From: Erythrobacter sp.
Lineage (GTDB): Bacteria > Pseudomonadota > Alphaproteobacteria > Sphingomonadales > Sphingomonadaceae
Assembly: GCF_036351135.1 (NCBI RefSeq)
Contig: NZ_JAZBON010000022.1
Coordinates: 7,351 to 71,350, forward strand
Direction: 5' to 3'
Length of the DNA: 64,000 nt
A model generated the notes under the pieces. It worked only from the letters and a program-made list of their open reading frames with translations. It was not told the DNA's origin and made no database searches. Below, piece by piece: positions 1-64,000 of this stretch. Position 1 is the stretch's first letter. The number at the start of each line of letters is the position of its first letter. The translations under genes and the position numbers were made by a program.

Positions 1-659
1 TAGAGACCGGAGACTCGCACCGCCAGCGTATCCGCTAAGGCAAGATTGACCGTGCCGCGCGCCTGGATCCGGTCGTAATTGCCGGTGCCGATTTCGGCGG
101 TCACCGAGTTTTCGAGAAGCTGCGGGCGGACCGAGGTAAACTTGATCGCACCGCCGTTCGTGTTGCGGCCGTAAAGCGTTCCCTGCGGTCCGCGCAGCAC
201 TTCGACCTGCTCGACGTCGACGAGATCGACGAGGCTTCCGACCGTGCGGCCAAGATAGACGTTGTCGATGTAGATGCCGACCGCCGGATCGACCGCGCCG
301 CGAGACTCGTCCTCGCCCACGCCGCGGAAGAAGATGCGTGCGGACGAGGACGTGCCGGTGCCGGTGGTGATGACGACGCCGGGGACCTGCGAGGTCAGGT
401 CGTTGGCGTCGAAAACCTGGCGACGCTCGAGCTCGACCGCGGAAAAGGCAGTCACCGCGGCGGGTACGTCCTGCAGGTTTTCTGCCCGGCGCTGCGCGGT
501 GACGATGATCGCGTTACCGGTCGGCTCGTCTATATCGGCTTCGGCCGCATCGATCGCCTCGTCCACCGATTGTGCCTGCGCGGCATGGGGCAGGGCGGCA
601 AGCGCGAGGAGGGAACTGGCGCCTGACAGGGCAAGCTTGGTCGGAATGCGCAGCATCAT
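1..659 (-). CDS. TonB-dependent receptor, N-terminal part (gene runs off the window start)
   Basis: Absent from the ORF track because it is truncated by the edge. My minus-strand translation from ATGATG (659/656) gives MMLRIPTKLALSGASSLLALAALPHAAQAQ (signal peptide), then IIVTAQRRAENLQDVPAAVTAF and VEVLRGPQGTLYGRNTNGGAIKF, which are plug-domain motifs. AAGGAG RBS at 669-674 on the minus strand. Confidence 0.85.
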   Translation of the reverse strand, partial: MMLRIPTKLALSGASSLLALAALPHAAQAQSVDEAIDAAEADIDEPTGNAIIVTAQRRAENLQDVPAAVTAFSAVELERRQVFDANDLTSQVPGVVITTGTGTSSSARIFFRGVGEDESRGAVDPAVGIYIDNVYLGRTVGSLVDLVDVEQVEVLRGPQGTLYGRNTNGGAIKFTSVRPQLLENSVTAEIGTGNYDRIQARGTVNLALADTLAVRVSGL

Positions 660-726
660 ATGGAAAAGCTCCTTTGCGTGCGGGGGATCGTCCTTCGCGG
701 AAATCTGAGCGGCCCCCGAAATGAAA

Positions 727-736
727 TGTCCGGACA
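727..736. promoter_or_regulatory. Operator-like palindrome core TGTCCGGACA (copy 1)
   Basis: Exact 10-bp palindrome in the 183-bp divergent gap between the receptor start (659, minus) and the membrane-protein start (843, plus). It lies 11-20 bp downstream of a TTGACA hexamer read on the minus strand (747-752). Confidence 0.6.
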
Positions 737-764
737 AATGCTTGCTTGTCAAGCGAGGAAGTGC

Positions 765-782
765 AATTTGTCCGGACAAATT
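765..782. promoter_or_regulatory. Operator-like perfect 18-bp palindrome AATTTGTCCGGACAAATT (copy 2)
   Basis: Perfect inverted repeat read directly from the sequence. Its centre is 42 bp from the centre of copy 1. It overlaps a possible -35/spacer region for the plus-strand gene (GCTAAT at 785-790). Confidence 0.65.
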
Positions 783-842
783 GTGCTAATGTGTCGCGCC
801 GCGTGACCTGGGCGCAACACTTTTGCTGAAGGGGGTTGTTCG

Positions 843-1526
843 GTGGATGTCTCGCAATTCGCATATCCCGCGATGGTTTACGCGCATCTGTTGCTCTTCG
901 TTCTGTGGCTCGGCGCCGATGTCGGGGTTTTCGTCCTTGGCCAGCATTTTCGCAGGCGCGAGGCCTATACGCTCGATCAGCGCATCGCCCTGCTCAAGCT
1001 GCTGGTCGAGATCGACATGGTGCCGCGCAGCGCTTGGGCCTTGATGGTACCGCTGTCGCTCAGCGTCGTCGACCTTGGCGGATGGTGGGACGTGCCCGCC
1101 TGGCTCAGTATCGCCGCCTGGGCGATCGGCCTGTTCTGGCTGTGGCTGGTATGGGATGCGCACAAACACGACATGACCCCGCGCGCCGCGCGCAATCGCG
1201 CTATCGAGAGCTGGCTGCGCTGGATCATCGGCGGGTTCTATTTGTGGCTGGGCGGCCAGAGCCTGATCACCGGCGGACCGCTCATTCCCGACTGGCTGGC
1301 GTGGAAAGCGCTGCTGTTCGGGCTGATCTTCGTTTCCGCGATCATGATCGACGTGACCTTCAAGCCGGTCGGCGCGCAGCTGACTGCGGTGCTGGAAGAG
1401 GGATCGTCCGACGCCACCGAAATCCCACTGCGCCGGACGATGGACCGGACGCGGATCTGGGTCTGGATGGTCTACCTCCTGCTGCTCGTCACCGCGTTCC
1501 TGGGCAACACGAAACCTATGCTGTGA
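843..1526 (+). CDS. Integral membrane protein, unknown function
   Basis: 227-aa ORF with a GTG start. It contains several hydrophobic helices (LLLFVLWLGADVGVFVLG, WLSIAAWAIGLFWLWLVW, LLFGLIFVSAIMI, IWVWMVYLLLLVTAFL). It sits between two TonB-dependent receptor genes and behind the palindromic operators. Confidence 0.7.
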   Translation: MDVSQFAYPAMVYAHLLLFVLWLGADVGVFVLGQHFRRREAYTLDQRIALLKLLVEIDMVPRSAWALMVPLSLSVVDLGGWWDVPAWLSIAAWAIGLFWLWLVWDAHKHDMTPRAARNRAIESWLRWIIGGFYLWLGGQSLITGGPLIPDWLAWKALLFGLIFVSAIMIDVTFKPVGAQLTAVLEEGSSDATEIPLRRTMDRTRIWVWMVYLLLLVTAFLGNTKPML

Positions 1527-1586
1527 CAAACGGCAAGCCGGAAATCCGCACGCGGCGGACGCCAGCGTCGGGCATGTCTGTTGAAA

Positions 1587-1604
1587 AATTTGTCTGGACA
1601 AATT
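1587..1604. promoter_or_regulatory. Operator-like palindrome AATTTGTCTGGACAAATT (copy 3, one central mismatch)
   Basis: Same 18-mer as 765-782 with a single C-to-T change. It lies about 60 bp upstream of the receptor start at 1667. Confidence 0.55.
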
Positions 1605-1666
1605 CTGCTTGTGAGGCAGAATTGTGACATAGGGACGATCGAAACCGGCGGTGGGACGCAGGTTTC

Positions 1667-4180
1667 ATGGGAGGGAAATCTATGAATACGCCAATGCGCC
1701 GTGCGCTGCTCGCAGCAACGATCCTCACGCCTGCTACGCTGGTGCCGGGAATAGCCCAGGCGCAGGTCGTTGCGGGGGCCGATGCGTTGGATGCCGAAGA
1801 AGGCGAGGGCAACCGTATCATCGTCACCGCGCGGAAGAAGGAAGAGGAACTTCAGGAGGTGCCGACCACGGTGGCGGTCGTGACCTCGGAGACGATCACG
1901 AACCTCGGCCTCGACAGCTTCGAGGAGATAGCCAACCTCACCCCCGGATTGTTTTTCGACGAGAGTTTCGGGCGTAATGCCAATCGTCCCGTCATTCGCG
2001 GCCAAGCCAATATTCTGGGCGAAAGCGGCGTCGCATTCTTCATCGATGGTATTTACTACACCGGCAGCCTTGCCGACTACGACGTCGATACGATCGAGCG
2101 GCTGGAGGTGGTGAAGGGCCCGCAAAGCGCGCTCTACGGACGCAACACCTATTCGGGCGCGATCAATATCATCTCGAAGAAACCGGGCGATGTCTGGGAA
2201 GGCCGCGTCGCGCTCGATCTGGCGACCGACGATCGCTACGAAATCACCGCCGGCATTCGCGGGCCGATTGCCGACGGTCTCGGGCTCGGTATCAACGGCC
2301 GCTTCTTCGATTTCGGCGGCGAGTTCGAAAATCAGTTCGACGGCGAAGAGGTGGGCAAGCAAAGCTCCTACTCGCTCTCTGGCGTGCTCGATTGGGACAG
2401 TGGCGGGCCCTTCACCGCGACCCTGCGCGGCTATTACAACCGCACAGACGACGGCCAACCGGCCCTGTTCCAGCAGCCCACGACCGCCAATAATTGCTTC
2501 TTCGACGATGGCTCTCTTTATAACGGCGGCGGGCGCTATTTCTGCGGCACGATCGAGCCGCAGGAGATCAACACCGATTTTTCGCGCCAGTTCATAGATG
2601 CGGACGAAGTCGGCCTGGAAGCCGATACCTATAACGTCTCCCTGCGCATGGATTACGAGCTCGGCGAGGGTCTGACGTTGACTTCGCTCACCGGTTATAA
2701 CGACCGCACCGAGCAGCAGCTGACGGACGGCGATTACAGCCCGGAAAGCTTCCAGACAGCGGTGTTCGCGCGGTTCCCGATTTCCGGCTTTCCCGTGCCC
2801 CCGTTCGAGTTCGGCTTCGTGGGGACCACGGTCGATTTCTCCTTCGCCAATCGCAGCGAGGTTTCCGATTGGTCGCAGGAACTGCGCCTGAGCTACGAAA
2901 GCGACCTGTTCGATTTCGTGGTCGGCGGGTATTATTTCGATCAAAGCGCCGACAGTTTTTCGATCCGCGACGTTCCCGGCGATGCAGCCGCGAGGGCAGG
3001 CGCGAGTTTCGGGGCACGCTTCGGTCAGGAACAGGCGATCTGCGCGGCCAATCCGGTCTGTGCGTCGGTTGTCCCGCTGTTCGGGCCTTCGGGGCCAGAC
3101 CAGCTCAACCTGCGGGACGAAGCGCTACGCGATATCGAAAACGTCGCCGTATTCGGGGCCGTAAACTGGCATATAACGCCGGAAATCAATCTGGGGCTCG
3201 AAGGCCGCTATGCCGAAGAAACGATCGGCCAGACCCTGTTCGATTTCAACGAAGGCGAACCGCGACCCGCAGGCGAGGTCTTCGACGATCAGAAATTCAC
3301 GAGCTTCACCCCGCGCGTGACTTTCGACTGGCAGTTCACGCCGGACAATCTACTGTACGCCATCTACGCCGAAGGCATCAAACCGGGTGGCTTCAACAGC
3401 GTTCAAGCGCGAAACGCCGGAGTGCCGACCTTCGACGAGGAAGAAAACACCTCCTATGAGATCGGCATCAAGAACACATTTGCCGACGGCTTGCTGACCT
3501 TCAACATCGCTGCGTTCTACACCGATATCGAAGGCTATCAACTGACGCAAAATATCTCCGATCCGCCCAACCAGTTGAGCGCGACGGTCAATGCGGGCGA
3601 CGCGGAAGTTTTCGGCATCGAAGCGGAAGCGCGCGCTGTTCTGGGCAATTTCGTCATCAGCGCCAACTACGCCCTGGCCGATACCGAATTTACCAGCGGC
3701 TTCGACGAGCAGCAGGGCATTCTCAACGATGTGGCCGATGACAGGCTCGTCAATTGCTCGACCGGGGACCAGTTCCCCGACGTCGATGGATGCCAAAGCC
3801 TGTTCGGATCGATTGCCGGACAGACGATACCGCGCGCGCCCAAGCACCGGGTCTTCGCGGACGCGGTCTACGTGACGCCCGCCCCGTTCGGCAACGGCGA
3901 CTGGGACTTCTTCGTCGGCGGCAACGTCACCTATACATCGAGCCAGTTCGCGCAGGTCCATAACCTTGCCCGCACGGGCGATGCGACGGAAGTCGACGCG
4001 CGTATCGGGATCGAGAACGACACCTATCGCATCCAGCTCTACGCCGATAATCTTTTCGACGAGGATGCCGTGCAGCAGGTGCTGCGCTTTGCCGATGCGA
4101 ACAACGATTTCCGGCGGAGCTTCGTTGCCGGGCTTCGGCCGGGACGTCGGATCGGGCTGCTGGTCGTATCGAATTTCTAG
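1667..4180 (+). CDS. TonB-dependent receptor
   Basis: 837 aa. Signal peptide ...VPGIAQAQ. Plug motifs: IIVTARKKEEELQEVPTTVAVV and LEVVKGPQSALYGRNTYSGAINI. The long beta-barrel part is rich in Y/G/D/N and ends in a terminal Phe (LLVVSNF). The true start may be the internal Met at 1682. Confidence 0.9.
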   Translation: MGGKSMNTPMRRALLAATILTPATLVPGIAQAQVVAGADALDAEEGEGNRIIVTARKKEEELQEVPTTVAVVTSETITNLGLDSFEEIANLTPGLFFDESFGRNANRPVIRGQANILGESGVAFFIDGIYYTGSLADYDVDTIERLEVVKGPQSALYGRNTYSGAINIISKKPGDVWEGRVALDLATDDRYEITAGIRGPIADGLGLGINGRFFDFGGEFENQFDGEEVGKQSSYSLSGVLDWDSGGPFTATLRGYYNRTDDGQPALFQQPTTANNCFFDDGSLYNGGGRYFCGTIEPQEINTDFSRQFIDADEVGLEADTYNVSLRMDYELGEGLTLTSLTGYNDRTEQQLTDGDYSPESFQTAVFARFPISGFPVPPFEFGFVGTTVDFSFANRSEVSDWSQELRLSYESDLFDFVVGGYYFDQSADSFSIRDVPGDAAARAGASFGARFGQEQAICAANPVCASVVPLFGPSGPDQLNLRDEALRDIENVAVFGAVNWHITPEINLGLEGRYAEETIGQTLFDFNEGEPRPAGEVFDDQKFTSFTPRVTFDWQFTPDNLLYAIYAEGIKPGGFNSVQARNAGVPTFDEEENTSYEIGIKNTFADGLLTFNIAAFYTDIEGYQLTQNISDPPNQLSATVNAGDAEVFGIEAEARAVLGNFVISANYALADTEFTSGFDEQQGILNDVADDRLVNCSTGDQFPDVDGCQSLFGSIAGQTIPRAPKHRVFADAVYVTPAPFGNGDWDFFVGGNVTYTSSQFAQVHNLARTGDATEVDARIGIENDTYRIQLYADNLFDEDAVQQVLRFADANNDFRRSFVAGLRPGRRIGLLVVSNF

Positions 4181-4193
4181 GCGCTTGAACGAT

Positions 4194-4217
4194 CGGGAGG
4201 CGATGCAGCGCTTCCCG
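4194..4217. terminator. Possible bidirectional hairpin between convergent genes
   Basis: CGGGAGGCG-atgcag-CGCTTCCCG stem with one mismatch, in the 49-bp gap between the stop at 4180 (plus) and the stop at 4230 (minus). No clear U-tract. Confidence 0.35.
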
Positions 4218-4229
4218 ACCCATCATTTC

Positions 4230-5156
4230 CTAGTCGGTTCCAGGGCCGCCGTCGCTGCCGGTTCTGCGCGCCTCGTCCGTCAGCATCTTGAACTTCGTCC
4301 AAGTCGTCTCGTTGGGACGCATATCGTCCTTGTGCGGGGCCTGTTCGTAGATCGGATAGTTCTCGCGGATTTCGTTCTTGAGGACGTCGGGCAGCTCCTC
4401 AAACCCACCCGGCAATTTGCGGCCCATGGCGTTGAACACCATCTGGCCCGGACGCCCGCCCATCTCCATCCAAGGCGCCCAGGGCGAGAGGCGCACCCAG
4501 CTGATCATTGGGTAGGCGGTCGGAAGCGAAGCGTCGAACAGCTCGTCCTTCAGAGCGGCAAAATCGAATATCTCCATCGCGTGATACATGTTGCCGACAT
4601 ATTGCTGATACTCGCCCGCGAGGGGGTTGGGATAGAACAGCGGCACCTCGAACGGCATGAAGACGTAGGGCCCGGCGACCCTCATCGACGATAGCGTGAA
4701 GGGTGCGCCATCCGCACCCGTTGCGAAATTGGGACGCCCGTTCACCGGGTCGTTGTGGATCTGCATCACCTCGACCATCTCGCCGGTGTAGGGATTTTCC
4801 CAGCTGTCGAGGACCTCGCCGGTTTCGGGATCGAGCATCAGCATGATCTCGCGGCTGATGAGGCGCCAACCGGTGCCGCGCTCGGGATCGGTGATCTCGA
4901 CGCAGCGGCGGATGTTCATGCCCTCCCCTTTGAAGAGCAGCTGGTCGCGCACACCTGGTGAGCGACCATAGATGTTGCCGGACCAGTGATAGACCGCTGG
5001 TTCGTCTTCGGAGACGCCGCATTGGAGCCGCTTTGAAATCTCGAGAGCGTCTTGCGGATCGGACGGATCGAGCATCTGCGCCGAGACGGAATTGGCAAGC
5101 CCGAAGGCGCCCGCCCACGCGGCCCCTGCAACCATCAGCGCATTCACAAGTTTCAT
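4230..5156 (-). CDS. Secreted DUF1838-family protein
   Basis: 308 aa. Signal peptide MKLVNALMVAGAAWAGAFGLANSVSAQ. The body (VYHWSGNIYGR...NIRRCVEITDPERGTGWRLISREIMLMLDPETGEVL...) resembles DUF1838 proteins as I remember them. It is divergent from the CitE-like operon and shares the operator-containing gap. Confidence 0.75.
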   Translation of the reverse strand: MKLVNALMVAGAAWAGAFGLANSVSAQMLDPSDPQDALEISKRLQCGVSEDEPAVYHWSGNIYGRSPGVRDQLLFKGEGMNIRRCVEITDPERGTGWRLISREIMLMLDPETGEVLDSWENPYTGEMVEVMQIHNDPVNGRPNFATGADGAPFTLSSMRVAGPYVFMPFEVPLFYPNPLAGEYQQYVGNMYHAMEIFDFAALKDELFDASLPTAYPMISWVRLSPWAPWMEMGGRPGQMVFNAMGRKLPGGFEELPDVLKNEIRENYPIYEQAPHKDDMRPNETTWTKFKMLTDEARRTGSDGGPGTD

Positions 5157-5188
5157 ATATTCCCTCCCGAGCGAAATCCGGGCACTTC

Positions 5189-5204
5189 ATTTGTCCGGAC
5201 AATT
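5189..5204. promoter_or_regulatory. Operator-like palindrome ATTTGTCCGGACAATT (copy 4)
   Basis: Core TGTCCGGACA at 5192-5201, in the 142-bp divergent gap between the starts at 5156 (minus) and 5299 (plus). Confidence 0.6.
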
Positions 5205-5227
5205 CAAAACTTCGCGCTTGACTTTAG

Positions 5228-5243
5228 ATTTGTCCGGACAAAT
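5228..5243. promoter_or_regulatory. Operator-like palindrome ATTTGTCCGGACAAAT (copy 5)
   Basis: Perfect 16-bp palindrome with core at 5231-5240. Its centre is 39 bp from the centre of copy 4, and it lies about 55 bp upstream of the CitE-like start. Confidence 0.6.
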
Positions 5244-5298
5244 TGTGAAGGCTGAAATTCGCGCTCCCGGACATCCGATTGAGGATCCTGCTACGATT

Positions 5299-6123
5299 AT
5301 GTTCTCAGCTGCCAGCCTTCTGTTTGTTCCGGGATCGCGTCCGGACCGCTTCGGCAAGGCGAAGGCGGCGAAGGCGGGGCTGACCGTAATCGACCTCGAA
5401 GATGCGGTGGCGGCTGAAGACAAGGAAAGTGCGCGCGAAGCGGCGCTGGCTCACGTTGCGGAGGCTTCCGAAGGCTGGGGCATCCGGATCAACGCGGTGA
5501 CGACGCTCGCAGGCGTGCGCGATCTTGCTGCGCTCGGCGATGCGGACATCCTACCGCCGGTGCTCATGGTCCCGATGGTCGAAAGCCCAGCCGAGCTCGA
5601 CGTGGTGGTTGGCGCGCTAGGCGAGCGTTGTCCCGATCTTGTGCCGCTGGTCGAGACCCCGCGCGGCCTCCGCCATGCGCTGGAGATCGTCTCGCACCGT
5701 AAGGTCACGGCGCTCATGCTAGGCGGCGCGGATTTTTCGAGCGAGCTAGGCGTCGAACTGGCATGGGACCCGCTTTTGGGCGCGCGCCATGCGATGGTAC
5801 TGGCCTGCGCAGAGGCCGGAAAACCAGCGATCGACGTGCCCTATATCCATCTCGATGACGACGCCGGGTTTGCCGAGGAATGTAAGCGTGCCGCAGCCCT
5901 CGGCTTCCTTTGCAAGGCTGTGATCCACCCGCGTCAGGTCCCAGCGGCCAACGCCGCCTTCGCACCTTCAGGTGACGAAATCACCGAAGCCCGCGAAGCG
6001 CTCGACGCTTACAAGGCAGGCGGCGAACGGGCGATCCGTTTCAAGGGAAAGATGCTCGAAGCCCCCTTCGTCAAGAAATACCGCGCGGTGCTCGCGCGCG
6101 CTGAAGGAGCCCACAATGCGTGA
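5299..6123 (+). CDS. HpcH/HpaI-CitE family acyl-CoA lyase (citramalyl-/malyl-CoA lyase-like)
   Basis: The track ORF 5092-6123 has an N-terminal extension that covers the operator region. The family-typical start is MFSAASLLFVPGSRPDRFGKA at 5299. Further matches: DLEDAV, PMVESPAEL, and the C-terminal part with KAVIHPRQV. Confidence 0.85.
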   Translation: MFSAASLLFVPGSRPDRFGKAKAAKAGLTVIDLEDAVAAEDKESAREAALAHVAEASEGWGIRINAVTTLAGVRDLAALGDADILPPVLMVPMVESPAELDVVVGALGERCPDLVPLVETPRGLRHALEIVSHRKVTALMLGGADFSSELGVELAWDPLLGARHAMVLACAEAGKPAIDVPYIHLDDDAGFAEECKRAAALGFLCKAVIHPRQVPAANAAFAPSGDEITEAREALDAYKAGGERAIRFKGKMLEAPFVKKYRAVLARAEGAHNA

Positions 6124-6625
6124 CGGTGTCATCGAGGTTTCCCCGGGTCGCTTTCGCGAAGTGCAGGGCCGCTATTTCGAGGATTTCGAAGAGGGGCATG
6201 TCTATGAGCACCGCCCGGGCCGCACGATCACCGATGCGGACAATGTGTGGTTTACGCTACTCACGATGAATACGCATCCCGCGCATTTCGATTACGAGCT
6301 TTCCAAGGACACCGAGTTCGGCAAGCCGCTCGTCGTCTCGCCTTTCACCATTGCTCTGATGACCGGGATGAGCGTCTCGGACACCAGCGGGAAGGCGATC
6401 GCCAATCTTGGCTGGGACGAGGTGCGCATGACAAAACCGCTTTTCGTCGGCGACACGCTCTATTGCGAGAGCGAAGTGCTCGAAAAGCGCGAAAGCAAGA
6501 GCCGCCCGCAGCAGGGCATCGTCACATTCAAGACCATCGCCAAGAACCAGCATGGCCACATCGTCAGCCACTACAAGCGCACCGTGCTGGTCTGGAAGCG
6601 CGGCTTTGGCGGGCTCGACGAGTAA
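6116..6625 (+). CDS. MaoC-like (R)-specific enoyl-CoA hydratase/dehydratase
   Basis: The start ATG at 6116 overlaps the upstream stop (ATGCGTGA) and is preceded by GAAGGAG. The sequence YEHRPGRTITDADNVWFTLLTMNTHPAHFD...GWDEVRMTKPLFVGDTLY is typical of hot-dog-fold MaoC hydratases of the itaconyl-/mesaconyl-CoA hydratase type. Confidence 0.85.
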   Translation: MRDGVIEVSPGRFREVQGRYFEDFEEGHVYEHRPGRTITDADNVWFTLLTMNTHPAHFDYELSKDTEFGKPLVVSPFTIALMTGMSVSDTSGKAIANLGWDEVRMTKPLFVGDTLYCESEVLEKRESKSRPQQGIVTFKTIAKNQHGHIVSHYKRTVLVWKRGFGGLDE

Positions 6626-6649
6626 TATGAGAATATAAGGGACACGATC

Positions 6650-7834
6650 ATGGCAACCGCCCCGCAACTAGAGGACCAGATCCGCACCATCGACCCGGAT
6701 GAGGAGCGCGCCTTCATGGACGCGATCGACCGATGGCTCGAACGCGAGGTCATTCCGGTCATCCAGCACCATGACCATGGCGATATCTGGCCGGAGAAAC
6801 TGGTCGAGCAGATGGCCGAGATGGGCCTGTTCGGCGCCACGATCGGTCAGGAATATGGCGGGCTCGGGCTGCCTGCGACGACTTACGCCAAGATAGTGAT
6901 GCGCATCTCCAGCTACTGGATGGCGATCACCGGCATCTTCAATTCGCATCTCATCATGGCGGCCGCCGTCGAGCGCTTCGGGACACCGCAACAAAAGGCG
7001 AAGTGGCTGCCCAAATTCGCAACGGGCGAGATCCGTGGAGGCCTAGCGCTAACCGAACCCAATGCCGGGACGGACCTTCAAGCGATCCGCACCGTCGCGA
7101 AGCGCGATGGCGACGATTATGTGCTCAACGGCACGAAGACCTGGATTTCGAACGCACTGAACGGTCAGTGCTTCGCGCTGCTAGCCAAGACCGATCCGAC
7201 CGCCGAACCACGCTACAAGGGGATGAGCCTGTTCATAGCCGACAAGCGCGATGGACTTACGACCGGCAAGAAGTTCGACAAGCTAGGCTACAAATCGATC
7301 GACAGCGCCGAACTGGTCATGGAGGATTACCGCATACCCGCCGACCAGCTTATCGGCGGCGAGGAAGGGCAGGGCTTCTTCCAAGCGACTGGCGGTCTCG
7401 AACTGGGCCGCATCAACGTCGCGGCGCGCGGGGTCGGGCTTTCGGAAGGCTCGCTCAGGCTGGCAACTGAATACGCGCAGCAACGCGAGACGATGGGCAA
7501 GCCTATCGCACAGCATCAGGCGATCCAGCTGAAGCTCGGCGAAATGGTGACGCGGGCCCGTGCTGCGCGGCTGCTGACGCTCGATGCGTCCGAAGCCTAT
7601 GACCGGGGCGAGCGCTGCGACAAGGAAGCGGGCGTTGCGAAATATTTCGCGTCGGAAGCGGCGGTGGAGAACAGCCAGGAGGCGATGCGCATCTTCGGTG
7701 GCTATTCCTATTCCAAGGAATACGACATCGAGCGTTTCTACCGCGACAGCATGCTGATGTGCATCGGAGAGGGGACCAACGAAATGCAGCGGATTATCAT
7801 CGCCAAACAGCACCTAAAAGAAAACGCGATCTAA
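6650..7834 (+). CDS. Acyl-CoA dehydrogenase
   Basis: 394 aa. ACAD motifs: GGLALTEPNAGTDLQAI, GTKTWISNA, and FGGYSYSKEYDIERFYRDSMLMCIGEGTNEMQR. Confidence 0.9.
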   Translation: MATAPQLEDQIRTIDPDEERAFMDAIDRWLEREVIPVIQHHDHGDIWPEKLVEQMAEMGLFGATIGQEYGGLGLPATTYAKIVMRISSYWMAITGIFNSHLIMAAAVERFGTPQQKAKWLPKFATGEIRGGLALTEPNAGTDLQAIRTVAKRDGDDYVLNGTKTWISNALNGQCFALLAKTDPTAEPRYKGMSLFIADKRDGLTTGKKFDKLGYKSIDSAELVMEDYRIPADQLIGGEEGQGFFQATGGLELGRINVAARGVGLSEGSLRLATEYAQQRETMGKPIAQHQAIQLKLGEMVTRARAARLLTLDASEAYDRGERCDKEAGVAKYFASEAAVENSQEAMRIFGGYSYSKEYDIERFYRDSMLMCIGEGTNEMQRIIIAKQHLKENAI

Positions 7835-7847
7835 GCCGCTACGGCCC

Positions 7848-9080
7848 GTGACGCTCCCTGCAGACCAGCTCCCGCTCAAGGGCTTTCGCATCATCAGCGC
7901 AGAGCAATATGGCGCAGGTCCTTACGGCACGATGTTCCTCGCGCAGATGGGCGCCGAGGTCATCAAGATCGAACCGCCGGGCAAGATCGGCGAGGACGGC
8001 AAAAGGCGTGGCGGCGGCGACACGGCGCGCGTGGTTGGCCCGCATTTTTTGAGGCCGGGCGAAAGCACCTACTTCCAGGGCTTCAACCTCAACAAGCGCT
8101 CGTTGACGCTCGATCTGAATTCGGATGAAGGGCAGAAAATCCTGCGCAAGCTCGCAGCGACAAGCCATGCGGTCGCCAACAACATGCGCGGCGACCTACC
8201 CGCGCGACTCGGCCTCGATTATGCATCGCTTAAGGACGTGAACTCCGCCATCGTCTGTGCGCATCTTTCCGCCTATGGCCGCGACAACGAGCGCGCCAAT
8301 TGGCCCGGTTATGATTACCTGATGCAGGCCGAGGCGGGCTATTGCACCATAACCGGCGAACCTGGCGGCGATCCCCAGCGCATGGGGCTCTCGATGGTCG
8401 ATTTCATCACCGGCACAATCTTCTGCATCGGCTTACTGGGCGCGCTTGTCGATGCGCAGCGCACCGGCAAGGGACGGGACGTCGATACGGACCTGCTCTC
8501 CGCAGCCATCCACCAGACCAGCTATCCAGCGCTTTGGTACATGAATCATGGGGAGGAAACGCAGCGCACTCCAAGGAGCGCGCATCCCACTGCGACGCCC
8601 AGTCAGATGTTCAAGGCCGCCGATGGGTGGATGTTCGTGATGTGCCAGCTGCCCAAATTCTGGGACATCCTCACCACGCGCATGGGACGCGTCGACCTGA
8701 AAGACGATCCGCGCTTTGCGAGCAATGCCGATCGACTGGCGAACCGCGAAGAGCTTACCCGGTTGCTCGACGAGGAGTTCGTCAAGCAATCGATGGCGCA
8801 TTGGCAGGACTTGCTCGCCGGTCACGTCCCCGTCGCCCCGGTCTACACGCTTGCCGACGCGCTCGACAATCCATGGCTTGAGACGATCGGCATGCGCACT
8901 CAGATCGAGCATCCCGACAATCCGGAGCTCAATGTGCTGGCCAGCCCGATCCGCTTCGACTCTCAACGCCTGCCCAACCGCGCAGCGCCGCTTCTCGGTG
9001 AAGACAGCGACGCGATCCTCGGCGATCTCGGCTATGACGAGGCCGCAATCGCGGACCTGCGCACGAGCGGCGTGATCTGA
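7848..9080 (+). CDS. Family III CoA-transferase (CaiB/BaiF type)
   Basis: 410 aa. LKGFRIISAEQYGAGPYGTMFLAQMGAEVIKIEPP, FNLNKRSLTLDL, and the catalytic-Asp context GLSMVDFITG. Confidence 0.9.
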   Translation: MTLPADQLPLKGFRIISAEQYGAGPYGTMFLAQMGAEVIKIEPPGKIGEDGKRRGGGDTARVVGPHFLRPGESTYFQGFNLNKRSLTLDLNSDEGQKILRKLAATSHAVANNMRGDLPARLGLDYASLKDVNSAIVCAHLSAYGRDNERANWPGYDYLMQAEAGYCTITGEPGGDPQRMGLSMVDFITGTIFCIGLLGALVDAQRTGKGRDVDTDLLSAAIHQTSYPALWYMNHGEETQRTPRSAHPTATPSQMFKAADGWMFVMCQLPKFWDILTTRMGRVDLKDDPRFASNADRLANREELTRLLDEEFVKQSMAHWQDLLAGHVPVAPVYTLADALDNPWLETIGMRTQIEHPDNPELNVLASPIRFDSQRLPNRAAPLLGEDSDAILGDLGYDEAAIADLRTSGVI

Positions 9081-9088
9081 GCGGAAGA

Positions 9089-10186
9089 ATGGGCAAGCTC
9101 ACCGGCATCACGGTCGTAGACCTGACCCAGTTTCTTCCAGGACCCATGATGACCGTCATGATGGCGGACCAGGGGGCCGAAGTCATCAAGATCGAACCAG
9201 AGGCGGGCGATCCGGCGCGGGTTCAGGCTCCGTTCGACACCTATGGCGACACCGAGCACTCGGTCTGGTTCGCCAATCTCAATCGCGGCAAAAAAAGCGT
9301 GGTGCTCGATCTCAAGAGCGCAGCCGGTAAAGCGAGATTGCACGAACTCGTCGCCGAGGCAGACGTCTTTGTCGAGGGGTTCAGGCCCGGCGTGATGGAG
9401 CGGCTCGGTTTCGATTATGAAAGCGTGAAGGCGATCAGGCCAAACATCGTTTATTGCTCGATCTCGGCTTTTGGACAGGAGTGCCCGCTCGCCCATCACC
9501 CGGCGCACGATATGGCGGTACAAGCGCTTGCGGGCTTTCTCTCCGTCAACGATGGACCTGATGGCACGCCCGTGGTTCCCGGCGCGCCGAGCGCCGACCT
9601 TGCCGCCGGACTGACCGCGCTCTCGAGCGTCCTCATGGCGCTCGTCGGGCGCGAGCGGACGGGCGAGGGCGCCCATATCGACTGCGCGATGTTCGACAGC
9701 CTCCTGCCCTGGTGCGCTCATACGGCCGGCAGTGCGATCAAGGGTGGGAAGAGCCCCAAGTCCGCCTCGCAGCGCTCCCTTGGAGGTGCCGCATTTTATC
9801 AGGTGTACGAAACAAGCGATGGCAAACACGTCGTGCTGGGCGGTCGCGAGATAAAGTTCGCGCGCAACCTGTTATCCGCTTTGAAACGCGAAGACTTGCT
9901 GTCCTTAGCGCAGGCGCCGGCGGGTAAGCAGGGTGAGCTCATCGCCTTCCTGCGCGAAACCTTCGCACGGCGGACCCGTGAAGCATGGGTCGAATGGTTC
10001 GCCGGCAAGGACATCGCCTTCTCACCCGTTCTCGATTTTCGCGAGGCCTTCGATGAGCCGCACATCGCTGAGCGCGGACTGCTACTTACAAGCGAAGGCG
10101 GCGGTCGGCACATCGCGCCGCCGGTTCGCTTCGGAGACGAGGACTGGCAGCCCGGCAGGGTCCCCGAAAAAGGCGAGCACAATTAG
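9089..10186 (+). CDS. Family III CoA-transferase (second paralog)
   Basis: 365 aa. LTGITVVDLTQFLPGPMMTVMMADQGAEVIKIEP, NRGKKSVVLDLK, VFVEGFRPGVMERLG. Confidence 0.9.
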   Translation: MGKLTGITVVDLTQFLPGPMMTVMMADQGAEVIKIEPEAGDPARVQAPFDTYGDTEHSVWFANLNRGKKSVVLDLKSAAGKARLHELVAEADVFVEGFRPGVMERLGFDYESVKAIRPNIVYCSISAFGQECPLAHHPAHDMAVQALAGFLSVNDGPDGTPVVPGAPSADLAAGLTALSSVLMALVGRERTGEGAHIDCAMFDSLLPWCAHTAGSAIKGGKSPKSASQRSLGGAAFYQVYETSDGKHVVLGGREIKFARNLLSALKREDLLSLAQAPAGKQGELIAFLRETFARRTREAWVEWFAGKDIAFSPVLDFREAFDEPHIAERGLLLTSEGGGRHIAPPVRFGDEDWQPGRVPEKGEHN

Positions 10187-10198
10187 ATGTCGCGCTCC

Positions 10199-10972
10199 TC
10201 ATTCGTCGACATCGATATGCATGGCGTAGGCGAAGCGATCGCCCGGATGATGGCTGACGGAAATCTCGAACACGTCGCCCTTACCGTCGAAATAGCACCG
10301 CAAAATGCGCAGCACGGGCGACCCCTCGTCAATTACGAGGTCGCTCGCCATCGCGGGATCGGCGATGATCGCCTGGATATCCTGAGTGACCATGCCGACC
10401 TTGATGCCGGCGAGCTTCTCGATCTGGCTGAACAAAGTGCCCGCCGAAAGGTCCATCTGCTCGACCGCCTCCTCCAGACGCTCGTGAAAATAGGCGTCCG
10501 TAGTGGCGATCGGCAGCGCCTCGCCCGAAACCCTTCGAATGCCGCGAAAACGGCTCCAGCTGCCTTTGATCGGCACGCTCATCTGCTCGGCCACGGCGGC
10601 GGGCAACGGTCCCGTGCCGGCTTCCACGTAGGTCACCTCGCTGTCGCGAGCATATTGCAGCAATTCGCCCACATTGGAGAGCGGCTGGTGCAGCGCGCCG
10701 CCATGCGCCGCAGCGGGCTGAACGGTCGTGCCCGAACCGCGCCGGCGAGCGATCAATCCCTCGCTCTCGAGCCGCCGCAAAGCCTCGCGCACGGTGAAAC
10801 GGCTGACGTCGAAACGCTCGCACAAGGCTGTTTCGGTCGGAAAACTGCGCCCGGCAAATTCGCCGGCGAGGATCGCCGCGCGCAATTCCTGCGCCAGCTG
10901 AAGGTAGCGCGGCGTGCGTTTGGCTTTCTTTCCGCTGTTCCGTGTGGCCCTGCTAGCCAAATCACACTCCAT
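10199..10972 (-). CDS. GntR-family transcriptional regulator, HutC-like (winged HTH plus UTRA-type effector domain)
   Basis: 257 aa. N-terminal YLQLAQELRAAILAGEF..FPTETALCERFDVSRFTVREALRRLESEGLIARRRGSGTTV is a classic GntR wHTH. The C-terminal domain of about 160 aa has UTRA-like length. It is the only regulator gene in the island. Confidence 0.9.
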   Translation of the reverse strand: MECDLASRATRNSGKKAKRTPRYLQLAQELRAAILAGEFAGRSFPTETALCERFDVSRFTVREALRRLESEGLIARRRGSGTTVQPAAAHGGALHQPLSNVGELLQYARDSEVTYVEAGTGPLPAAVAEQMSVPIKGSWSRFRGIRRVSGEALPIATTDAYFHERLEEAVEQMDLSAGTLFSQIEKLAGIKVGMVTQDIQAIIADPAMASDLVIDEGSPVLRILRCYFDGKGDVFEISVSHHPGDRFAYAMHIDVDE

Positions 10973-11001
10973 CGACCGTTGGCTGCGCGCGGGGCCGTCG
11001 C

Positions 11002-12228
11002 ATGAGCGAGCCGTTGCTCAAAGACCTCGGTCGGACCCTAGCGCGCCCCATCGGCAAAAGCGAGCGCGCTCGCGCGCGGCTTTACCTGCTCGACTGGTTG
11101 GCCTGCGTTGCGGGCGCGCGGCGGAGCGAGGCCGCCGGGGTAGCGCGGGCGATCTCCGACAAGGGGTGGGAGCGCGCGACGTATCTCGGCAACGTCCTGG
11201 AGATGGACGATGTTCACCGCACCGCGCTGCTCCATCCCGGGCCGGTCGTCTGGCCGGCGGCCCTGAGCGATCCCGCAGCGGGGATGGACCAGGCGCTTGA
11301 TGCAGGCATCCGCAGTTACGAAGCGATGATCGCGGTCGGCGCGGCGATGGGCGCGCATCATTACGCACACTGGCATCCCACCGCGACGATGGGAGTGCTT
11401 GGCGCCTGCGCGGCGACCGGCTCGCTGCTGGGGTTCGGGTCTGAGCAATATGCACAAGCATTGGGCAATGCCGCGTCGGTGGCGGGCGGGTTGTGGCATA
11501 TGCGGCACGACGACGTCCTGACCAAGCAGTGGCACATTTACCATTCCGTGCGCACGGGACGCGAGGCGGCGCTTCACGTCCATCATGGCGCCACCGGGCC
11601 GCAAGCACTGCTGGAGGGGCCGCAGGGCCTGTTCGCCGCAATGACCGACGCGCCCGGTACGCTCCGCACTGCAGGAGATGGATGGCTGATAGAGGAGGTC
11701 AGCTTCAAGCCCTTTGCCGCATGTCGCCACACCCACCCGGCTATCGACGCCGCTATGGAATTGCGCAAGGAAGGCAGGCTCGCGGCGCCCTTCGAGGTGG
11801 AGACCTTCGCCGACGCCTTACGCTTTTGCGACCGGCCCGATCCCGGAAACGAGCTGGAGGCAAAGTTCTCGCTTCAGCATGCGGTCGCGGTGGTGGCCGG
11901 TGGGCGAGAGGCGGAGCCGGAAGACTTCACCCACGAGGCGATCGCTGCGCTTGCACCTTTGCGGGCTAAGGTAAGCGTGCGCGAAGACCCGGCTATTACA
12001 GTGCGTTACCCCGCACATTTCGGAGCGCGCGTGAACGGTTACGAGCTGGTTGATACGCTGGGCGATCCCGAGCGGCCGGTCGAACCTGCGCGCGTCGTCG
12101 CCAAGATGGAGAGCCTCGCCAAATGGGGCGGGCTGTCCGGCCGGGAGGTGGAGCGGGCGGTCGAGCTCGCAGTAGAGGGCGACGACGTTCAAGCGCTCTC
12201 CGCGATGCTGACGGAGTGGACGCGGTGA
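11002..12228 (+). CDS. MmgE/PrpD-family protein (paralog 1)
   Basis: 408 aa. RARLYLLDWLACVAGA, DDVHRTALLHPGPVVWPAAL, and the family's C-terminal alpha/beta part. Its start is only 29 bp from the divergent gntR start. Confidence 0.85.
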   Translation: MSEPLLKDLGRTLARPIGKSERARARLYLLDWLACVAGARRSEAAGVARAISDKGWERATYLGNVLEMDDVHRTALLHPGPVVWPAALSDPAAGMDQALDAGIRSYEAMIAVGAAMGAHHYAHWHPTATMGVLGACAATGSLLGFGSEQYAQALGNAASVAGGLWHMRHDDVLTKQWHIYHSVRTGREAALHVHHGATGPQALLEGPQGLFAAMTDAPGTLRTAGDGWLIEEVSFKPFAACRHTHPAIDAAMELRKEGRLAAPFEVETFADALRFCDRPDPGNELEAKFSLQHAVAVVAGGREAEPEDFTHEAIAALAPLRAKVSVREDPAITVRYPAHFGARVNGYELVDTLGDPERPVEPARVVAKMESLAKWGGLSGREVERAVELAVEGDDVQALSAMLTEWTR

Positions 12229-13529
12229 CGGGGGCTGCGGACCATACCGGGGCGATCCTCGACTTTGCAGGCGCCGATCATGTGCTTCCTGCAAACATTC
12301 GCGCCGGTGCCGAGCGCTTGCTGGCGGACACCCTTGCGGTCGGCGCGGCGGGGGCGCACTCGGCTGAAGCGGCCAAGCTGCGGAACGTCTTCCAACGCGA
12401 GGGCGGTGCTGCACGGATGCTGTCGGGCGGTCGCACCGCGCCCGGCGAGGCTGCGTTATTCAATGGTTTTGCGATCCACTGCCTTGAATGGGATGCGGTG
12501 CACGAGGGCGCGGTGGTGCACGCGCTTTCGGTGGTCACCGCGGCGCTGCTGGCGCAATCAGATGCGCAAGGCGGGAGCGAGCGGGAGGCTTTCCTGACAG
12601 CATTGGCAATCGGGGTCGATATCGCGAGCGGCATGGGCCTCGCAGCTACCGAACCGATGCAGTTCTTCCGCCCGGCCACCGCGGGCGTGATCGGGGCCAG
12701 CCTGGCCTGCGCACGGCTCGCGGAACTGCCGCGAGACAGAATGGGCGATGTCCTCGGCCTTGCCTATTCCTTCGCCGGTGGCACGATGCAGGCGCATGTC
12801 GAAGCCTCGCTCGCGTTGCCGCTGCAGATCGGCAATGCCGCGCGCTGCGCCGTCACCGCCGTCGCGCTGGCCGAAGCGGGCATGGATGGGCCACAGGACG
12901 CGCTCGAAGGGCCGTTCGGCTATTCGAAGCTGATCGAGCCGCTCGATCTGGAACGCTACATTGCCGATATCGGTTCGAAGTGGCGGATCGGTGAGGTGGC
13001 GGTCAAACCCTTCCCCTCGGGTCGCGCGAGCCATGGCGCGCTGGGCGAACTTGAGAAGCTGCATCGCGGTGGATGGAGGCCGGGCGATGTGGAAAGCATC
13101 GAACTTTTCGCCCCGCCGCTCATCGAGAGGCTGGTCGCACGGCCGTACAAACCGTCGATGAGCGCTGCCTATGCGCGGCTTTGCCTGGGTGTGCTGGCGC
13201 CGGTGATGCTGCGCGATGGTAACATCGATCCGGCGCTGTTCGATGGCGACGCGCTCTATGCGCCTGAACTGGCGGAGCTTGCGCCGCGTGTTGCGGTCAG
13301 CTGCGACGGTAATCCGGACGGCAATGCCATGACGCCTCAGCGCCTCGTCATCACGTGCAAGAACGGCGAGGTAATCGAGCGGCGGATCGACGCGAGCCTC
13401 GGCAGTCCCGCAAGCCCGATGAATGACGAACAAAGTGCCGCAAAACGCACGCTCGCACGCCGTCACGCCGGACATTCCGATGCGCGCATCTTCGAGGCTC
13501 CCCTCTCCTACGCAACGGAACCGCAATGA
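12225..13529 (+). CDS. MmgE/PrpD-family protein (paralog 2)
   Basis: The track ORF 12123-13529 overlaps the upstream gene. The likely start is the GTG at 12225 (GTGA overlap with the stop at 12228) or the GTG at 12216. LLADTLAVGAAGAHS, FAIHCLEWDAVHEGAVVHALSVV. Confidence 0.8.
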   Translation: MTGAADHTGAILDFAGADHVLPANIRAGAERLLADTLAVGAAGAHSAEAAKLRNVFQREGGAARMLSGGRTAPGEAALFNGFAIHCLEWDAVHEGAVVHALSVVTAALLAQSDAQGGSEREAFLTALAIGVDIASGMGLAATEPMQFFRPATAGVIGASLACARLAELPRDRMGDVLGLAYSFAGGTMQAHVEASLALPLQIGNAARCAVTAVALAEAGMDGPQDALEGPFGYSKLIEPLDLERYIADIGSKWRIGEVAVKPFPSGRASHGALGELEKLHRGGWRPGDVESIELFAPPLIERLVARPYKPSMSAAYARLCLGVLAPVMLRDGNIDPALFDGDALYAPELAELAPRVAVSCDGNPDGNAMTPQRLVITCKNGEVIERRIDASLGSPASPMNDEQSAAKRTLARRHAGHSDARIFEAPLSYATEPQ

Positions 13530-14893
13530 CCTATCCGACCTATTTCGAAGCGTTCGATCACCGCCAACTGCTCGCCGACTACCCGATCGGCAAAGCCTTC
13601 ACCGATCGGTATTCCAGCATGAGCCGCGATGAACTTTTCGCACTCCAGGACGCGCAATTTGGTCGGCTGATGAAGCGTGGCTGGCAGGTGCCGTTCTACC
13701 GGCGCCTGTGGGGCGAAAAGGGCATTGAGCCGGGTGATATTCGGGGCCTGAAGGACATCGGCAAGCTTCCAGTCTACGACAAGAGCGACCTGATGGCCTC
13801 GATCGCCGAGCACGCGCCCTTCGGCGACTTCCACGGCATGGGCGCGCCTGAAAGCCGTGCTCCGACGATCTTCCACACGACGTCGGGCACGACCGGAAAA
13901 CCGCAGACGCTGATGTTCGGTCCCAAGGGCCGCGAGGTCGGCAATCTGCTGGTCGGGCGAATGTATCGCTGGATGGGTTTGCAGTCCGACGACGTCGTCC
14001 ATTCGGTTTACGGACACGGTATGATCAATGGCGGACACTACATCCGAGAGGCGGTGACACACTTTACCAATTCGGTTTTCCTTTCGGCGGGAACGGGCAT
14101 CGAGACACGCAGTGTCAATCAGGTGCGCCTGATGGCCGATTTCGGCGTGACCGCCATCGTCGGCTTCGTCGATTACATCCGCAAACTGGCGGAGACCGCG
14201 GAGGCGGAAGGTCTCTTCGATCAGATCGACATCCGCATGATCATCGGACATCTCGGCACTGAGGACCGGGCTAGTACCGAGGCAGCATGGCACGGCGCGA
14301 AGGCCTATGACTGGTATGGAGTGGGCGACACCGGGTCGATTGCTGGCGAAGGCCCCGAGCGCGACGGTATGTATGTCTGGGAGGACGCACAATATCTCGA
14401 ACTACTCGGCGTCGACGATGGCAAGCCCGTGGCGCAGGGCGAAACCGGCGACATGGTGGTAACTTGCCTCTACAAGGACGACATCGCGCCGTGCATCCGT
14501 TTCAACACGCACGACATTACCCATGAACTTGATGGGCGCGGTGAGATCGTGTTCAAGCGGATCGCCGGTTTCAAGGGCCGCAGCGACAATATGGTGAAGC
14601 TGCGCGGCATCAACGTCTTCCCGCATGCCATCGGCTCCATCATCGAGAATCGCGCGGACCTGACGGGCGAGTATGTTTGCCATCTCCACCGCGATGAGCA
14701 TCAGAAGGACCACATGCGCGTGACGCTGGAAAGTCGCGGGGGAACCGACGCGGGCGCGCTTGCCGAGACGCTGAAGCAGGGGCTCGGGGTCGAGGTGGAG
14801 GTAGTCCTTTGCGAGCCGGGCGGCACCGCGAAGGCGACAGAGATCGACACTCGCCAGAAACCGCTCCGCCTGATCGACGAGCGAGGAGTCTGA
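13526..14893 (+). CDS. PaaK-like adenylate-forming acyl-CoA ligase (phenylacetate-CoA ligase family)
   Basis: 455 aa. ATGA overlap with the upstream stop. VPFYRRLWGEKGIEPGDIRGLKDIGKLPVYDKSDL and the P-loop-like IFHTTSGTTGKPQ are characteristic of the PaaK/F390-synthetase clade. Confidence 0.8.
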   Translation: MTYPTYFEAFDHRQLLADYPIGKAFTDRYSSMSRDELFALQDAQFGRLMKRGWQVPFYRRLWGEKGIEPGDIRGLKDIGKLPVYDKSDLMASIAEHAPFGDFHGMGAPESRAPTIFHTTSGTTGKPQTLMFGPKGREVGNLLVGRMYRWMGLQSDDVVHSVYGHGMINGGHYIREAVTHFTNSVFLSAGTGIETRSVNQVRLMADFGVTAIVGFVDYIRKLAETAEAEGLFDQIDIRMIIGHLGTEDRASTEAAWHGAKAYDWYGVGDTGSIAGEGPERDGMYVWEDAQYLELLGVDDGKPVAQGETGDMVVTCLYKDDIAPCIRFNTHDITHELDGRGEIVFKRIAGFKGRSDNMVKLRGINVFPHAIGSIIENRADLTGEYVCHLHRDEHQKDHMRVTLESRGGTDAGALAETLKQGLGVEVEVVLCEPGGTAKATEIDTRQKPLRLIDERGV

Positions 14894-14899
14894 GAACGC

Positions 14900-16051
14900 A
14901 TGCTCGACGCCTATAACGCCTTTCTCTATCGCGACGACGACGCGACAGGCGGCGAAGGCGCGCTCGCGGGCCTGTCGATCGGGGTGAAGGCGAATATAGC
15001 GGTCGAAGGGATGCCCCTCCATGCGGGGCTCGGCGCATGGAAAAGCCGCGTCGCCGAAGAAGACGCGGAGGTCGTTCGCCGCCTTCGCAAAGCGGGCGCG
15101 GCCATCATCGGCATCCTGAACATGGAAGAAGGCGCGCTCGGCGCAAAGACCGATAACCCGCATTTCGGCCCAACCCACAATCCGCATCGCCATGGCTATT
15201 CTCCCGGCGGCTCGTCCGGAGGCAGCGGCGCGGCGGTCGCAGCGGGACTGTGCGATGTGGCGCTAGGCACCGACACGATGGGTTCGGTGCGCATCCCGGC
15301 GGCGCATTGCGGGGTCTACGGCTTCAAACCGGCGACGGATCGTGTTAGCCAGGAGGGATTGATCCCTGCCGACCGTTCGCTCGACGCCATTGGTCCCCTC
15401 GCGCGCGACCTCGACACGCTCGAGAAGGTTTCGCGAGTGATCTCCGATTTCGGGGACGGTCATGAGCAATATGAGGGCGCGGTATTAGCGAGGCACGGGG
15501 TCGAGGTGAAGCCGCAGGTCGAAAAAGCGTTCGAGCGCGCGCTTGCCGGCCTTCGCGGGACACCGGCCGAAATCAGCCTCGAAGAGCCCAACAGCCGCAT
15601 TCGTTTCGCCGGCTTTATTCGCGTGTCGAAAGCGCTGGCGGACGATCTCGGGGGCGTCGCCAAGTCCGATCGCCTTGCAAAGCTTCTGACCTATGGACCA
15701 GGGCGCTCGATCGCCGATTGGGCCGAGGACCAGGCGATCCTTGATCGCACGGCGAAACGCGTGAACGCAATCCTCGAGGAACACGGCTTTCTCATAATGC
15801 CAAGCGTACCCAACCCGCCATTCCCGCATTCCGAACCCGAGCCCGCTGCGCAGGCCGACTTCACCTGCCTCGCCAACATCGCAGGCTGCCCCGCGCTTAG
15901 CATGCCGATGGGCTACACCGAGGATGGCCTGCCGCTCGGTGTGCAGATCGTGGGCAGTCCCGGCTACGAGGCCGGGCTGTTCGCGCTCGCCCGCTATCTC
16001 GACAACAATCTGCGCGCCTACCGGGCGCCCGAATCGGCCAGAGGAGCCTGA
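14900..16051 (+). CDS. Amidase-signature family amidase
   Basis: 383 aa. GVKANIAVEGMP (catalytic Lys context), GGSSGGSGAAVAAGL, and GTDTMGSVRIPAAHCGVYGFKP. Confidence 0.9.
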   Translation: MLDAYNAFLYRDDDATGGEGALAGLSIGVKANIAVEGMPLHAGLGAWKSRVAEEDAEVVRRLRKAGAAIIGILNMEEGALGAKTDNPHFGPTHNPHRHGYSPGGSSGGSGAAVAAGLCDVALGTDTMGSVRIPAAHCGVYGFKPATDRVSQEGLIPADRSLDAIGPLARDLDTLEKVSRVISDFGDGHEQYEGAVLARHGVEVKPQVEKAFERALAGLRGTPAEISLEEPNSRIRFAGFIRVSKALADDLGGVAKSDRLAKLLTYGPGRSIADWAEDQAILDRTAKRVNAILEEHGFLIMPSVPNPPFPHSEPEPAAQADFTCLANIAGCPALSMPMGYTEDGLPLGVQIVGSPGYEAGLFALARYLDNNLRAYRAPESARGA

Positions 16052-16054
16052 TCC

Positions 16055-16363
16055 ATGCGTATTATCTGCCTTTTCAACCTGAAGGACGGGGTCGATATCT
16101 CCGAATACGAGGAATGGGCGAAAACTCGGGACATCCCGAAGGTCAACGGTCTCGGCTCGGTAAACTCCTTCACGGTTCACCGGGCAACGGGCGTCTTTGG
16201 CGATGATCAGGCGACGCCGCATTTCGGCTATATCGAAATCATCGACATCACCGGCCTCGAAAAATTCGTCTCAGAAATTTCGAGCGACGACTTCCAGCAG
16301 GCCGCCGCTCCGTTCCAGGGGTTTGCCGACAATCCGCAATTCATCCTGACCGAGAACCTTTAG
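16055..16363 (+). CDS. Small (102 aa) protein, possibly dimeric alpha/beta-barrel (EthD/REDY-like) fold
   Basis: Tightly packed between the amidase and SDR genes (3-4 bp gaps), with coding-like composition. The fold guess rests only on length and the MRIICLFNLKDGVDISEYEEW pattern. Confidence 0.6.
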   Translation: MRIICLFNLKDGVDISEYEEWAKTRDIPKVNGLGSVNSFTVHRATGVFGDDQATPHFGYIEIIDITGLEKFVSEISSDDFQQAAAPFQGFADNPQFILTENL

Positions 16364-16367
16364 AACA

Positions 16368-17168
16368 ATGGGGAAGTTCAGCGGCAAGACGATCGTCGTC
16401 ACCGGATCGGGCAAGCGGAAGGGGCTGGGCCAGGGCATCCTTCAGGCCTTCGCCGACGAAGGCGCCAATTGCGTTGTCTCCGACCTAGCTATCGACGACG
16501 AGGCCGAAGCCGTCGCCGAAGAATTGCGCCGGCGCGGTGCTAAAGTGACCATGATCGCATGCGACGTGGCGAAGGCGGAGCAGTGCACAGACCTCGTTGC
16601 GCGGGCGATCGAAGTTTTCGGCGCGGTCGATGTGATGGTCAACAATGCCGGGATCGGCTTCAAGATGAAACCACTGCTCGACGTCGACACTGCCGATGAA
16701 TGGGACCAGGTGATTGCGGTCAATCTTTCAGGCGCGTTCTATTGCACACAGGCCGCGGCGCGCGCGATGGTCGAAAAAGGCACTGGCGGGCGCATCATCA
16801 ACATCGCAAGCCAGGCGGCGAAGACCGGCTTTCCGCACCTTCCCGCCTATGTCTCGTCGAAGCACGGCATGGTTGGGCTGACCCGCGCAAGCGCTGTCGA
16901 ACTGGGCGCGCATGGGATTACCGTCAATGCGGTGTGTCCCAACCACGTCACCACGGGGCTTGGCGCGCAGCAGAACGAGTACTTCTCCAAGCTCTTGGGC
17001 TTCGAAAGCGTCGAGGAATATCTCGCCAATATGAGCGCGAAGAATCCGATGGGACGACCCGGCCTGCCGAGCGACACGGCGGCGGCATGCCTGTGGCTAG
17101 CAAGCGATGAAGCATTCTATATCACGGGCGAAGCGCTGAATGTCAGCGGCGGTGAGGAGATGCACTGA
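16368..17168 (+). CDS. Short-chain dehydrogenase/reductase (FabG-like)
   Basis: 266 aa. TGSGKRKGLGQGI cofactor loop, NNAG, and catalytic SxnYxxxK (IASQAA...YVSSKHG). Confidence 0.9.
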   Translation: MGKFSGKTIVVTGSGKRKGLGQGILQAFADEGANCVVSDLAIDDEAEAVAEELRRRGAKVTMIACDVAKAEQCTDLVARAIEVFGAVDVMVNNAGIGFKMKPLLDVDTADEWDQVIAVNLSGAFYCTQAAARAMVEKGTGGRIINIASQAAKTGFPHLPAYVSSKHGMVGLTRASAVELGAHGITVNAVCPNHVTTGLGAQQNEYFSKLLGFESVEEYLANMSAKNPMGRPGLPSDTAAACLWLASDEAFYITGEALNVSGGEEMH

Positions 17169-18055
17169 TGGCTCTCGCCGAAGAACGCATGGATTGGCCG
17201 GGCGGCGCGAAACTGGCGCTCAGCGTTGTCGTCAATGTCGAGGAAGGCAGCGAAATGACCATCGCGCGCGGCGATCGCGGGATGGAGCCAGTCGACGAGC
17301 TGGGCGTTTTCGTAAAAGCGAAGATGCGCAATTACTCGAATGAGAGCAATTACCTCTACGGCATCAAGGCAGGCGCGCCGCGCATCGTCAAATTGCTGAA
17401 GCAGTACGACATGATGGCGAGCTGGACCGTCGCGGCGCTCGCCCTCGAAAACCACCCCGAAATCGCCGCAGCGATCGTGGAGCTCGGGCACGAACCGGTC
17501 AGCCACGGCTGGCGCTGGGTCCACCAGTTCAAGATGGACGGGGAGGAGGAGCGCGCCTTCATTCGCAAAGCCGTCACCAGCATCGAGAAGAGCTGCGGCG
17601 TTCGCCCTTATGGCTGGCTCTCGCGCTACCTGCTTACCGACAATACGCGGCGGCTTTTGAGCGAGGAGGGCTTCACCTACCACATGGACGATTACAGCGG
17701 CGACGTGCCGTTCTGGGATCGCGGGACCGGTCCGGGAAAGCCTCCGGAAAACAAACCGATGTGCATCGTCCCCTATCAACTCGACAGCAACGATATGAAG
17801 ATGTGGACCGACCCGGCCCTGACCCCGCATCAATGGCTCGACTATGCCAAGGCTAATTTCGACCAGCTCTACCTTGAGGGCAAAGAGGGCAACCCGAAGA
17901 TGATGAGCCTCGGCCTGCATCTGCGCATCATCGGCCGCCCGGGTCGCATTTGGGCGCTCGAGGAGTTCTTCCGGCACGTTCGCAAGCACGAGGATGTCTG
18001 GATCGCCACGCGCAGGGCGATCGCCGATCATTTCATTGAGAACAATCCCGCATGA
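17168..18055 (+). CDS. Polysaccharide-deacetylase-fold amidohydrolase (PuuE/allantoinase-like)
   Basis: 295 aa. ATGA-type overlap with the SDR stop. WPGGAKLALSVVVNVEEGSE, EPVSHGWRW, YHMDDYSGDVPFW and SLGLHLRIIGRPGR resemble PuuE-type deacetylase-family enzymes. Confidence 0.8.
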   Translation: MALAEERMDWPGGAKLALSVVVNVEEGSEMTIARGDRGMEPVDELGVFVKAKMRNYSNESNYLYGIKAGAPRIVKLLKQYDMMASWTVAALALENHPEIAAAIVELGHEPVSHGWRWVHQFKMDGEEERAFIRKAVTSIEKSCGVRPYGWLSRYLLTDNTRRLLSEEGFTYHMDDYSGDVPFWDRGTGPGKPPENKPMCIVPYQLDSNDMKMWTDPALTPHQWLDYAKANFDQLYLEGKEGNPKMMSLGLHLRIIGRPGRIWALEEFFRHVRKHEDVWIATRRAIADHFIENNPA

Positions 18056-18816
18056 CCCTAAGCCTTGAGATCGAAGGGGCAACCGCGAACCTGCTGATCG
18101 ATCGGCCGGATCGGCGAAATGCATTCGATATGGCAATGTGGGAGGCGATGCCCGCTCTGCTGGAACGGGCGGTAAAGACCAGCGGTGTGCGGTTGCTGGT
18201 CATCCGTTCGGCCACGCCGGCTTCCGCATTCTGCGCTGGCGCGGATATTCGAGAATTGCTTGCGAACAAGGACGATGCAGCTTGGCGTACGGCCAATCAG
18301 CGCGCGATCAATCGCGTCCAGTACGAGCTGGCGCGCCTGCCTCTGCCGACGCTCGCTTTTATTGAAGGCGACTGCATCGGCGGCGGATGCGGGATCGCGC
18401 TCGCCTGCGACCTGCGGCTGGCGACGCGGGAGGCGCGCTTCGGTATCACGCCGGCCAAGCTCGGTCTCGTCTATCCGCTGCATGATGTGAAGCTGCTGAC
18501 CGATCTCGTCGGACCGGGGCAGGCGAAGCGCCTTCTGTATTCTGGCGCGTTGATCGACGCCGAAGAAGCGCTTCGCATCTCGCTGATCGAACAGATCGCC
18601 GACGATCCGGGGCCCATGATCGAAGCCCTGTGCGCGGCCAGCCCGCATTCGATCCGCGAGATCAAGCGCTTCGTGCGCCGCGTCCTCGACGGCCAGGCCG
18701 AGGATGATGACGAAACCCGCCGCGTCTTCGCCGATGCCTTTTTGGGGCGCGACTTTCTCGAAGGCACGACGGCGTTCGTCGAAAGGCGCAAACCCCGCTT
18801 TGGGATGGGCGAATGA
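18052..18816 (+). CDS. Enoyl-CoA hydratase/isomerase (crotonase) family
   Basis: 254 aa. LIDRPDRRNAF, FCAGADIREL, AFIEGDCIGGGCGIALACDLRLA. Confidence 0.9.
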   Translation: MTLSLEIEGATANLLIDRPDRRNAFDMAMWEAMPALLERAVKTSGVRLLVIRSATPASAFCAGADIRELLANKDDAAWRTANQRAINRVQYELARLPLPTLAFIEGDCIGGGCGIALACDLRLATREARFGITPAKLGLVYPLHDVKLLTDLVGPGQAKRLLYSGALIDAEEALRISLIEQIADDPGPMIEALCAASPHSIREIKRFVRRVLDGQAEDDDETRRVFADAFLGRDFLEGTTAFVERRKPRFGMGE

Positions 18817-19715
18817 CGATCCCGCACGGCAGCATTTTCGGCGGGCTTTCAACCGTGCCCGACCTCGCCCGTGCCATCACTGCCTATCGCGACGTTCTGA
18901 CGCTGGAGCTCGTCGAAGAGGGCACGCTTCCCGCCGATCTCGCCGCGAGTTGGGGTTGCGCCGCAAACGAGGGCTCGCCCTATGCCGTGCTGCGACCGGC
19001 GAGTGGCGCGCCCTGCTGGTTCCGGTTGGTCGAACAGCCGGATCATCCCGATTTCCGCCCGACGACGACCTATGGCTGGGCCGCGTTCGAGACCACGGTG
19101 GAGGATGTCTGGCACTGGCCCGGCGCGCTTCCCGAGGGCCTCTTTACTATCGTCGGACCCCCGAAAAAGCTGGAGAATATCGAGCCCGCCTTCATCCCGA
19201 TGCAGGTGTTGGGTACGGGCCGGGAGATGATTTATCTGAACCAGGTTCTCGGCAACATGCCCGGCACCGACCTGCCGCGGGCTCGCTCGCCGGTGGACCG
19301 GATCTTCATCACCGTCCTCGCCACGCCTGACCGCCAGGCGAGCATTGCCTGGTATGGTGAGCGGTTGGGGCTCGAGCGGGGGGCCGACTACACCTTACCC
19401 TATTCGATGATCAACCAAGCCTTTGGCCTGCCACCCGAAACCCAGACGACGATCACGATGGTCAAGCACGGCCGGATGCCGATAGTCGAAGTCGACGATT
19501 ACCCTGCTGCCGCTACAAGGCGCCCCGGGCATCGAGACATGCTGCCCCCTGGCAACGCTTTGGTGACGCTTGCAGTGCGCGACCTCGATCGATGCAGCGC
19601 CGACTGGATCGCGCCGCCGGCTGCGCGCGAAGGTGCGCTTTACGAGGGCCGGCGGGCGGCCTGTGCAATCGGCGCTGGCGGCGAACTGGTCGAATGCGTA
19701 GAGGTCGGGGCATGA
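18813..19715 (+). CDS. Two-domain VOC/glyoxalase-like protein (tentative)
   Basis: 300 aa, overlapping both neighbours by 4 bp. There are two similar halves with beta-alpha-beta-beta-beta-like patterns. No catalytic motif that I can name with certainty. Confidence 0.55.
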   Translation: MTIPHGSIFGGLSTVPDLARAITAYRDVLTLELVEEGTLPADLAASWGCAANEGSPYAVLRPASGAPCWFRLVEQPDHPDFRPTTTYGWAAFETTVEDVWHWPGALPEGLFTIVGPPKKLENIEPAFIPMQVLGTGREMIYLNQVLGNMPGTDLPRARSPVDRIFITVLATPDRQASIAWYGERLGLERGADYTLPYSMINQAFGLPPETQTTITMVKHGRMPIVEVDDYPAAATRRPGHRDMLPPGNALVTLAVRDLDRCSADWIAPPAAREGALYEGRRAACAIGAGGELVECVEVGA

Positions 19716-20017
19716 CGCTGTTCGGTTTCTATTGCCTCGATGCTGCACAAGGCGCGGCGCTTCGCGAAAAGCTGCTGCAGGACCATCTTGCACATATCGA
19801 GGCGCATATCGACGATTACGCGGTGGCCGGACCGCTCAAGGAAGGCGACGCGACGATCGGTTCGCTCGTCATCATCAAGGCAGAGGACGAGGCCGAAGCG
19901 CGCGCCAAGTTCGAGGCCGATCCCTATTTTTCCGGCGGGGTATGGGACAGCGTGAAGATGAACCGCTTCCTGGGCGTGGCCGGAGACTGGGTCGGCGGCA
20001 TCGCCTGGAAGATGTGA
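19712..20017 (+). CDS. YciI-like protein
   Basis: The internal start at 19712 (ATGA overlap) gives 101 aa: MTLFGFYCLDA...HLAHIEAHIDDYAVAGPLKEGD..IGSLVIIKAEDEAEARAKFEADPY, a typical YciI pattern. Confidence 0.8.
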   Translation: MTLFGFYCLDAAQGAALREKLLQDHLAHIEAHIDDYAVAGPLKEGDATIGSLVIIKAEDEAEARAKFEADPYFSGGVWDSVKMNRFLGVAGDWVGGIAWKM

Positions 20018-20024
20018 CGCCGGA

Positions 20025-20663
20025 TCAGCCTTTCGGTTCGACAGATGCGAGCGAGCAACTTCCCTGAACCCAGCGCACATTGATCCCGATAAGGTCGGCA
20101 TCGGGCGAGGCCCAGCTATAGCTTTCGGCGCGCACCGGATCGTCCTTGTGGACGTAGAGCACGAGCGAGGGGCGGTTGCGGCTGCCCGCGGCCCAGGTGA
20201 CATTGCGCAGGCGAAGGGTGACGTCGGGCGCATCCCCATTGCCCGGCACGAAGACCCGGCCGCCCTGATCGAATGCCGTAAGCCCGCGCGTGAAGGTCCA
20301 ATCAGCACCGCCATCCGGCTTGGCGGCGAATTTGCGCGCCGACAGCCAGCAGGAGAAAGGGCGCGCCTGTCTCAGCTCGCTGCCCGAAACCTCCCAGCCC
20401 GATCCCCCATCGCGGCGCGCGAGACCCTCGATCGGCGCATCGCTCCAATCGCCGAGGGGCTCGCCGAACGCATCGATCCGGCGCCAACGACCATCCTCAG
20501 CGACTTCGAAAGAGGTCTCCTCGGCTTTCTTGCGACCCTCTTCCTTGGCGAAATAGACGTCTTCGGTGTTCGTCCAGATCCCGGGAGGCAAGCGGTCCTG
20601 GGCCAAAGCCGCATTTGGCAGGCACAGAGCGGGGATCATGAACAGGCGCGCAAGTCTAGCCAT
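20025..20663 (-). CDS. Secreted protein of unknown function
   Basis: 212 aa. Signal peptide MARLARLFMIPALCLPNAALAQD. Operator copy 6 lies about 40 bp upstream of its start. Confidence 0.7.
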   Translation of the reverse strand: MARLARLFMIPALCLPNAALAQDRLPPGIWTNTEDVYFAKEEGRKKAEETSFEVAEDGRWRRIDAFGEPLGDWSDAPIEGLARRDGGSGWEVSGSELRQARPFSCWLSARKFAAKPDGGADWTFTRGLTAFDQGGRVFVPGNGDAPDVTLRLRNVTWAAGSRNRPSLVLYVHKDDPVRAESYSWASPDADLIGINVRWVQGSCSLASVEPKG

Positions 20664-20700
20664 CCCGCCAACCTAACCCAGCGGAGTTGCGATGGGAACC

Positions 20701-20713
20701 TGTCCGGACAAAT
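20701..20713. promoter_or_regulatory. Operator-like palindrome TGTCCGGACAAAT (copy 6)
   Basis: Exact 10-bp core at 20701-20710, in the 105-bp gap between the start at 20663 (minus) and the stop at 20769 (minus). Confidence 0.55.
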
Positions 20714-20768
20714 CGGGAGTAGGTCGGCGAGGGGATAGAAGCGAGAGGCTCCTCGCTCTCTAAGGCAT

Positions 20769-21185
20769 CTAGCGGACCAACAGCGTCATGCTGTTGCTGC
20801 CGTCCTTACGCTCATAGGAGATACCCTCGCCCCAGGCCCGCACGATGGTAAGCCCGACGCCACCGCCGCTGACCGGGTCGGGGCCATCGAAGGGGGCTGG
20901 GGCCGTGGGATCGAATGGGTCGCCGTTGTCGCGTATCGATAGATGCACCCCGGCGTCGCCGGGCGACAGGACCAGCATCAGACACGCGGCCCGCGGCATG
21001 CCGCCATGGCGCAGCGAATTGCTGACCAGTTCCTCCACGATGATCGCCAGCTTCACCTTGCCGCGTGCATCGAGCCCGCTTTGCGGCAGGAAACGGCGCG
21101 TGAACCTCAGCGCCTGTGCGATGACGGGCTGCGGATCTCCGTCTTGTGCAAGATAGGCCGAAAATCGTGTCGGGTGATCCATCAA
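20769..21185 (-). CDS. RsbW/SpoIIAB-like serine protein kinase (HATPase_c anti-sigma-type)
   Basis: 138 aa. N-box EELVSNSLRHG, G1-like IRDNGDPFD, G2-like GGGVGLTIV. The size is typical of partner-switching kinases. Confidence 0.8.
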   Translation of the reverse strand: MMDHPTRFSAYLAQDGDPQPVIAQALRFTRRFLPQSGLDARGKVKLAIIVEELVSNSLRHGGMPRAACLMLVLSPGDAGVHLSIRDNGDPFDPTAPAPFDGPDPVSGGGVGLTIVRAWGEGISYERKDGSNSMTLLVR

Positions 21186-21221
21186 GCTATGCTACCATCG
21201 ATGCGCAAGATGGGGGGACAT

Positions 21222-21665
21222 ATGCGAACAGCAATCGTTCGGGCCGGCGCCGCCTTCGCGCTCATCATGGCGAGCCAGCCGGTGCTCGCGGAGGAAATCG
21301 GCCAGATCAAGAACGTCACGCAGGGCGGCGTCGAAGTGCAACGCGGCGACAAGAGCCTGCGCGGTGTCTCCGGATTTCGGGTGATGGAGGGCGACGTCGT
21401 CGTCACCGGAGCGCGCCAGCGGGTCGGCATCACTTTCCTCGACGATACCCGGATGGCGGTTGCCCCGGGCAGCCGGGTGGTCATCTCGCGATATCGGTAT
21501 GACCGCGCGCGCGAGACCGGCAGCTCGCTGATGCAGGTCGATCGCGGCGCCGTCGGAGTCGATTCGGGCAAGCTGTCCGGTTCGGGCCGGATGCGTTTCA
21601 AGACCCCGACCTCGACGCTCGGCGTGCGCGGCACGAGCTTCGTCATCGAAGTCGACGCCGAATGA
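21222..21665 (+). CDS. Secreted stand-alone FecR-domain protein
   Basis: The track ORF 20943-21665 overlaps the divergent kinase gene. The start at 21222 gives the signal peptide MRTAIVRAGAAFALIMASQPVLAEE. GQIKNVTQGGVEVQRGDKSL..VMEGDVVVTGARQRVGITFLDDTRMAVAPGSRVVISRY is a FecR-type beta-sandwich pattern. It has no TM segment and no anti-sigma N-domain. Confidence 0.8.
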   Translation: MRTAIVRAGAAFALIMASQPVLAEEIGQIKNVTQGGVEVQRGDKSLRGVSGFRVMEGDVVVTGARQRVGITFLDDTRMAVAPGSRVVISRYRYDRARETGSSLMQVDRGAVGVDSGKLSGSGRMRFKTPTSTLGVRGTSFVIEVDAE

Positions 21666-22270
21666 AGGCGGCTCTGGCGCTTGCAGGCATGCTCGTCCTC
21701 GCGGGCTGCGCGACCTATTCGGAGCGCGTGACTTTGCTCGAACCGGTGCAGGCGGAGAAGCGCGCCGGCGGCGAGATCGGGGCGGTCGCGATCCTCGCAG
21801 AGGACGGTTCGGAAACGTTGATCGATGCGGCGGGCGAGCAGGCGCAACTGGGTAGCGGCGCGCCGCGGATCGTGCAGCTTGCCGCCGCCGATCCGTTGCA
21901 TACGGCGATCATGGCCGATCTCCCGCGCGAACGTAGCAGCGTCAGCATCGCCTTTCGCACCGGCCAGTCCGCGCTCGATCCCGAACAGATCACACAGCTT
22001 ACCCAGTGGGCGCTCAGCGATGGCGAGGCGGGGCCGCGACCGGGCAGCGAAATCGTGGTGCGCGCCTATGCCGATGCGTTCGGTTCCGAAGAGGAGAACC
22101 TTGCCTTGTCGCAGGAGCGCGCCCGCGCCGTCGCCGCGCAATTGCGCGCTGCCGGTCTCGACATCGAAAAAGGCGCGGCGCAGGGAATGGGCGAATATGC
22201 CGCGCAGGCAGATACCGGCGACGAGGTGCGCAGTCCCAAATGGCGCCGGGTGGACGTCATCATCCGCTAG
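21662..22270 (+). CDS. OmpA-family lipoprotein (peptidoglycan-binding C-terminal domain)
   Basis: 202 aa. ATGA overlap with the fecR-like stop. Lipobox LVLAGC. The C-terminus VVRAYADAFGSEEENLALSQERARAVAAQLRAAG...RRVDVII is OmpA_C-like. Confidence 0.8.
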   Translation: MKAALALAGMLVLAGCATYSERVTLLEPVQAEKRAGGEIGAVAILAEDGSETLIDAAGEQAQLGSGAPRIVQLAAADPLHTAIMADLPRERSSVSIAFRTGQSALDPEQITQLTQWALSDGEAGPRPGSEIVVRAYADAFGSEEENLALSQERARAVAAQLRAAGLDIEKGAAQGMGEYAAQADTGDEVRSPKWRRVDVIIR

Positions 22271-22284
22271 GACCCCTACGCGCA

Positions 22285-24351
22285 TCACGCTGCCTCTTCG
22301 CCGAGATAGCGCAGCGCCAAGATGGTCAGGTCGTCCGCCGGATCGGTGCCGCGTTCGAACGCTCGCACCTGGAGCGCGAGGTCCTGTGCGCGGATCTGTG
22401 CGCTATTGTCGCCGCTTTGCGCCAACGCCGACATCACGCCGTTGAGGCCGAACCGCGCACCCCTTGCGTCGGAGGCATCGGTCGCGCCGTCGGAGATGAC
22501 GACCAGCGTTTCGTCCGGGGCGAGGGTCAGGCTTTCCACGCGGTAGGGAAAGCCTTCGAACGTGCGCATCCGCACCCCCCCGCGCATTGCCGCGACCTCG
22601 ACCCGGCCATCGGCGCGCACGATCAATGGGTCCTCGTGCCCGGCATTGATCATCTGTACTTCGCCGCTTGCACAGTCGATCACGCCTACCAGTAGGGTCA
22701 GGTCCATTTCCTGGTCCTCCTCCGCCATCAACTCGTCGTTGACCCGCCGGATCGCGGCCTCGAGGTCGTGGCCCATGCGCATCACGTTGTTCTTGGACAC
22801 CGATTTGGAGAGCGCCATGAAGAGAGCGGCGGGCAGACCCTTTCCGCTGACGTCGCCGACAAGGAAGGCGAGGCGATCGTCGCCGAGATCCATCGCGTCG
22901 TAGAAGTCGCCGCCAACGGATCTCGCAGGTTCGAGCACTGCGCCGATCTCGGTCCGCCTGCCGAGCTGCGCGAGCCGGGCAGGGCTGGGCACCATGGTCA
23001 GCTGCAAGGCTCTGGCGCTTTCGTTTTCCTTTGCCTGTTCTGCGGCGAGGATGCGTTTTTCGATCAGCTCGATCACCATGAGGCTATAGCGCGCCAGCAA
23101 CAGGGCGAGGGCGGCACATCCGGCGATGAGGAGCGGGCGGGCGGGATCGAGAAGAAGGTTCGCGCGTGCGAACAGGGCGAAGGAGGCGAACGGCAAGACG
23201 AGTGCGCCAAGCGCGGCCGCGACGAGCCATCTGTTGTTCGCGGTGACACCCGCCGCAAGAAATAGCGCGATCAGAAGGGCGGCAATCGCGACTTCGATGG
23301 CGGTGATCCAGGCGGGACGCGCGAGCCAGTTGCCCGTCAGGATCGCATCCACCGCCTGTGCTTGAACGAGCGTCCCCTGAACCTCGCCCGCGAGCGGCGT
23401 TGCGACGATATCGCTCGTGCCCGTCGCGCCAAAGCCGACGAGCACGATCTTGCCCGAAAATTCGCCCGGCGCGACCTTGCCGCGCAGCACTTCGATGGCG
23501 GGTATGGCGAGTGCTTCCCACCCTCGTGCCATGCGAAAGGCGAAATGCGCCCTGTCATCGCCAGGGACCACCCGGTCGCCCACCGCCATCCCGCCCTTCG
23601 TCCAGCGCAGATCGGCATTGCCCCCAACCTGCGCCGCTAGAACAGGAGTGAAGCCTGGTGCGGTTTCTCCGCCAGCGATCACGCCCAGCGGAACCCGCCG
23701 TGTGACGCCATCCGGATCTGGCGGCGCGCTGACGATACCGCGCGCCAGGGCGACATCGTCGAATGCCGGCAGGCTGGTCAACATGCGCTGCGTGCGAATA
23801 GCTCCTGCCGGGAGCGTACCCTCGATATGTTCGAAGGTCAGCTCGCTTGCCGGCCTTCCGCCCTCTTGCGAAACCACCCAGGGCATCACCACGGGCGAGG
23901 ACGCGATGACATCGGCAAGGGCATCGTCGCCCGATGGAAGCGCGCCGATCCGTTCGCGCGTTGCCGGATCGATCGCGTCCTCGGTGTAAAGCTCGAGGAA
24001 GGAGGCCGGCCGCAAACGATCTGGCTCGACGAAAAAGATATCGACGCCGATCGCCGCAGGATCGGCCGCTGCGATACGCTCCAGCAGGACCGCGACATCG
24101 TAGCGCCGCCAGGGCCATTCGCCGATCGCGGCGACGCTGGGATCGTCGATCATCACCACCGCGACCCGATCGGCCGATGCCTCCAATGGTGCGAGCCGTT
24201 GCCAGCCGTCGAAAACGAGACGGCGCTGGAAGTCGCCCGCGACGAGGCTCAGCAGCACTCCGAAGATGGCGCCGCCGAGGATCGCGGCGGCGAGGATGCG
24301 GCGGGCGGCCCGGCCGCTGCCGGGCTCAGACCTCGACACAAAGCCCGTCAT
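22285..24351 (-). CDS. CHASE2 sensor fused to PP2C/SpoIIE-type Ser/Thr phosphatase (RsbU-like)
   Basis: 688 aa. N-terminal TM segment, then a periplasmic CHASE2-like region (RVAVVMIDDPSVAAIGEWPW..AIGVDIFFVEPD), then a three-helix TM block. The C-terminal part carries GGDFYD, GDVSGKGLPAALFM, NAGH and VISDGATD. Its start overlaps the upstream MBL gene by 26 nt. Confidence 0.85.
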   Translation of the reverse strand: MTGFVSRSEPGSGRAARRILAAAILGGAIFGVLLSLVAGDFQRRLVFDGWQRLAPLEASADRVAVVMIDDPSVAAIGEWPWRRYDVAVLLERIAAADPAAIGVDIFFVEPDRLRPASFLELYTEDAIDPATRERIGALPSGDDALADVIASSPVVMPWVVSQEGGRPASELTFEHIEGTLPAGAIRTQRMLTSLPAFDDVALARGIVSAPPDPDGVTRRVPLGVIAGGETAPGFTPVLAAQVGGNADLRWTKGGMAVGDRVVPGDDRAHFAFRMARGWEALAIPAIEVLRGKVAPGEFSGKIVLVGFGATGTSDIVATPLAGEVQGTLVQAQAVDAILTGNWLARPAWITAIEVAIAALLIALFLAAGVTANNRWLVAAALGALVLPFASFALFARANLLLDPARPLLIAGCAALALLLARYSLMVIELIEKRILAAEQAKENESARALQLTMVPSPARLAQLGRRTEIGAVLEPARSVGGDFYDAMDLGDDRLAFLVGDVSGKGLPAALFMALSKSVSKNNVMRMGHDLEAAIRRVNDELMAEEDQEMDLTLLVGVIDCASGEVQMINAGHEDPLIVRADGRVEVAAMRGGVRMRTFEGFPYRVESLTLAPDETLVVISDGATDASDARGARFGLNGVMSALAQSGDNSAQIRAQDLALQVRAFERGTDPADDLTILALRYLGEEAA

Positions 24352-25309
24352 AGGAGCACAGGACTTCGAGCGCCGCTTCTTTGCGCGTCAGCTCTTCGTA
24401 GCGCACCGTTTCCGCGTGAATGCCCTCGATATCCTCATCGCTATAGGTCGGCTCGTGGTGGAACAGGGCCAGCCGCTTCGCGCCCGCCTGGTGACACAGA
24501 TCGACCGCTACGAGATTGGAGGAATGACCCCAGTCCTCTTTCATCGACACGCTGTCGGCGAGCGAATACATTGTGTCGGCGATGACCAGGTCGACGCCGG
24601 AGAAGAAGTCGACCATGGCATATTCCTCGTCCATCTTGTCGATCTTGTATTCCGCGTCGGTCGAATAGACCGCGCTCGCTCCGCCCGTATCGCGGAAGCG
24701 GTAGCCGTAGCTGGTGTGGCTGTGCTCCTGCTCGATCATCGCGACGGTCAGCTCGCCGATCTGATAGTCGCGGCCCGTCTCGAGCGTGCGGAACTCGATA
24801 TCGGCCTTGAGCCAGTCAAAGGGGACCGGAAAGGAGATTTCTTCCTGCTGCCGGCGCAAGGCTTCCTCCGCATCGCGGTGGCCGGCATGGACGATCACCT
24901 TCGCCCCTTCGAGGAAGGCGGGCACGAAGAAGGGGAAACCCATTATGTGATCCCAATGGAGATGCGAAAGGAAGAAATGCCATTCCTTCGGGCGCTTGCC
25001 CTCGGCCAGGCGGCGCAGCGCATCGAGGCCGAGTTCGCGCAGGCCCGATCCCATGTCGCAGATGACGAAAGCGCCGCGACCGACATCGATCTCGACGCAG
25101 CTGGTGGCTCCGCCGTAACCTTGGCCGATGCTAAAAGGGAGATCCTTGCGGACGTAGTCGAGCGCCGCATCTCTATCGGAAAAGCTGCGCGACCCGGCTT
25201 CGACCAACGCGGCCGCAACCTTGTCGGCGATCGTATCTGCGTGCGGCGCCACTGGCAGAGAGCCGCGCGTGCCCCAAAACCGGATCTGCATATTTCCCCC
25301 CAAAGTCAC
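24326..25309 (-). CDS. MBL-fold metallo-hydrolase
   Basis: 327 aa. IRFWGTRGSLP, FLSHLHWDHIMGFPFF (HxHxDH motif), and a C-terminal LFHHEP. The real start may be the Met at 25291. Confidence 0.8.
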   Translation of the reverse strand: MTLGGNMQIRFWGTRGSLPVAPHADTIADKVAAALVEAGSRSFSDRDAALDYVRKDLPFSIGQGYGGATSCVEIDVGRGAFVICDMGSGLRELGLDALRRLAEGKRPKEWHFFLSHLHWDHIMGFPFFVPAFLEGAKVIVHAGHRDAEEALRRQQEEISFPVPFDWLKADIEFRTLETGRDYQIGELTVAMIEQEHSHTSYGYRFRDTGGASAVYSTDAEYKIDKMDEEYAMVDFFSGVDLVIADTMYSLADSVSMKEDWGHSSNLVAVDLCHQAGAKRLALFHHEPTYSDEDIEGIHAETVRYEELTRKEAALEVLCSYDGLCVEV

Positions 25310-25333
25310 GCAGGCGGGAACATGCCGCCCGCC

Positions 25334-25822
25334 TTAGCTTCCGACTGCATCCTCCACCGTATCTGCGACCTGGAAGACCATGTCATAACGGCTGATCGCG
25401 AGGATTTCACTCATCGTCTCGTTCGGACTGGCGAGAACGATTGTCGTGCCGCTTTCCCCGGCAGCGCGCTGCGCCAATGTCAAAGCGCGAAGTCCGCGCG
25501 AAGACATGTATTCGATCCGCGACAGATCGAGAACGACCCTGTCCGAGCCGGTCTGAACCGCATCGATCAAATGCGCCCGAAACGCATACGCCGTCGTTTC
25601 ATCGACCCGTCCCGCCGGCTCGAGCACGATCACGTTGCCTCGCTGGCTCTGCGACCAGTCCAATGCACCACCCGTCATCAGATGTGCATAGCGTGCGGCC
25701 GGCCGATTGCCAAATGGCCTCGGCGCCCTGCCAGCATCAAGGCGCGGGCCGGAGGGGAGAGTACGGTCAAACACGCCGAGGACGGGCGCAATAGCAGCGA
25801 TATCTTGCATCATGATTTCCAA
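25334..25822 (-). CDS. STAS-domain protein (RsbV/SpoIIAA-like anti-anti-sigma antagonist)
   Basis: The C-terminal ~110 aa (VIVLEPAGRVDETTAYAFRAHLIDAV..RVVLDLSRIEYMSSRGLRALTLA) match the STAS fold, with the phosphorylatable Ser context MSSRGL. An alternative start at 25678 would give a canonical 114-aa protein. Confidence 0.75.
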   Translation of the reverse strand: MEIMMQDIAAIAPVLGVFDRTLPSGPRLDAGRAPRPFGNRPAARYAHLMTGGALDWSQSQRGNVIVLEPAGRVDETTAYAFRAHLIDAVQTGSDRVVLDLSRIEYMSSRGLRALTLAQRAAGESGTTIVLASPNETMSEILAISRYDMVFQVADTVEDAVGS

Positions 25823-26270
25823 TTATCCTGGCGTTGGCATCCCAGGCTAACGAACCAGAACAGCAGAATATGAATTTTTTCCCAACGCAGCGTCCATCGA
25901 AGCGTCCGATCGGCAAACCTGCAGGGCTCCCACCTTGTGATTAGGATGAATTGCCGTGAAGCTGCGAAAACTTGTGAAAACGCGACAAAGTGCTCGCATT
26001 TGCCTCGTTTTGCCGGCGAACGCCTTGTTTTTGCCATTCAGGCAGCTATCAGCGTTTGCGGAGATTACGCGATGACGGCGAGGCGGCGTATCAAACGGCA
26101 TCAGACCGTTCGCCTCCTTCGATCGCTTCTTGTCGAAAACCCGGGTCGCATTGGGGAGCGGGGCGCCGCGCGCTTCCGTGTTGAGAATATGGGGGATATT
26201 CTTGGTCGATAAGCAACCTCTCGGGGGCAAGGGGCCATCTCGCGTCAATCTGGTCGCTCGGCAGCGCCGG
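25823..26270. promoter_or_regulatory. ~450-bp divergent control region between the STAS operon and tpsB
   Basis: The longest non-coding gap in the window, and visibly less GC-rich (runs such as gaatatgaattttttccc and gtgattaggatgaattg). No credible ORF: track ORFs 25810-26037 and 25847-26302 have no family features. Confidence 0.45.
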
Positions 26271-28061
26271 ATGTTTGCCGGCGTAGCGTCGACGCTCGGC
26301 ATTGCGGCAGGCGCGCTTGTTCCTGCGGCAGCGGCTCGCGCTCAGGATCAGGTTCCGCCACAACTTACCCCGCCGCCGCGCACTCAGCTGACCCCGCCCG
26401 AACAACGGCGCGACGAACGCCCCACCACGCTGACGATCGACGGCGATCTCGAGCGTACGCCCTGCGTGCTCGACCGGGCGGAATATGCCAATATTACGCT
26501 GACCTTAAGCGGGGTCGATTTCGCCGGGCTCGAACGCGTGCCGGGCCTTTCGCTGGACGAGGCGTATGACGGGTATCTCGGGCGCGAACTGCCGCTTGCC
26601 GTCATGTGCGACATTCGCGCGCAGGCAAACGCCATTCTGCGCTCTCAAGGCTATCTGGCGACGGTCGAGATACCGGAACAGAACCTGAGCGACGGCGTAG
26701 CGGATTTTCGCGTCGTTTTCGGCCGTCTTGCGGCGCTGCGCGTGCGCGGAGATGCCGGGCCTTCCGAGGCGCTGGTCGCCTCCTATCTGGAAAAACTGAC
26801 CGAGGCCGACGTCTTCAACACGCAGGATGCCGAACGCTACCTGCTGCTCGCCGACGATCTGCCCGGAACCGACGTGCGCCTTTCTCTGCGCCCGGCGGCG
26901 GACGGCGAGCCGGGTGATCTGCTGGGCGAAATCGCGGTGGTGCGCAGGCGCGGCCAGGTCGATTTCAACATTCAGAATTTCGGTTCGGAAACGCTCGGAC
27001 CCTTCGGCGGATTGTTGCGCGGTGAGCTGTTCGACCTCACCGGCCTGGGCGATCGCACCACGCTCGCAGTTTTCAGCACAGTCGAGTTTTCCGAACAGCA
27101 GACTTACCAGCTTGGCCACGATTTCGCGGTCGGCAGCGAGGGGCTACGCCTGGGCGGACAGGTGACCTATAGCGAGACCGACCCCGACCTCGATCTCGAT
27201 GGCTTCGACCTTAAGTCCGAGACGGTGCTCGCAACCGTGTTCGCATCCTACCCGCTCGAGCGTTCGCGCCGCACATCGACAGTTCTGAGCGGCGGGTTCG
27301 ATCTGGTCGATCAGAACGTCGAGTTGAACGACTTCACGCTTTCGCGCGACCGGGTGCGCACGCTGTACGCGCGGATCGACACCAACTGGACCGATTTTGC
27401 GAGCATTCGCAATATCGGCGGTTACAACGCTTTCGAGCCGCGCTGGCGCGCGCGTTTGGCGACCGAGTTGCGTCAGGGGATCGACGTGTTCTCCGCAAGC
27501 GAGGATTGTCGCGCAGATCCACTTGCCTGCACCGCGGATGGCGCCGCTCCGCCAAGCCGGATCGAGGGCGATCCGACGCCGCTGCTCGCGCGGTTCAGCG
27601 CCGGTTTCGAATATCGACCGACGCCGCTCTTTACCGTCGCGCTCGATGCGAGCGCGCAGATCGCCGCCGATCCGCTGCCGGCCTTCGAAGAATATGCAGG
27701 CGGCAGTTTCTCGATCGGCCGCGGTTACGATCCCGGTTCGGCGCTGGGCGACGATGGCGTCGGCGCCGCCTTCGAGCTGCGTTACGGCTCGCTCGCGCCC
27801 GCGGCGGTGGATGCCGTCGCGGTTCAACCTTACGCCTTCACCGATGTCGTCGTGACCTGGAATCAGGATCCCAGCCGTGTTGCCGCCAATCCCGACGAGC
27901 TTTGGTCCGTCGGTGGAGGAATGCGCGCGATCTGGGGCTCTAACCTCCAGGCCGACGCCTTCGTGGCGGTCCCGCTCGAAAGGCCGGACCTGGCCCTCGA
28001 GAAGCCCGACGTGCGCTTCATGTTCTCGATCACCGCTCGCCTCGTACCCTGGAGATATTGA
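26271..28061 (+). CDS. TpsB outer-membrane transporter (ShlB/FhaC/HecB family)
   Basis: The start at 26271 gives the signal peptide [25 protein letters not shown]. This is followed by a Pro-rich linker, a POTRA-like region ([16 protein letters not shown]...[32 protein letters not shown]) and then a beta-barrel ([25 protein letters not shown]...). C-terminal aromatic residues ...LVPWRY. Confidence 0.85.
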
Positions 28062-28062
28062 T

Positions 28063-31000
28063 ATGGGTCGCTCTAACACCAATCGCTCGAAATTCCTGAT
28101 CGGCTGCGGCTCCGCCGCGCTGGCGATGGGATTGCTGATTGCGTCCGAGCGGGCACAGGCACAGGCGTTCAACGCCAATGCCGAAAATGGCGGATTGGGC
28201 ACCTATCAGCGGGTGATCGTCGATGGGACCAGCGAGATCATCGAGATCGAGACCCCGACCGCGGTGATCGACTGGACGCCGTTGGAGGATGCGGGCGGCA
28301 ACGCTCTCGATTTCCTTCCGACCGGCGCCACCGCAACGTTCCAGAACAGCAGCGACATCAACCCCGGCTCGAATTTCGCGGTGCTCAACCGCATCATGCC
28401 GTCATCCAATGGCGACATAGTCGTGATGGACGGGACGGTCATTTCGCAGATCGTCGACAGCGCCGGGGAGTCGAGCGGTCCTGGCGGCACGGTGGCGTTC
28501 TATTCGCCCACCGGTCTCATCATCGGCGACAATGCCGTGTTCGATGTCGGCAACCTGATCCTGACGACGCTCGACGTTTCCAACGCCAGTTTTGAGGCGT
28601 TCACCCAGAGCGGCGGTCAGCTGCAACTGGCGCGCGACAGCGATTTCCCTGGTGCTAACATCCGGCTCGATTTCGGCGCGCAAATCACCGCCACTGCCGA
28701 GAACTCCTACCTCGCGGTCACGGCTGCCGATATCCGGGTTTTCGGAACGACCGACGTCAACGGCAGTCAGGCGTTCGTCGCTGGCGACGAGATCAACCTG
28801 TCCTTTTCCAACGGACTGTTCGACATCCAAGTCGTCACCGGCACGGAAGCGACCAATGCTATCAGTCTGTCGGGCGACGTTGGCGGTCCGTCGAGCACGG
28901 GCGCGGGCGACAATCACATCATCTACGCCGTAGCGCGCGCCGCGGCCGATCCGATTTCGCTATTGTTTGGCGGCAATCTCGGCTTCGAACCGGCAGCCAG
29001 CGCCGGCATCGTCAACGGCGAGATCATCCTGTCGGCCAACTTCGACGTGGACGGAAGAACAGTTGCAGGAGCGTCGACCACGGAGGGTATCGACGCGGTG
29101 TTCGACAACCGGTTGGCGACCACCGATACGAACGGCGAGATTGCTATCGGCTCGCTGATCGCGACCAGTTCGTTGACCGCTGTTGCCAATGATCAAGTGT
29201 TCATCGAAGCGATCGAGAGCACGATTGATGTGACGGGCGACTTGATCTTGCACGGCACCACTTTCGCGGTCGCTTCCGCTTCTGACGGTGGCGACCTTGC
29301 CATCTCTGGAGACGTGCTGGTTTCCTCGCTCGACCTAGGCGAAGTGTCGGGCGGTTTTGACGGGATCGGCGAAGCCGCCGCGACCGGCGGTACTGCGGTC
29401 CTGAGCGGCAGTTTCGGCGGGATCGTCACGATCGACGGCGACGTTCGCGTGACGGCGGAAGCGATCGCGGGTCTCGATACCGAAAGCCAGGCAACCGGAT
29501 CGGCCACGGGCGGCAACGCCTCAATAAATGCGGGCGAAGGCGGCGAAGTGACCATCGACGGCTTTGCCGAGGTGCTGGCTTCGGCTGAGGCCTCTTCGTT
29601 TGCCGAAACGGTGCTGGAAGGCAACGAGTTTCGCGGTGGTGCGGCGCGAGTGAATATTGAATTCGACGGGGACGTGACCGTCGATGGTAATCTCACCGTG
29701 GCTGCGGATGCCTTCGGTGCGGATGGCGACGACTTCAACCCTTCGACCGGATCGCCCGCTTTCGGTGGCACCGCATTTGTCACGATGGATAGCGCGCCTG
29801 ATTCTCTCAATGTCGGGGGCGATGTTCTAGTGGCCGCTGATGCCATTGCCGGAAGCTCGAACGAGGCAGATCAGGGCGCGTTAGCAGATGCGGGCAACGC
29901 GCAGATATTCACTCGCCGCAACGACACCATCGATATCACCGGCAATGTCAGTCTGTCCGCGAGGGCCGAGGGCGGTTCTAATGCGAACGGTTTGGGCGGC
30001 GATGCCCTGGGCGGGATCGCCGGCATGTTAATTAATGAGGGTGGCAATGCGACCATCGGCGGCGACTTCGCGGCCGACGGATCGGCCAGGGCCGGCGATG
30101 GTGGAGCCGGGGGCGGCGACGCGTTCGCCGGGATTGCCGGAGCGCGGGTTACGATCGGTTCGATCGACATTGCCGGTTCGGGCAATGCCAATGCGAGCGG
30201 CGCTGGCGGAAATGCCGGTTTGGGTACCGATGGCGGGCGCGGCGAGGGCGGCAATGCTTTTTTCCAGGCCGATGGAACGGCGATGGAGACCGCATCGCTC
30301 GCGATCGGCAGCGACGCCATCCTCAACGCCGATGGCATTGGCGGCGCCGGCGGCTTCGGCAGCGGCGCGGGCGGTGACGGGGTGGGCGGCCAGTTCGACA
30401 CGCCCAACCAGGCGGATGTCGAAACCACGCCCAATAGCGGCGCCTACCTGCTAGCCGGCGGCGACAACGGTTCGATAAGCGTTGGCGGCGCAACCTCTTT
30501 AAGCGCCATCGGCTTCGGCGGCGCCGGCGGGGGATCGATATCCTTCGACACCGGCGGTGCCGGCGGGTCGGGCACAGGTGGGGCGGCACAGGCGGGGCTT
30601 GCCTTCCTCGATGGCGACGGTTCGGTGGGTGCCGGCACGGCGTCATTCGGAAACGTTAATGTCGATTCGCAAGGCGTTGGGGGGATCGGTGGCGATGGGG
30701 AAGAAGGCGACGGCGTCGGCGGCGATGGGACTGGCGGTTTGGCCATCTTCTCTGGCACCGCCGGCACAATAACCGCCGCCGACGTTACTTTGTTCGGCAC
30801 TGCCGTGGGCGGCGACGGCGGTACGGGCGGAACTGCCGATGGCGGCGGCGCGGGCATTCTCGGTTCGGCGCAGGGCTCGGTCACGATCGACAGTCTTTCA
30901 GCGCAGGCGATCGCGCGCGGCGGCAACGCTAGCGATGGCGGCGCTGATGCAAATGGCGGCGTTGCTTTCGGCGGGGAAGCGGTTCTCGATGGGAGCGAGA

Positions 31001-34000
31001 TCGATATCGTCATTCTCGGCGATGCGAGTTTGCTCACGGACACGTTTGGCGGCTCGGCCATAAGTGGGGACGGCGGTGATGCGGTCGGCGGCCAATCCTC
31101 CACTATTATCCAGGACCGCGAGGCAGCGTTCGGTTCGATCGACATCGGGGGCGATGTATTTCTTCAAACTTCGGGTTTCGGCGGCTCGACCGTCAACGGC
31201 CTCACCGGCGGTTCGGGTTTTGGCGGACGGGGGCGTGTCCTTGTCGACAACAGTACCTTGTTTGCGGATCGGATATTCATGTCTGCTCGGGGAACGGGCG
31301 GTACCGGAGCACAAAGTGGCGGCGCTGGGAATGCTGGCGAACTGATAGTCAATGTGGCGCTCGGCACTGTCGATGTAACGGCACTTTCGATGAGCGCTAT
31401 CGGTACTGGCGGCGATGCTTCCGAAGCGGGCGGAACTGGCGGCGTCGGCCGTGGAGGTCTTGCACAAGTTTTCGTCGGGGGATCTGAAACGGAAAGTGCC
31501 AGCCTTCTCGTCGATACTGACCTGCTCCTCCGAGCAGGCGGCTCGGGCGGCAACGGCGGACCGGGCGGCGCGGGCGGCGATGGTTTTGGCGGTCGACCAG
31601 ATGTCGAAGAAGAGGGCGGCGCGTTCATCCTTGTCGGCCGCGACAATGCTTCGCTCATTGTAGGCGGGGATATCAGCGCCAACTTCGGGGGCTTCGGGGG
31701 CGCGGGAGGCGATGGCCTCGCCTCGGGCGGGAGTGGCGGCGATGGCGGTAACGCTACGGGTGGCGAGGGCCTGCTCTCGATCCAAGCCCTAGGGTTCGGC
31801 GGAGCTTCGATCGACAACGGTTCGATAAGCGCAGCAAACATATTCATCTTCGATAATCCCATCGGCGGCGATGGCGGGGCGGCCGGGAGAAGCACTGATG
31901 TTCAGGGCAATGGCGGTAATGCGGCCTCGGGTTCGGCTATGATAAGTCTCGATGGCGGATCGCTCACCGCGACCGGGCGCATCACCGCCCAAACGAACCC
32001 TGACGGTGGCGATGGCGAGGTGGGTGGATCGGCGATAGCGGGCGACGCGAGCTTCTCCGCCGTCAATGCCGATGTTCAGAGTGACACGCTCGAGATACTA
32101 GCCTTTGCCTTCGCGCGTTTCGGAACCGTTGCTGTCGGAGATACCGATGGGGGTTCGGCCAGTCTGTTCGTGGATGGCGGCAACATCGATGTGAATTCTG
32201 TTTTCTTGAATGCGAATGCTGACTCAGGTGCAGATCTCTCGACTGCTGCTGGAGGGATCGCCGATGCGGGTCGTGCGAATTTCGATATTTTCGGCGATGC
32301 AATCGCTGATATCGGCACCGCTTTCATTTTGGCTAACGGCTTTTCTTCTGACGGGGGAAGCGCCTCGGGCGGGGTGGTGAATGTCAATATCGGTGATGTC
32401 GAATTCACGGGCGCGCCTCAAGTAAACGTCGGCACCCTGGTTGTGAGCGCCGAAGCGACCGGTGGCTTTGACAGCGGCCCGGCAAACAGCGTCGGCCGTT
32501 TCACAATCGATATCGACGACGGCGAACTCGCCGTTACCAATTTCACTGGTACAGCGCTCGGTAGCGACGATTTCGGTGAGCGTGGTTCCTCGAATATCTC
32601 GGCGACCGGCGGCGATTTCCTCGTCAGCGGGACTTTCGACGTCGATGTTCGCAACAGTTTCCAGATCGAAACCGCCAACGGCAACATCATCGGCGGTCCT
32701 TCGCTGTCAGCACCCACCGCGCAGATCACGATCGATTCAGGTAGAACGATCGTCATAGACGGCGATAACGATGCGGCGATCGGCTTCGGCGGGGCGTCGC
32801 TCTCGCTTACTTCCGAGGATATCGCGATCAACTTTGGCGCGCGTATCGGCGCGCCGGTCATGAATTTCGCTTCGATCGCGAACGATGGCCTTCCCACCAT
32901 CCTCGGCGGCGATCCTTCTCTCGTCGAAGGCGAATATGCGCTGACACAGGACGAGATCGCACGGCTCGAGGTCGGTCGGTTCAACTTCTTCGCGCCGACG
33001 ATTACCGAAGCAGGCGCCGACGAGGCCGACCTTCTCATTCGCGATGCGACGATCGTGGGATCGGGCGACGATGGTGCGTTCAGCGTCAACATCTTCGGTT
33101 CGGGCGGTATCGCCCGGGTCGAAGGGCAGGTCGACTACATCGACGCTCTGAGCACAGACAGCCTGTCTTTCTCGAATTTCGAGCGAATCGAAGTGGTAAC
33201 GCCGGGACGCGTTACGATCACCGACAGCGATATTCTGCCATCCGGTTCGCTTACCCTTGAGGCGGACAATGTTTGGGTCGCCGATGCGAGCTTGATCGCA
33301 CAGCTTCGGGCCGATCCTGATTTTGCCGGACGGAACGAGGCTCTCGCCACGGCTGGCGGGGGCGGTCCCGGTTCTGTCGTCGCAGATGAGGTTACGATAC
33401 GGATCGCAGATCAACTTCTTGTAGCCAATGAGGGCGAAGTCGGAGAAACTCGCGGAATTCTTGTCGGATCCGGCGGCTTGTCGATCTCCGGCCCCGAAGA
33501 CAGCTTTTCCCCCTCGACGTTGGATGTCTTCGCCTATGGCGCGCGGCTCGATGGGTCGGGTGAGTTCGTCGATGGCGAAACGTTCTTCAACGAAGTTGAA
33601 TTCTTCGGCGGCGGGTCCGAGCCGGCCAGCTATACGGACGAGTCTTCGTTCAACGATTGCCTCATCAGTTCAAGCGATTGCGGCACCATAATCAACCCAA
33701 CACCCACGCCAACGCCAACGCCAACGCCAACGCCAACGCCAACGCCAACGCCGACGCCCACACCGGCGCCGACGCCTACGCCTGCGCCCACTCCGACACC
33801 TACGCCTGCGCCCACTCCAACGCCGACGCCAACGCCGACGCCGACGCCGACGCCTACGCCTACGCCTACGCCCACACCGACACCGACACCGACGCCTACG
33901 CCGACACCTACACCAACGCCCACACCGACCCCGACGCCTACACCGACACCGACACCGACGCCTACGCCTACGCCCACGCCCACTCCGACGCCAACACCGA

Positions 34001-34350
34001 CGCCTACGCCTACACCGACGCCGACGCCGACGCCGGCACCGCCTCCGATCTCGGGGCCACCGCCACCACCGCCGCCGCCCGAGCTGCCGCCGGAAGTGCA
34101 GGTTGTGTTCGAGCAGATTACCAATGAAGAGGTCGTCGAAGCCGCTGTTTCGTCGGCGGTTCCGGTTCCGATCAGCGGGGAGGAGAGCAACGAGGAATTC
34201 GGCCTCGACTTCCCTGCTTTCGTCGAAAGCGATGAGATCGACGAGGAAACGGATGTCGGCGATGCCGTCGCCTCGGGCGGCGATTCCTCTCTCTACCGAC
34301 CGCAGACCGGCACCGTCGAAGTCGGAGAGGAGGCATCCGATGACCAGTGA
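28063..34350 (+). CDS. TpsA-type giant exoprotein (filamentous-haemagglutinin-type TPS domain, Gly-rich beta-helix-like repeats, Thr-Pro linker, acidic tail)
   Basis: The track ORF begins at 27877 inside tpsB. The ATG at 28063, 1 nt after the tpsB stop, gives [36 protein letters not shown]. The TPS-domain pattern is [16 protein letters not shown]...ATFQNSS...[24 protein letters not shown]...[28 protein letters not shown]. 2095 aa in total. Confidence 0.85.
33697..34047 (+). repeat. Coding (Thr/Ala-Pro)n dipeptide repeat, about 57 units, followed by a poly-Pro stretch (to 34095)
   Basis: Reading frame CCN-ACN/GCN repeated from 33697 (cca aca ccc acg cca acg ...) to 34047. The codons are a mixture of cca/ccg/cct/ccc and acg/aca/act/acc. 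The longest perfect hexamer run is (ccaacg)x6 near 33709-33744. Confidence 0.95.
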
Positions 34351-37300
34351 AGTCGTGAGGAGGCTGTTTGCCCTATGCACCGCGGCGGCGGTCGGGCTCA
34401 CTGCGATGTGGTCCGCCCCCGGCCCGGCGCAGTCCGCGAAGCAGCAGTCGATCAGCCTGCGCGATACCTTCCCGATTGGCTCCAACGGCCTTTGCGAAGC
34501 GCAGATCCAGGCGCCCGAAGAAGGCGCGGGCCTGTTCGATCGGCGCTACGACATCCTGTGCCGCGACGCGGCAGCGGCGATCGGAACGATGTGGATCGTA
34601 CGCGGCCGGATGGCCGACAGCGCCGCAGAACGCTTCGTCGGAACCGGCGCCTCGTGCACCGAACGCGAGGACGCGGAGATGCCGCCGGGGCTGGCGGACG
34701 GCAAGCGTCTGATTTGCGCACGGCCGGGCAGCGTCATCCGCACCGAATTGCTGGTCGGCGAACGCGGCAACCGGACGTTCGCCGCCACCGGCCTGTCGGC
34801 CTATTCGCGCGCGCTCGAGCTGGGCGTCGCCTCGCTTGCGACCGACCGGGTGGTTCCCGGCGAGGTCGACATTCCGCTTACGCAGACCACCGATTCCCTC
34901 GCCTTCGTTCGTCAGCAGGCGACCTCGATTACCGCAGACCAGTCCCTTGCCGAGGCCTACCGCCGCTCCAATGCGGGCGAATTCGCAGAGGCGGCGGAAT
35001 TCTTCGCTGCCAGCGCCGATGCTCTCGATGGTGCAAGCGAGACCGAAGCGCGCCTCAACGAGGGGCTGCTGCAATCCAATCTTGGCAACTACGCCGAGGC
35101 GCGTCGCCGGTTCGACGCGGCCCGCGCGACATCTTCGGCAAGCCCGGTGCTGGCACGCCTACAGCGCAATTACGAGGCGATCGACGCGCTCAATCAGTCC
35201 GAGCCGGAGCGCGCGCTCGCCTTGCTCGCCCAGCCGCTTGCCGCGGATTTCGGGGAGACTTCCGCGATCCGCAACCTGCAGATCGGCTCGGCGCTTGCTC
35301 GGCGGCTCGCCGCGGAAAGCGAGAGCGCGACCGATCCGGCGTTGTCGCAAGCGCTCACGCCGCTCGAACGTGCGCAATTGCTCGATGGGCAGGCTGACTA
35401 CCTGGGTGCCACGGCGCTAAGGCTGAGTGGGCGCAACCAAGAGGCCGCCGAGCGACTGATGCGCGCCAATACGACGCTTGCCGAAGTGCGCGGCGGACGG
35501 GTTGTCTCGATCCTTTGGCTGCGCGCCCAGGTCCTGAGCGAACTTGCCGAACTCTCCGAATTGTCGGGCGATCTCGCGCGGGCCGAAGCCTTGCACGGCC
35601 AGGGCATCGCGTTGCTGGCCGACGCCTATCCCGATTCGCCCGCCTTCTACAGCGCCAATGCGCAACTTGCGGGCTTTTTCGCGCGCAACAATCGGAGGGG
35701 TGAAGCACTCGATCTCTACCGCGATATCGTTGCGCGGGCGGAAGGACGACCGGCGACAGTCCTACGCACCTACCTCGCCGATTATTTCGACCTTCTCCTG
35801 GGCGACGCAGCGAGCGCCGATGCGGCGGGCGATCTGTTCGCGGCGAGCCAATTGCTGCTTCGCCCGGGCCTTGCCCAAACGCAGGCCGTGCTCGCGCGTG
35901 AGCTTTCGGGTGGCAGCGACGAGGCGTCCCTGCTGTTCCGGCGCAGCGTCAATCTGGGCCGCGCGGTTGAACGCATGCGTGCCTCGATCGTCGAGGTCGA
36001 AGGGCAGGCGGACGTCAATCCGCAGGCCGCCGCGGCGCTCATCGAACGCCGCGAGAGGCTCGATGCGCTTGTCGAGCGACAGGCCGAGGTGCTGCAGAAG
36101 CTTGCGGAATATCCGCGTTTCCGCGCGGTCTCCGGCGGCGCGTTGAGCCTGGAAGGGATGCAGGCCATTCTCGGCGGCGATGAAGCCTATGTGAAGATGG
36201 TCGCGCTCGATGGCGATGTTTACATGGTCTACATCACGCCAAACGATGCGTTGGCCTACCGTGTGGATGCGACGCCAGAACAGCTCGAAGGCATCGTTCA
36301 GACCCTGCGCGAAAGCATCGCCATCGCCGATGGTGGGCAAGTCACCACCTTCCCGTTCGATCTGGCGACCTCGCGTGAGCTTTATGTGCGGCTGTTCGAA
36401 CCAATCGCCGACCGCTTGCCGACCCATCGCCATATCATCTTCGAACCCGACGGCGCTATGCTCAAGCTGCCGATTAATCTGCTGGTGACGAACGATGAGA
36501 GCGTCGAGCGATACGAGCAGCGCATCGCGCAGCCCGAGGCGGACGAATACGATTTCCGTGGTGTCGCGTGGCTCGGCCGCGCCTCGCAAATCAGCACGGC
36601 AGTCGCGCCAACGGCGTTCCGCGACGTGCGCGCCGCACCGCCGAGCGACGCGATCAAGGCCTATCTTGGCCTCGGAGAAAACACGCCGATCGGCGACGGA
36701 CCCGTTGGCACCGCGCGGACACGTTCGGCGCTCGCAGGGGGCGAGAACTGCATCTGGTCACCGGCGATCTGGTCGAACCCGATCCAAGCGGATGAGCTTT
36801 ACGACGCCGCATCCCGTTTCGGCGGAGCAGGGTCGGACCGTGCGGACGTATTGACGCAAGACGCCTTCACCGACGCGCGGATCGAGGAACTCGGCAATCT
36901 GAGCGAATATCGCATCCTCCATTTCGCGACGCACGGTCTCGTCACCGCGCCTGAACCCGAATGTCCGCCGCGCCCGGCGCTGCTGACCTCGTTCGGCGAC
37001 GGGGATTCGGACGGCCTTTTGAGCTTTTCCGAGATTTTCGGTCTGCGGCTCGATGCCGACCTCGTCATCCTTTCGGCCTGCGATACCGCCGGGAGCGCAA
37101 CGGTAGGCGCGACGCTGGAGGCCGGCATTACCTCGGGAGGCGACTTTGCGCTCGACGGGCTGGTGCGCGCCTTTGTCGGCGCCGGGGGACGCACGGTGCT
37201 GGCGAGCCATTGGCCGGTCCCCGACGATTTCGATGCCACCAAGCGACTGATCGGCGGACTCTTCGACGAGGGCGACAGCGAAACTGCTGCCGCGTTGCAG

Positions 37301-37402
37301 CGCTCGCAACTGGCGCTGATGGACGATGCGGAAACTTCGCATCCTTTCTATTGGTCGGCATTTGCGATCGTGGGTGACGGTTCGGTAAAGGTCACGCGCT
37401 AG
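34340..37402 (+). CDS. Exported TPR-CHAT domain protein (caspase-like Cys protease fold)
   Basis: The start at 34340 (GGAGAGGAGG RBS) overlaps the tpsA stop by 11 nt. Signal peptide [32 protein letters not shown], in which RRLFA is weakly Tat-like. The central part is helical and TPR-like. The C-terminal CHAT domain has its His (ILHFATHG, about 36920-36937) and Cys ([11 protein letters not shown], Cys codon 37079-37081) intact. Confidence 0.85.
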
Positions 37403-37548
37403 GGTACAGGCGCTCGCGCGTGAAAGGCGTTCGCGTTGTTGCGAGGGGGACAGGTCACTAGCCCGCCCTTGCGCTGGAACGGCGGGTTGGCTTTGGCTTG
37501 AGCGGTGGAGCTTAGCTCGGATGCCAAGCCGATGAGGGGGGATACAAA

Positions 37549-39690
37549 GTGGTCGACGACGCGACTGTGCCGCCCGTCGCGGCGCGGGAAAGCGATAGCG
37601 AAGAGCGCCGCCGCAAGCGCGCGAGCGTGTCCGCACGCCTGATCCGCGGAGTGCGCGAGGCTGGCGCGCCGCAGCTGGCCGCGACCGTTTTCTTCGTGCT
37701 CTTCTCGATTTTCATCGCGCGCTACAGCTGGGTCCTGCCCTTCAGCGCCGAACCTACGCCGATTACCAACGATGCCGAGCGCGCGCTCTATGATACGCGC
37801 GCCTATCTTTCCGCGGACTTGGTCGAGCAGGACGATCGTATCATCCTCGTCGTCTACGACGATCAGGCGCTCATCAATCTGGAGAAGCGATCGCCACTGC
37901 CGCGCGATGCCCTATCCGAGGCACTGCGCAACCTAGATGGCATGGGCGCGAAGGCGATCGGCATCGATATCCTGTTCGATCAACCGCAATCCGAAGATCC
38001 CGAGCTGGTCGAGACCTTGCGGGCGATGCAGACGCCGACCTCGGTCGCCTATGCTACGGTGGCCACCAACGAGGCGGACATTTCCTATGAGCAGCAGCTC
38101 TATCTCGACGAGTTCATGGCCGCGATCGAGGAAGGCGACACTGATGTGCGGCGCGCAAGCATTCGCCTTGACGACGAGTTCGGGGCGACCCGGGTCTGGC
38201 CCGACATCGTCCCCGAGCTGCCGCCGCTCCTTGGTCGGGCGATGCTGGCCGATGCCGGTGGGCCCTACGAAGCCTTTGAAGGCTACGAGGGCGCCATCGA
38301 ATATCGCCGGGCCTTGCGGGCTGGTCTCAACGAAGGCGAGGCGGATGCGCGTGCCGATGTCGAGGAACCGCTCTTCCAGACCCTTTCCATCGAGCTGTTT
38401 CTCGATCTCGATCCCGCGGTGGCCGCGTTCGTCGCGCAGCAGATCGAGGGGCGCTATGTCCTCATCGGCGGCGACATTCTCGACTATGACCGGGTGGTGA
38501 CCCCGTTCACGCCCTGGACCGGTTTCGAGCCTTCGGGACTTTCGGTGCACGGCGAGATCATCGCCCAGATGCTCGACGATTCCCCCTTGGTTCAAATACC
38601 AACTTATGCGCTCTGGTTCATGGCGATCCTCGTCGTGGCAAGCGCGGTCGCGGTCGCGCTGCTCGAATGGCCGGCACGAAAGCTCGTGCCCGTGCTGCTT
38701 ACGCTCGGCATTCTCTATCTCGGCTTGCCCTTCCTCCTCCATTTCTACGATGTCGACACCTACGGCTTGCCCGCGGTCGGCTGGCTTGTCGGATGGATCA
38801 TCTCCTTCACCGTCGTCACAGCCGCGGCGCGCGCGGCCGGCGCGGCCAAACGAAGTTTCGCGCAAGGGGCGCTCGGCAAGTACATTCCCGCCGACATCGC
38901 CAATGCCATCATGGAAGAACCCGAACTGCTTTCGCTGGGCGGTGAGAAGCGCAACATCTACGTGCTCTTCAGCGACCTCGAAGGCTTCACCAAGATGAGC
39001 CACGCCATCCCGCCGGAAATGGTCGCCAAACTGCTCAACCGCTATCTGGAAATGCTGAGCAAAGTGGTGCTCGATCATGGCGGAGTGATCGACAAATATG
39101 TCGGCGATGCGGTCGTCGCCTTCTGGGGGGCGCCGATCGCGCGGCCCGACGATGCGCAGCGCGCGGCCAAGGCGGGATACGCGATGTGGCAAGCGGGCGA
39201 GGCGTTTCGCGCGGAGGTCGCCGCGATGGATCCCGACCTGCCGCCGATCGGCAAGACCCGCGTGGGGCTGCATTACGGCGAAGCGGTGGTCGGCAATTTC
39301 GGCGGCGAAACGCGCATCCAATACACCGCTCTCGGCGACAGCATGAACACGGCCGCCCGGCTCGAGGCGGCGAACAAGCCGCTTGGCTCGAACGTCACGG
39401 CGAGCCGCGAATTCATCGAACAGTCGAACCCTGAAGACTGGGTGCCGATGGGTCGGATCGTGTTGCGTGGACGGGCGCGACCGGTCGATATCTATCAGCC
39501 TCGGCCCGACTTGTCGGCCGAGGATCGGCGCAAACTCGAAGAGGCCGTTCAGGTTTCGGATACGAACGCCGTGCTAGCCGCGCGGCTTGTCGACGAAGTC
39601 GCTGCTGGCAATTCGGGCGATTTGGCGCTAGAAAATTACAGCAATCGAATACGACATTTGAACGATGGGGGTGCATATGTTCTCGGTTAG
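37549..39690 (+). CDS. CHASE2 sensor fused to class III adenylate/guanylate cyclase
   Basis: 713 aa, GTG start with GAGGGGGG RBS. CHASE2-like region RIILVVYDDQALINLEKRSPLPR..AIGIDILFDQP, then a three-helix TM block. Cyclase motifs: IYVLFSDLEGFTKMS, DKYVGDAVVAFWGAP, VGLHYGEAVVGNFGG, YTALGDSMNTAARLE. Confidence 0.9.
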   Translation: MVDDATVPPVAARESDSEERRRKRASVSARLIRGVREAGAPQLAATVFFVLFSIFIARYSWVLPFSAEPTPITNDAERALYDTRAYLSADLVEQDDRIILVVYDDQALINLEKRSPLPRDALSEALRNLDGMGAKAIGIDILFDQPQSEDPELVETLRAMQTPTSVAYATVATNEADISYEQQLYLDEFMAAIEEGDTDVRRASIRLDDEFGATRVWPDIVPELPPLLGRAMLADAGGPYEAFEGYEGAIEYRRALRAGLNEGEADARADVEEPLFQTLSIELFLDLDPAVAAFVAQQIEGRYVLIGGDILDYDRVVTPFTPWTGFEPSGLSVHGEIIAQMLDDSPLVQIPTYALWFMAILVVASAVAVALLEWPARKLVPVLLTLGILYLGLPFLLHFYDVDTYGLPAVGWLVGWIISFTVVTAAARAAGAAKRSFAQGALGKYIPADIANAIMEEPELLSLGGEKRNIYVLFSDLEGFTKMSHAIPPEMVAKLLNRYLEMLSKVVLDHGGVIDKYVGDAVVAFWGAPIARPDDAQRAAKAGYAMWQAGEAFRAEVAAMDPDLPPIGKTRVGLHYGEAVVGNFGGETRIQYTALGDSMNTAARLEAANKPLGSNVTASREFIEQSNPEDWVPMGRIVLRGRARPVDIYQPRPDLSAEDRRKLEEAVQVSDTNAVLAARLVDEVAAGNSGDLALENYSNRIRHLNDGGAYVLG

Positions 39691-40429
39691 GAAAAGGGCC
39701 CGCCTGGCGGGTGTCGCCCTGGCGGGCATCATGCTTGCGGGAAGTGCGGCGGCGAATGCCGGCGTGGTGGTCAAGTCGTCCGGTCCGTCTGCGGACCAAT
39801 ATCCGGTGGGAGAGGAAGTCGCCGACAGCTCGACGATCTCGCTGCGCGCGGGCGACAAGATTACCGTGCTGACCGATCGCGGCACGAAGGTCATGCAGGG
39901 ACCGGGCACGTTTCGCGTCGGCGAACGGCCGACCCGAACGCGCGCCCGGCTTACCAACATGACGCGGCGCAACGCGGCGCGCGGCGCCCGCACCGGGGCC
40001 GTGCGCGGCTCGGGCGGCAGCAGCGGCCCGGATACCATTCCCAATCTCTGGCTGGTCGATGTGACGAGGGGCGGGCCGACCTGCCTTTACAATCTCGACC
40101 GCGTCCGTTTGTGGCGCCCGGTCTCGGAAGAGGCGCAGACCTATCGCATCTCGCAGGTGGGTACCAACGAGGCGCTCGACGTGGAATTCGTCGGGACCGA
40201 AAGCGTGCGCGCGCTCGATCCGGCTGGGCTTCAGCTGATGAACGGTCAGAGCTACACGATCACCGGTCCCGCTTCCGAAGGCGGCTCGATGCCCAATGTC
40301 GAGATCAGGGTAATCGAGATGACCGAGGCCTTCCGTCAACCGGCTGAGCTTGCAAGGGCGCTGGTCGCCAACGGTTGCATGTCACAGGTCGCGGTCCTCG
40401 GAAACACCGCCGAAGCCGAGGCGTCGTAG
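39677..40429 (+). CDS. Secreted protein of unknown function, co-transcribed with the CHASE2 cyclase
   Basis: The start at 39677 overlaps the cyclase stop by 14 nt. Signal peptide MFSVRKRARLAGVALAGIMLAGSAAANA. The N-terminal part (ISLRAGDKITVLTDRGTKVMQGPGTFRV) only weakly recalls FecR-type strands. An Arg/Gly-rich linker is followed by a second beta-rich half. Confidence 0.65.
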   Translation: MFSVRKRARLAGVALAGIMLAGSAAANAGVVVKSSGPSADQYPVGEEVADSSTISLRAGDKITVLTDRGTKVMQGPGTFRVGERPTRTRARLTNMTRRNAARGARTGAVRGSGGSSGPDTIPNLWLVDVTRGGPTCLYNLDRVRLWRPVSEEAQTYRISQVGTNEALDVEFVGTESVRALDPAGLQLMNGQSYTITGPASEGGSMPNVEIRVIEMTEAFRQPAELARALVANGCMSQVAVLGNTAEAEAS

Positions 40430-40508
40430 GCGGACTCGCGGGGGCATCGCCCTTCGCCTTTCGGGCCGCATCTTGAAACCGGCGCCGACGCCGCGCATCT
40501 TCGGCTGC

Positions 40509-40871
40509 ATGGCAAGTGAAGCCCGCGGCAACGTAACGATCTGGTTCGACGGCGGCTGTCCGCTGTGCCGGCGCGAGATCGCTCTGATGCGACGCCTCGA
40601 CCAGCGCGGCGCGCTGCGCTTCATCGATGTGGCGCAGGACGAGGCGGCGGGTTGTCCGATCGACCGCGCGGACCTGCTCGCACGCTTTCACGCCCAAGAA
40701 AATGGCCGCGTGTTGAGCGGGGCAGCGGCCTTCGCCGCGATGTGGCGATCGATCCCGCTGCTGCGCCCGCTCGGCCTTTTGGCACGCAATCGCGCGGTGC
40801 TGGCGAGTCTCGAGCGCACCTATAGAGCGTTCCTGCGCGTCCGCCCGCTGCTTCAGCGCGCAATGCGATAG
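40509..40871 (+). CDS. DCC-family thiol-disulfide oxidoreductase (DUF393)
   Basis: The internal start gives 120 aa: VTIWFDGGCPLCRREIALMRRLD..LRFIDV, which is the DxxCxxC signature of this family. Confidence 0.75.
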   Translation: MASEARGNVTIWFDGGCPLCRREIALMRRLDQRGALRFIDVAQDEAAGCPIDRADLLARFHAQENGRVLSGAAAFAAMWRSIPLLRPLGLLARNRAVLASLERTYRAFLRVRPLLQRAMR

Positions 40872-40944
40872 GCAAAAATCGCGCGGACAAACCGTACCCC
40901 GATCGGTTATCGCTGCAGCACCATGGACAGCGAGAGAAGCGGAA

Positions 40945-42108
40945 ATGAGCAATTTCGGCAGCATGCAGAACGCGATCTACAATGCCGGTCTGCAGGGAAT
41001 TCTGCCAGACTACCCGGTGGATTTCGCCACGCTGGAACAGCGCGCGCACGAGGCGCTGGGTCCGATGATGACGAATTACGTTGCGGGCGGCTGCGGCGAC
41101 GAGCACACGCAGGACGTCAATGCCAGCGCCTTTCATCACTGGGGCATGATCCCGCGCATGATGGTAGATTGCTCCGAACGCGACCTGTCGATCGAGCTGT
41201 TCGGCATGGATCTGCCGACGCCTTTGTTTATGGCTCCGATCGGCCTCAACGGCGAAGCGACGCAGGATAGGCATGGCGATATGGCCGCCGCGCGGGCCTC
41301 GGCTGAAACCGGGGTGCCGTTCAGCGTGTCCACCCTCTCCAACGACCCGCTCGAAGACGTCTTCGGCGCCTGTGGCAACACGCCCGCCTTCTTCCAGCTC
41401 TACACGCCGCGCAACCGCGAACTCGCGCAGAGTCTTATCTCCCGCGCCGAGCAGTCGGGCGCCAAGGCGATCATGGTAACGCTCGACACCTGGCTGACCG
41501 GTTGGCGCCCGCGCGATCTCAACGCCAGCAACTTCCCACAGCTGCGCGGCAAGGTTTTGCAGAACTATTTCTCCGATCCGGTTTTCCGCTCGCTGCTGGA
41601 AAAATCGCCCGAAGGCGATCCGAAAGCGGCGATCATGCTGTTCGCCGCGATCTTCGGACAGGTGCTGACCTGGGAGGACATGGCCTGGTTCAAAGACGCG
41701 ACCGACCTGCCGATTGTCCTCAAAGGCATCTGCCACCCGGAAGATGTGCGCAAGGCGATCGATCACGGCGCGGATGCGATCTATTGCTCGAACCACGGCG
41801 GACGGCAGGCGAATGGCGGGATCGCAACCATCGATCTGCTCGCCGATGTCTTCGCTGCGGCGGGCGATGTCCCCGTCCTGTTCGACAGCGGCGTGCGCTC
41901 GGGCACCGATGCGGTGAAGGCGCTGGCCATGGGCGCGCGGGCGGTGGGGGTGGGGCGGCCCTATACCTACGGACTGGCGATCGGCGGGGCGGCAGGCGCG
42001 GCCTGGGTCCTACGCTCGATCCTCGCCGAGGCCGACCTGCTGATGGCGGTCAACGGCTATCCTGATCTGACCGCGTTGCGCGAGGCCGGGGTGCAGCGTA
42101 CCGACTAA
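40945..42108 (+). CDS. FMN-dependent alpha-hydroxy-acid oxidising enzyme (lactate 2-monooxygenase/LldD-like)
   Basis: 387 aa. PTPLFMAPIG, the TIM-barrel pattern, and VLKGI..PEDVRKAIDHGADAIYCSNHGGRQ. Confidence 0.85.
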   Translation: MSNFGSMQNAIYNAGLQGILPDYPVDFATLEQRAHEALGPMMTNYVAGGCGDEHTQDVNASAFHHWGMIPRMMVDCSERDLSIELFGMDLPTPLFMAPIGLNGEATQDRHGDMAAARASAETGVPFSVSTLSNDPLEDVFGACGNTPAFFQLYTPRNRELAQSLISRAEQSGAKAIMVTLDTWLTGWRPRDLNASNFPQLRGKVLQNYFSDPVFRSLLEKSPEGDPKAAIMLFAAIFGQVLTWEDMAWFKDATDLPIVLKGICHPEDVRKAIDHGADAIYCSNHGGRQANGGIATIDLLADVFAAAGDVPVLFDSGVRSGTDAVKALAMGARAVGVGRPYTYGLAIGGAAGAAWVLRSILAEADLLMAVNGYPDLTALREAGVQRTD

Positions 42109-42433
42109 GCTGCGGCAACGGCGGAGCGGCGCGCGCGAAGTCCATATTGCGCGCGCGGTTGTCCACAGTTATGCTTCGCGCCTTCCGCCGACTAACACGG
42201 CGGGGCTTCGGGGGCTGCGACAGGTGGAAAAACCAACCATTACCTCTTCCTCGCCGGATCGGATGGGGCGAACCGTGTGCATGGGTAACGAAATGTCCCG
42301 CCGCGCCCGCTATGGCCGGATCCAACCGATGACAGCGCGAACCGGCTTGCGCGCGATAATCGCGCGGCTGCTCGGCAGGGGCTAACCTATCGAGACGGCA
42401 CTCGTAGTGAGTCAGACAGACTAACCCGTCACC

Positions 42434-43885
42434 TCATGGCGCCGCTTTGGCGACGGTCACCAGCTTGGTCTCAGTGTAGCCGAGATAGCCCTCCATCCCG
42501 CTTTCCGAACCGAACCCGCTATCGCCGACTCCGCCGAAGGGCGTTTCGGGCGAACCGACCGCGAAGTGATTGATCGCGACCATTCCGGCGCGCAGTGACT
42601 TGCCGAGATAATGGCTCTCATCGAGGCTCGAGGTGAAGGCATAGGCGGCGAGACCATAACGCAGCGAATTGGCGATCTTCACCGCCTCGGCGATGTCGTC
42701 ATAGGGGACGATGCCAGCAACCGGGCCAAACGGCTCTTCGGTCATGAGTTTGCTGTTCGCGGCGGGAGAGGCGATCACGGTCGGCTCGAAGAAGTGGCCT
42801 GGACGATCGATCCGCGAGCCACCGCTGACGATTTCTCCAGCACCATCGCCCATCGCGTTCATCAACTCTTCCATCGCCGCGACGCGCCCGCCATGGGCGA
42901 GCGGCCCCATTTCGACACTGTCGTCGCTGCTCGCATCGCCGATCTTGAGCTTCTGTGAGCGCGCCGCGAATTCCTCGACGAAGCGATCGTAGATGCCGCG
43001 CGCAACGAGGAAACGCGTGGGCGAGACGCAGACCTGTCCGGCATTGCGAAACTTGGTCGCCGCGCAGGCTGCCACGGTCCGCTCAAATTCGGCGCTTTCG
43101 CCGATCACCACCGGCGCATGGCCGCCCAGCTCCGGGGTGAAGCGCTTCAGCCCCCGTGCTGCCAAAACGCCGAGCTGCTTGCCGATGGCGGTCGATCCGG
43201 TGAAGCTGACCTTGCGGGTGACGGGCGAGGCGATGAGATGCTCGGAAATCATCGCCGGATCGCCATATACGAGGTTCACCACTCCATCCGGCAGCCCCGC
43301 ATCAGTGAAGCATTGAGCCAGCATCTGTGCGGTCGCAGGCGTGGTTTCGGCGGGCTTGAGGATAGCGCTGCAACCCGCGGCAAGGGCGCCGGCGATCTTC
43401 TTCGCAGGCAGGTTGATCGGGAAATTCCACGGCGTCAGCAGCACGGCCGGGCCGACCGGTTCCTGCGTCACGCGTTGTTCCAGCAGATTGTGACTGCGTA
43501 CCGGCACCAGCCGCCCGCCCTGCCGCTTCGCTTCCTCGGCGAGGAAGTCGATCAGGTCGGCGGCGCCCATCGTTTCGCCCAGGGCCTGCGCATGCGGCTT
43601 GCCCATTTCAAGCGTCATTACCCGGGCGATGGTCTCGGCCCGCTCGCGCAGAAGCTCGGCGGCGGCGCGGATGATGCGATAGCGCTCGATCGCCGGGGTG
43701 TTCGACCATCTGGGGAAGGCTTCATCGGCTGCGGCCAGCGCTGCATCGAGCTGTTCCTTCGACGCCTTGGGCGCCCGGCCGATCTCCTGCTCGGTAGCCG
43801 GATTGACTATCGGCATTGCCCCATCGCCGCCTTCTCCCATCCATTCGCCCCCGATCAACATCTTCACTTGTGGGTAGGCGGTCAT
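42434..43885 (-). CDS. NAD(P)-dependent aldehyde dehydrogenase
   Basis: The track ORF 42434-44143 is over-extended. The start at 43885 (AAGGAG RBS) gives MTAYPQVKMLIGGEW. Motifs: LTPWNFP, FTGSTAIGK, ELGGHAPV, NAGQVCVSPTR, EEPFGPV. Confidence 0.9.
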   Translation of the reverse strand: MTAYPQVKMLIGGEWMGEGGDGAMPIVNPATEQEIGRAPKASKEQLDAALAAADEAFPRWSNTPAIERYRIIRAAAELLRERAETIARVMTLEMGKPHAQALGETMGAADLIDFLAEEAKRQGGRLVPVRSHNLLEQRVTQEPVGPAVLLTPWNFPINLPAKKIAGALAAGCSAILKPAETTPATAQMLAQCFTDAGLPDGVVNLVYGDPAMISEHLIASPVTRKVSFTGSTAIGKQLGVLAARGLKRFTPELGGHAPVVIGESAEFERTVAACAATKFRNAGQVCVSPTRFLVARGIYDRFVEEFAARSQKLKIGDASSDDSVEMGPLAHGGRVAAMEELMNAMGDGAGEIVSGGSRIDRPGHFFEPTVIASPAANSKLMTEEPFGPVAGIVPYDDIAEAVKIANSLRYGLAAYAFTSSLDESHYLGKSLRAGMVAINHFAVGSPETPFGGVGDSGFGSESGMEGYLGYTETKLVTVAKAAP

Positions 43886-44009
43886 ACGGGAACTCCTTGA
43901 TTGAGGGGGTGAGCGAACACGCAATGTGGCGGGCAATGCCCTTCGTTTCAATTGATACATTGTTGCGCGCAGCCTATCGCGGCGTTCAAGCGAAGTGCAG
44001 GAGCGAATC

Positions 44010-45098
44010 ATGCTGGTGGGCGTCCCCAAAGAAATCAAGAACCACGAATATCGCGTCGGTCTGACGCCCGAAGCGGCGCGCGAATATGTTTTCAACGGAC
44101 ACGAGGTCGTCGTAGAAAGCGGCGCGGGATTGGGCATTACCAAGACCGATGACGATTACCGCGCTGTCGGCGCGCGGATCGTCGACAGCGCCGAGGAAGT
44201 GTTCGCCAGTGCCGACATGATCGTCAAGGTCAAGGAGCCGCAGCCGGGCGAATGGGTGCAGCTGCGCGAGGGGCAGATCCTCTTCACCTATCTCCACCTC
44301 GCCCCCGATCCGGATCAGGCGCGCGGCCTGATGGAGAGCGGGGTTTCCGCGGTCGCCTACGAAACCGTCACCGATGCAGATGGTGGCCTGCCACTGCTCG
44401 CGCCGATGAGCGAGGTCGCCGGGCGTCTGTCGATCGAGGCTAGCGCGCAGGCGAGCCACAAGGTGAACGGCGGGCGCGGCATCCTGATGGGCGGGGTGCC
44501 CGGTGTGCTTCCGGCCAAGGTCGTCGTAATCGGCGGCGGCGTGGTCGGGACGCAGGCGGCGCGCATGGCGACGGGGCTGGGCGCCAATGTGGAGATTCTC
44601 GACCGTTCGCTGCCGCGCATCCGCGAGCTCGACGATATGTTCCAGGGGCGGGTGACGACGCGCTATTCCAACGCGCAGACGATCGAATACGCCATCACCG
44701 ATGCCGATGTCGTGGTCGGCGCCGTGCTGATCCCCGGCAAGAACGCGCCGAAGCTGGTGACGCGCCAGATGCTGGGCCTGATGCGCCACCGTGCTGTATT
44801 GGTCGATGTCGCGATCGACCAGGGCGGGTGCTTCGAAACCTCCAAGCCGACGACGCACGAAGACCCGACCTATCTCGTCGACGACGTCATCCACTATTGC
44901 GTCGCCAACATGCCAGGTGCGGTGCCGCATACGTCGAGCTATGCGCTCAACAACGCGACCCTGCCCTATGGACTGGCGCTGGCGGAGCACGGCATCGCCG
45001 CGTGCGAGCGCGACATTCACCTCGCCCCCGGCCTCAACGTGCACAAGGGGCGCATCGTCAACGAAGCGGTCGCCGAAAGCCTCGGTTTCGCGGCCTGA
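44010..45098 (+). CDS. ald: Alanine dehydrogenase
   Basis: The start at 44010 gives MLVGVPKEIKNHEYRVGLTPEAAREYV. Also LVKVKEP and the GGGVVGTQAARMATGLGA Rossmann motif. About 362 aa. Confidence 0.9.
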   Translation: MLVGVPKEIKNHEYRVGLTPEAAREYVFNGHEVVVESGAGLGITKTDDDYRAVGARIVDSAEEVFASADMIVKVKEPQPGEWVQLREGQILFTYLHLAPDPDQARGLMESGVSAVAYETVTDADGGLPLLAPMSEVAGRLSIEASAQASHKVNGGRGILMGGVPGVLPAKVVVIGGGVVGTQAARMATGLGANVEILDRSLPRIRELDDMFQGRVTTRYSNAQTIEYAITDADVVVGAVLIPGKNAPKLVTRQMLGLMRHRAVLVDVAIDQGGCFETSKPTTHEDPTYLVDDVIHYCVANMPGAVPHTSSYALNNATLPYGLALAEHGIAACERDIHLAPGLNVHKGRIVNEAVAESLGFAA

Positions 45099-45114
45099 TC
45101 GCGCGAGCGCCCTT

Positions 45115-46125
45115 CTAGACCTCGACCACGGTCTGCTCGATCGCACCGAAGATCGAGTGGTTGTCCGCATCGCGCATTTCGACCTTGACGGTGTCGCCCG
45201 CGCGCATGAAGCGGGTCGTGGGTTCGCCGTCGCGGATGGTCTCGATCATGCGGATTTCAGCGATGCAGGAGTAACCCGCGCCGCCTTCGCTGACCGGCTT
45301 GCCCGGACCGCCATTTTCGCCCTTGTTGCTGATCGTCCCCGAACCGATGATCGAGCCTGCACACAGCGCGCGTGTCTTGGCGGCGTGGGCGACCAGCTGC
45401 GCCATGTTGAAGGTCGCATCCTCGCCCACCTTGGCACGGCCGAACGGTTCGCCATTGTAGTCGACCATCAGGGGCAGATGGAGAAGGGAGTCCTTCCACG
45501 CATCGCCAAGCTCGTCGGGTGTGACGCAGACCGGGGAGAAGGCGCTTGCGGGCTTGGACTGGAAGAAGCCGAACCCCTTGGCCAGTTCGCCGGGGATGAG
45601 GCCGCGCAGGCTCACGTCGTTCACCAGCATGATGAGCTTGATATGCCCCGCCGCCTCCTCGACCGAGACGCCCATCGGCACATCGTCGACGATCACCGCG
45701 ACCTCGCCCTCCATATCGCAGCCCCATGCGGGATCGCCGAGCGGGATGTCGGCGCGTGGGGGCAGGAAGCCGTCGCTGCCGCCCTGATACATCAGCGGAT
45801 CGTGGTAGAAGCTCTCGGGCACCTCGGCATCGCGCGCTTTCCTCACCAGTTCGACGTGGTTGATGTAGGCCGAGCCGTCGGCCCACTGGTAAGCGCGCGG
45901 CAGGGGTGAGTGCGCCTGCCTCTCGTGAAAGCGCTCACACGGCACCGCCTCATGCTCGACATCGCGCGCCAGCACCTCGAGCTCCGGCGCGATCCGCGCC
46001 CAGTCGTCAAGCGCGGCCTGCAGCGTGGGCGCGATGTAGCCCGCCGCGCAGCAGCGCGTGAGGTCCTTGGAGACGACGACGAGCTTGCCGTCGCGCGTGC
46101 CGTTGTCGAGGGTTGCGAGTTTCAT
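45115..46125 (-). CDS. Fumarylacetoacetate hydrolase family protein
   Basis: The start at 46125 gives MKLATLDNGTRDGKLVVVSKDL. Also DMEGEVAVIV, the NDVSLRG context, and GSGTISN..AGYSCIAE..GDTVKVEM. The track ORF extension to 46413 overlaps maiA. Confidence 0.85.
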   Translation of the reverse strand: MKLATLDNGTRDGKLVVVSKDLTRCCAAGYIAPTLQAALDDWARIAPELEVLARDVEHEAVPCERFHERQAHSPLPRAYQWADGSAYINHVELVRKARDAEVPESFYHDPLMYQGGSDGFLPPRADIPLGDPAWGCDMEGEVAVIVDDVPMGVSVEEAAGHIKLIMLVNDVSLRGLIPGELAKGFGFFQSKPASAFSPVCVTPDELGDAWKDSLLHLPLMVDYNGEPFGRAKVGEDATFNMAQLVAHAAKTRALCAGSIIGSGTISNKGENGGPGKPVSEGGAGYSCIAEIRMIETIRDGEPTTRFMRAGDTVKVEMRDADNHSIFGAIEQTVVEV

Positions 46126-46150
46126 TGGGGATCCTCTTTCGGGCCAGAAG

Positions 46151-46783
46151 TCATAAAGCGTCGGGTTGGTTGTCGGGATGGGCGCGCTGGAAGGCGGGCA
46201 GGGCAAGGCAGGCCCCCTCGATCGCGGTGATGTGGCGATAGTCGGTGAAGGCGAAGTCGAAGCGGCGCGCATTGTAGACCTGCGGCAGCAGCACGACCTC
46301 GAACAGGCCCGGCGTTTCTCCGAGGAAACGCTTCGTCCCGAGCTGCGCCAGTCGGGCCTCGACCGGCGAGAGCGTGCGTTCGAGCCAATGGCGATACCAC
46401 ACGCCGATCTCATCCGGCGATTTGCCGTATTCCTGTTTCAGCCACTTCAGCACCGGCAGGTTGAGCGGGGCGTGCAGTTCGGTCGCGATCGCGTATGCGA
46501 GTTCGCGCACGGTATATCGCTCCTCCGCATCGCCCGGCAGCAGGGCCGGTTCGGGATAGGCCTCGTCCAGCCATTCGAGCATCGCCATCGACTGCGCACG
46601 GTCGCGCCCGTCGGCCTCGAGCATGGGCACCGAGGCGAACGGATTGCGGCTGGTATAGGCCGCGTCCTTCTCCTCCGCCTCGAGCAGGTTCACCGGCAGG
46701 TTCTGGTAGTCGAGCCCCTTCAGTTCGAGCGCAATGCGCATCCGGTAGGAGGTGGACGAGCGGTAGTAGCCGTAGAGCTTCAT
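46151..46783 (-). CDS. maiA: Maleylacetoacetate isomerase (zeta-class GST)
   Basis: 210 aa. MKLYGYYRSSTSYRMRIALELKGLDY...NPFASVPML is the typical zeta-GST N-terminus. The gene lies adjacent to the FAH-family gene. Confidence 0.85.
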   Translation of the reverse strand: MKLYGYYRSSTSYRMRIALELKGLDYQNLPVNLLEAEEKDAAYTSRNPFASVPMLEADGRDRAQSMAMLEWLDEAYPEPALLPGDAEERYTVRELAYAIATELHAPLNLPVLKWLKQEYGKSPDEIGVWYRHWLERTLSPVEARLAQLGTKRFLGETPGLFEVVLLPQVYNARRFDFAFTDYRHITAIEGACLALPAFQRAHPDNQPDAL

Positions 46784-46957
46784 GGCTTCGCTTTCCTACA
46801 GGATGGAACACATGGAACACGGTCCTGGGGAAGAAAAAGCGGCTCGTTCCTGCCGATTGCAGGCAGGCGATGCCAGCGGTTCGCAATAAGGGTTCGGGAC
46901 TTCGTCATAGCCGCTTCATAAGACCGGGACGCGGTGTAGGACAGTTGCTCAATTTTC

Positions 46958-47048
46958 GTCATTGCGAGCGGCGAAGCCGCGCGGCAATCCAGGGCCTCGC
47001 GCTCCGAAGTCCCGGATTGCCGCGCTCCCTGCGGTCGCTCGCAATGAC
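46958..47048. repeat. ~91-bp nested-palindrome intergenic repeat ('cattgcgagcg...cgctcgcaatg' type)
   Basis: The outer arms gtcattgcgagcg (46958-46970) and cgctcgcaatgac (47036-47048) are exact inverted repeats. The inner arms gcggcaatccaggg and cccggattgccgc are also inverted. The element starts 3 nt after the gcdH stop (minus strand). Confidence 0.75.
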
Positions 47049-47050
47049 AT

Positions 47051-48298
47051 TTATGCAAACGCCGCAATTCCCGTGATCGCGCGGCCGAGGATCAGCGCGT
47101 GGACGTCATGCGTGCCCTCATAGGTGTTGACCGTTTCGAGGTTCACCATATGGCGCATCACCTGATATTCCTCGGAAATGCCGTTGCCGCCATGCATGTC
47201 GCGCGCGACCCGCGCGATGTCGAGCGCCTTGCCGACATTGTTGCGCTTGACGACCGAGATCATGTCGGGGCTGAAGCGTCCTTCATCCATCAGGCGACCG
47301 ACCCGAAGCGAAGCCTGAAGTCCGAGCGATATGTCGGTCAGCATATCAGCGAGCTTCTTCTGGAACAGCTGCGTAGCGGCTAGCGGGCGACCGAACTGCT
47401 TGCGATCGAGCCCGTATTGGCGTGCGGCATGCATGCAGAATTCCGCCGCGCCCATCGCGCCCCAGCTGATTCCGTAACGCGCGCGGTTGAGGCAGCCGAA
47501 GGGGCCTTTCAGGCCCTGTACGTTCGGAAGCAGCGCATCGGCGGGCAGCTTGACCTCGTCCATCACGATCATGCCGGTGGTCGAGGCGCGCAGACTGATC
47601 TTGCCCTCGATCTTGGGAGCCGAAAGTCCTTCCATGCCCTTTTCGAGGATGAAGCCGCGGATGGCGCCATCATGCTCTTCGCTCTTGGCCCAAACCACGA
47701 AGACGTCGGCGAAAGGCGAATTGGAAATCCAGGTTTTCGAACCTGAGATCGAATAACCATCACCGTCTTTCTTGGCGAAGGTCTTCATCCCCGCAGGGTC
47801 GCTGCCCGCATCGGGCTCGGTCAAGCCGAAGCAACCGATCAGCTCACCGCTCGCAAGACCGGGGAGATATTTCTGCCGTTGCTCCTCGGAGCCATAGGCG
47901 TAAATCGGGTGCATGACGAGGCTCGACTGGACGCTCGCCATCGAGCGATAGCCGCTGTCGACCCGCTCGATCTCGCGGGCGATCAAGCCGTAGGCGACAT
48001 AGCTCGCATCCGCGCCGCCAAGTTCCGCCGGAATGGTCGCTCCCAGCAGCCCCGCCTTGCCCATCAGTGGGAAAAGCTCGGGCGTGCTCAGCTCTTCGCG
48101 AAACGCCTCGATCACACGCGGTTGCAGCTCGCTTTGCGCAAAGCCGCGCGCGGCATCGCGGATCATGCGTTCGTCCTCGGTCAGCTGGCTTTCGAGGTCG
48201 AACGGGTCTTCCCAATTGAAGGGGACGATCCCGGCCGAGGCGAGATCGGCGGAAGGGGGCGCGTGCACTGGTTGCTCCTGAAACTCGTTATCCCGCAC
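47051..48298 (-). CDS. gcdH: Glutaryl-CoA dehydrogenase
   Basis: 415 aa. [57 protein letters not shown] and [14 protein letters not shown] are typical of GCDH. Confidence 0.85.
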
Positions 48299-48418
48299 CC
48301 GCTTTCGCAGGCTTTGTCCGGGCTCGCAAGGGAACGGACCTATTCGTTCGCGCGAAGAGCGCGGCCCCGCAGCGGATCGGGCGGAAGCAGGAGGTTTCGT
48401 CGGGCGGCTGGAAGGCCG

Positions 48419-48781
48419 TTAAGCGGCTGCAGGCTGAACCGCGTGATTGACCGCGTTAAGCATGTCGGCGGGCGGACACGGCTTCATCAACACGGTCGCG
48501 TCGGGGAAACGATCGACGACTTCCTGTGCGCTGAGGCTGCCCGAGTGAAAGATCACCGGCACTAGTTTTTCGCGCAGCTTCTCCGCGAAGGAGAAGATAT
48601 TGCCGTCGCGCAATTCGACGTCGAGAATGGCAACGTCGGGCCGCGCATTGTCGCAGGCGTCCGCGGCCGAAGCGATGCCCGAATGCGGACCCTCGACCTC
48701 GAAGCCGGCCTCTTCGACCGTTTCGCACAGGTCGAAGGCAACGACCATTTCGTCTTCGGCAATCAGTATTCTGCGTGTCAT
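48419..48781 (-). CDS. Single-domain response regulator (CheY-like receiver)
   Basis: The start at 48781 gives MTRRILIAEDEMVVAFDL. Phospho-acceptor context DVAILDVELRDG. Conserved Lys context VLMKPC. No output domain. Confidence 0.85.
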   Translation of the reverse strand: MTRRILIAEDEMVVAFDLCETVEEAGFEVEGPHSGIASAADACDNARPDVAILDVELRDGNIFSFAEKLREKLVPVIFHSGSLSAQEVVDRFPDATVLMKPCPPADMLNAVNHAVQPAAA

Positions 48782-48874
48782 TAGACACTCCATCTCCAAC
48801 GACTCTGATCCCGACATCGTTAGGTCTAACACGGAATGCGGGCGAGCCCCATTTTTTTCTTACGCAATAAACCT

Positions 48875-49573
48875 TTAGCGGCTCCCGCCGAATCTTTCAG
48901 CATGCGCCTGCGCATCCCCGCTCTTGAGCAGCTGCGCCTGTTCCACCCACTTGTCGCGGCGAATGCGTCCGGCGAACTTCCCGAGCGAGGCGTCGATCTC
49001 GTCGATGTCCTGCTCGCTCCAACTGGCGATCTGCGCGAAAGTGGTGATTCCGCGCGCCTGCAATTGCGCCGCCAGTTTCGGCCCCAGACCCTTGATCCGG
49101 GTGAGATGATCGCCCGCATCCGTCGCGCCGTCGCCCATTTGTGCTGCGGGTGGATGCGCGCCCGGCTCCTTGCCGGGGCCGGCGCGTGCAGGCTGGGGGC
49201 CGGCGCTGGGCGGCGCGCTGGTTGCCTGGGCCGGATCGGTGACGGGGCGCGTCGTCGTGCTCGGCGCGACGCTGGCGCCGGCTTCGGCGTCGGCCGTTTC
49301 CGAGGCATGGGCGACCTTGCGCGTATTGGCGGCCGCGCTGGTGTCCCCGAAGGAGTGCTCCATGCTCTCATGCCCGTCGATCAGCGCCTGATTGCGCTTG
49401 GCCCGCGGCGCGCCCTCGTCGAGCACATCGCCGCCGCTGCTTTCATCCTCGACGATATTGGTGGTCCGGCGCGAACGGGCGACCCACCAGATGACGAGCA
49501 GCAGGACGACGAGAGCTACGATAATGAAGGGGAGGGCGGTTTCGAAACCGGGGGGCATGGAGTCTCCTGTCAA
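48875..49573 (-). CDS. Membrane-anchored protein with disordered Ala/Pro-rich linker and C-terminal helix-hairpin-helix-like domain
   Basis: TM helix LPFIIVALVVLLLVIWWV. The C-terminus LTRIKGLGPKLAAQLQARGITTFAQIASWSEQDIDEID is HhH-like. The start may be the Met at 49558. Confidence 0.6.
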   Translation of the reverse strand: MTGDSMPPGFETALPFIIVALVVLLLVIWWVARSRRTTNIVEDESSGGDVLDEGAPRAKRNQALIDGHESMEHSFGDTSAAANTRKVAHASETADAEAGASVAPSTTTRPVTDPAQATSAPPSAGPQPARAGPGKEPGAHPPAAQMGDGATDAGDHLTRIKGLGPKLAAQLQARGITTFAQIASWSEQDIDEIDASLGKFAGRIRRDKWVEQAQLLKSGDAQAHAERFGGSR

Positions 49574-49711
49574 GCGGTTTGGACGGCGGCGGCGCGCGAA
49601 TCAGCCTACGCGACCCGGCGCACATGCAAGAAGCGGCCCGAACCGCTTAAGGTTCCGACCGCTCTTGCGAAACCTGCGTAAAAATCGGCGCAGCTTCGCG
49701 TTTGCCGATCC

Positions 49712-51421
49712 CTATCCCCCGCCGCGGGCGGAGGCGGCGATGGCGTTCAACTCGAGGAATTCCTGCCGCCAGAAATTGCTCTGACGCCCGGCGAGAGCGC
49801 CGACATCCTCGTGGTCGAAGCCCATCATCAGCTCGTCGCCGCGCAGGATCTGGCCATAGGCGGCGACCGCCGCGGCGAATGCGAAGTCACCCGTGGGGGC
49901 GCTCGCCCGCGCGAGGCGGTCGGCGTCGACCACCTGGGTGATGAGGCGCGATGTGTCCTCGCCCGGCAGCTTGTAGCGCAGCTTGACGAAGGCCGCCTCC
50001 GCCGCTCGTTCGCGCGCGGTATCGCTCACCGCATCCTCGTAGCGGCGCGCTGAGATCCAGCCCGCGCCATCCGCGGGCGCGACTTCGTAGATCGCGGTCA
50101 CCTGATGGCCGGCGCCGATATCGCCCGCATCGACCGCGTCATTGTCGAAATCCTCTTCGCGCAGCGCCCGGTTCTCGTAGCCGACGAGGCGATACTGGCC
50201 GATCACCGCCGGGTTGAACTCGACCTGGATCTTGACGTCGCTGGCGATGGTGAAAAGCGTCGAGCTCATCTCATCGCCCAACACCTTCTTCGCTTCCAGC
50301 GCGCTGTCGATATAGGCGTAATTGCCGTTCCCGTGATTGGCGATCTGCTCCATCATCGCCTCGTTGTAATTGCCTTGGCCGAAACCCAGCGTGGTCAGCG
50401 TGATGTCGCGCTTGCGGTAACGCTCGATCATTTCGACCAGCGCATCGCGGTCCGACACGCCGACATTGAAATCGCCGTCGGTCGCGAGGATCACGCGGTT
50501 GACCCCGCCTTCGATGAAGTTGTCCTCGGCGATGTTGTAGGCGAGTTCGAGCCCTGCGCCCCCGGCGGTCGATCCGCCGGCCTGAAGCTGATCCAGCGCG
50601 CGGCGAATGGCGCGCGTGTCGCTGGTGGGTTCGAGCACCAGGCCCGCCGCACCGGCATAGACGACGATCGACACGCGGTCCTCATCGCCAAGCTCGCCCG
50701 CAAGTCCTGCCAGCGCGGTCTTGACCAGCGGCAGCTTGTCCGGGCGGTTCATCGAGCCGGAAACATCCATCAGGAAGACGAGATTGGCGGGCGGGCGTTC
50801 GCCCTGCGCAATGTCGTAGCCGCGAAGGCCGATGCGCATGAGATAGGTGTCCTCGTTCCACGGCGTCGTCGCCAGATCGACGCTGGTGGTGAAGGGCACC
50901 TCGCGCGTGCCGGGGCGCGGATAATCGTAGCGGAAATAGTTGATCATCTCCTCGGTGCGCACCGCGTCGCGCGGCGGCACGGTGCCCTGCCTCAGGAACC
51001 GGCGGGCATTGGCATAGGCGCCGGTATCGACATCGACGCTGAAAGTGCTGACCGGTTCGCGCGCCGCGAGCTTGACTGGCGAGACCTCTTCGCCGGCATA
51101 GCGTTCGCGGCCCGGATCGGCGGGCACGACAACGGGCGGCACGTGGTAGCGCGATTGCGCAGACACTTCGGCCTGCTCGGCAGCGATAACGGGAAGCGGC
51201 GTGGCGCTGTCCATCGCGCCGAAGGATACGCGGCTGCCAGTGACGGTGATGGCCTGAGGTGGGGGAGGGGGCGGAGCCGGAGGAGGCGGCGGCGGCGGCG
51301 ATTGGCTGGCGTCCGATCCGGCCTTGGAGGCGGTGGTCACGATCGTCTCGCTCTCGTTCGCGGCGCATCCGGCAAGTGCCAGGACCAGCGCCGCGCTCAC
51401 GGCCGTCATCACATATCGCAT
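49712..51421 (-). CDS. von Willebrand factor A domain lipoprotein (YfbK-like)
   Basis: 569 aa. Lipobox LALAGC, a poly-Pro linker, the MIDAS motif LVFLMDVSGSM, and a long conserved C-terminal extension. Confidence 0.85.
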   Translation of the reverse strand: MRYVMTAVSAALVLALAGCAANESETIVTTASKAGSDASQSPPPPPPPAPPPPPPQAITVTGSRVSFGAMDSATPLPVIAAEQAEVSAQSRYHVPPVVVPADPGRERYAGEEVSPVKLAAREPVSTFSVDVDTGAYANARRFLRQGTVPPRDAVRTEEMINYFRYDYPRPGTREVPFTTSVDLATTPWNEDTYLMRIGLRGYDIAQGERPPANLVFLMDVSGSMNRPDKLPLVKTALAGLAGELGDEDRVSIVVYAGAAGLVLEPTSDTRAIRRALDQLQAGGSTAGGAGLELAYNIAEDNFIEGGVNRVILATDGDFNVGVSDRDALVEMIERYRKRDITLTTLGFGQGNYNEAMMEQIANHGNGNYAYIDSALEAKKVLGDEMSSTLFTIASDVKIQVEFNPAVIGQYRLVGYENRALREEDFDNDAVDAGDIGAGHQVTAIYEVAPADGAGWISARRYEDAVSDTARERAAEAAFVKLRYKLPGEDTSRLITQVVDADRLARASAPTGDFAFAAAVAAYGQILRGDELMMGFDHEDVGALAGRQSNFWRQEFLELNAIAASARGGG

Positions 51422-51524
51422 GTCAGTCCCCTTCGAACCTCTCGCTCCCGAAGGTCACGCCGGGCCTGTGAATAGCGACTGAACGCTCCGAATCAGCGAC
51501 GAAACGCGGGCTGGCGGGGGCCCC

Positions 51525-53042
51525 TTAAGACCCCTGCGAAGCCGCATCCTCGTCCGGCTCGCTCGCGACGTTGCGCCGGAACAGCACCTTGTCCGCTTCG
51601 TCGAAGCCATAGCGCCAGATCATCCAGAGATAGACGCCGAGGATGAGCGGCCCGCCGATCGCCAGCTCGACCCATTCGGGGGTGAACTGCGTGAAGACGA
51701 TGCCGACAAGGGTTGCCGGCGCGGCGGCATAGAGCAGCGCCCAACGCCAGTTGGAGACCGGCGCCTTTAACAAAGTGCGGAGCACGCGCGCCTTCACCAT
51801 GCTCGAGATGGCGAGGGCGATGAACAGGGCCGCGGCAGCGCCCGCCGCCTGAAACCCTTCGCCAAGACCATATCGCTTCGCCAGCAGGATTAAACCAACG
51901 GTCAGCACCGCCTGCAGGCTTATGACGCCGACCGAGATCGCGAGGTTTCGCTTCCTCGCGATATAGACCAGCACGCCTTCGGAGACGACCGCCATCGAAG
52001 CGACCACTTCGGCGGCAAGCAGCGTTGCGAGCGCCCCCGTCCCGCCGACGATCGCCGGTCCGCCAAGCCCCATCACCGCCTCGCCCGGTATCGCCAGCAT
52101 CAGCGCGATGCCGACTTGCAGCGCGATGATCCAGAAGCCGACCTGACGCGCCTGCGCCGCGATCGCGGTCATGTTGCCGGTCTTCAAATTCTTGGTGATG
52201 ACGGGCGAAAGGATCGGTTCGAAACTGGTCTTTAGCTTCTGCGGCAGGCTGACCACCTCCTTGGCGAACCAGTAGATGCCGACCGTGGCCGCCGAGGTAA
52301 ACTGGCCGAGCAGGAACACGTCGAGCAGCCGCGTCCCGCGCTCGATCACGTCGGCGCCGACCAGCGGCAGGGCGCGCGCGGTCATCTTGAAAAGATAGCG
52401 CGGACGCGGGCGCCAGCCGCGCGGCAGGCCGTAGGTCTTGAGGAAGGCGTAGAGCGAGGTTGCGAGCGCGGCATAGATCGCCCCGATAAAGGCGAGCGCG
52501 ATGCCGCCGCTCGCCAGCGCGGGCACGAAGAACAGGCCCGCGACCAGGATCGATTTGGCCCAAGGCTCGACCAGCGCACGGGCACGCACGGTCGTGGCGA
52601 TGTCGTAGCGATAGGCCTGTGCGGCAAGCAGGATCTCGGTCAGCGCGAAGGCGGGGATCGCGGCGATCATCCACATGTCGAACCGGCTGTTCGTGCCGCT
52701 GGGAAAGACGATCACGGGAAAGGCGACCAACAGCGCGCAGGCGACGATGCTCACCAGCAGCGAGGCCAGCATCCCGTCGAACACCAGGTTCACCTTGGTG
52801 CGCTGCGCCGCGGCGCCGCCTTCGCGCGCCGCCCCCTCGGTCAGCCGCTGGGCCAGCCCACGCTTCTCACCAAGCGCGCAGACCAGCGCGAAAAGCTCGA
52901 TCACGACAAAGGCCGCGGCGAAGCGGCCCATCTCGTCGACGCCGTAGAGCCGGAAGCCGACGAAGAGAAACGGAAGCCCGCCAATCAGGCGCAGGACGAA
53001 GCCGAGCGTGTTGGTGCGCCCGCCTTTGGCGAGCGTCGCCAT
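51525..53042 (-). CDS. Polysaccharide/oligosaccharide flippase-like multi-pass membrane protein (Wzx/MATE-like superfamily)
   Basis: From MATLAKGGRTNTLGFVLRLIGGLPFLFVGF onward there are at least 12 hydrophobic segments. The 215-codon track extension (to 53687) overlaps gpsA and is Arg-rich. An alternative GTG at 53150 forms a GTGA overlap with the gpsA stop. Confidence 0.65.
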   Translation of the reverse strand: MATLAKGGRTNTLGFVLRLIGGLPFLFVGFRLYGVDEMGRFAAAFVVIELFALVCALGEKRGLAQRLTEGAAREGGAAAQRTKVNLVFDGMLASLLVSIVACALLVAFPVIVFPSGTNSRFDMWMIAAIPAFALTEILLAAQAYRYDIATTVRARALVEPWAKSILVAGLFFVPALASGGIALAFIGAIYAALATSLYAFLKTYGLPRGWRPRPRYLFKMTARALPLVGADVIERGTRLLDVFLLGQFTSAATVGIYWFAKEVVSLPQKLKTSFEPILSPVITKNLKTGNMTAIAAQARQVGFWIIALQVGIALMLAIPGEAVMGLGGPAIVGGTGALATLLAAEVVASMAVVSEGVLVYIARKRNLAISVGVISLQAVLTVGLILLAKRYGLGEGFQAAGAAAALFIALAISSMVKARVLRTLLKAPVSNWRWALLYAAAPATLVGIVFTQFTPEWVELAIGGPLILGVYLWMIWRYGFDEADKVLFRRNVASEPDEDAASQGS

Positions 53043-53146
53043 ATCGTCGCCGCCCGCGATCCCTGCCTGCGGGGTTCCGGCAGGCTTTCCGGAAGGCGCG
53101 CCGGTCTCGGGGGCGGGCCGGGATGCGCCCGGACGGCTTGTGTCGC

Positions 53147-54154
53147 TCACGCCAGGTCCGTCTGGTCCGCCGCCTGTTCGGCGGTGAGCGGGCGGGCTAG
53201 CAGCCGATCGACCACTTTGCGAGGGGGCGCCCCTTCGAGAATGGCGTTGACCGCGGCGGTGATCGGCATGGCGATGTCGCCCTGATCGGCGAGCCGGGCG
53301 AGAACCGGCGCGGTATGCGCGCCTTCGGCGACGGTGGTGCGATCGGCCATCAGTTCGGCGGCGCTGCGCCCTTCGCCAAGCGCCTTGCCGAGCGAGAAAT
53401 TGCGGCTGCTGGTCGAAGAGCAGGTGAGCACCAGATCGCCGAGGCCGCACAGGCCCGCCAGCGTCTCCGCCTGTGCGCCCAACGCTTCGCCGAAGCGCTG
53501 CATTTCGGCATAGCCGCGCGCGATTAGCGCGGCGCGCGCATTCTGGCCGAGCGCCAACCCGTCGACCACGCCGCAGGCGATGGCGAGGACGTTCTTGATC
53601 GCGCCGCCGATTTCCGCGCCGGTGACGTCGTCCGAATAATAGGGCCGGAAGGTTCGCCGCGCGATGGCGGGGGCGAGCCGCTCCCATTGCGCAGCGCCGC
53701 CTTCGCAGGCGAGCGTAACGGCGGTCGGCAGGCCGCGTGCGACTTCATGCGCGAATGTGGGGCCGGAGAGCACCGCGATGGCGCTGCCTGGCGAGGCCTC
53801 GCGCGCGACATCGTTCATGAGCCGTCCGGTCTCCGCCTCGATGCCCTTGGAGCACAGCACGAGATCCCGCGGCGACTTGGGAAGCCTCGAGAGCACCTCG
53901 CCGAGCAATTGTGCCGGGGTGACGGCAAGGACAATGTCGATATCGACGAGGTCGGCAAGATCGGTGGTCGCGCGGATCGTATCGGCAAGGGCCGCGTCGG
54001 GCAGGTAGGGGGGGTTGCGGCGCTCGGCATTGATCGCCTCGGCAACGTCGGCTTCATAGGCCCAGATGGTCACCTCACGCCCGTCGCTGGCAAGCATCTG
54101 CGCGAGCGCGGTGCCCCACGCCCCTGCGCCGATGACGCCGACGCGCTGGCTCAT
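53147..54154 (-). CDS. gpsA: NAD(P)H-dependent glycerol-3-phosphate dehydrogenase
   Basis: The start at 54154 (ATGA overlap with the tsaD stop) gives [22 protein letters not shown]. Also NPPYLP, the GLGDLVLTC context, and [11 protein letters not shown]. Confidence 0.9.
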
Positions 54155-55323
54155 GCCTTCACCCCTGCACCGCGCACCTTTTCGGCTTCCGGATCGAGCG
54201 GCCAGCGTGGGCGGGCTTTGAGATCGAGCGGATCGCCAACGAAAACGGGATCCAGCGTGAGGCGCTCGCACCCCGCCCAGGCGATCATCGCCGCATTGTC
54301 GGTGCACAGCGCCAGCGGCGGCGCGCCGAACCGCATCGCATGGCCTGCCGCAAGCCCCTCGAGCGCGGCGCGCACCGCCTGGTTCGCGGCGACACCGCCT
54401 GCAACGACGAGGGCGGGGAATGGGCCGTGAGCTGCCAGCGCATGTTCGAGCCGGTCGATAAGACAGTCGATGGCAGCCTGCTGAAAGGAGGCGGCGATAT
54501 CGGCGTCCGTATAGCCAAGCGCCGTTCGTGCTGAGTTTATCGAAGCACCCGTTCGAGCTTGCCGAGAACCCATGCTTGCTCTCGGCTTCGCTCGAGCTGA
54601 CCCTTCGACAAGCTCAGGGCGAACGGGATCGGACTGGTTTTCCTTTGCCCGCAACACCGCGCTTTTCAGCCCGGCGAAGGAGAAATGCGGCTCCTTCGAT
54701 CCCTTCAAGGGCCGCGGTAGGTCCACCGCGCCCGCATCGCCCTCGTGCGCCAGCTTCTCCACCGCCGGCCCGCCGGGATAGCCCAGCCCCAGAATTTTAG
54801 CCGTCTTGTCAAAAGCCTCGCCCAGCGCATCGTCGATTGTCGTAGCAAGGCGGCGATATTCGCCCACCCCTTCGACGGCCAGGATCTGGCAGTGTCCACC
54901 CGAGACGAGCAGCAGCAGGTAGGGGAATGAAAGGTCGGCGTCCGCAAGACGCGGCGAGAGCGCGTGGCCTTCCAAGTGGTTGACCGCGATCAGTGGCTTG
55001 TCCGCCGCCATCGCCAGCGCCTTGCCGCTGATCAGCCCGACCATCACGCCGCCAATGAGGCCCGGCCCTGCGGTCGCAGCGATTGCGTCCATGTCGGCGA
55101 GCGCGAGGCCTGCATCCTCGAGCACCGCCTCGATCATCGGCGCCAGCCGTTCGGCATGGGCGCGCGCGGCGATTTCCGGGACGACGCCGCCATAGGGCGC
55201 GTGCTGCGCTTCCTGGCTCGCGATCCGCTGGGCCAGCACCCGCCGGTCCGACGCGACCACCGCCACCGCGGTTTCGTCGCAGCTGGATTCGATCCCCAGA
55301 ACAAGGCGGGTGCGTCCCTCCAT
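54151..55323 (-). CDS. tsaD: tRNA N6-adenosine threonylcarbamoyltransferase TsaD, carrying an in-frame 35-codon repeat insertion
   Basis: [28 protein letters not shown], the HLEGH motif and [11 protein letters not shown]. At 390 aa it is about 40 aa longer than the typical protein; see the repeat at 54522-54626. Confidence 0.9.
54522..54626. mobile_element. 105-bp palindromic MITE/REP-like element ('VRPELVEG' family) inserted in frame in tsaD
   Basis: Terminal inverted repeats ccgttcgtgctgag / ctcagggcgaacgg. Its reverse complement aligns with 58058-58163 at roughly 85 percent identity by my manual alignment. Read in the tsaD frame it encodes [34 protein letters not shown]. Confidence 0.75.
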
Positions 55324-55383
55324 TGCGCTTCCATCTAGTCCCTGCCGAGGCTAGGGCAAGCGCCAAGCAAGGAGAGTATCGAG

Positions 55384-56334
55384 GTGAATGACGGCGCGGC
55401 AGGGGTGAAATTGCGACTGGGCACGCGCAATTCGCCGCTCGCCATGGCGCAGGCCCGCGAGGTGCGCGCAAGGGCGTGCGCGGCGCATGGGTGGAGCGAG
55501 GACAAGGTCGAACTGGTGCCGGTGGTGGCAAGCGGGGACAAGGTGCTCGATCGGCCGCTGGCCGAGATCGGCGGCAAGGCGTTGTGGACCAAGGAACTCG
55601 ATCAGTGGCTCGGCGAAGGACGGATCGACGCCTCGGTCCATTCGGCGAAGGATGTCGAGACAATCCGCCCCGATGCCTTCGCCTTCGCCGCCTGCCTGCC
55701 GCGCGCGGACCGGCGCGACAGTCTGGTGGGCGCGGACAGTATCGAGGAGATCGCGCAAGGGGCGATCGTGGGCACGTCGGCCCCGCGGCGGGCGGCGCAG
55801 CTGCTCAATTTGAGACCCGATTGCCGGATCGTCAGCTTTCGCGGCAATGTCGCCACCCGGCTTGCCAAGCTGGAAGCGGGCGAGGCGGACGTTACCTTCC
55901 TCGCCGCCGCAGGGCTCGAGCGGCTGGGCGAGACGGGCGTCGGCACGCCGTTGCCGGAAAGCGGGTGGATTCCAGCCGCCGCGCAAGGGGTGATCGTGGT
56001 CGAATGCCGCGCCGACGACGATGCTTCGCGCAGCGCGCTGGCGGCGCTCGACCATGCGCCCACCCGCGCCGAACTCGAAGCCGAACGCGCGCTGCTCGCC
56101 TGCCTTGGCGGCACCTGCCATTCGCCCGTCGCCGCGCTGGCCCGCGCCGCGGGCGAGGCGATCAGCCTGCGCGCCGCCCTGTTCAGTCCCGACGGCCGCG
56201 ACCGGGTCGAGGACGAAATCCGCCTCAGCACCGACAATCGCGCCGCGATCCAGACGCTTGCGAGCGATCTGCTGACGCGGGCCAGCCCGGCGATCCGCGC
56301 GCAGTTTGCGGGGGCGCCAGGGCGGGCCGGGTGA
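55384..56334 (+). CDS. hemC: Porphobilinogen deaminase (hydroxymethylbilane synthase)
   Basis: 316 aa, GTG start. LRLGTRNSPLAMAQA, GGKALWTKELD, DASVHSAKDV, FRGNVATRL, and LGGTCHSPVAA (cofactor Cys). Confidence 0.9.
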   Translation: MNDGAAGVKLRLGTRNSPLAMAQAREVRARACAAHGWSEDKVELVPVVASGDKVLDRPLAEIGGKALWTKELDQWLGEGRIDASVHSAKDVETIRPDAFAFAACLPRADRRDSLVGADSIEEIAQGAIVGTSAPRRAAQLLNLRPDCRIVSFRGNVATRLAKLEAGEADVTFLAAAGLERLGETGVGTPLPESGWIPAAAQGVIVVECRADDDASRSALAALDHAPTRAELEAERALLACLGGTCHSPVAALARAAGEAISLRAALFSPDGRDRVEDEIRLSTDNRAAIQTLASDLLTRASPAIRAQFAGAPGRAG

Positions 56335-57014
56335 GCGCCGGCGGCACAATCCTCGCCGTGCGCCCCGAGCCGGGGCTGTCCGTTACGCTGGCCCTCGCGA
56401 AGGGGATGGGCCTGAACGCACTCGGCCATCCCCTGTTCGAGATACGCCCGCGCGAATGGACCGTGCCCGATGCAGGCGGTTTCGACGGTCTGCTGATCGG
56501 CAGCGCCAATGCGCTGCGCCATGGCGGGGATGCGCTGGGGAACCTCGTCCATCTGCCGGTCTACGCGGTCGGCCGGGCAACCGCCGAAGCCGCGCGCGCC
56601 GCTGGCTTCACCGTCGCGGCGAGCGGCACGGGGGGCCTTCAGGCGGTGCTTGACGGGATCGAGGGCCCCGCGCGCCTGCTCAGGCTGGCGGGCGCGGAAC
56701 ATGTGCCGCTCGTTTCGCCCGCCGGCATGACGATCGAGGAGCGTATTACCTACCAGGCCGTCCCGCTCGAGCTTCCCGAACCTTTGCGCGCGCTCGATAC
56801 GCTGGCTCTAACCGTCCTCCTGCATTCCGCCGCCGCCGCCACCCGTTTCGCCGGCGAAAGCGCGCGGCTCGCCTGGCGCCGCAACGCCATCGCGCTCGCC
56901 TGTATCGGCCCGCGGGTCGCCGCGGCGGCGGGCGATGGCTGGCGCGCTGTCCACGTCGCGCCGCGCCCCGATGACCGTGCGCTGTTGGAAATGGTGCGCG
57001 CGCAGTGCATATAG
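56331..57014 (+). CDS. hemD: Uroporphyrinogen-III synthase (HemD-like)
   Basis: The GTG at 56331 forms a GTGA overlap with the hemC stop. It is the last 227 aa of track ORF 55476-57014. ILAVRPEPG...LLIGSANALRH...LLHSAAAATRF fits the HemD two-lobe pattern. The position after hemC supports the call. Confidence 0.7.
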   Translation: MSAGGTILAVRPEPGLSVTLALAKGMGLNALGHPLFEIRPREWTVPDAGGFDGLLIGSANALRHGGDALGNLVHLPVYAVGRATAEAARAAGFTVAASGTGGLQAVLDGIEGPARLLRLAGAEHVPLVSPAGMTIEERITYQAVPLELPEPLRALDTLALTVLLHSAAAATRFAGESARLAWRRNAIALACIGPRVAAAAGDGWRAVHVAPRPDDRALLEMVRAQCI

Positions 57015-57082
57015 CAGAGCGGGACGATCCCTGTCGGCGCCGCGCAATTCGCCTGCGCGCGCCGGGCGAGGACCGATAAGAC

Positions 57083-58042
57083 ATGCATGGACGTGTGATG
57101 GCATCGAAATATGGCAGCCGCCGCAAACCCGCCTCGATGCGGCGGTTCGTGGTCGCGGCGCTGGTCTCCTTCCTCGCCGGCGGCGCGCTGGTGGGCTACG
57201 TGGTCTATTACAACCTCACCGACGACGAGCCGGCGCGTTTTGCCGGCGCGGATGTCGGGGCGGGGGCGAGCGGCGCTGTCGCCGAGTCGAGCGAACCGGC
57301 CGTGGGTCCGACCGAGACGATCAACGCCTCGCCAAGCCCGCTCGCCGAAGCGGTCGCCGCGCTCGAAGGCGGCGACACCGAAGGCGCTGCCGAAGCGGTG
57401 ACCCGCGTGGTCGACCAGCAGGGCGGTATCGACCAACGGCTCGCCGCGGCGGAACAGCGCCTCGCGCGGCTCGACCTTCAGGCGCAGGCGGCGGCGGGCA
57501 ATGCAGCGCGCGCCGAGGGCCTGCTCATCGCCTTCGCCACCCGGCGGGCAGTCGAGCGGGGCGCGGAACTGGGCTATCTCGCCGATCAGCTGCGCCTGCG
57601 CTTCGCCGATCAGTGGCCTAATGCGGTCAACACCATCATCACCTTCGCGCGCGATCCGATCCGGCTCGACAATCTCACCGCACGGCTGGACGGCCTCGGC
57701 CCGCAGCTGGTGGAGCGCAGCGAGAACCTGAACTGGGACCGGATCACGCGCGAGCTCGGCCAGCTCTTCGTCATCCGCCGCGAGAGCACCCCTTCGCCGC
57801 AGCCCGCCAGGCGCCTCGAACGCGCGCGCATCGCGCTTGAACAGGGGCGCTACCAGAACGCGATCGACGAAATCCGGAACATGCCCGGAGCGGATCAGGC
57901 GCAAAGCTGGATCCGCGATGCCGAGCGCTATCGCGACGCGATGCAGGCGCTGGAAGTGATCGAAACCGCCGCCGTGCTCGACCAGAGTGGGCTGCGTGAC
58001 GGCGCAGGCAATGCGGTGCGCCAGCCGAGCCCGGTGGAGTAG
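57083..58042 (+). CDS. Membrane-anchored coiled-coil protein, candidate alphaproteobacterial Mic60 (mitofilin-domain) homologue
   Basis: 319 aa. N-terminal TM segment FVVAALVSFLAGGALVGYVVYY, an Ala/Glu/Arg-rich helical middle, and the C-terminal LERARIALEQGRYQNAIDEIRNMPGADQAQSWIRDAERYRDAMQALEVIE. It lies immediately downstream of hemC-hemD. Confidence 0.5.
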   Translation: MHGRVMASKYGSRRKPASMRRFVVAALVSFLAGGALVGYVVYYNLTDDEPARFAGADVGAGASGAVAESSEPAVGPTETINASPSPLAEAVAALEGGDTEGAAEAVTRVVDQQGGIDQRLAAAEQRLARLDLQAQAAAGNAARAEGLLIAFATRRAVERGAELGYLADQLRLRFADQWPNAVNTIITFARDPIRLDNLTARLDGLGPQLVERSENLNWDRITRELGQLFVIRRESTPSPQPARRLERARIALEQGRYQNAIDEIRNMPGADQAQSWIRDAERYRDAMQALEVIETAAVLDQSGLRDGAGNAVRQPSPVE

Positions 58043-58057
58043 GGGTTCCGCAGTGTT

Positions 58058-58163
58058 CCGTTCGCCCTGAGCTTGTCGAAGGGCAAGCTCGAGCGAAGCC
58101 GAGAGCCTGTCTGCGTTCTTGGCAAGCTCGAACGGGTGCCTCGACTTCGCTCAACACGAACGG
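58058..58163. repeat. Second copy (106 bp, opposite orientation) of the 'VRPELVEG'-type palindromic element
   Basis: ccgttcgccctgagcttgtcgaaggg...ctcaacacgaacgg. It lies in the 139-bp gap between convergent genes (stops at 58042 and 58182). Confidence 0.75.
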
Positions 58164-58181
58164 GGTATTGAAAGAGCTATT

Positions 58182-59420
58182 TCAAGCCCGCAAAAGCTCG
58201 GGCAAATCCCCGCTGACCCCGCGCGCTTCATCCATGAAAAAGCTCTTGAGCACAGGCGTGCGCTGCACCGCGGCCATGCCGAGGCGGCGGACGGCGCTCG
58301 CGGCGGTGCCGGGGACGCCGAACAGGCGGGTGAGGCCGTCGGTGGCGAGCGCGACCATGAAAGCATCGAGCCCGCGCCAGTTCTCGTAGCGTTTCAGCAG
58401 CTGCGCATCGCCCGGATCGAGCCCGATGCGCGCGCCTTCGGCCAGCACCTGCACCAGCGCGCCGACATCGCGCAGGCCGAGATTGAGGCCCTGTCCTGCG
58501 ATCGGATGGATTCCGTGCGCCGCATCGCCGACCAGCGCGAGCCGCTCGTCGGTGATCTTGGTGGTGTGGTGAAATCCCAGCGGCCAGCTCGATCGCGCGC
58601 CGACGCTGGTCACCTCGCCCAGGATGTCGCCCATGCGTTTCTGCACCTCGGCCGTGAAGGCCCGGTCGCCGAGCTTGGTAACGGCGCGTCCATCCTCTTC
58701 GGACACCGTCCACACCAGAGAAGACCGATGCGTCCCGTCCGCGTCATCGCGCATTGGCAGCAGCGCGAAGGGGCCGGCGGGGTAGAAGATTTCCCAGGCG
58801 ACGTTGTCGTGGGGCCGCGAATGGGTAAGCCCGGCAATGACCGCGCAGTGACGATAATCCCACTGCGCAATGGTGATGCCCGCTTCCTCGCGCGTGGGCG
58901 AGCCGCGCCCCTCGGCGCCGACCATCAGCCGTCCCTTGAGCTTGCGCCCGTCCGCCAGCACCGCGGCGACGCCGAATTCGCTGCGCTGACGCTCGGCGAT
59001 CTCGGCCTTGCTGGCCCAGTTAATGAGCGGCTCGTCCGCCGCCGCCTCGAACAGGGCAAGGCGCAATCGGCGATTGGGAAACATCCGCCCCAGCGTCCCC
59101 TCATGCGCTTCGGGCGTGAAGTCGAGCCGGCCGGGCTTGTTCTGATCGGTCACCGCAATGCTGGCGATGTCGCAGGCGAAGGGCTCGAGGCTGTCGGCGA
59201 TACCGATATTGCGAAACAGGTGCCAGCTTGCCGTCGAGATTGCAGTCGCGCGGTCGTCGAAGCCTTCCGCGGTCAGATCGGCAGGATCGGCGCGGTCGAC
59301 GACATGGCTCGACAATCCTTGTCGCGCGGCCGCGAGCGCCAGCGTCATGCCGACCAGCCCCCCGCCCAGGATTAGCAGATCGCGCGTTTCGTCATCGGGT
59401 TTGGTGTCTGGCTTGCTCAT
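58182..59420 (-). CDS. UbiH/UbiF/Coq6-family FAD-dependent ubiquinone-biosynthesis hydroxylase
   Basis: 412 aa. LLILGGGLVGMTLALAAARQG (GxGxxG), ALVGDAAHGIHPIAGQGLNLGLRD. Confidence 0.85.
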   Translation of the reverse strand: MSKPDTKPDDETRDLLILGGGLVGMTLALAAARQGLSSHVVDRADPADLTAEGFDDRATAISTASWHLFRNIGIADSLEPFACDIASIAVTDQNKPGRLDFTPEAHEGTLGRMFPNRRLRLALFEAAADEPLINWASKAEIAERQRSEFGVAAVLADGRKLKGRLMVGAEGRGSPTREEAGITIAQWDYRHCAVIAGLTHSRPHDNVAWEIFYPAGPFALLPMRDDADGTHRSSLVWTVSEEDGRAVTKLGDRAFTAEVQKRMGDILGEVTSVGARSSWPLGFHHTTKITDERLALVGDAAHGIHPIAGQGLNLGLRDVGALVQVLAEGARIGLDPGDAQLLKRYENWRGLDAFMVALATDGLTRLFGVPGTAASAVRRLGMAAVQRTPVLKSFFMDEARGVSGDLPELLRA

Positions 59421-59576
59421 GCTTTCGCCCTCGTAGCGCTCTTGCCGCCTTTTGCGAATGCCTCTTGCGCTCGCTAGGGCGGGTCCTACTTCGCAGCGTC
59501 GATGGGAGGCAAGAGACCCGAGGTGACATTCGCTGCATTACGCCCTGCACCAATTGCAAGCGCGTGGTTCGCCTTC

Positions 59577-61655
59577 ATGCGGACGATGCTGCTCGCGATC
59601 GCCGCGGTGCTGCTCGCCATGCCGGGCGGAGCGGTCGCACAGGGCGCGGGCGACGAGGTCGAAGACGCGCGCGCGCTCGAACGGATCGAGCGCGCGGGCG
59701 ATGATCGTATCGCGGTCAGGCTCCTCGCCGATGGGCTCCCGCGCGCGGGCGAAGAATGGATGCTGGCGCTGCGTTTCATCCCGAGCGCCCCGGAATGGCA
59801 TGGCTATTGGGCCAATCCGGGCGATGCGGGGCTGGGCATGGATTTGCGGCTCGATCTGCCCGAAGGCTGGACGATGGGCGAGCCGCTTTATCCGGTACCC
59901 GAAAGGCTGCTGATCTCGGGGTTGATGAACCATATCTACGAGGGCGAATATACCGTGCTCGTGCCGGTCGCCGTGCCCGAGGGGGCAGCGGTGGAGGATT
60001 TCCCGGACGTCACCGGGACGGTCGAATATCTCGCCTGCACCGATCAGATCTGCGTGCCGCAAGGCGCCGTATTGCGCGCCGGCGTGGCGGGGGCGATGGA
60101 CGAGGATTTCGCCGCGTGGCGCGCTCAGGTCGCGCCGATGCTCGACGCGCAGGGGCGTTTCGCGGTGGAGCCGGACACGCTGTGCCTCGCCATCCCGCTG
60201 CCCGAAAGCGTCGCGCTGGACGAACCTCATGTCTTCATCGAGCAGCCGCGGCTGGTCGATTACGCTGCGGTGCAGACCTTCCGGCGCGCGGGCGATCTGC
60301 TGTTGGTCGACATACCCCTGAGCGAATTCGGCACCGGCGAAGCGGAAGACATCTCCGGCATCCTGTCCTTCGGCGAGGCTACCGGTGTCGCCTTCGAGGC
60401 ACGGCCAGGCGAGGTTCCGGTAGGCGGGACGATGATCGCCGGGCCGATCAGCAGCGAGACCCCACCGATCTGGACGCTTATCCTGGGTGCGCTTGTCGGC
60501 GGGCTGATCCTCAACATCATGCCCTGCGTCTTCCCGATCCTCAGCTTGAAGGCACTGTCGCTGGCCCGTGCCGGGGGCGGCGAGGCACGGGCGCGCAGTG
60601 AGGGGCTGGCCTACACCGCCGGCGTCGTCCTTGCCTGCGTTGCGCTGGGCGCGCTGCTTCTCGTCTTGCGGGCGGGCGGCGAGCAGGTTGGCTGGGCGTT
60701 CCAGTTGCAGGAGCCGAGCGTGGTTCTAGCCTTGCTGGCGCTGGCGACGATCATCACGCTCAATTTCGCCGGCACTTTCGAATTGCCGAATATCGACACG
60801 AGCGGCGGCGCGGATCGCAGCGCCTTCGGCACCGGCCTGCTCGCAGCGATCGCGGCGACGCCGTGCACCGGCCCCTTCATGGCCGCGGCATTGGGCGCGG
60901 CGCTGCTGCTGCCCGCGCCGATCGCGCTGTTGTTGTTCGCGATGCTCGGACTGGGGCTCGCGTTTCCCTTTCTCGCAATCGGTTTCGTGCCCGCCCTGCG
61001 CCGCCTGTTGCCGCGACCGGGGCCGTGGATGGAGCGGTTTCGCCGGCTGATGGCGATCCCGATGGGGCTGACCGCGCTCGCTCTCTTATGGCTCGCCGTG
61101 CAGCTGGGCGGGCGCGGTTTCGCGCTGGTGGCGCTGGTCGTGCTGGTCGGCATCACCGTCGCACTGTTCGTGGTCGGGCGGTTGCAGCGCAGCGGAAAGA
61201 TGGCCTGGCCCGCCTTCGGCCTCGTCGCCGCGCCTTTCCTGATTTTTGGCGCCTTCGCCCTGCCGTCGGCCTACGCCCCGCCGGCGCGCGAGCCTATCGC
61301 CTCGCTGCTCGAGCCGCGCCTGTTCAGCCGCGATGCCTTGGCCGACGCGCGGGCGAGCGGGCGGCCGGTTTTCGTCTGGTTCACCGCCGACTGGTGCGTT
61401 ACCTGCAAGGTCAATGAAAGCATCGCCATCGAGCGCGAGGCGACCGCCGCGGCCTTCGAAGAAGCGGGCGTCGTCGCGATGGTCGGCGACTGGACCATTC
61501 GCGACGAAGCGATAACCGCCTTCCTTACCGAACAAGGCGCGGCGGGCGTGCCGCTTTATCTGTGGTACGAACCCGGCGCGGCGGAGCCGGAGCAATTGCC
61601 GCAGGTGCTGACCCCCGACATGCTGGTGGAGCGGGCGGCGCGCTCGAACCCCTAA
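59577..61655 (+). CDS. DsbD/ScsB-like thiol:disulfide interchange protein (periplasmic N-domain, CcdA-type TM core, C-terminal thioredoxin)
   Basis: The start at 59577 gives the signal peptide MRTMLLAIAAVLLAMPGGAVAQG. TM-core Cys motifs IMPCVFPILSLK and ATPCTGPFM. C-terminal FTADWCVTCKVNE (CxxC). Confidence 0.85.
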   Translation: MRTMLLAIAAVLLAMPGGAVAQGAGDEVEDARALERIERAGDDRIAVRLLADGLPRAGEEWMLALRFIPSAPEWHGYWANPGDAGLGMDLRLDLPEGWTMGEPLYPVPERLLISGLMNHIYEGEYTVLVPVAVPEGAAVEDFPDVTGTVEYLACTDQICVPQGAVLRAGVAGAMDEDFAAWRAQVAPMLDAQGRFAVEPDTLCLAIPLPESVALDEPHVFIEQPRLVDYAAVQTFRRAGDLLLVDIPLSEFGTGEAEDISGILSFGEATGVAFEARPGEVPVGGTMIAGPISSETPPIWTLILGALVGGLILNIMPCVFPILSLKALSLARAGGGEARARSEGLAYTAGVVLACVALGALLLVLRAGGEQVGWAFQLQEPSVVLALLALATIITLNFAGTFELPNIDTSGGADRSAFGTGLLAAIAATPCTGPFMAAALGAALLLPAPIALLLFAMLGLGLAFPFLAIGFVPALRRLLPRPGPWMERFRRLMAIPMGLTALALLWLAVQLGGRGFALVALVVLVGITVALFVVGRLQRSGKMAWPAFGLVAAPFLIFGAFALPSAYAPPAREPIASLLEPRLFSRDALADARASGRPVFVWFTADWCVTCKVNESIAIEREATAAAFEEAGVVAMVGDWTIRDEAITAFLTEQGAAGVPLYLWYEPGAAEPEQLPQVLTPDMLVERAARSNP

Positions 61656-61745
61656 GGGTTCGCAAGGGCGACCGCCCGCCCGCAGCGGGCGCAGCTATGC
61701 TGCGCGTCTAGCGAAGATGCAGCCCCGGATGGGGCTGCGCATACA

Positions 61746-62264
61746 TCAATCCTCGCGGCACTGGGCGATCAGGTCGCCGGGCAGTTCGCTGCCGTTGACG
61801 CGCACCATCCCCGCGCCCGGCACGGTGACGGTAAGCGCGCGCGGACCGCGCAGCGGCTCCCACAAACTGTCCGACGCCGCCGCCTCGCCCTGCCAGATAT
61901 TGGCGTCGCCGGCGGCGCGCGCATCGACCGGCAGCCGTCCGATATGACCATTGCCGACCATCGCCAGCAATGCGCCTGCGCCTTCGTCCGCCACGGCGAT
62001 GCGCGTCATCTGCACAGCCGCAGCCTCGGTGCCGCCGAGACATTCGAGCGCCAGCAGCGCCGCTTCTCCCGGCACGCCATAGACGATGCGACCCTCGCGC
62101 GCCTGGGAGCGGGCCCATACGGCGCCTTCGCTGTCGGGCGAGGGCAGCGGCGCCGAGGCGAAGGTCGGTTCGGCTTCGGGCACTTCGCGGCTGAGCCCCG
62201 CATCGCTGGGAGGTGGTTTGCAGGCCCCGATCAGCGCCAGACCGGCAAGCAGGGCGAACCTCAT
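61746..62264 (-). CDS. Lipoprotein of unknown function
   Basis: The start at 62264 (ATGA overlap with the upstream peptidase stop) gives MRFALLAGLALIGAC (lipobox). 172 aa. The longer track ORF (to 62621) overlaps the peptidase gene. Confidence 0.6.
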   Translation of the reverse strand: MRFALLAGLALIGACKPPPSDAGLSREVPEAEPTFASAPLPSPDSEGAVWARSQAREGRIVYGVPGEAALLALECLGGTEAAAVQMTRIAVADEGAGALLAMVGNGHIGRLPVDARAAGDANIWQGEAAASDSLWEPLRGPRALTVTVPGAGMVRVNGSELPGDLIAQCRED

Positions 62265-63769
62265 CGCGCGGCGATGAATGCGCGCAGGTCCTCGGACAGC
62301 TGCACCCGGTCCTCGTCGCGCACATACATCATGTGGCCGGCGTCGTAATATTCGTAGGTGATGCGATCTTGCGGAATGCCGAAGCGATTGAGCGAATATT
62401 CCGCGCCGAAGAAGGGCGTGGCGAAATCGTACCAGCCTTGCGCATTGAATACGCGCAATTCGCTGTTCTGCCGCATCGCCTTGCCGATCATGGGCGCGAC
62501 GTTGAGATAGGCGTTGCGACCCCAACCGCTCCCCAGCGACCAGTCCCAGTTCTGGCCCGGCTCGCTGCCGATCGAATTGTAGCCGCGGTCCGTCTCGAAC
62601 CCTAGTCCCTCGCGCGCCCACTGGTTGATCGCCGCGGTGTAGCCTGCATCGATGCCGTAGAAGCTGGGATCGGCGTCCGGCGTCTCGCCCGCATTATCGA
62701 AATCGGTGCCGGTATAGCGCGCATCGAGCCGCCCGATGGTCAGCCCGCGGTCGCGCAGCAATTCCTTGTAGAAACGCTGGCTGGTGACGCGCAGATTGGC
62801 CTGGTCGAGATAACGCTCCGACAGCCCGGTCAGCTGCGACAACCGCGCGCGCACCGCGGCGCGTTCGGCATCGGGCAGATCCTGCCCCTTGAGCAGCGCG
62901 GTCGCGAATGGCCCGATCGCGAATTGACGCGCTTCCTCGGCGATGGCTTCCACGGAAGGCGCCTCGACCAATCCGTGAAACCACGCCGCCGCCGCCATGT
63001 TGGGCAGCGTCACGACATAGGCCATCTCGTTTCCGGGCGTCGGCTCGCGCGCGGCGAAATCGAGGATGGTAGAGATGAGGATCAGCCCGTTCAGCCCGAC
63101 ATCATTGTAGGTCGACCCTTCGAGCTCATCGACCACCATCGCGGTGCGCGTCGTGCCGTAGCTTTCGCCGCCGAGATATTTGGGGCTCGACCAGCGTCCA
63201 TTGTCATTGATCCAGCGGCGGATGACCTCCGCCACCGCTCGCGCATCCTGCCGGAGGCCGTAATATTTCTCCTTGTCGGTGCCCGACGTCAGGTAGCTGA
63301 AGCCCGTGCCCGGCGGATCGATGAACACGAGATCGGCGACGTCGAGCAGGCTGTCCGGATTGTCGACCAGCGGGTAGGGCGGCGCGCCATCGTCGCGAGC
63401 GTCGGAAGGGATCGCGACCCGCTTCGGTCCCCAGGCGCCCATCTGCAACCAGACCGAACCCGAGCCAGGCCCGCCATTGTAGATGAAGAAGACAGGCCGC
63501 GAGGGATCGCGCGGGTCTTTCACATAAGAGGTGGTGACGATCACCGCTTCCTGCGCGCCGTCATCGCCCTCCAGAATCATCTCGCCGATCGTCGCGGTGT
63601 AGGGCACGCGCACGCCTCCGAACGTGCCGGTGTGCTCGGTGGTGCGAACCTGCGGCTCGATCCGCTCGGCGGCGGCCGGGGTGGAGGCGGCTTCGTCTTG
63701 TGCGAAGGATGGCGCGGCGATCATCAGAAAAGCGAGAGCGCCGAAAGCGCTGCGAAGTAGGCGTGTCAT
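62261..63769 (-). CDS. Secreted serine carboxypeptidase (peptidase S10-like)
   Basis: The start at 63769 gives the signal peptide MTRLLRSAFGALAFLMIAAPSFAQ. Also FFIYNGGPGSGSVWLQMGAWGP, FIDPPGTGFSY and the nucleophile motif GGESYG. Confidence 0.8.
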   Translation of the reverse strand: MTRLLRSAFGALAFLMIAAPSFAQDEAASTPAAAERIEPQVRTTEHTGTFGGVRVPYTATIGEMILEGDDGAQEAVIVTTSYVKDPRDPSRPVFFIYNGGPGSGSVWLQMGAWGPKRVAIPSDARDDGAPPYPLVDNPDSLLDVADLVFIDPPGTGFSYLTSGTDKEKYYGLRQDARAVAEVIRRWINDNGRWSSPKYLGGESYGTTRTAMVVDELEGSTYNDVGLNGLILISTILDFAAREPTPGNEMAYVVTLPNMAAAAWFHGLVEAPSVEAIAEEARQFAIGPFATALLKGQDLPDAERAAVRARLSQLTGLSERYLDQANLRVTSQRFYKELLRDRGLTIGRLDARYTGTDFDNAGETPDADPSFYGIDAGYTAAINQWAREGLGFETDRGYNSIGSEPGQNWDWSLGSGWGRNAYLNVAPMIGKAMRQNSELRVFNAQGWYDFATPFFGAEYSLNRFGIPQDRITYEYYDAGHMMYVRDEDRVQLSEDLRAFIAAR

Positions 63770-63845
63770 GGGACGGCTGCTTGGCAGGCAAAGCCAGAGG
63801 CTGCAAGACCCGCTCACCCGTCTTCGTGACCGGAAATGTCCGCTT

Positions 63846-63883
63846 AAAGAAAAAGGCGACCGAGCCTTCGCTCCGTCGCCTTT
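63846..63883 (-). terminator. Rho-independent terminator candidate
   Basis: GGCGAC (63855-63860) and GTCGCC (63875-63880) form a stem around a 14-nt loop. On the minus strand the stem is followed by TTTTTCTTT. It lies about 35 nt downstream of the minus-strand stop at 63918. Confidence 0.5.
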
Positions 63884-63917
63884 GTTCGCCCGGCTATTGG
63901 GCCGATGCGATCGTCAA

Positions 63918-64000
63918 TCAATCGTCGTCATCGTCGTCATCGTCGTCGTCGCTATCGGTGTCGTAGTCGCGATCGGTATCGACATCACTGTCTTCGGTCT
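63918..64000 (-). CDS. 3' end of an unidentified gene with a poly-Asp C-terminal tail (truncated by the window end)
   Basis: My minus-strand reading gives ...TEDSDVDTDRDYDTDSDDDDDDDDDD-stop (TGA at 63918-63920), with GC-rich third positions (GAC) and a terminator downstream. Only 27 codons are visible. Confidence 0.35.
   Translation of the reverse strand, partial: TEDSDVDTDRDYDTDSDDDDDDDDDD

Follow-up and report, generated by a model that had tools for sequence, protein, structure and literature searches.

How does a palindromic DNA repeat come to lie in frame inside tsaD without destroying the gene? The question is raised by a 105-nt nested palindrome at positions 54522-54626 (minus strand) of the window, by which we mean the whole 64,000-nt stretch of Erythrobacter sp. 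DNA analysed here. The host ORF, tsaD, occupies positions 54151-55323 on the minus strand. As stated in the original prediction, it is intact at 390 aa, and the peptide quoted there for the repeat was correct. Its assignment is based on TIGR03723, on alignment to TsaD proteins in the PDB, and on an AF2 model. The product scored 404.9 bits against the TIGR03723 TsaD equivalog (cutoff 296.1), which makes it a member of that family, with the match divided into two stretches separated by a gap at the insert. HMMER comparison of PDB TsaD with the window protein gave E = 5e-86, and the AF2 model (90-sequence alignment as input; mean pLDDT 80.6) matched the E. coli and Salmonella TsaD structures (4ydu and 3zet) with a target-normalised TM of 0.91. 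The protein has the ASKHA fold with the metal-binding His/His/Asp and the FSFxGLK motif that contacts the D-stem. The catalytic and tRNA-contact motifs (FSFAGLK, HxxxH, DD, and the Asp of CTDN) are invariant across the TsaD family alignment, in which H116, H120, D342 and F214-K220 of the window TsaD show no variation. Contigs from two different metagenome samples encode the identical protein, and isolate and MAG genomes of relatives have similar inserts, indicating that the inserted sequence is not an assembly chimera or artefact.

The repeat starts at codon position 2 and codes for 34 residues flanked by (P)...(A). Because its length is a multiple of three and it has no stop in the frame of the gene, tsaD stays open; three of the six frames of the window copy are open, including the one used by tsaD. 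The 5' arm, or module A, CCGTTCGCCCTGAGCTTGTCGAAGGG (54601-54626, minus strand), is translated as VRPELVEG; it has an exact duplicate at 58058-58083, and its 22-nt core is found exactly in many phyla. The 3' arm, GCTTCGATAAACTCAGCACGAACGG (54522-54547, minus strand), is translated as ASINSART; its complementarity to the 5' arm is imperfect and includes, close to the end, the 2-nt mismatch that typifies the family. An inner palindrome, the module B pair GCTCGAGCGAAGCCGAGAGC ... GGCAAGCTCGAACGGGTGC (54545-54597, minus strand), is common to the intergenic copy described below and absent from the sequenced orthologous tsaD inserts. The termini of the element are complementary at 12/14 and 20/26 positions. 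Hence, the 14-bp terminal inverted repeats proposed earlier are present, but the palindrome goes further than that description suggested: it extends, nested, over the entire element, which folds into one long imperfect hairpin (MFE -59.7 kcal/mol, z = -7.7), and none of 200 shuffled sequences was as stable.

A second copy of the element, 106 nt long, lies at 58058-58163 (plus strand) between two convergent genes, 16 nt past the stop of ORF 57083-58042 (plus strand) and 19 nt before the stop of ORF 58182-59420 (minus strand). This copy also folds as a long imperfect hairpin (-54.3 kcal/mol, z = -4.2). The tsaD element, read in the minus sense, and the intergenic copy, read in the plus sense, are identical at 92 of 106 columns (86.8%) with one 1-nt gap, in agreement with an earlier manual estimate of roughly 85%. 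The 26-nt left arm CCGTTCGCCCTGAGCTTGTCGAAGGG and two inner blocks of 20 nt and 19 nt are identical between the copies; with this exact arm, and with none of 100 shuffles equalling the observed matches, the similarity is significant. A profile built from 160 arms detected only these two copies in the 64-kb window. The flanks of the intergenic copy are unrelated to those of the tsaD copy, and we found no target-site duplication at either the tsaD or the intergenic junctions. Neither window copy is followed by a T-tract, and we therefore rejected a role as an intrinsic terminator.

We located the insert in the structure of TsaD by aligning the window protein with the E. coli/Salmonella proteins (4ydu, 3zet) using HMMER. 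The alignment is broken at query residues 230/271, equivalent to E. coli residues 226/231, with query 8-230 aligned to E. coli 3-226 and query 271/272-377 aligned to E. coli 230/231-332. E. coli TsaD has 4 residues in this loop, the length of which varies among bacteria; the window TsaD has about 36-40 extra residues there, and the element itself adds ~35. This is consistent with the earlier proposal that removal of the element restores E. coli-like spacing. Mapping of the loop onto the AF2 model, as had been suggested, placed residues 234-267, which have pLDDT values <50 and no secondary structure, between two confidently modelled helices, 217-228 and 273-299. The model thus predicts an exposed, disordered loop and an intact TsaD core. 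A cryo-EM structure of T. maritima TsaB2D with tRNA (2026) shows that helix alpha7 (Tm 210-223) runs along the tRNA D-stem, and that tRNA contacts are made by the first turn of alpha7 and by the motif F207SFSGLK213 (PMC13276492). The counterpart of this motif in the window TsaD, F214SFAGLK220, is intact. By sequence correspondence, helix 217-228 appears to be the D-stem-binding alpha7, such that the insert would start about 5 residues beyond the C-terminal end of that helix. The insert-bearing loop belongs to the helical insertion, or subdomain, that grips TsaE, and with functional surfaces so near, an effect of the insert on TsaD function, good or bad, is plausible. The earlier description of the site as a surface loop is therefore supported by the predicted exposure and disorder, but the position is not arbitrary, since it directly follows alpha7 within the TsaE-gripping insertion.

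Alignment of orthologues, one of the checks set out in the original prediction, revealed that the insert is not private to one genome. Among the best 120 TsaD clusters, all from Erythrobacteraceae with 74-80% overall identity (those with names being Erythrobacter, Porphyrobacter and Qipengyuania), 46 have a member of the repeat family in this loop, read in the same frame. The other 74 have a short loop, typically RAHESGE-HKPADIAASF. Common to all the tsaD inserts are the arm peptides VR[PA]E[LP]VE[GA] and [AP]STSS[AG]RT, each the translation of one arm. The centres differ in sequence and in length (17-57 residues), and some inserts have nested extra pieces (GSEADPQGQRP) or duplicated arm fragments. 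One protein, P0089, has a remnant insert in which an internal deletion has left only the two ends. At the DNA level, four orthologous loci, at which the gene order hemC-tsaD-gpsA is conserved, agree to within one codon in the position of the element, and fully in its codon phase; the centres of the sequenced orthologous inserts show no relationship to the centre of the window copy. Between the tsaD elements of the window, L003 and L004, the arms show 0-2 differences in 26 positions (92-100% identity), against ~75-85% identity for the surrounding coding DNA. Every insert-bearing allele has flanks of the form RAK(E/D)xQ ... Y(S/T)DAD (the KENQ type), whereas insert-free neighbours have RAHESGEH. 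One locus, L005 (encoding P0049), has insert-type flanks without the element, KENQ-DG-YSD (AAC CAA GAT GGC TAC, encoding NQDGY), and represents either an empty site or a precise loss. The existence of orthologues with and without the insert, the element-free site in L005, and the match of the arms to intergenic repeats confirm the central claim of the original prediction, that a dispersed palindrome lies in frame in a TsaD loop and has not destroyed the gene.

We compared the distribution of the insert with a neighbour-joining tree of TsaD built from 339 columns, with the loop excluded. One large clade comprises ~38 insert-bearing clusters at 75-90% identity, with the insert-free P0120 nested inside. 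Several other carriers, namely the window protein, P0003, P0004, P0044, P0084 and P0002/P0079, have closest backbone relatives that are insert-free. The best ten relatives of P0001 (86.7-87.6% identity) all lack the insert, as do the nearest backbone relatives of the window protein (87.6%), and P0003 is 93.5-95.3% identical to five insert-free proteins. The distribution of the insert is discordant with the TsaD tree. The unrelated flanks of the intergenic copy indicate that the element does not bring KENQ flanks with it. The simplest reading of these sequences would be that the element entered a KENQ-type loop allele once, and that this allele was then inherited vertically, with its loop segment also passing between lineages through homologous recombination; the shared KENQ flanks and codon phase appear to fit a single origin better than free transposition. 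The locus encoding P0003 (L126) and that of its closest insert-free relative (L127) differ at ~17% of DNA positions along the whole region, and no recombination tract stands out between the two against this background identity of ~83%. Conversion of the resident copy by a paralogous copy, acting through the identical arms, would explain why the centre of the window insert matches the intergenic copy. A passive, neutral loop should decay faster than is seen, and some force should be keeping the tsaD arms intact; candidates may include recent replacement, gene conversion, hairpin-templated repair, and selection on the DNA, RNA or peptide. Given the lower identity of the surrounding coding DNA, selection on TsaD is probably not what maintains or renews the arms.

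To define the repeat family, we scanned one genome per species for the 22-nt arm core GTTCGYSCTGAGCYTGTCGAAG, which identified at least 120 loci; we estimate that a 22-nt pattern has a chance expectation of <1 in the collection scanned. Among the matches listed, the exact motif was present in Sphingomonadales, many Betaproteobacteria, Methylococcales and other Gammaproteobacteria, Chloroflexota/Dehalococcoidia, a cyanobacterium, Nitrospirota, Thermodesulfobacteriota, Myxococcota, Campylobacterota and Dadabacteria, and the copies were mostly intergenic, adjoining gene ends. The motif was also found in 108 stretches of viral or prophage contigs in IMG/VR. Judging from these matches, the family appears to span phyla and not to be lineage-specific. 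The usual form in Sphingomonadales is an arm, a variable centre and an inverted arm. For 80 full elements from other genomes, the median length was 81 nt, the median MFE was -43 kcal/mol and the median z was -6.2, with 70 of the 80 folding as a single hairpin. Arm positions 8-9 are systematically non-complementary, being perfectly paired in 5/80 elements. Chloroflexota and Methylococcales have a ~33-nt unit, CCGTTCG-NNC-TGAGCYTGTCGAA-GNN-TGAACGG, that forms a hairpin of its own, the 13-nt loop of which is conserved. We detected no target-site duplication at any offset for the 80 elements (matches at k = 2-7 were not above chance), and no strong target consensus was evident in their flanks.

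We looked for genes and known RNAs associated with the family. Clustering of 3157 ORFs, all against all, from 120 loci of 8 kb revealed no recurrent neighbouring gene, and none of these loci had a small ORF bracketed by inverted copies. We saw no related autonomous insertion sequence with the same termini in a non-exhaustive inspection of the window and the 120 loci. Rfam had no match at gathering threshold, either for the window or for 18 loci of several phyla that bear the element; relaxing the threshold to E up to 10 in the surroundings of the intergenic copy gave only noise. A full-text literature search with the arm peptides and DNA strings identified no relevant paper. When metagenomes were scanned with the centre specific to the window, most matches were to a different hairpin repeat rather than to further copies of the subfamily.

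We determined whether other genes are read through the repeat using a frame-agnostic scan of 120 of these loci for ORFs that run through the element with >=60 codons on each side. Four such ORFs had homology on both sides. These encode AlaRS in an Ottowia MAG (TIGR00344, 748 bits, with a match that continues across the insert), RlmM in a Gallionellaceae MAG (421 bits, in two stretches) and a molybdopterin oxidoreductase in a Lysobacterales MAG (with matches to either side of the element). The fourth, a halogenase-like flavoprotein in Sphingomonas sp. Root241, is less secure. A HMMER search of 1.84 billion representatives, the 50%-identity clustering of which hides insert-bearing variants, added YbeY (134 bits) as the sole clean long host among 589 matches, most of them short ORFs. 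In a 5.8-billion-protein set, a peptide profile matched only short, spurious ORFs, none longer than 74 aa, and hence yields no count of in-frame hosts. We left two candidates aside: P0224, a flavoprotein with a frameshifted gene model, was not counted, and in P0169, an EAL-domain protein, the element lies in a C-terminal read-through.

All hosts use the same frame, VRxExVE...STSSxRT. The other open frame of typical copies (PFALSLSKG...LRQAQGER) was found only in spurious-looking ORFs, and the third frame of the arm contains a TGA. Peptides from the frame that is used have GRAVY values of -0.7 to -1.0, as compared to -0.4 to -0.5 for the other open frame. The use of one of the two open frames by 5/5 hosts (p ~0.03) is suggestive of a filter for the more hydrophilic peptide. 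The lengths of the mostly intergenic copies, classed with respect to multiples of three, are distributed 23/23/34, with no bias. The lack of a length bias indicates that in-frame copies are a filtered subset, the survivors of selection, rather than the product of a special mechanism. Separately, we observed that the family gives rise to many spurious "hypothetical proteins" and lengthens the annotated products of real genes.

We consider it quite probable that a selfish palindrome of the REP/REPIN type is read as a tolerated loop of TsaD and is carried as a passenger. This reading draws on the identity of the repeat, its hairpin and its open frame, its place in the protein structure, the presence and absence of the insert in orthologues, the other hosts, and the lack of a target-site duplication. 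The 105 nt, one copy of a dispersed, non-coding hairpin DNA repeat with two inverted arms and a variable centre, would be of the REP/REPIN kind; the element has no gene of its own and generates no target-site duplication. This copy lies in the DNA encoding the alpha7-alpha8 loop of TsaD, where its arms are free of stops in the tsaD frame and specify hydrophilic peptides in which Pro, Gly, Ser, Glu and Arg are abundant (VRPELVEG ... STSSxRT). From the sequence, the insert is probably translated, giving ~35 disordered residues that extend from the tip of the helical subdomain; it leaves the catalytic core and the FSFAGLK tRNA-contact motif untouched. It would then be a tolerated passenger, neutral or slightly deleterious, and not a new functional domain. 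The insert-bearing loop allele would have persisted through speciation in Erythrobacteraceae, and the carriers found among insert-free backbones would reflect either movement of the allele by homologous recombination or repeated gain. The centre would turn over by indels, acquisition of nested modules and possibly conversion by other genomic copies, with decay occurring via internal deletion. We infer that mobilisation may follow a ssDNA-hairpin or HUH-type route. Some observations sit less easily with a passive passenger: the tsaD arms are better preserved than the coding DNA around them, the loop lies beside the D-stem helix in the TsaE-gripping subdomain, the 120 loci yielded no mobilising gene, and the uniform flanks and codon phase speak more for one origin than for free transposition.

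Retention of the insert at 75-90% identity across the clade of ~38 clusters could instead mean that the peptide or the mRNA hairpin has gained a function in TsaD and is kept by selection. This explanation would also account for conserved arm peptides around a variable centre, and for arm DNA that is better conserved than the flanking coding DNA. The location of the insert, right after the D-stem-contacting alpha7 and inside the helical insertion that grips TsaE, and the net charge of the window peptide (+5) point the same way. Such a function might, for example, be a further contact to the elbow or D-arm of the tRNA, an influence on how TsaE binds, or regulation of tsaD through its translation or the stability of its mRNA. 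Nevertheless, we consider a gained function to be quite unlikely. TsaD functions without the insert in 74 of the 120 best relatives; the net charge is not conserved, being about -4 in the common insert type; the centre varies in length as well as sequence, and P0089 retains a mere remnant; and the AF2 model predicts disorder. Moreover, the arms of intergenic copies are conserved in the same way across phyla; this conservation hence reflects constraints on the repeat family rather than on TsaD, and unrelated proteins show the same peptide frame.

A second alternative, doubtful but deserving of more weight, is that the tsaD loop DNA is a preferred target that has been hit repeatedly and independently, with the window copy being a separate, recent arrival from a local subfamily. 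Consistent with this, the window centre matches the intergenic copy 3.4 kb away, with exact blocks of 20 and 19 nt, and matches no sequenced orthologous insert, and the distribution of the insert is polyphyletic. However, in all insert-bearing alleles the position of the element agrees to within one codon, its phase is the same, and it lies between the same KENQ...Y(S/T)DAD flanks, whereas the nearest insert-free sequences have HESGEH; independent hits would not carry flanks along, and no target motif is evident in the flanks of the 80 elements. Since the loop of TsaD varies in length among bacteria (4 residues in E. coli), one could also imagine an ancestral, lineage-specific loop extension that resembles the repeat by chance. 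This explanation is refuted by the exact 26-nt arm, the 86.8% overall identity that 0/100 shuffles could equal, and the occurrence of the same arms at hundreds of loci; a metagenome chimera is likewise refuted by the identical protein in two samples and by isolate genomes with similar inserts. A more far-reaching idea, which is speculative and somewhat improbable, is that the repeat belongs to an undescribed, multi-phylum superfamily of palindromes with no known transposase, whose conserved loop modules, TGAGCYTGTCGAA and GAGCGAAGCCGA, would be recognised by widely distributed machinery. Conversion or hairpin-templated repair would then maintain near-consensus copies even in essential genes, and the tsaD loop allele would spread by recombination, resembling homing without an endonuclease, and might be partly exapted beside the D-stem helix.

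If the insert is indeed a tolerated passenger of TsaD, then free-living Alphaproteobacteria and Betaproteobacteria, and not just the reduced, intracellular Rickettsia, admit selfish palindromes into core enzymes related to translation, in this case TsaD, AlaRS, RlmM and YbeY. The insert-bearing alleles would constitute a natural experiment on how well the helical subdomain of TsaD tolerates disordered sequence beside its tRNA/TsaE contact surface. They also point to a very widespread repeat family that has conserved 22-nt arms, no known mobilising enzyme and no Rfam entry. The scope of the phenomenon is wider than the original prediction envisaged, extending to many species, several essential genes and a multi-phylum family, but it is less novel in kind, as comparison with known systems shows.

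By definition, a MITE has terminal inverted repeats, is flanked by a target-site duplication and has a parent insertion sequence. A resemblance of the arm to Tn3-family inverted repeats was rejected because the orientation is inside-out. Like bacterial MITEs, and also the small mobile sequences of enterobacteria, the tsaD element is a small, non-autonomous repeat that can add a peptide segment; MITEs inside bacterial genes include the QMITEs of Coxiella (PMC5896051), and such repeats are included in a review (PMC10969869). The tsaD element differs in that it shows no target-site duplication and no parent element was seen. We therefore dropped the MITE half of the "MITE/REP-like" label given in the original prediction, since there was no target-site duplication and no related insertion sequence was seen in the window or the 120 loci, and kept the other half, since the hairpin behaves as those of REPs and REPINs do.

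REPINs are doublets of REP sequences that form hairpins and are mobilised by RAYTs; BIMEs are enterobacterial. The family described here resembles both in having two inverted units and a spacer that together form a hairpin of ~80-100 nt, located mostly in intergenic DNA near gene ends, with non-identical arms ("heterodimers"), mosaics of nested modules, and no target-site duplication. Of the attributes expected of REPs and REPINs, it has inverted units in one hairpin (70/80), many copies that are mostly intergenic, and again no duplicated target. By contrast, REPINs are usually lineage-specific and vertically inherited, whereas the arm motif of the tsaD element is shared across phyla and has no GTAG tag. 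Within the 120 loci of 8 kb, we found neither a RAYT nor any other gene associated with the family.

A catalogue of GTAG- and CGTC-tagged REPs includes intragenic REP dimers that code for 20-30 aa (Di Nocera et al., 2013; PMC3733652). Those of Erythrobacter litoralis lie in the genes for RsmE, TruB and DnaE2, others are in Sphingopyxis alaskensis genes, and tRNA synthetases are on the list; CGTC REPs have no dedicated transposase (PMC3733652). The tsaD element is similar to the CGTC-1 dimers with respect to the bacterial group, the translation of intragenic repeats, and the lack of a known dedicated transposase. However, CGTC-1 REPs have 8-9-bp stems, a CGTC tag, a CCA tail and VIPAKAGI/IPAFAGMT peptides, whereas the tsaD element has 26-nt arms and other peptides, and neither tsaD nor its insert peptide is in the intragenic list of that catalogue (PMC3733652). 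The different stem, tag and peptides rule out membership of the CGTC-type REPs, and neither GTAG/CTAC nor CGTC/GACG is present in the window element.

Another close parallel is with the palindromic elements of Rickettsia (RPEs), ~100-nt palindromes that are found both between genes and in frame within conserved or essential genes, in a consistent frame and at surface positions, without inactivating the host protein. RPE-1 and its relatives were reportedly described in frame in conserved genes by Ogata et al. in 2000 and later; the families RPE-1 to RPE-8 have consensus sequences specific to Rickettsia. As a palindrome in the range of ~100-150 nt that is found both in intergenic DNA and in frame within ORFs, the tsaD element is like the RPEs in length, placement, consistent frame, surface site and intact host. 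It differs in belonging to another sequence family, in having free-living Sphingomonadales and many phyla as hosts, in the conservation of its arm motif across phyla, and in its presence in the same loop of one gene in many species, in discordance with the tree. Its arm peptides are presumably unlike those of RPE-1, and we take it to be an analogue of the RPEs rather than a member. RPEs are also mentioned alongside the REP catalogue (PMC3733652). We conclude that the element, from a repeat family that we did not find described in the literature, is a further case of a translated palindromic repeat in a conserved gene, a kind of event already known from precedents in Rickettsia and in Erythrobacter itself.

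The 26-nt arm that forms the terminal unit of the palindromic element occurs twice in the window, at 54601-54626 and 58058-58083. Among the matches listed (loci L006-L125), exact copies of its 22-nt core were found in genomes of at least 10 phyla or classes, including the Sphingomonadales and also Chloroflexota, Cyanobacteria and Nitrospirota. A subset of these genomes has the core as part of a 33-nt hairpin unit whose 13-nt loop (TGAGCYTGTCGAA) is conserved. We found no Rfam family for the arm-core repeat and no description of it in the literature. The arm motif was also detected in 108 stretches of viral or prophage contigs from IMG/VR (L192-L271 and further loci), through which the repeat might pass from one lineage to another.

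Insertion into coding sequence extends beyond tsaD. We observed in-frame members of the element family in genes of other bacteria encoding AlaRS, RlmM, a molybdopterin oxidoreductase, YbeY and, less securely, a halogenase-like flavoprotein (L103, 6840-6902; L012, 2231-2308; L095, 1567-1644; L070, 3901-3987; protein P0202). All of these non-TsaD hosts read the element in the frame that gives VRxExVE...STSSxRT from its two arms, which is the frame used in tsaD.

Related TsaD proteins differ in the state of the insert. P0049 has no insert and retains flanks of the insert type, and the P0120 loop lacks the insert, yet P0120 is nested among the insert-bearing clade. P0089 retains just the terminal parts of the insert (SVGESGRTE), suggesting an internal deletion mediated by the palindrome. 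The insert in the tsaD gene of P0003 (L126, 2301-2393), an older copy, has changes at both termini, with CCGCTC...GAGCGG as compared to CCGTTC...GAACGG. These changes compensate each other, such that the foot of the hairpin is still paired, a pattern that either hairpin-templated correction or selection for pairing could produce.

Annotation of intergenic repeat copies as "hypothetical proteins" of 37-72 aa is widespread (among proteins P0121-P0150), with examples from Sphingopyxis sp. YF1 and Sphingobium fuliginis. Other copies are annotated as C-terminal extensions of real genes, including an RNase P protein fragment and a methyltransferase-like C-terminus. Both kinds of annotation are likely artefacts. 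Separately, the largest direct-repeat family of the window (33661-34137) lies in a 2157-aa ORF (27877-34350, plus strand). The encoded protein has a high Gly, Asp and Ala content and carries an extended series of Thr-Pro dipeptides close to the C-terminus; this large protein is probably secreted or located at the cell surface.

The centre of the window element is a 20-nt module, GCTCGAGCGAAGCCGAGAGC, located at 54578-54597 and 58087-58106. This module is nested in some TsaD inserts, where it is read in another frame (GSEADP...). It is also the core of another short hairpin repeat, (A)TGGGGGTCCCCC(T)-core-(TT)GGGGGAG (L128-L191), found on soil metagenome contigs of very high GC content. The repeats seem to be mosaics built from modules that they share.
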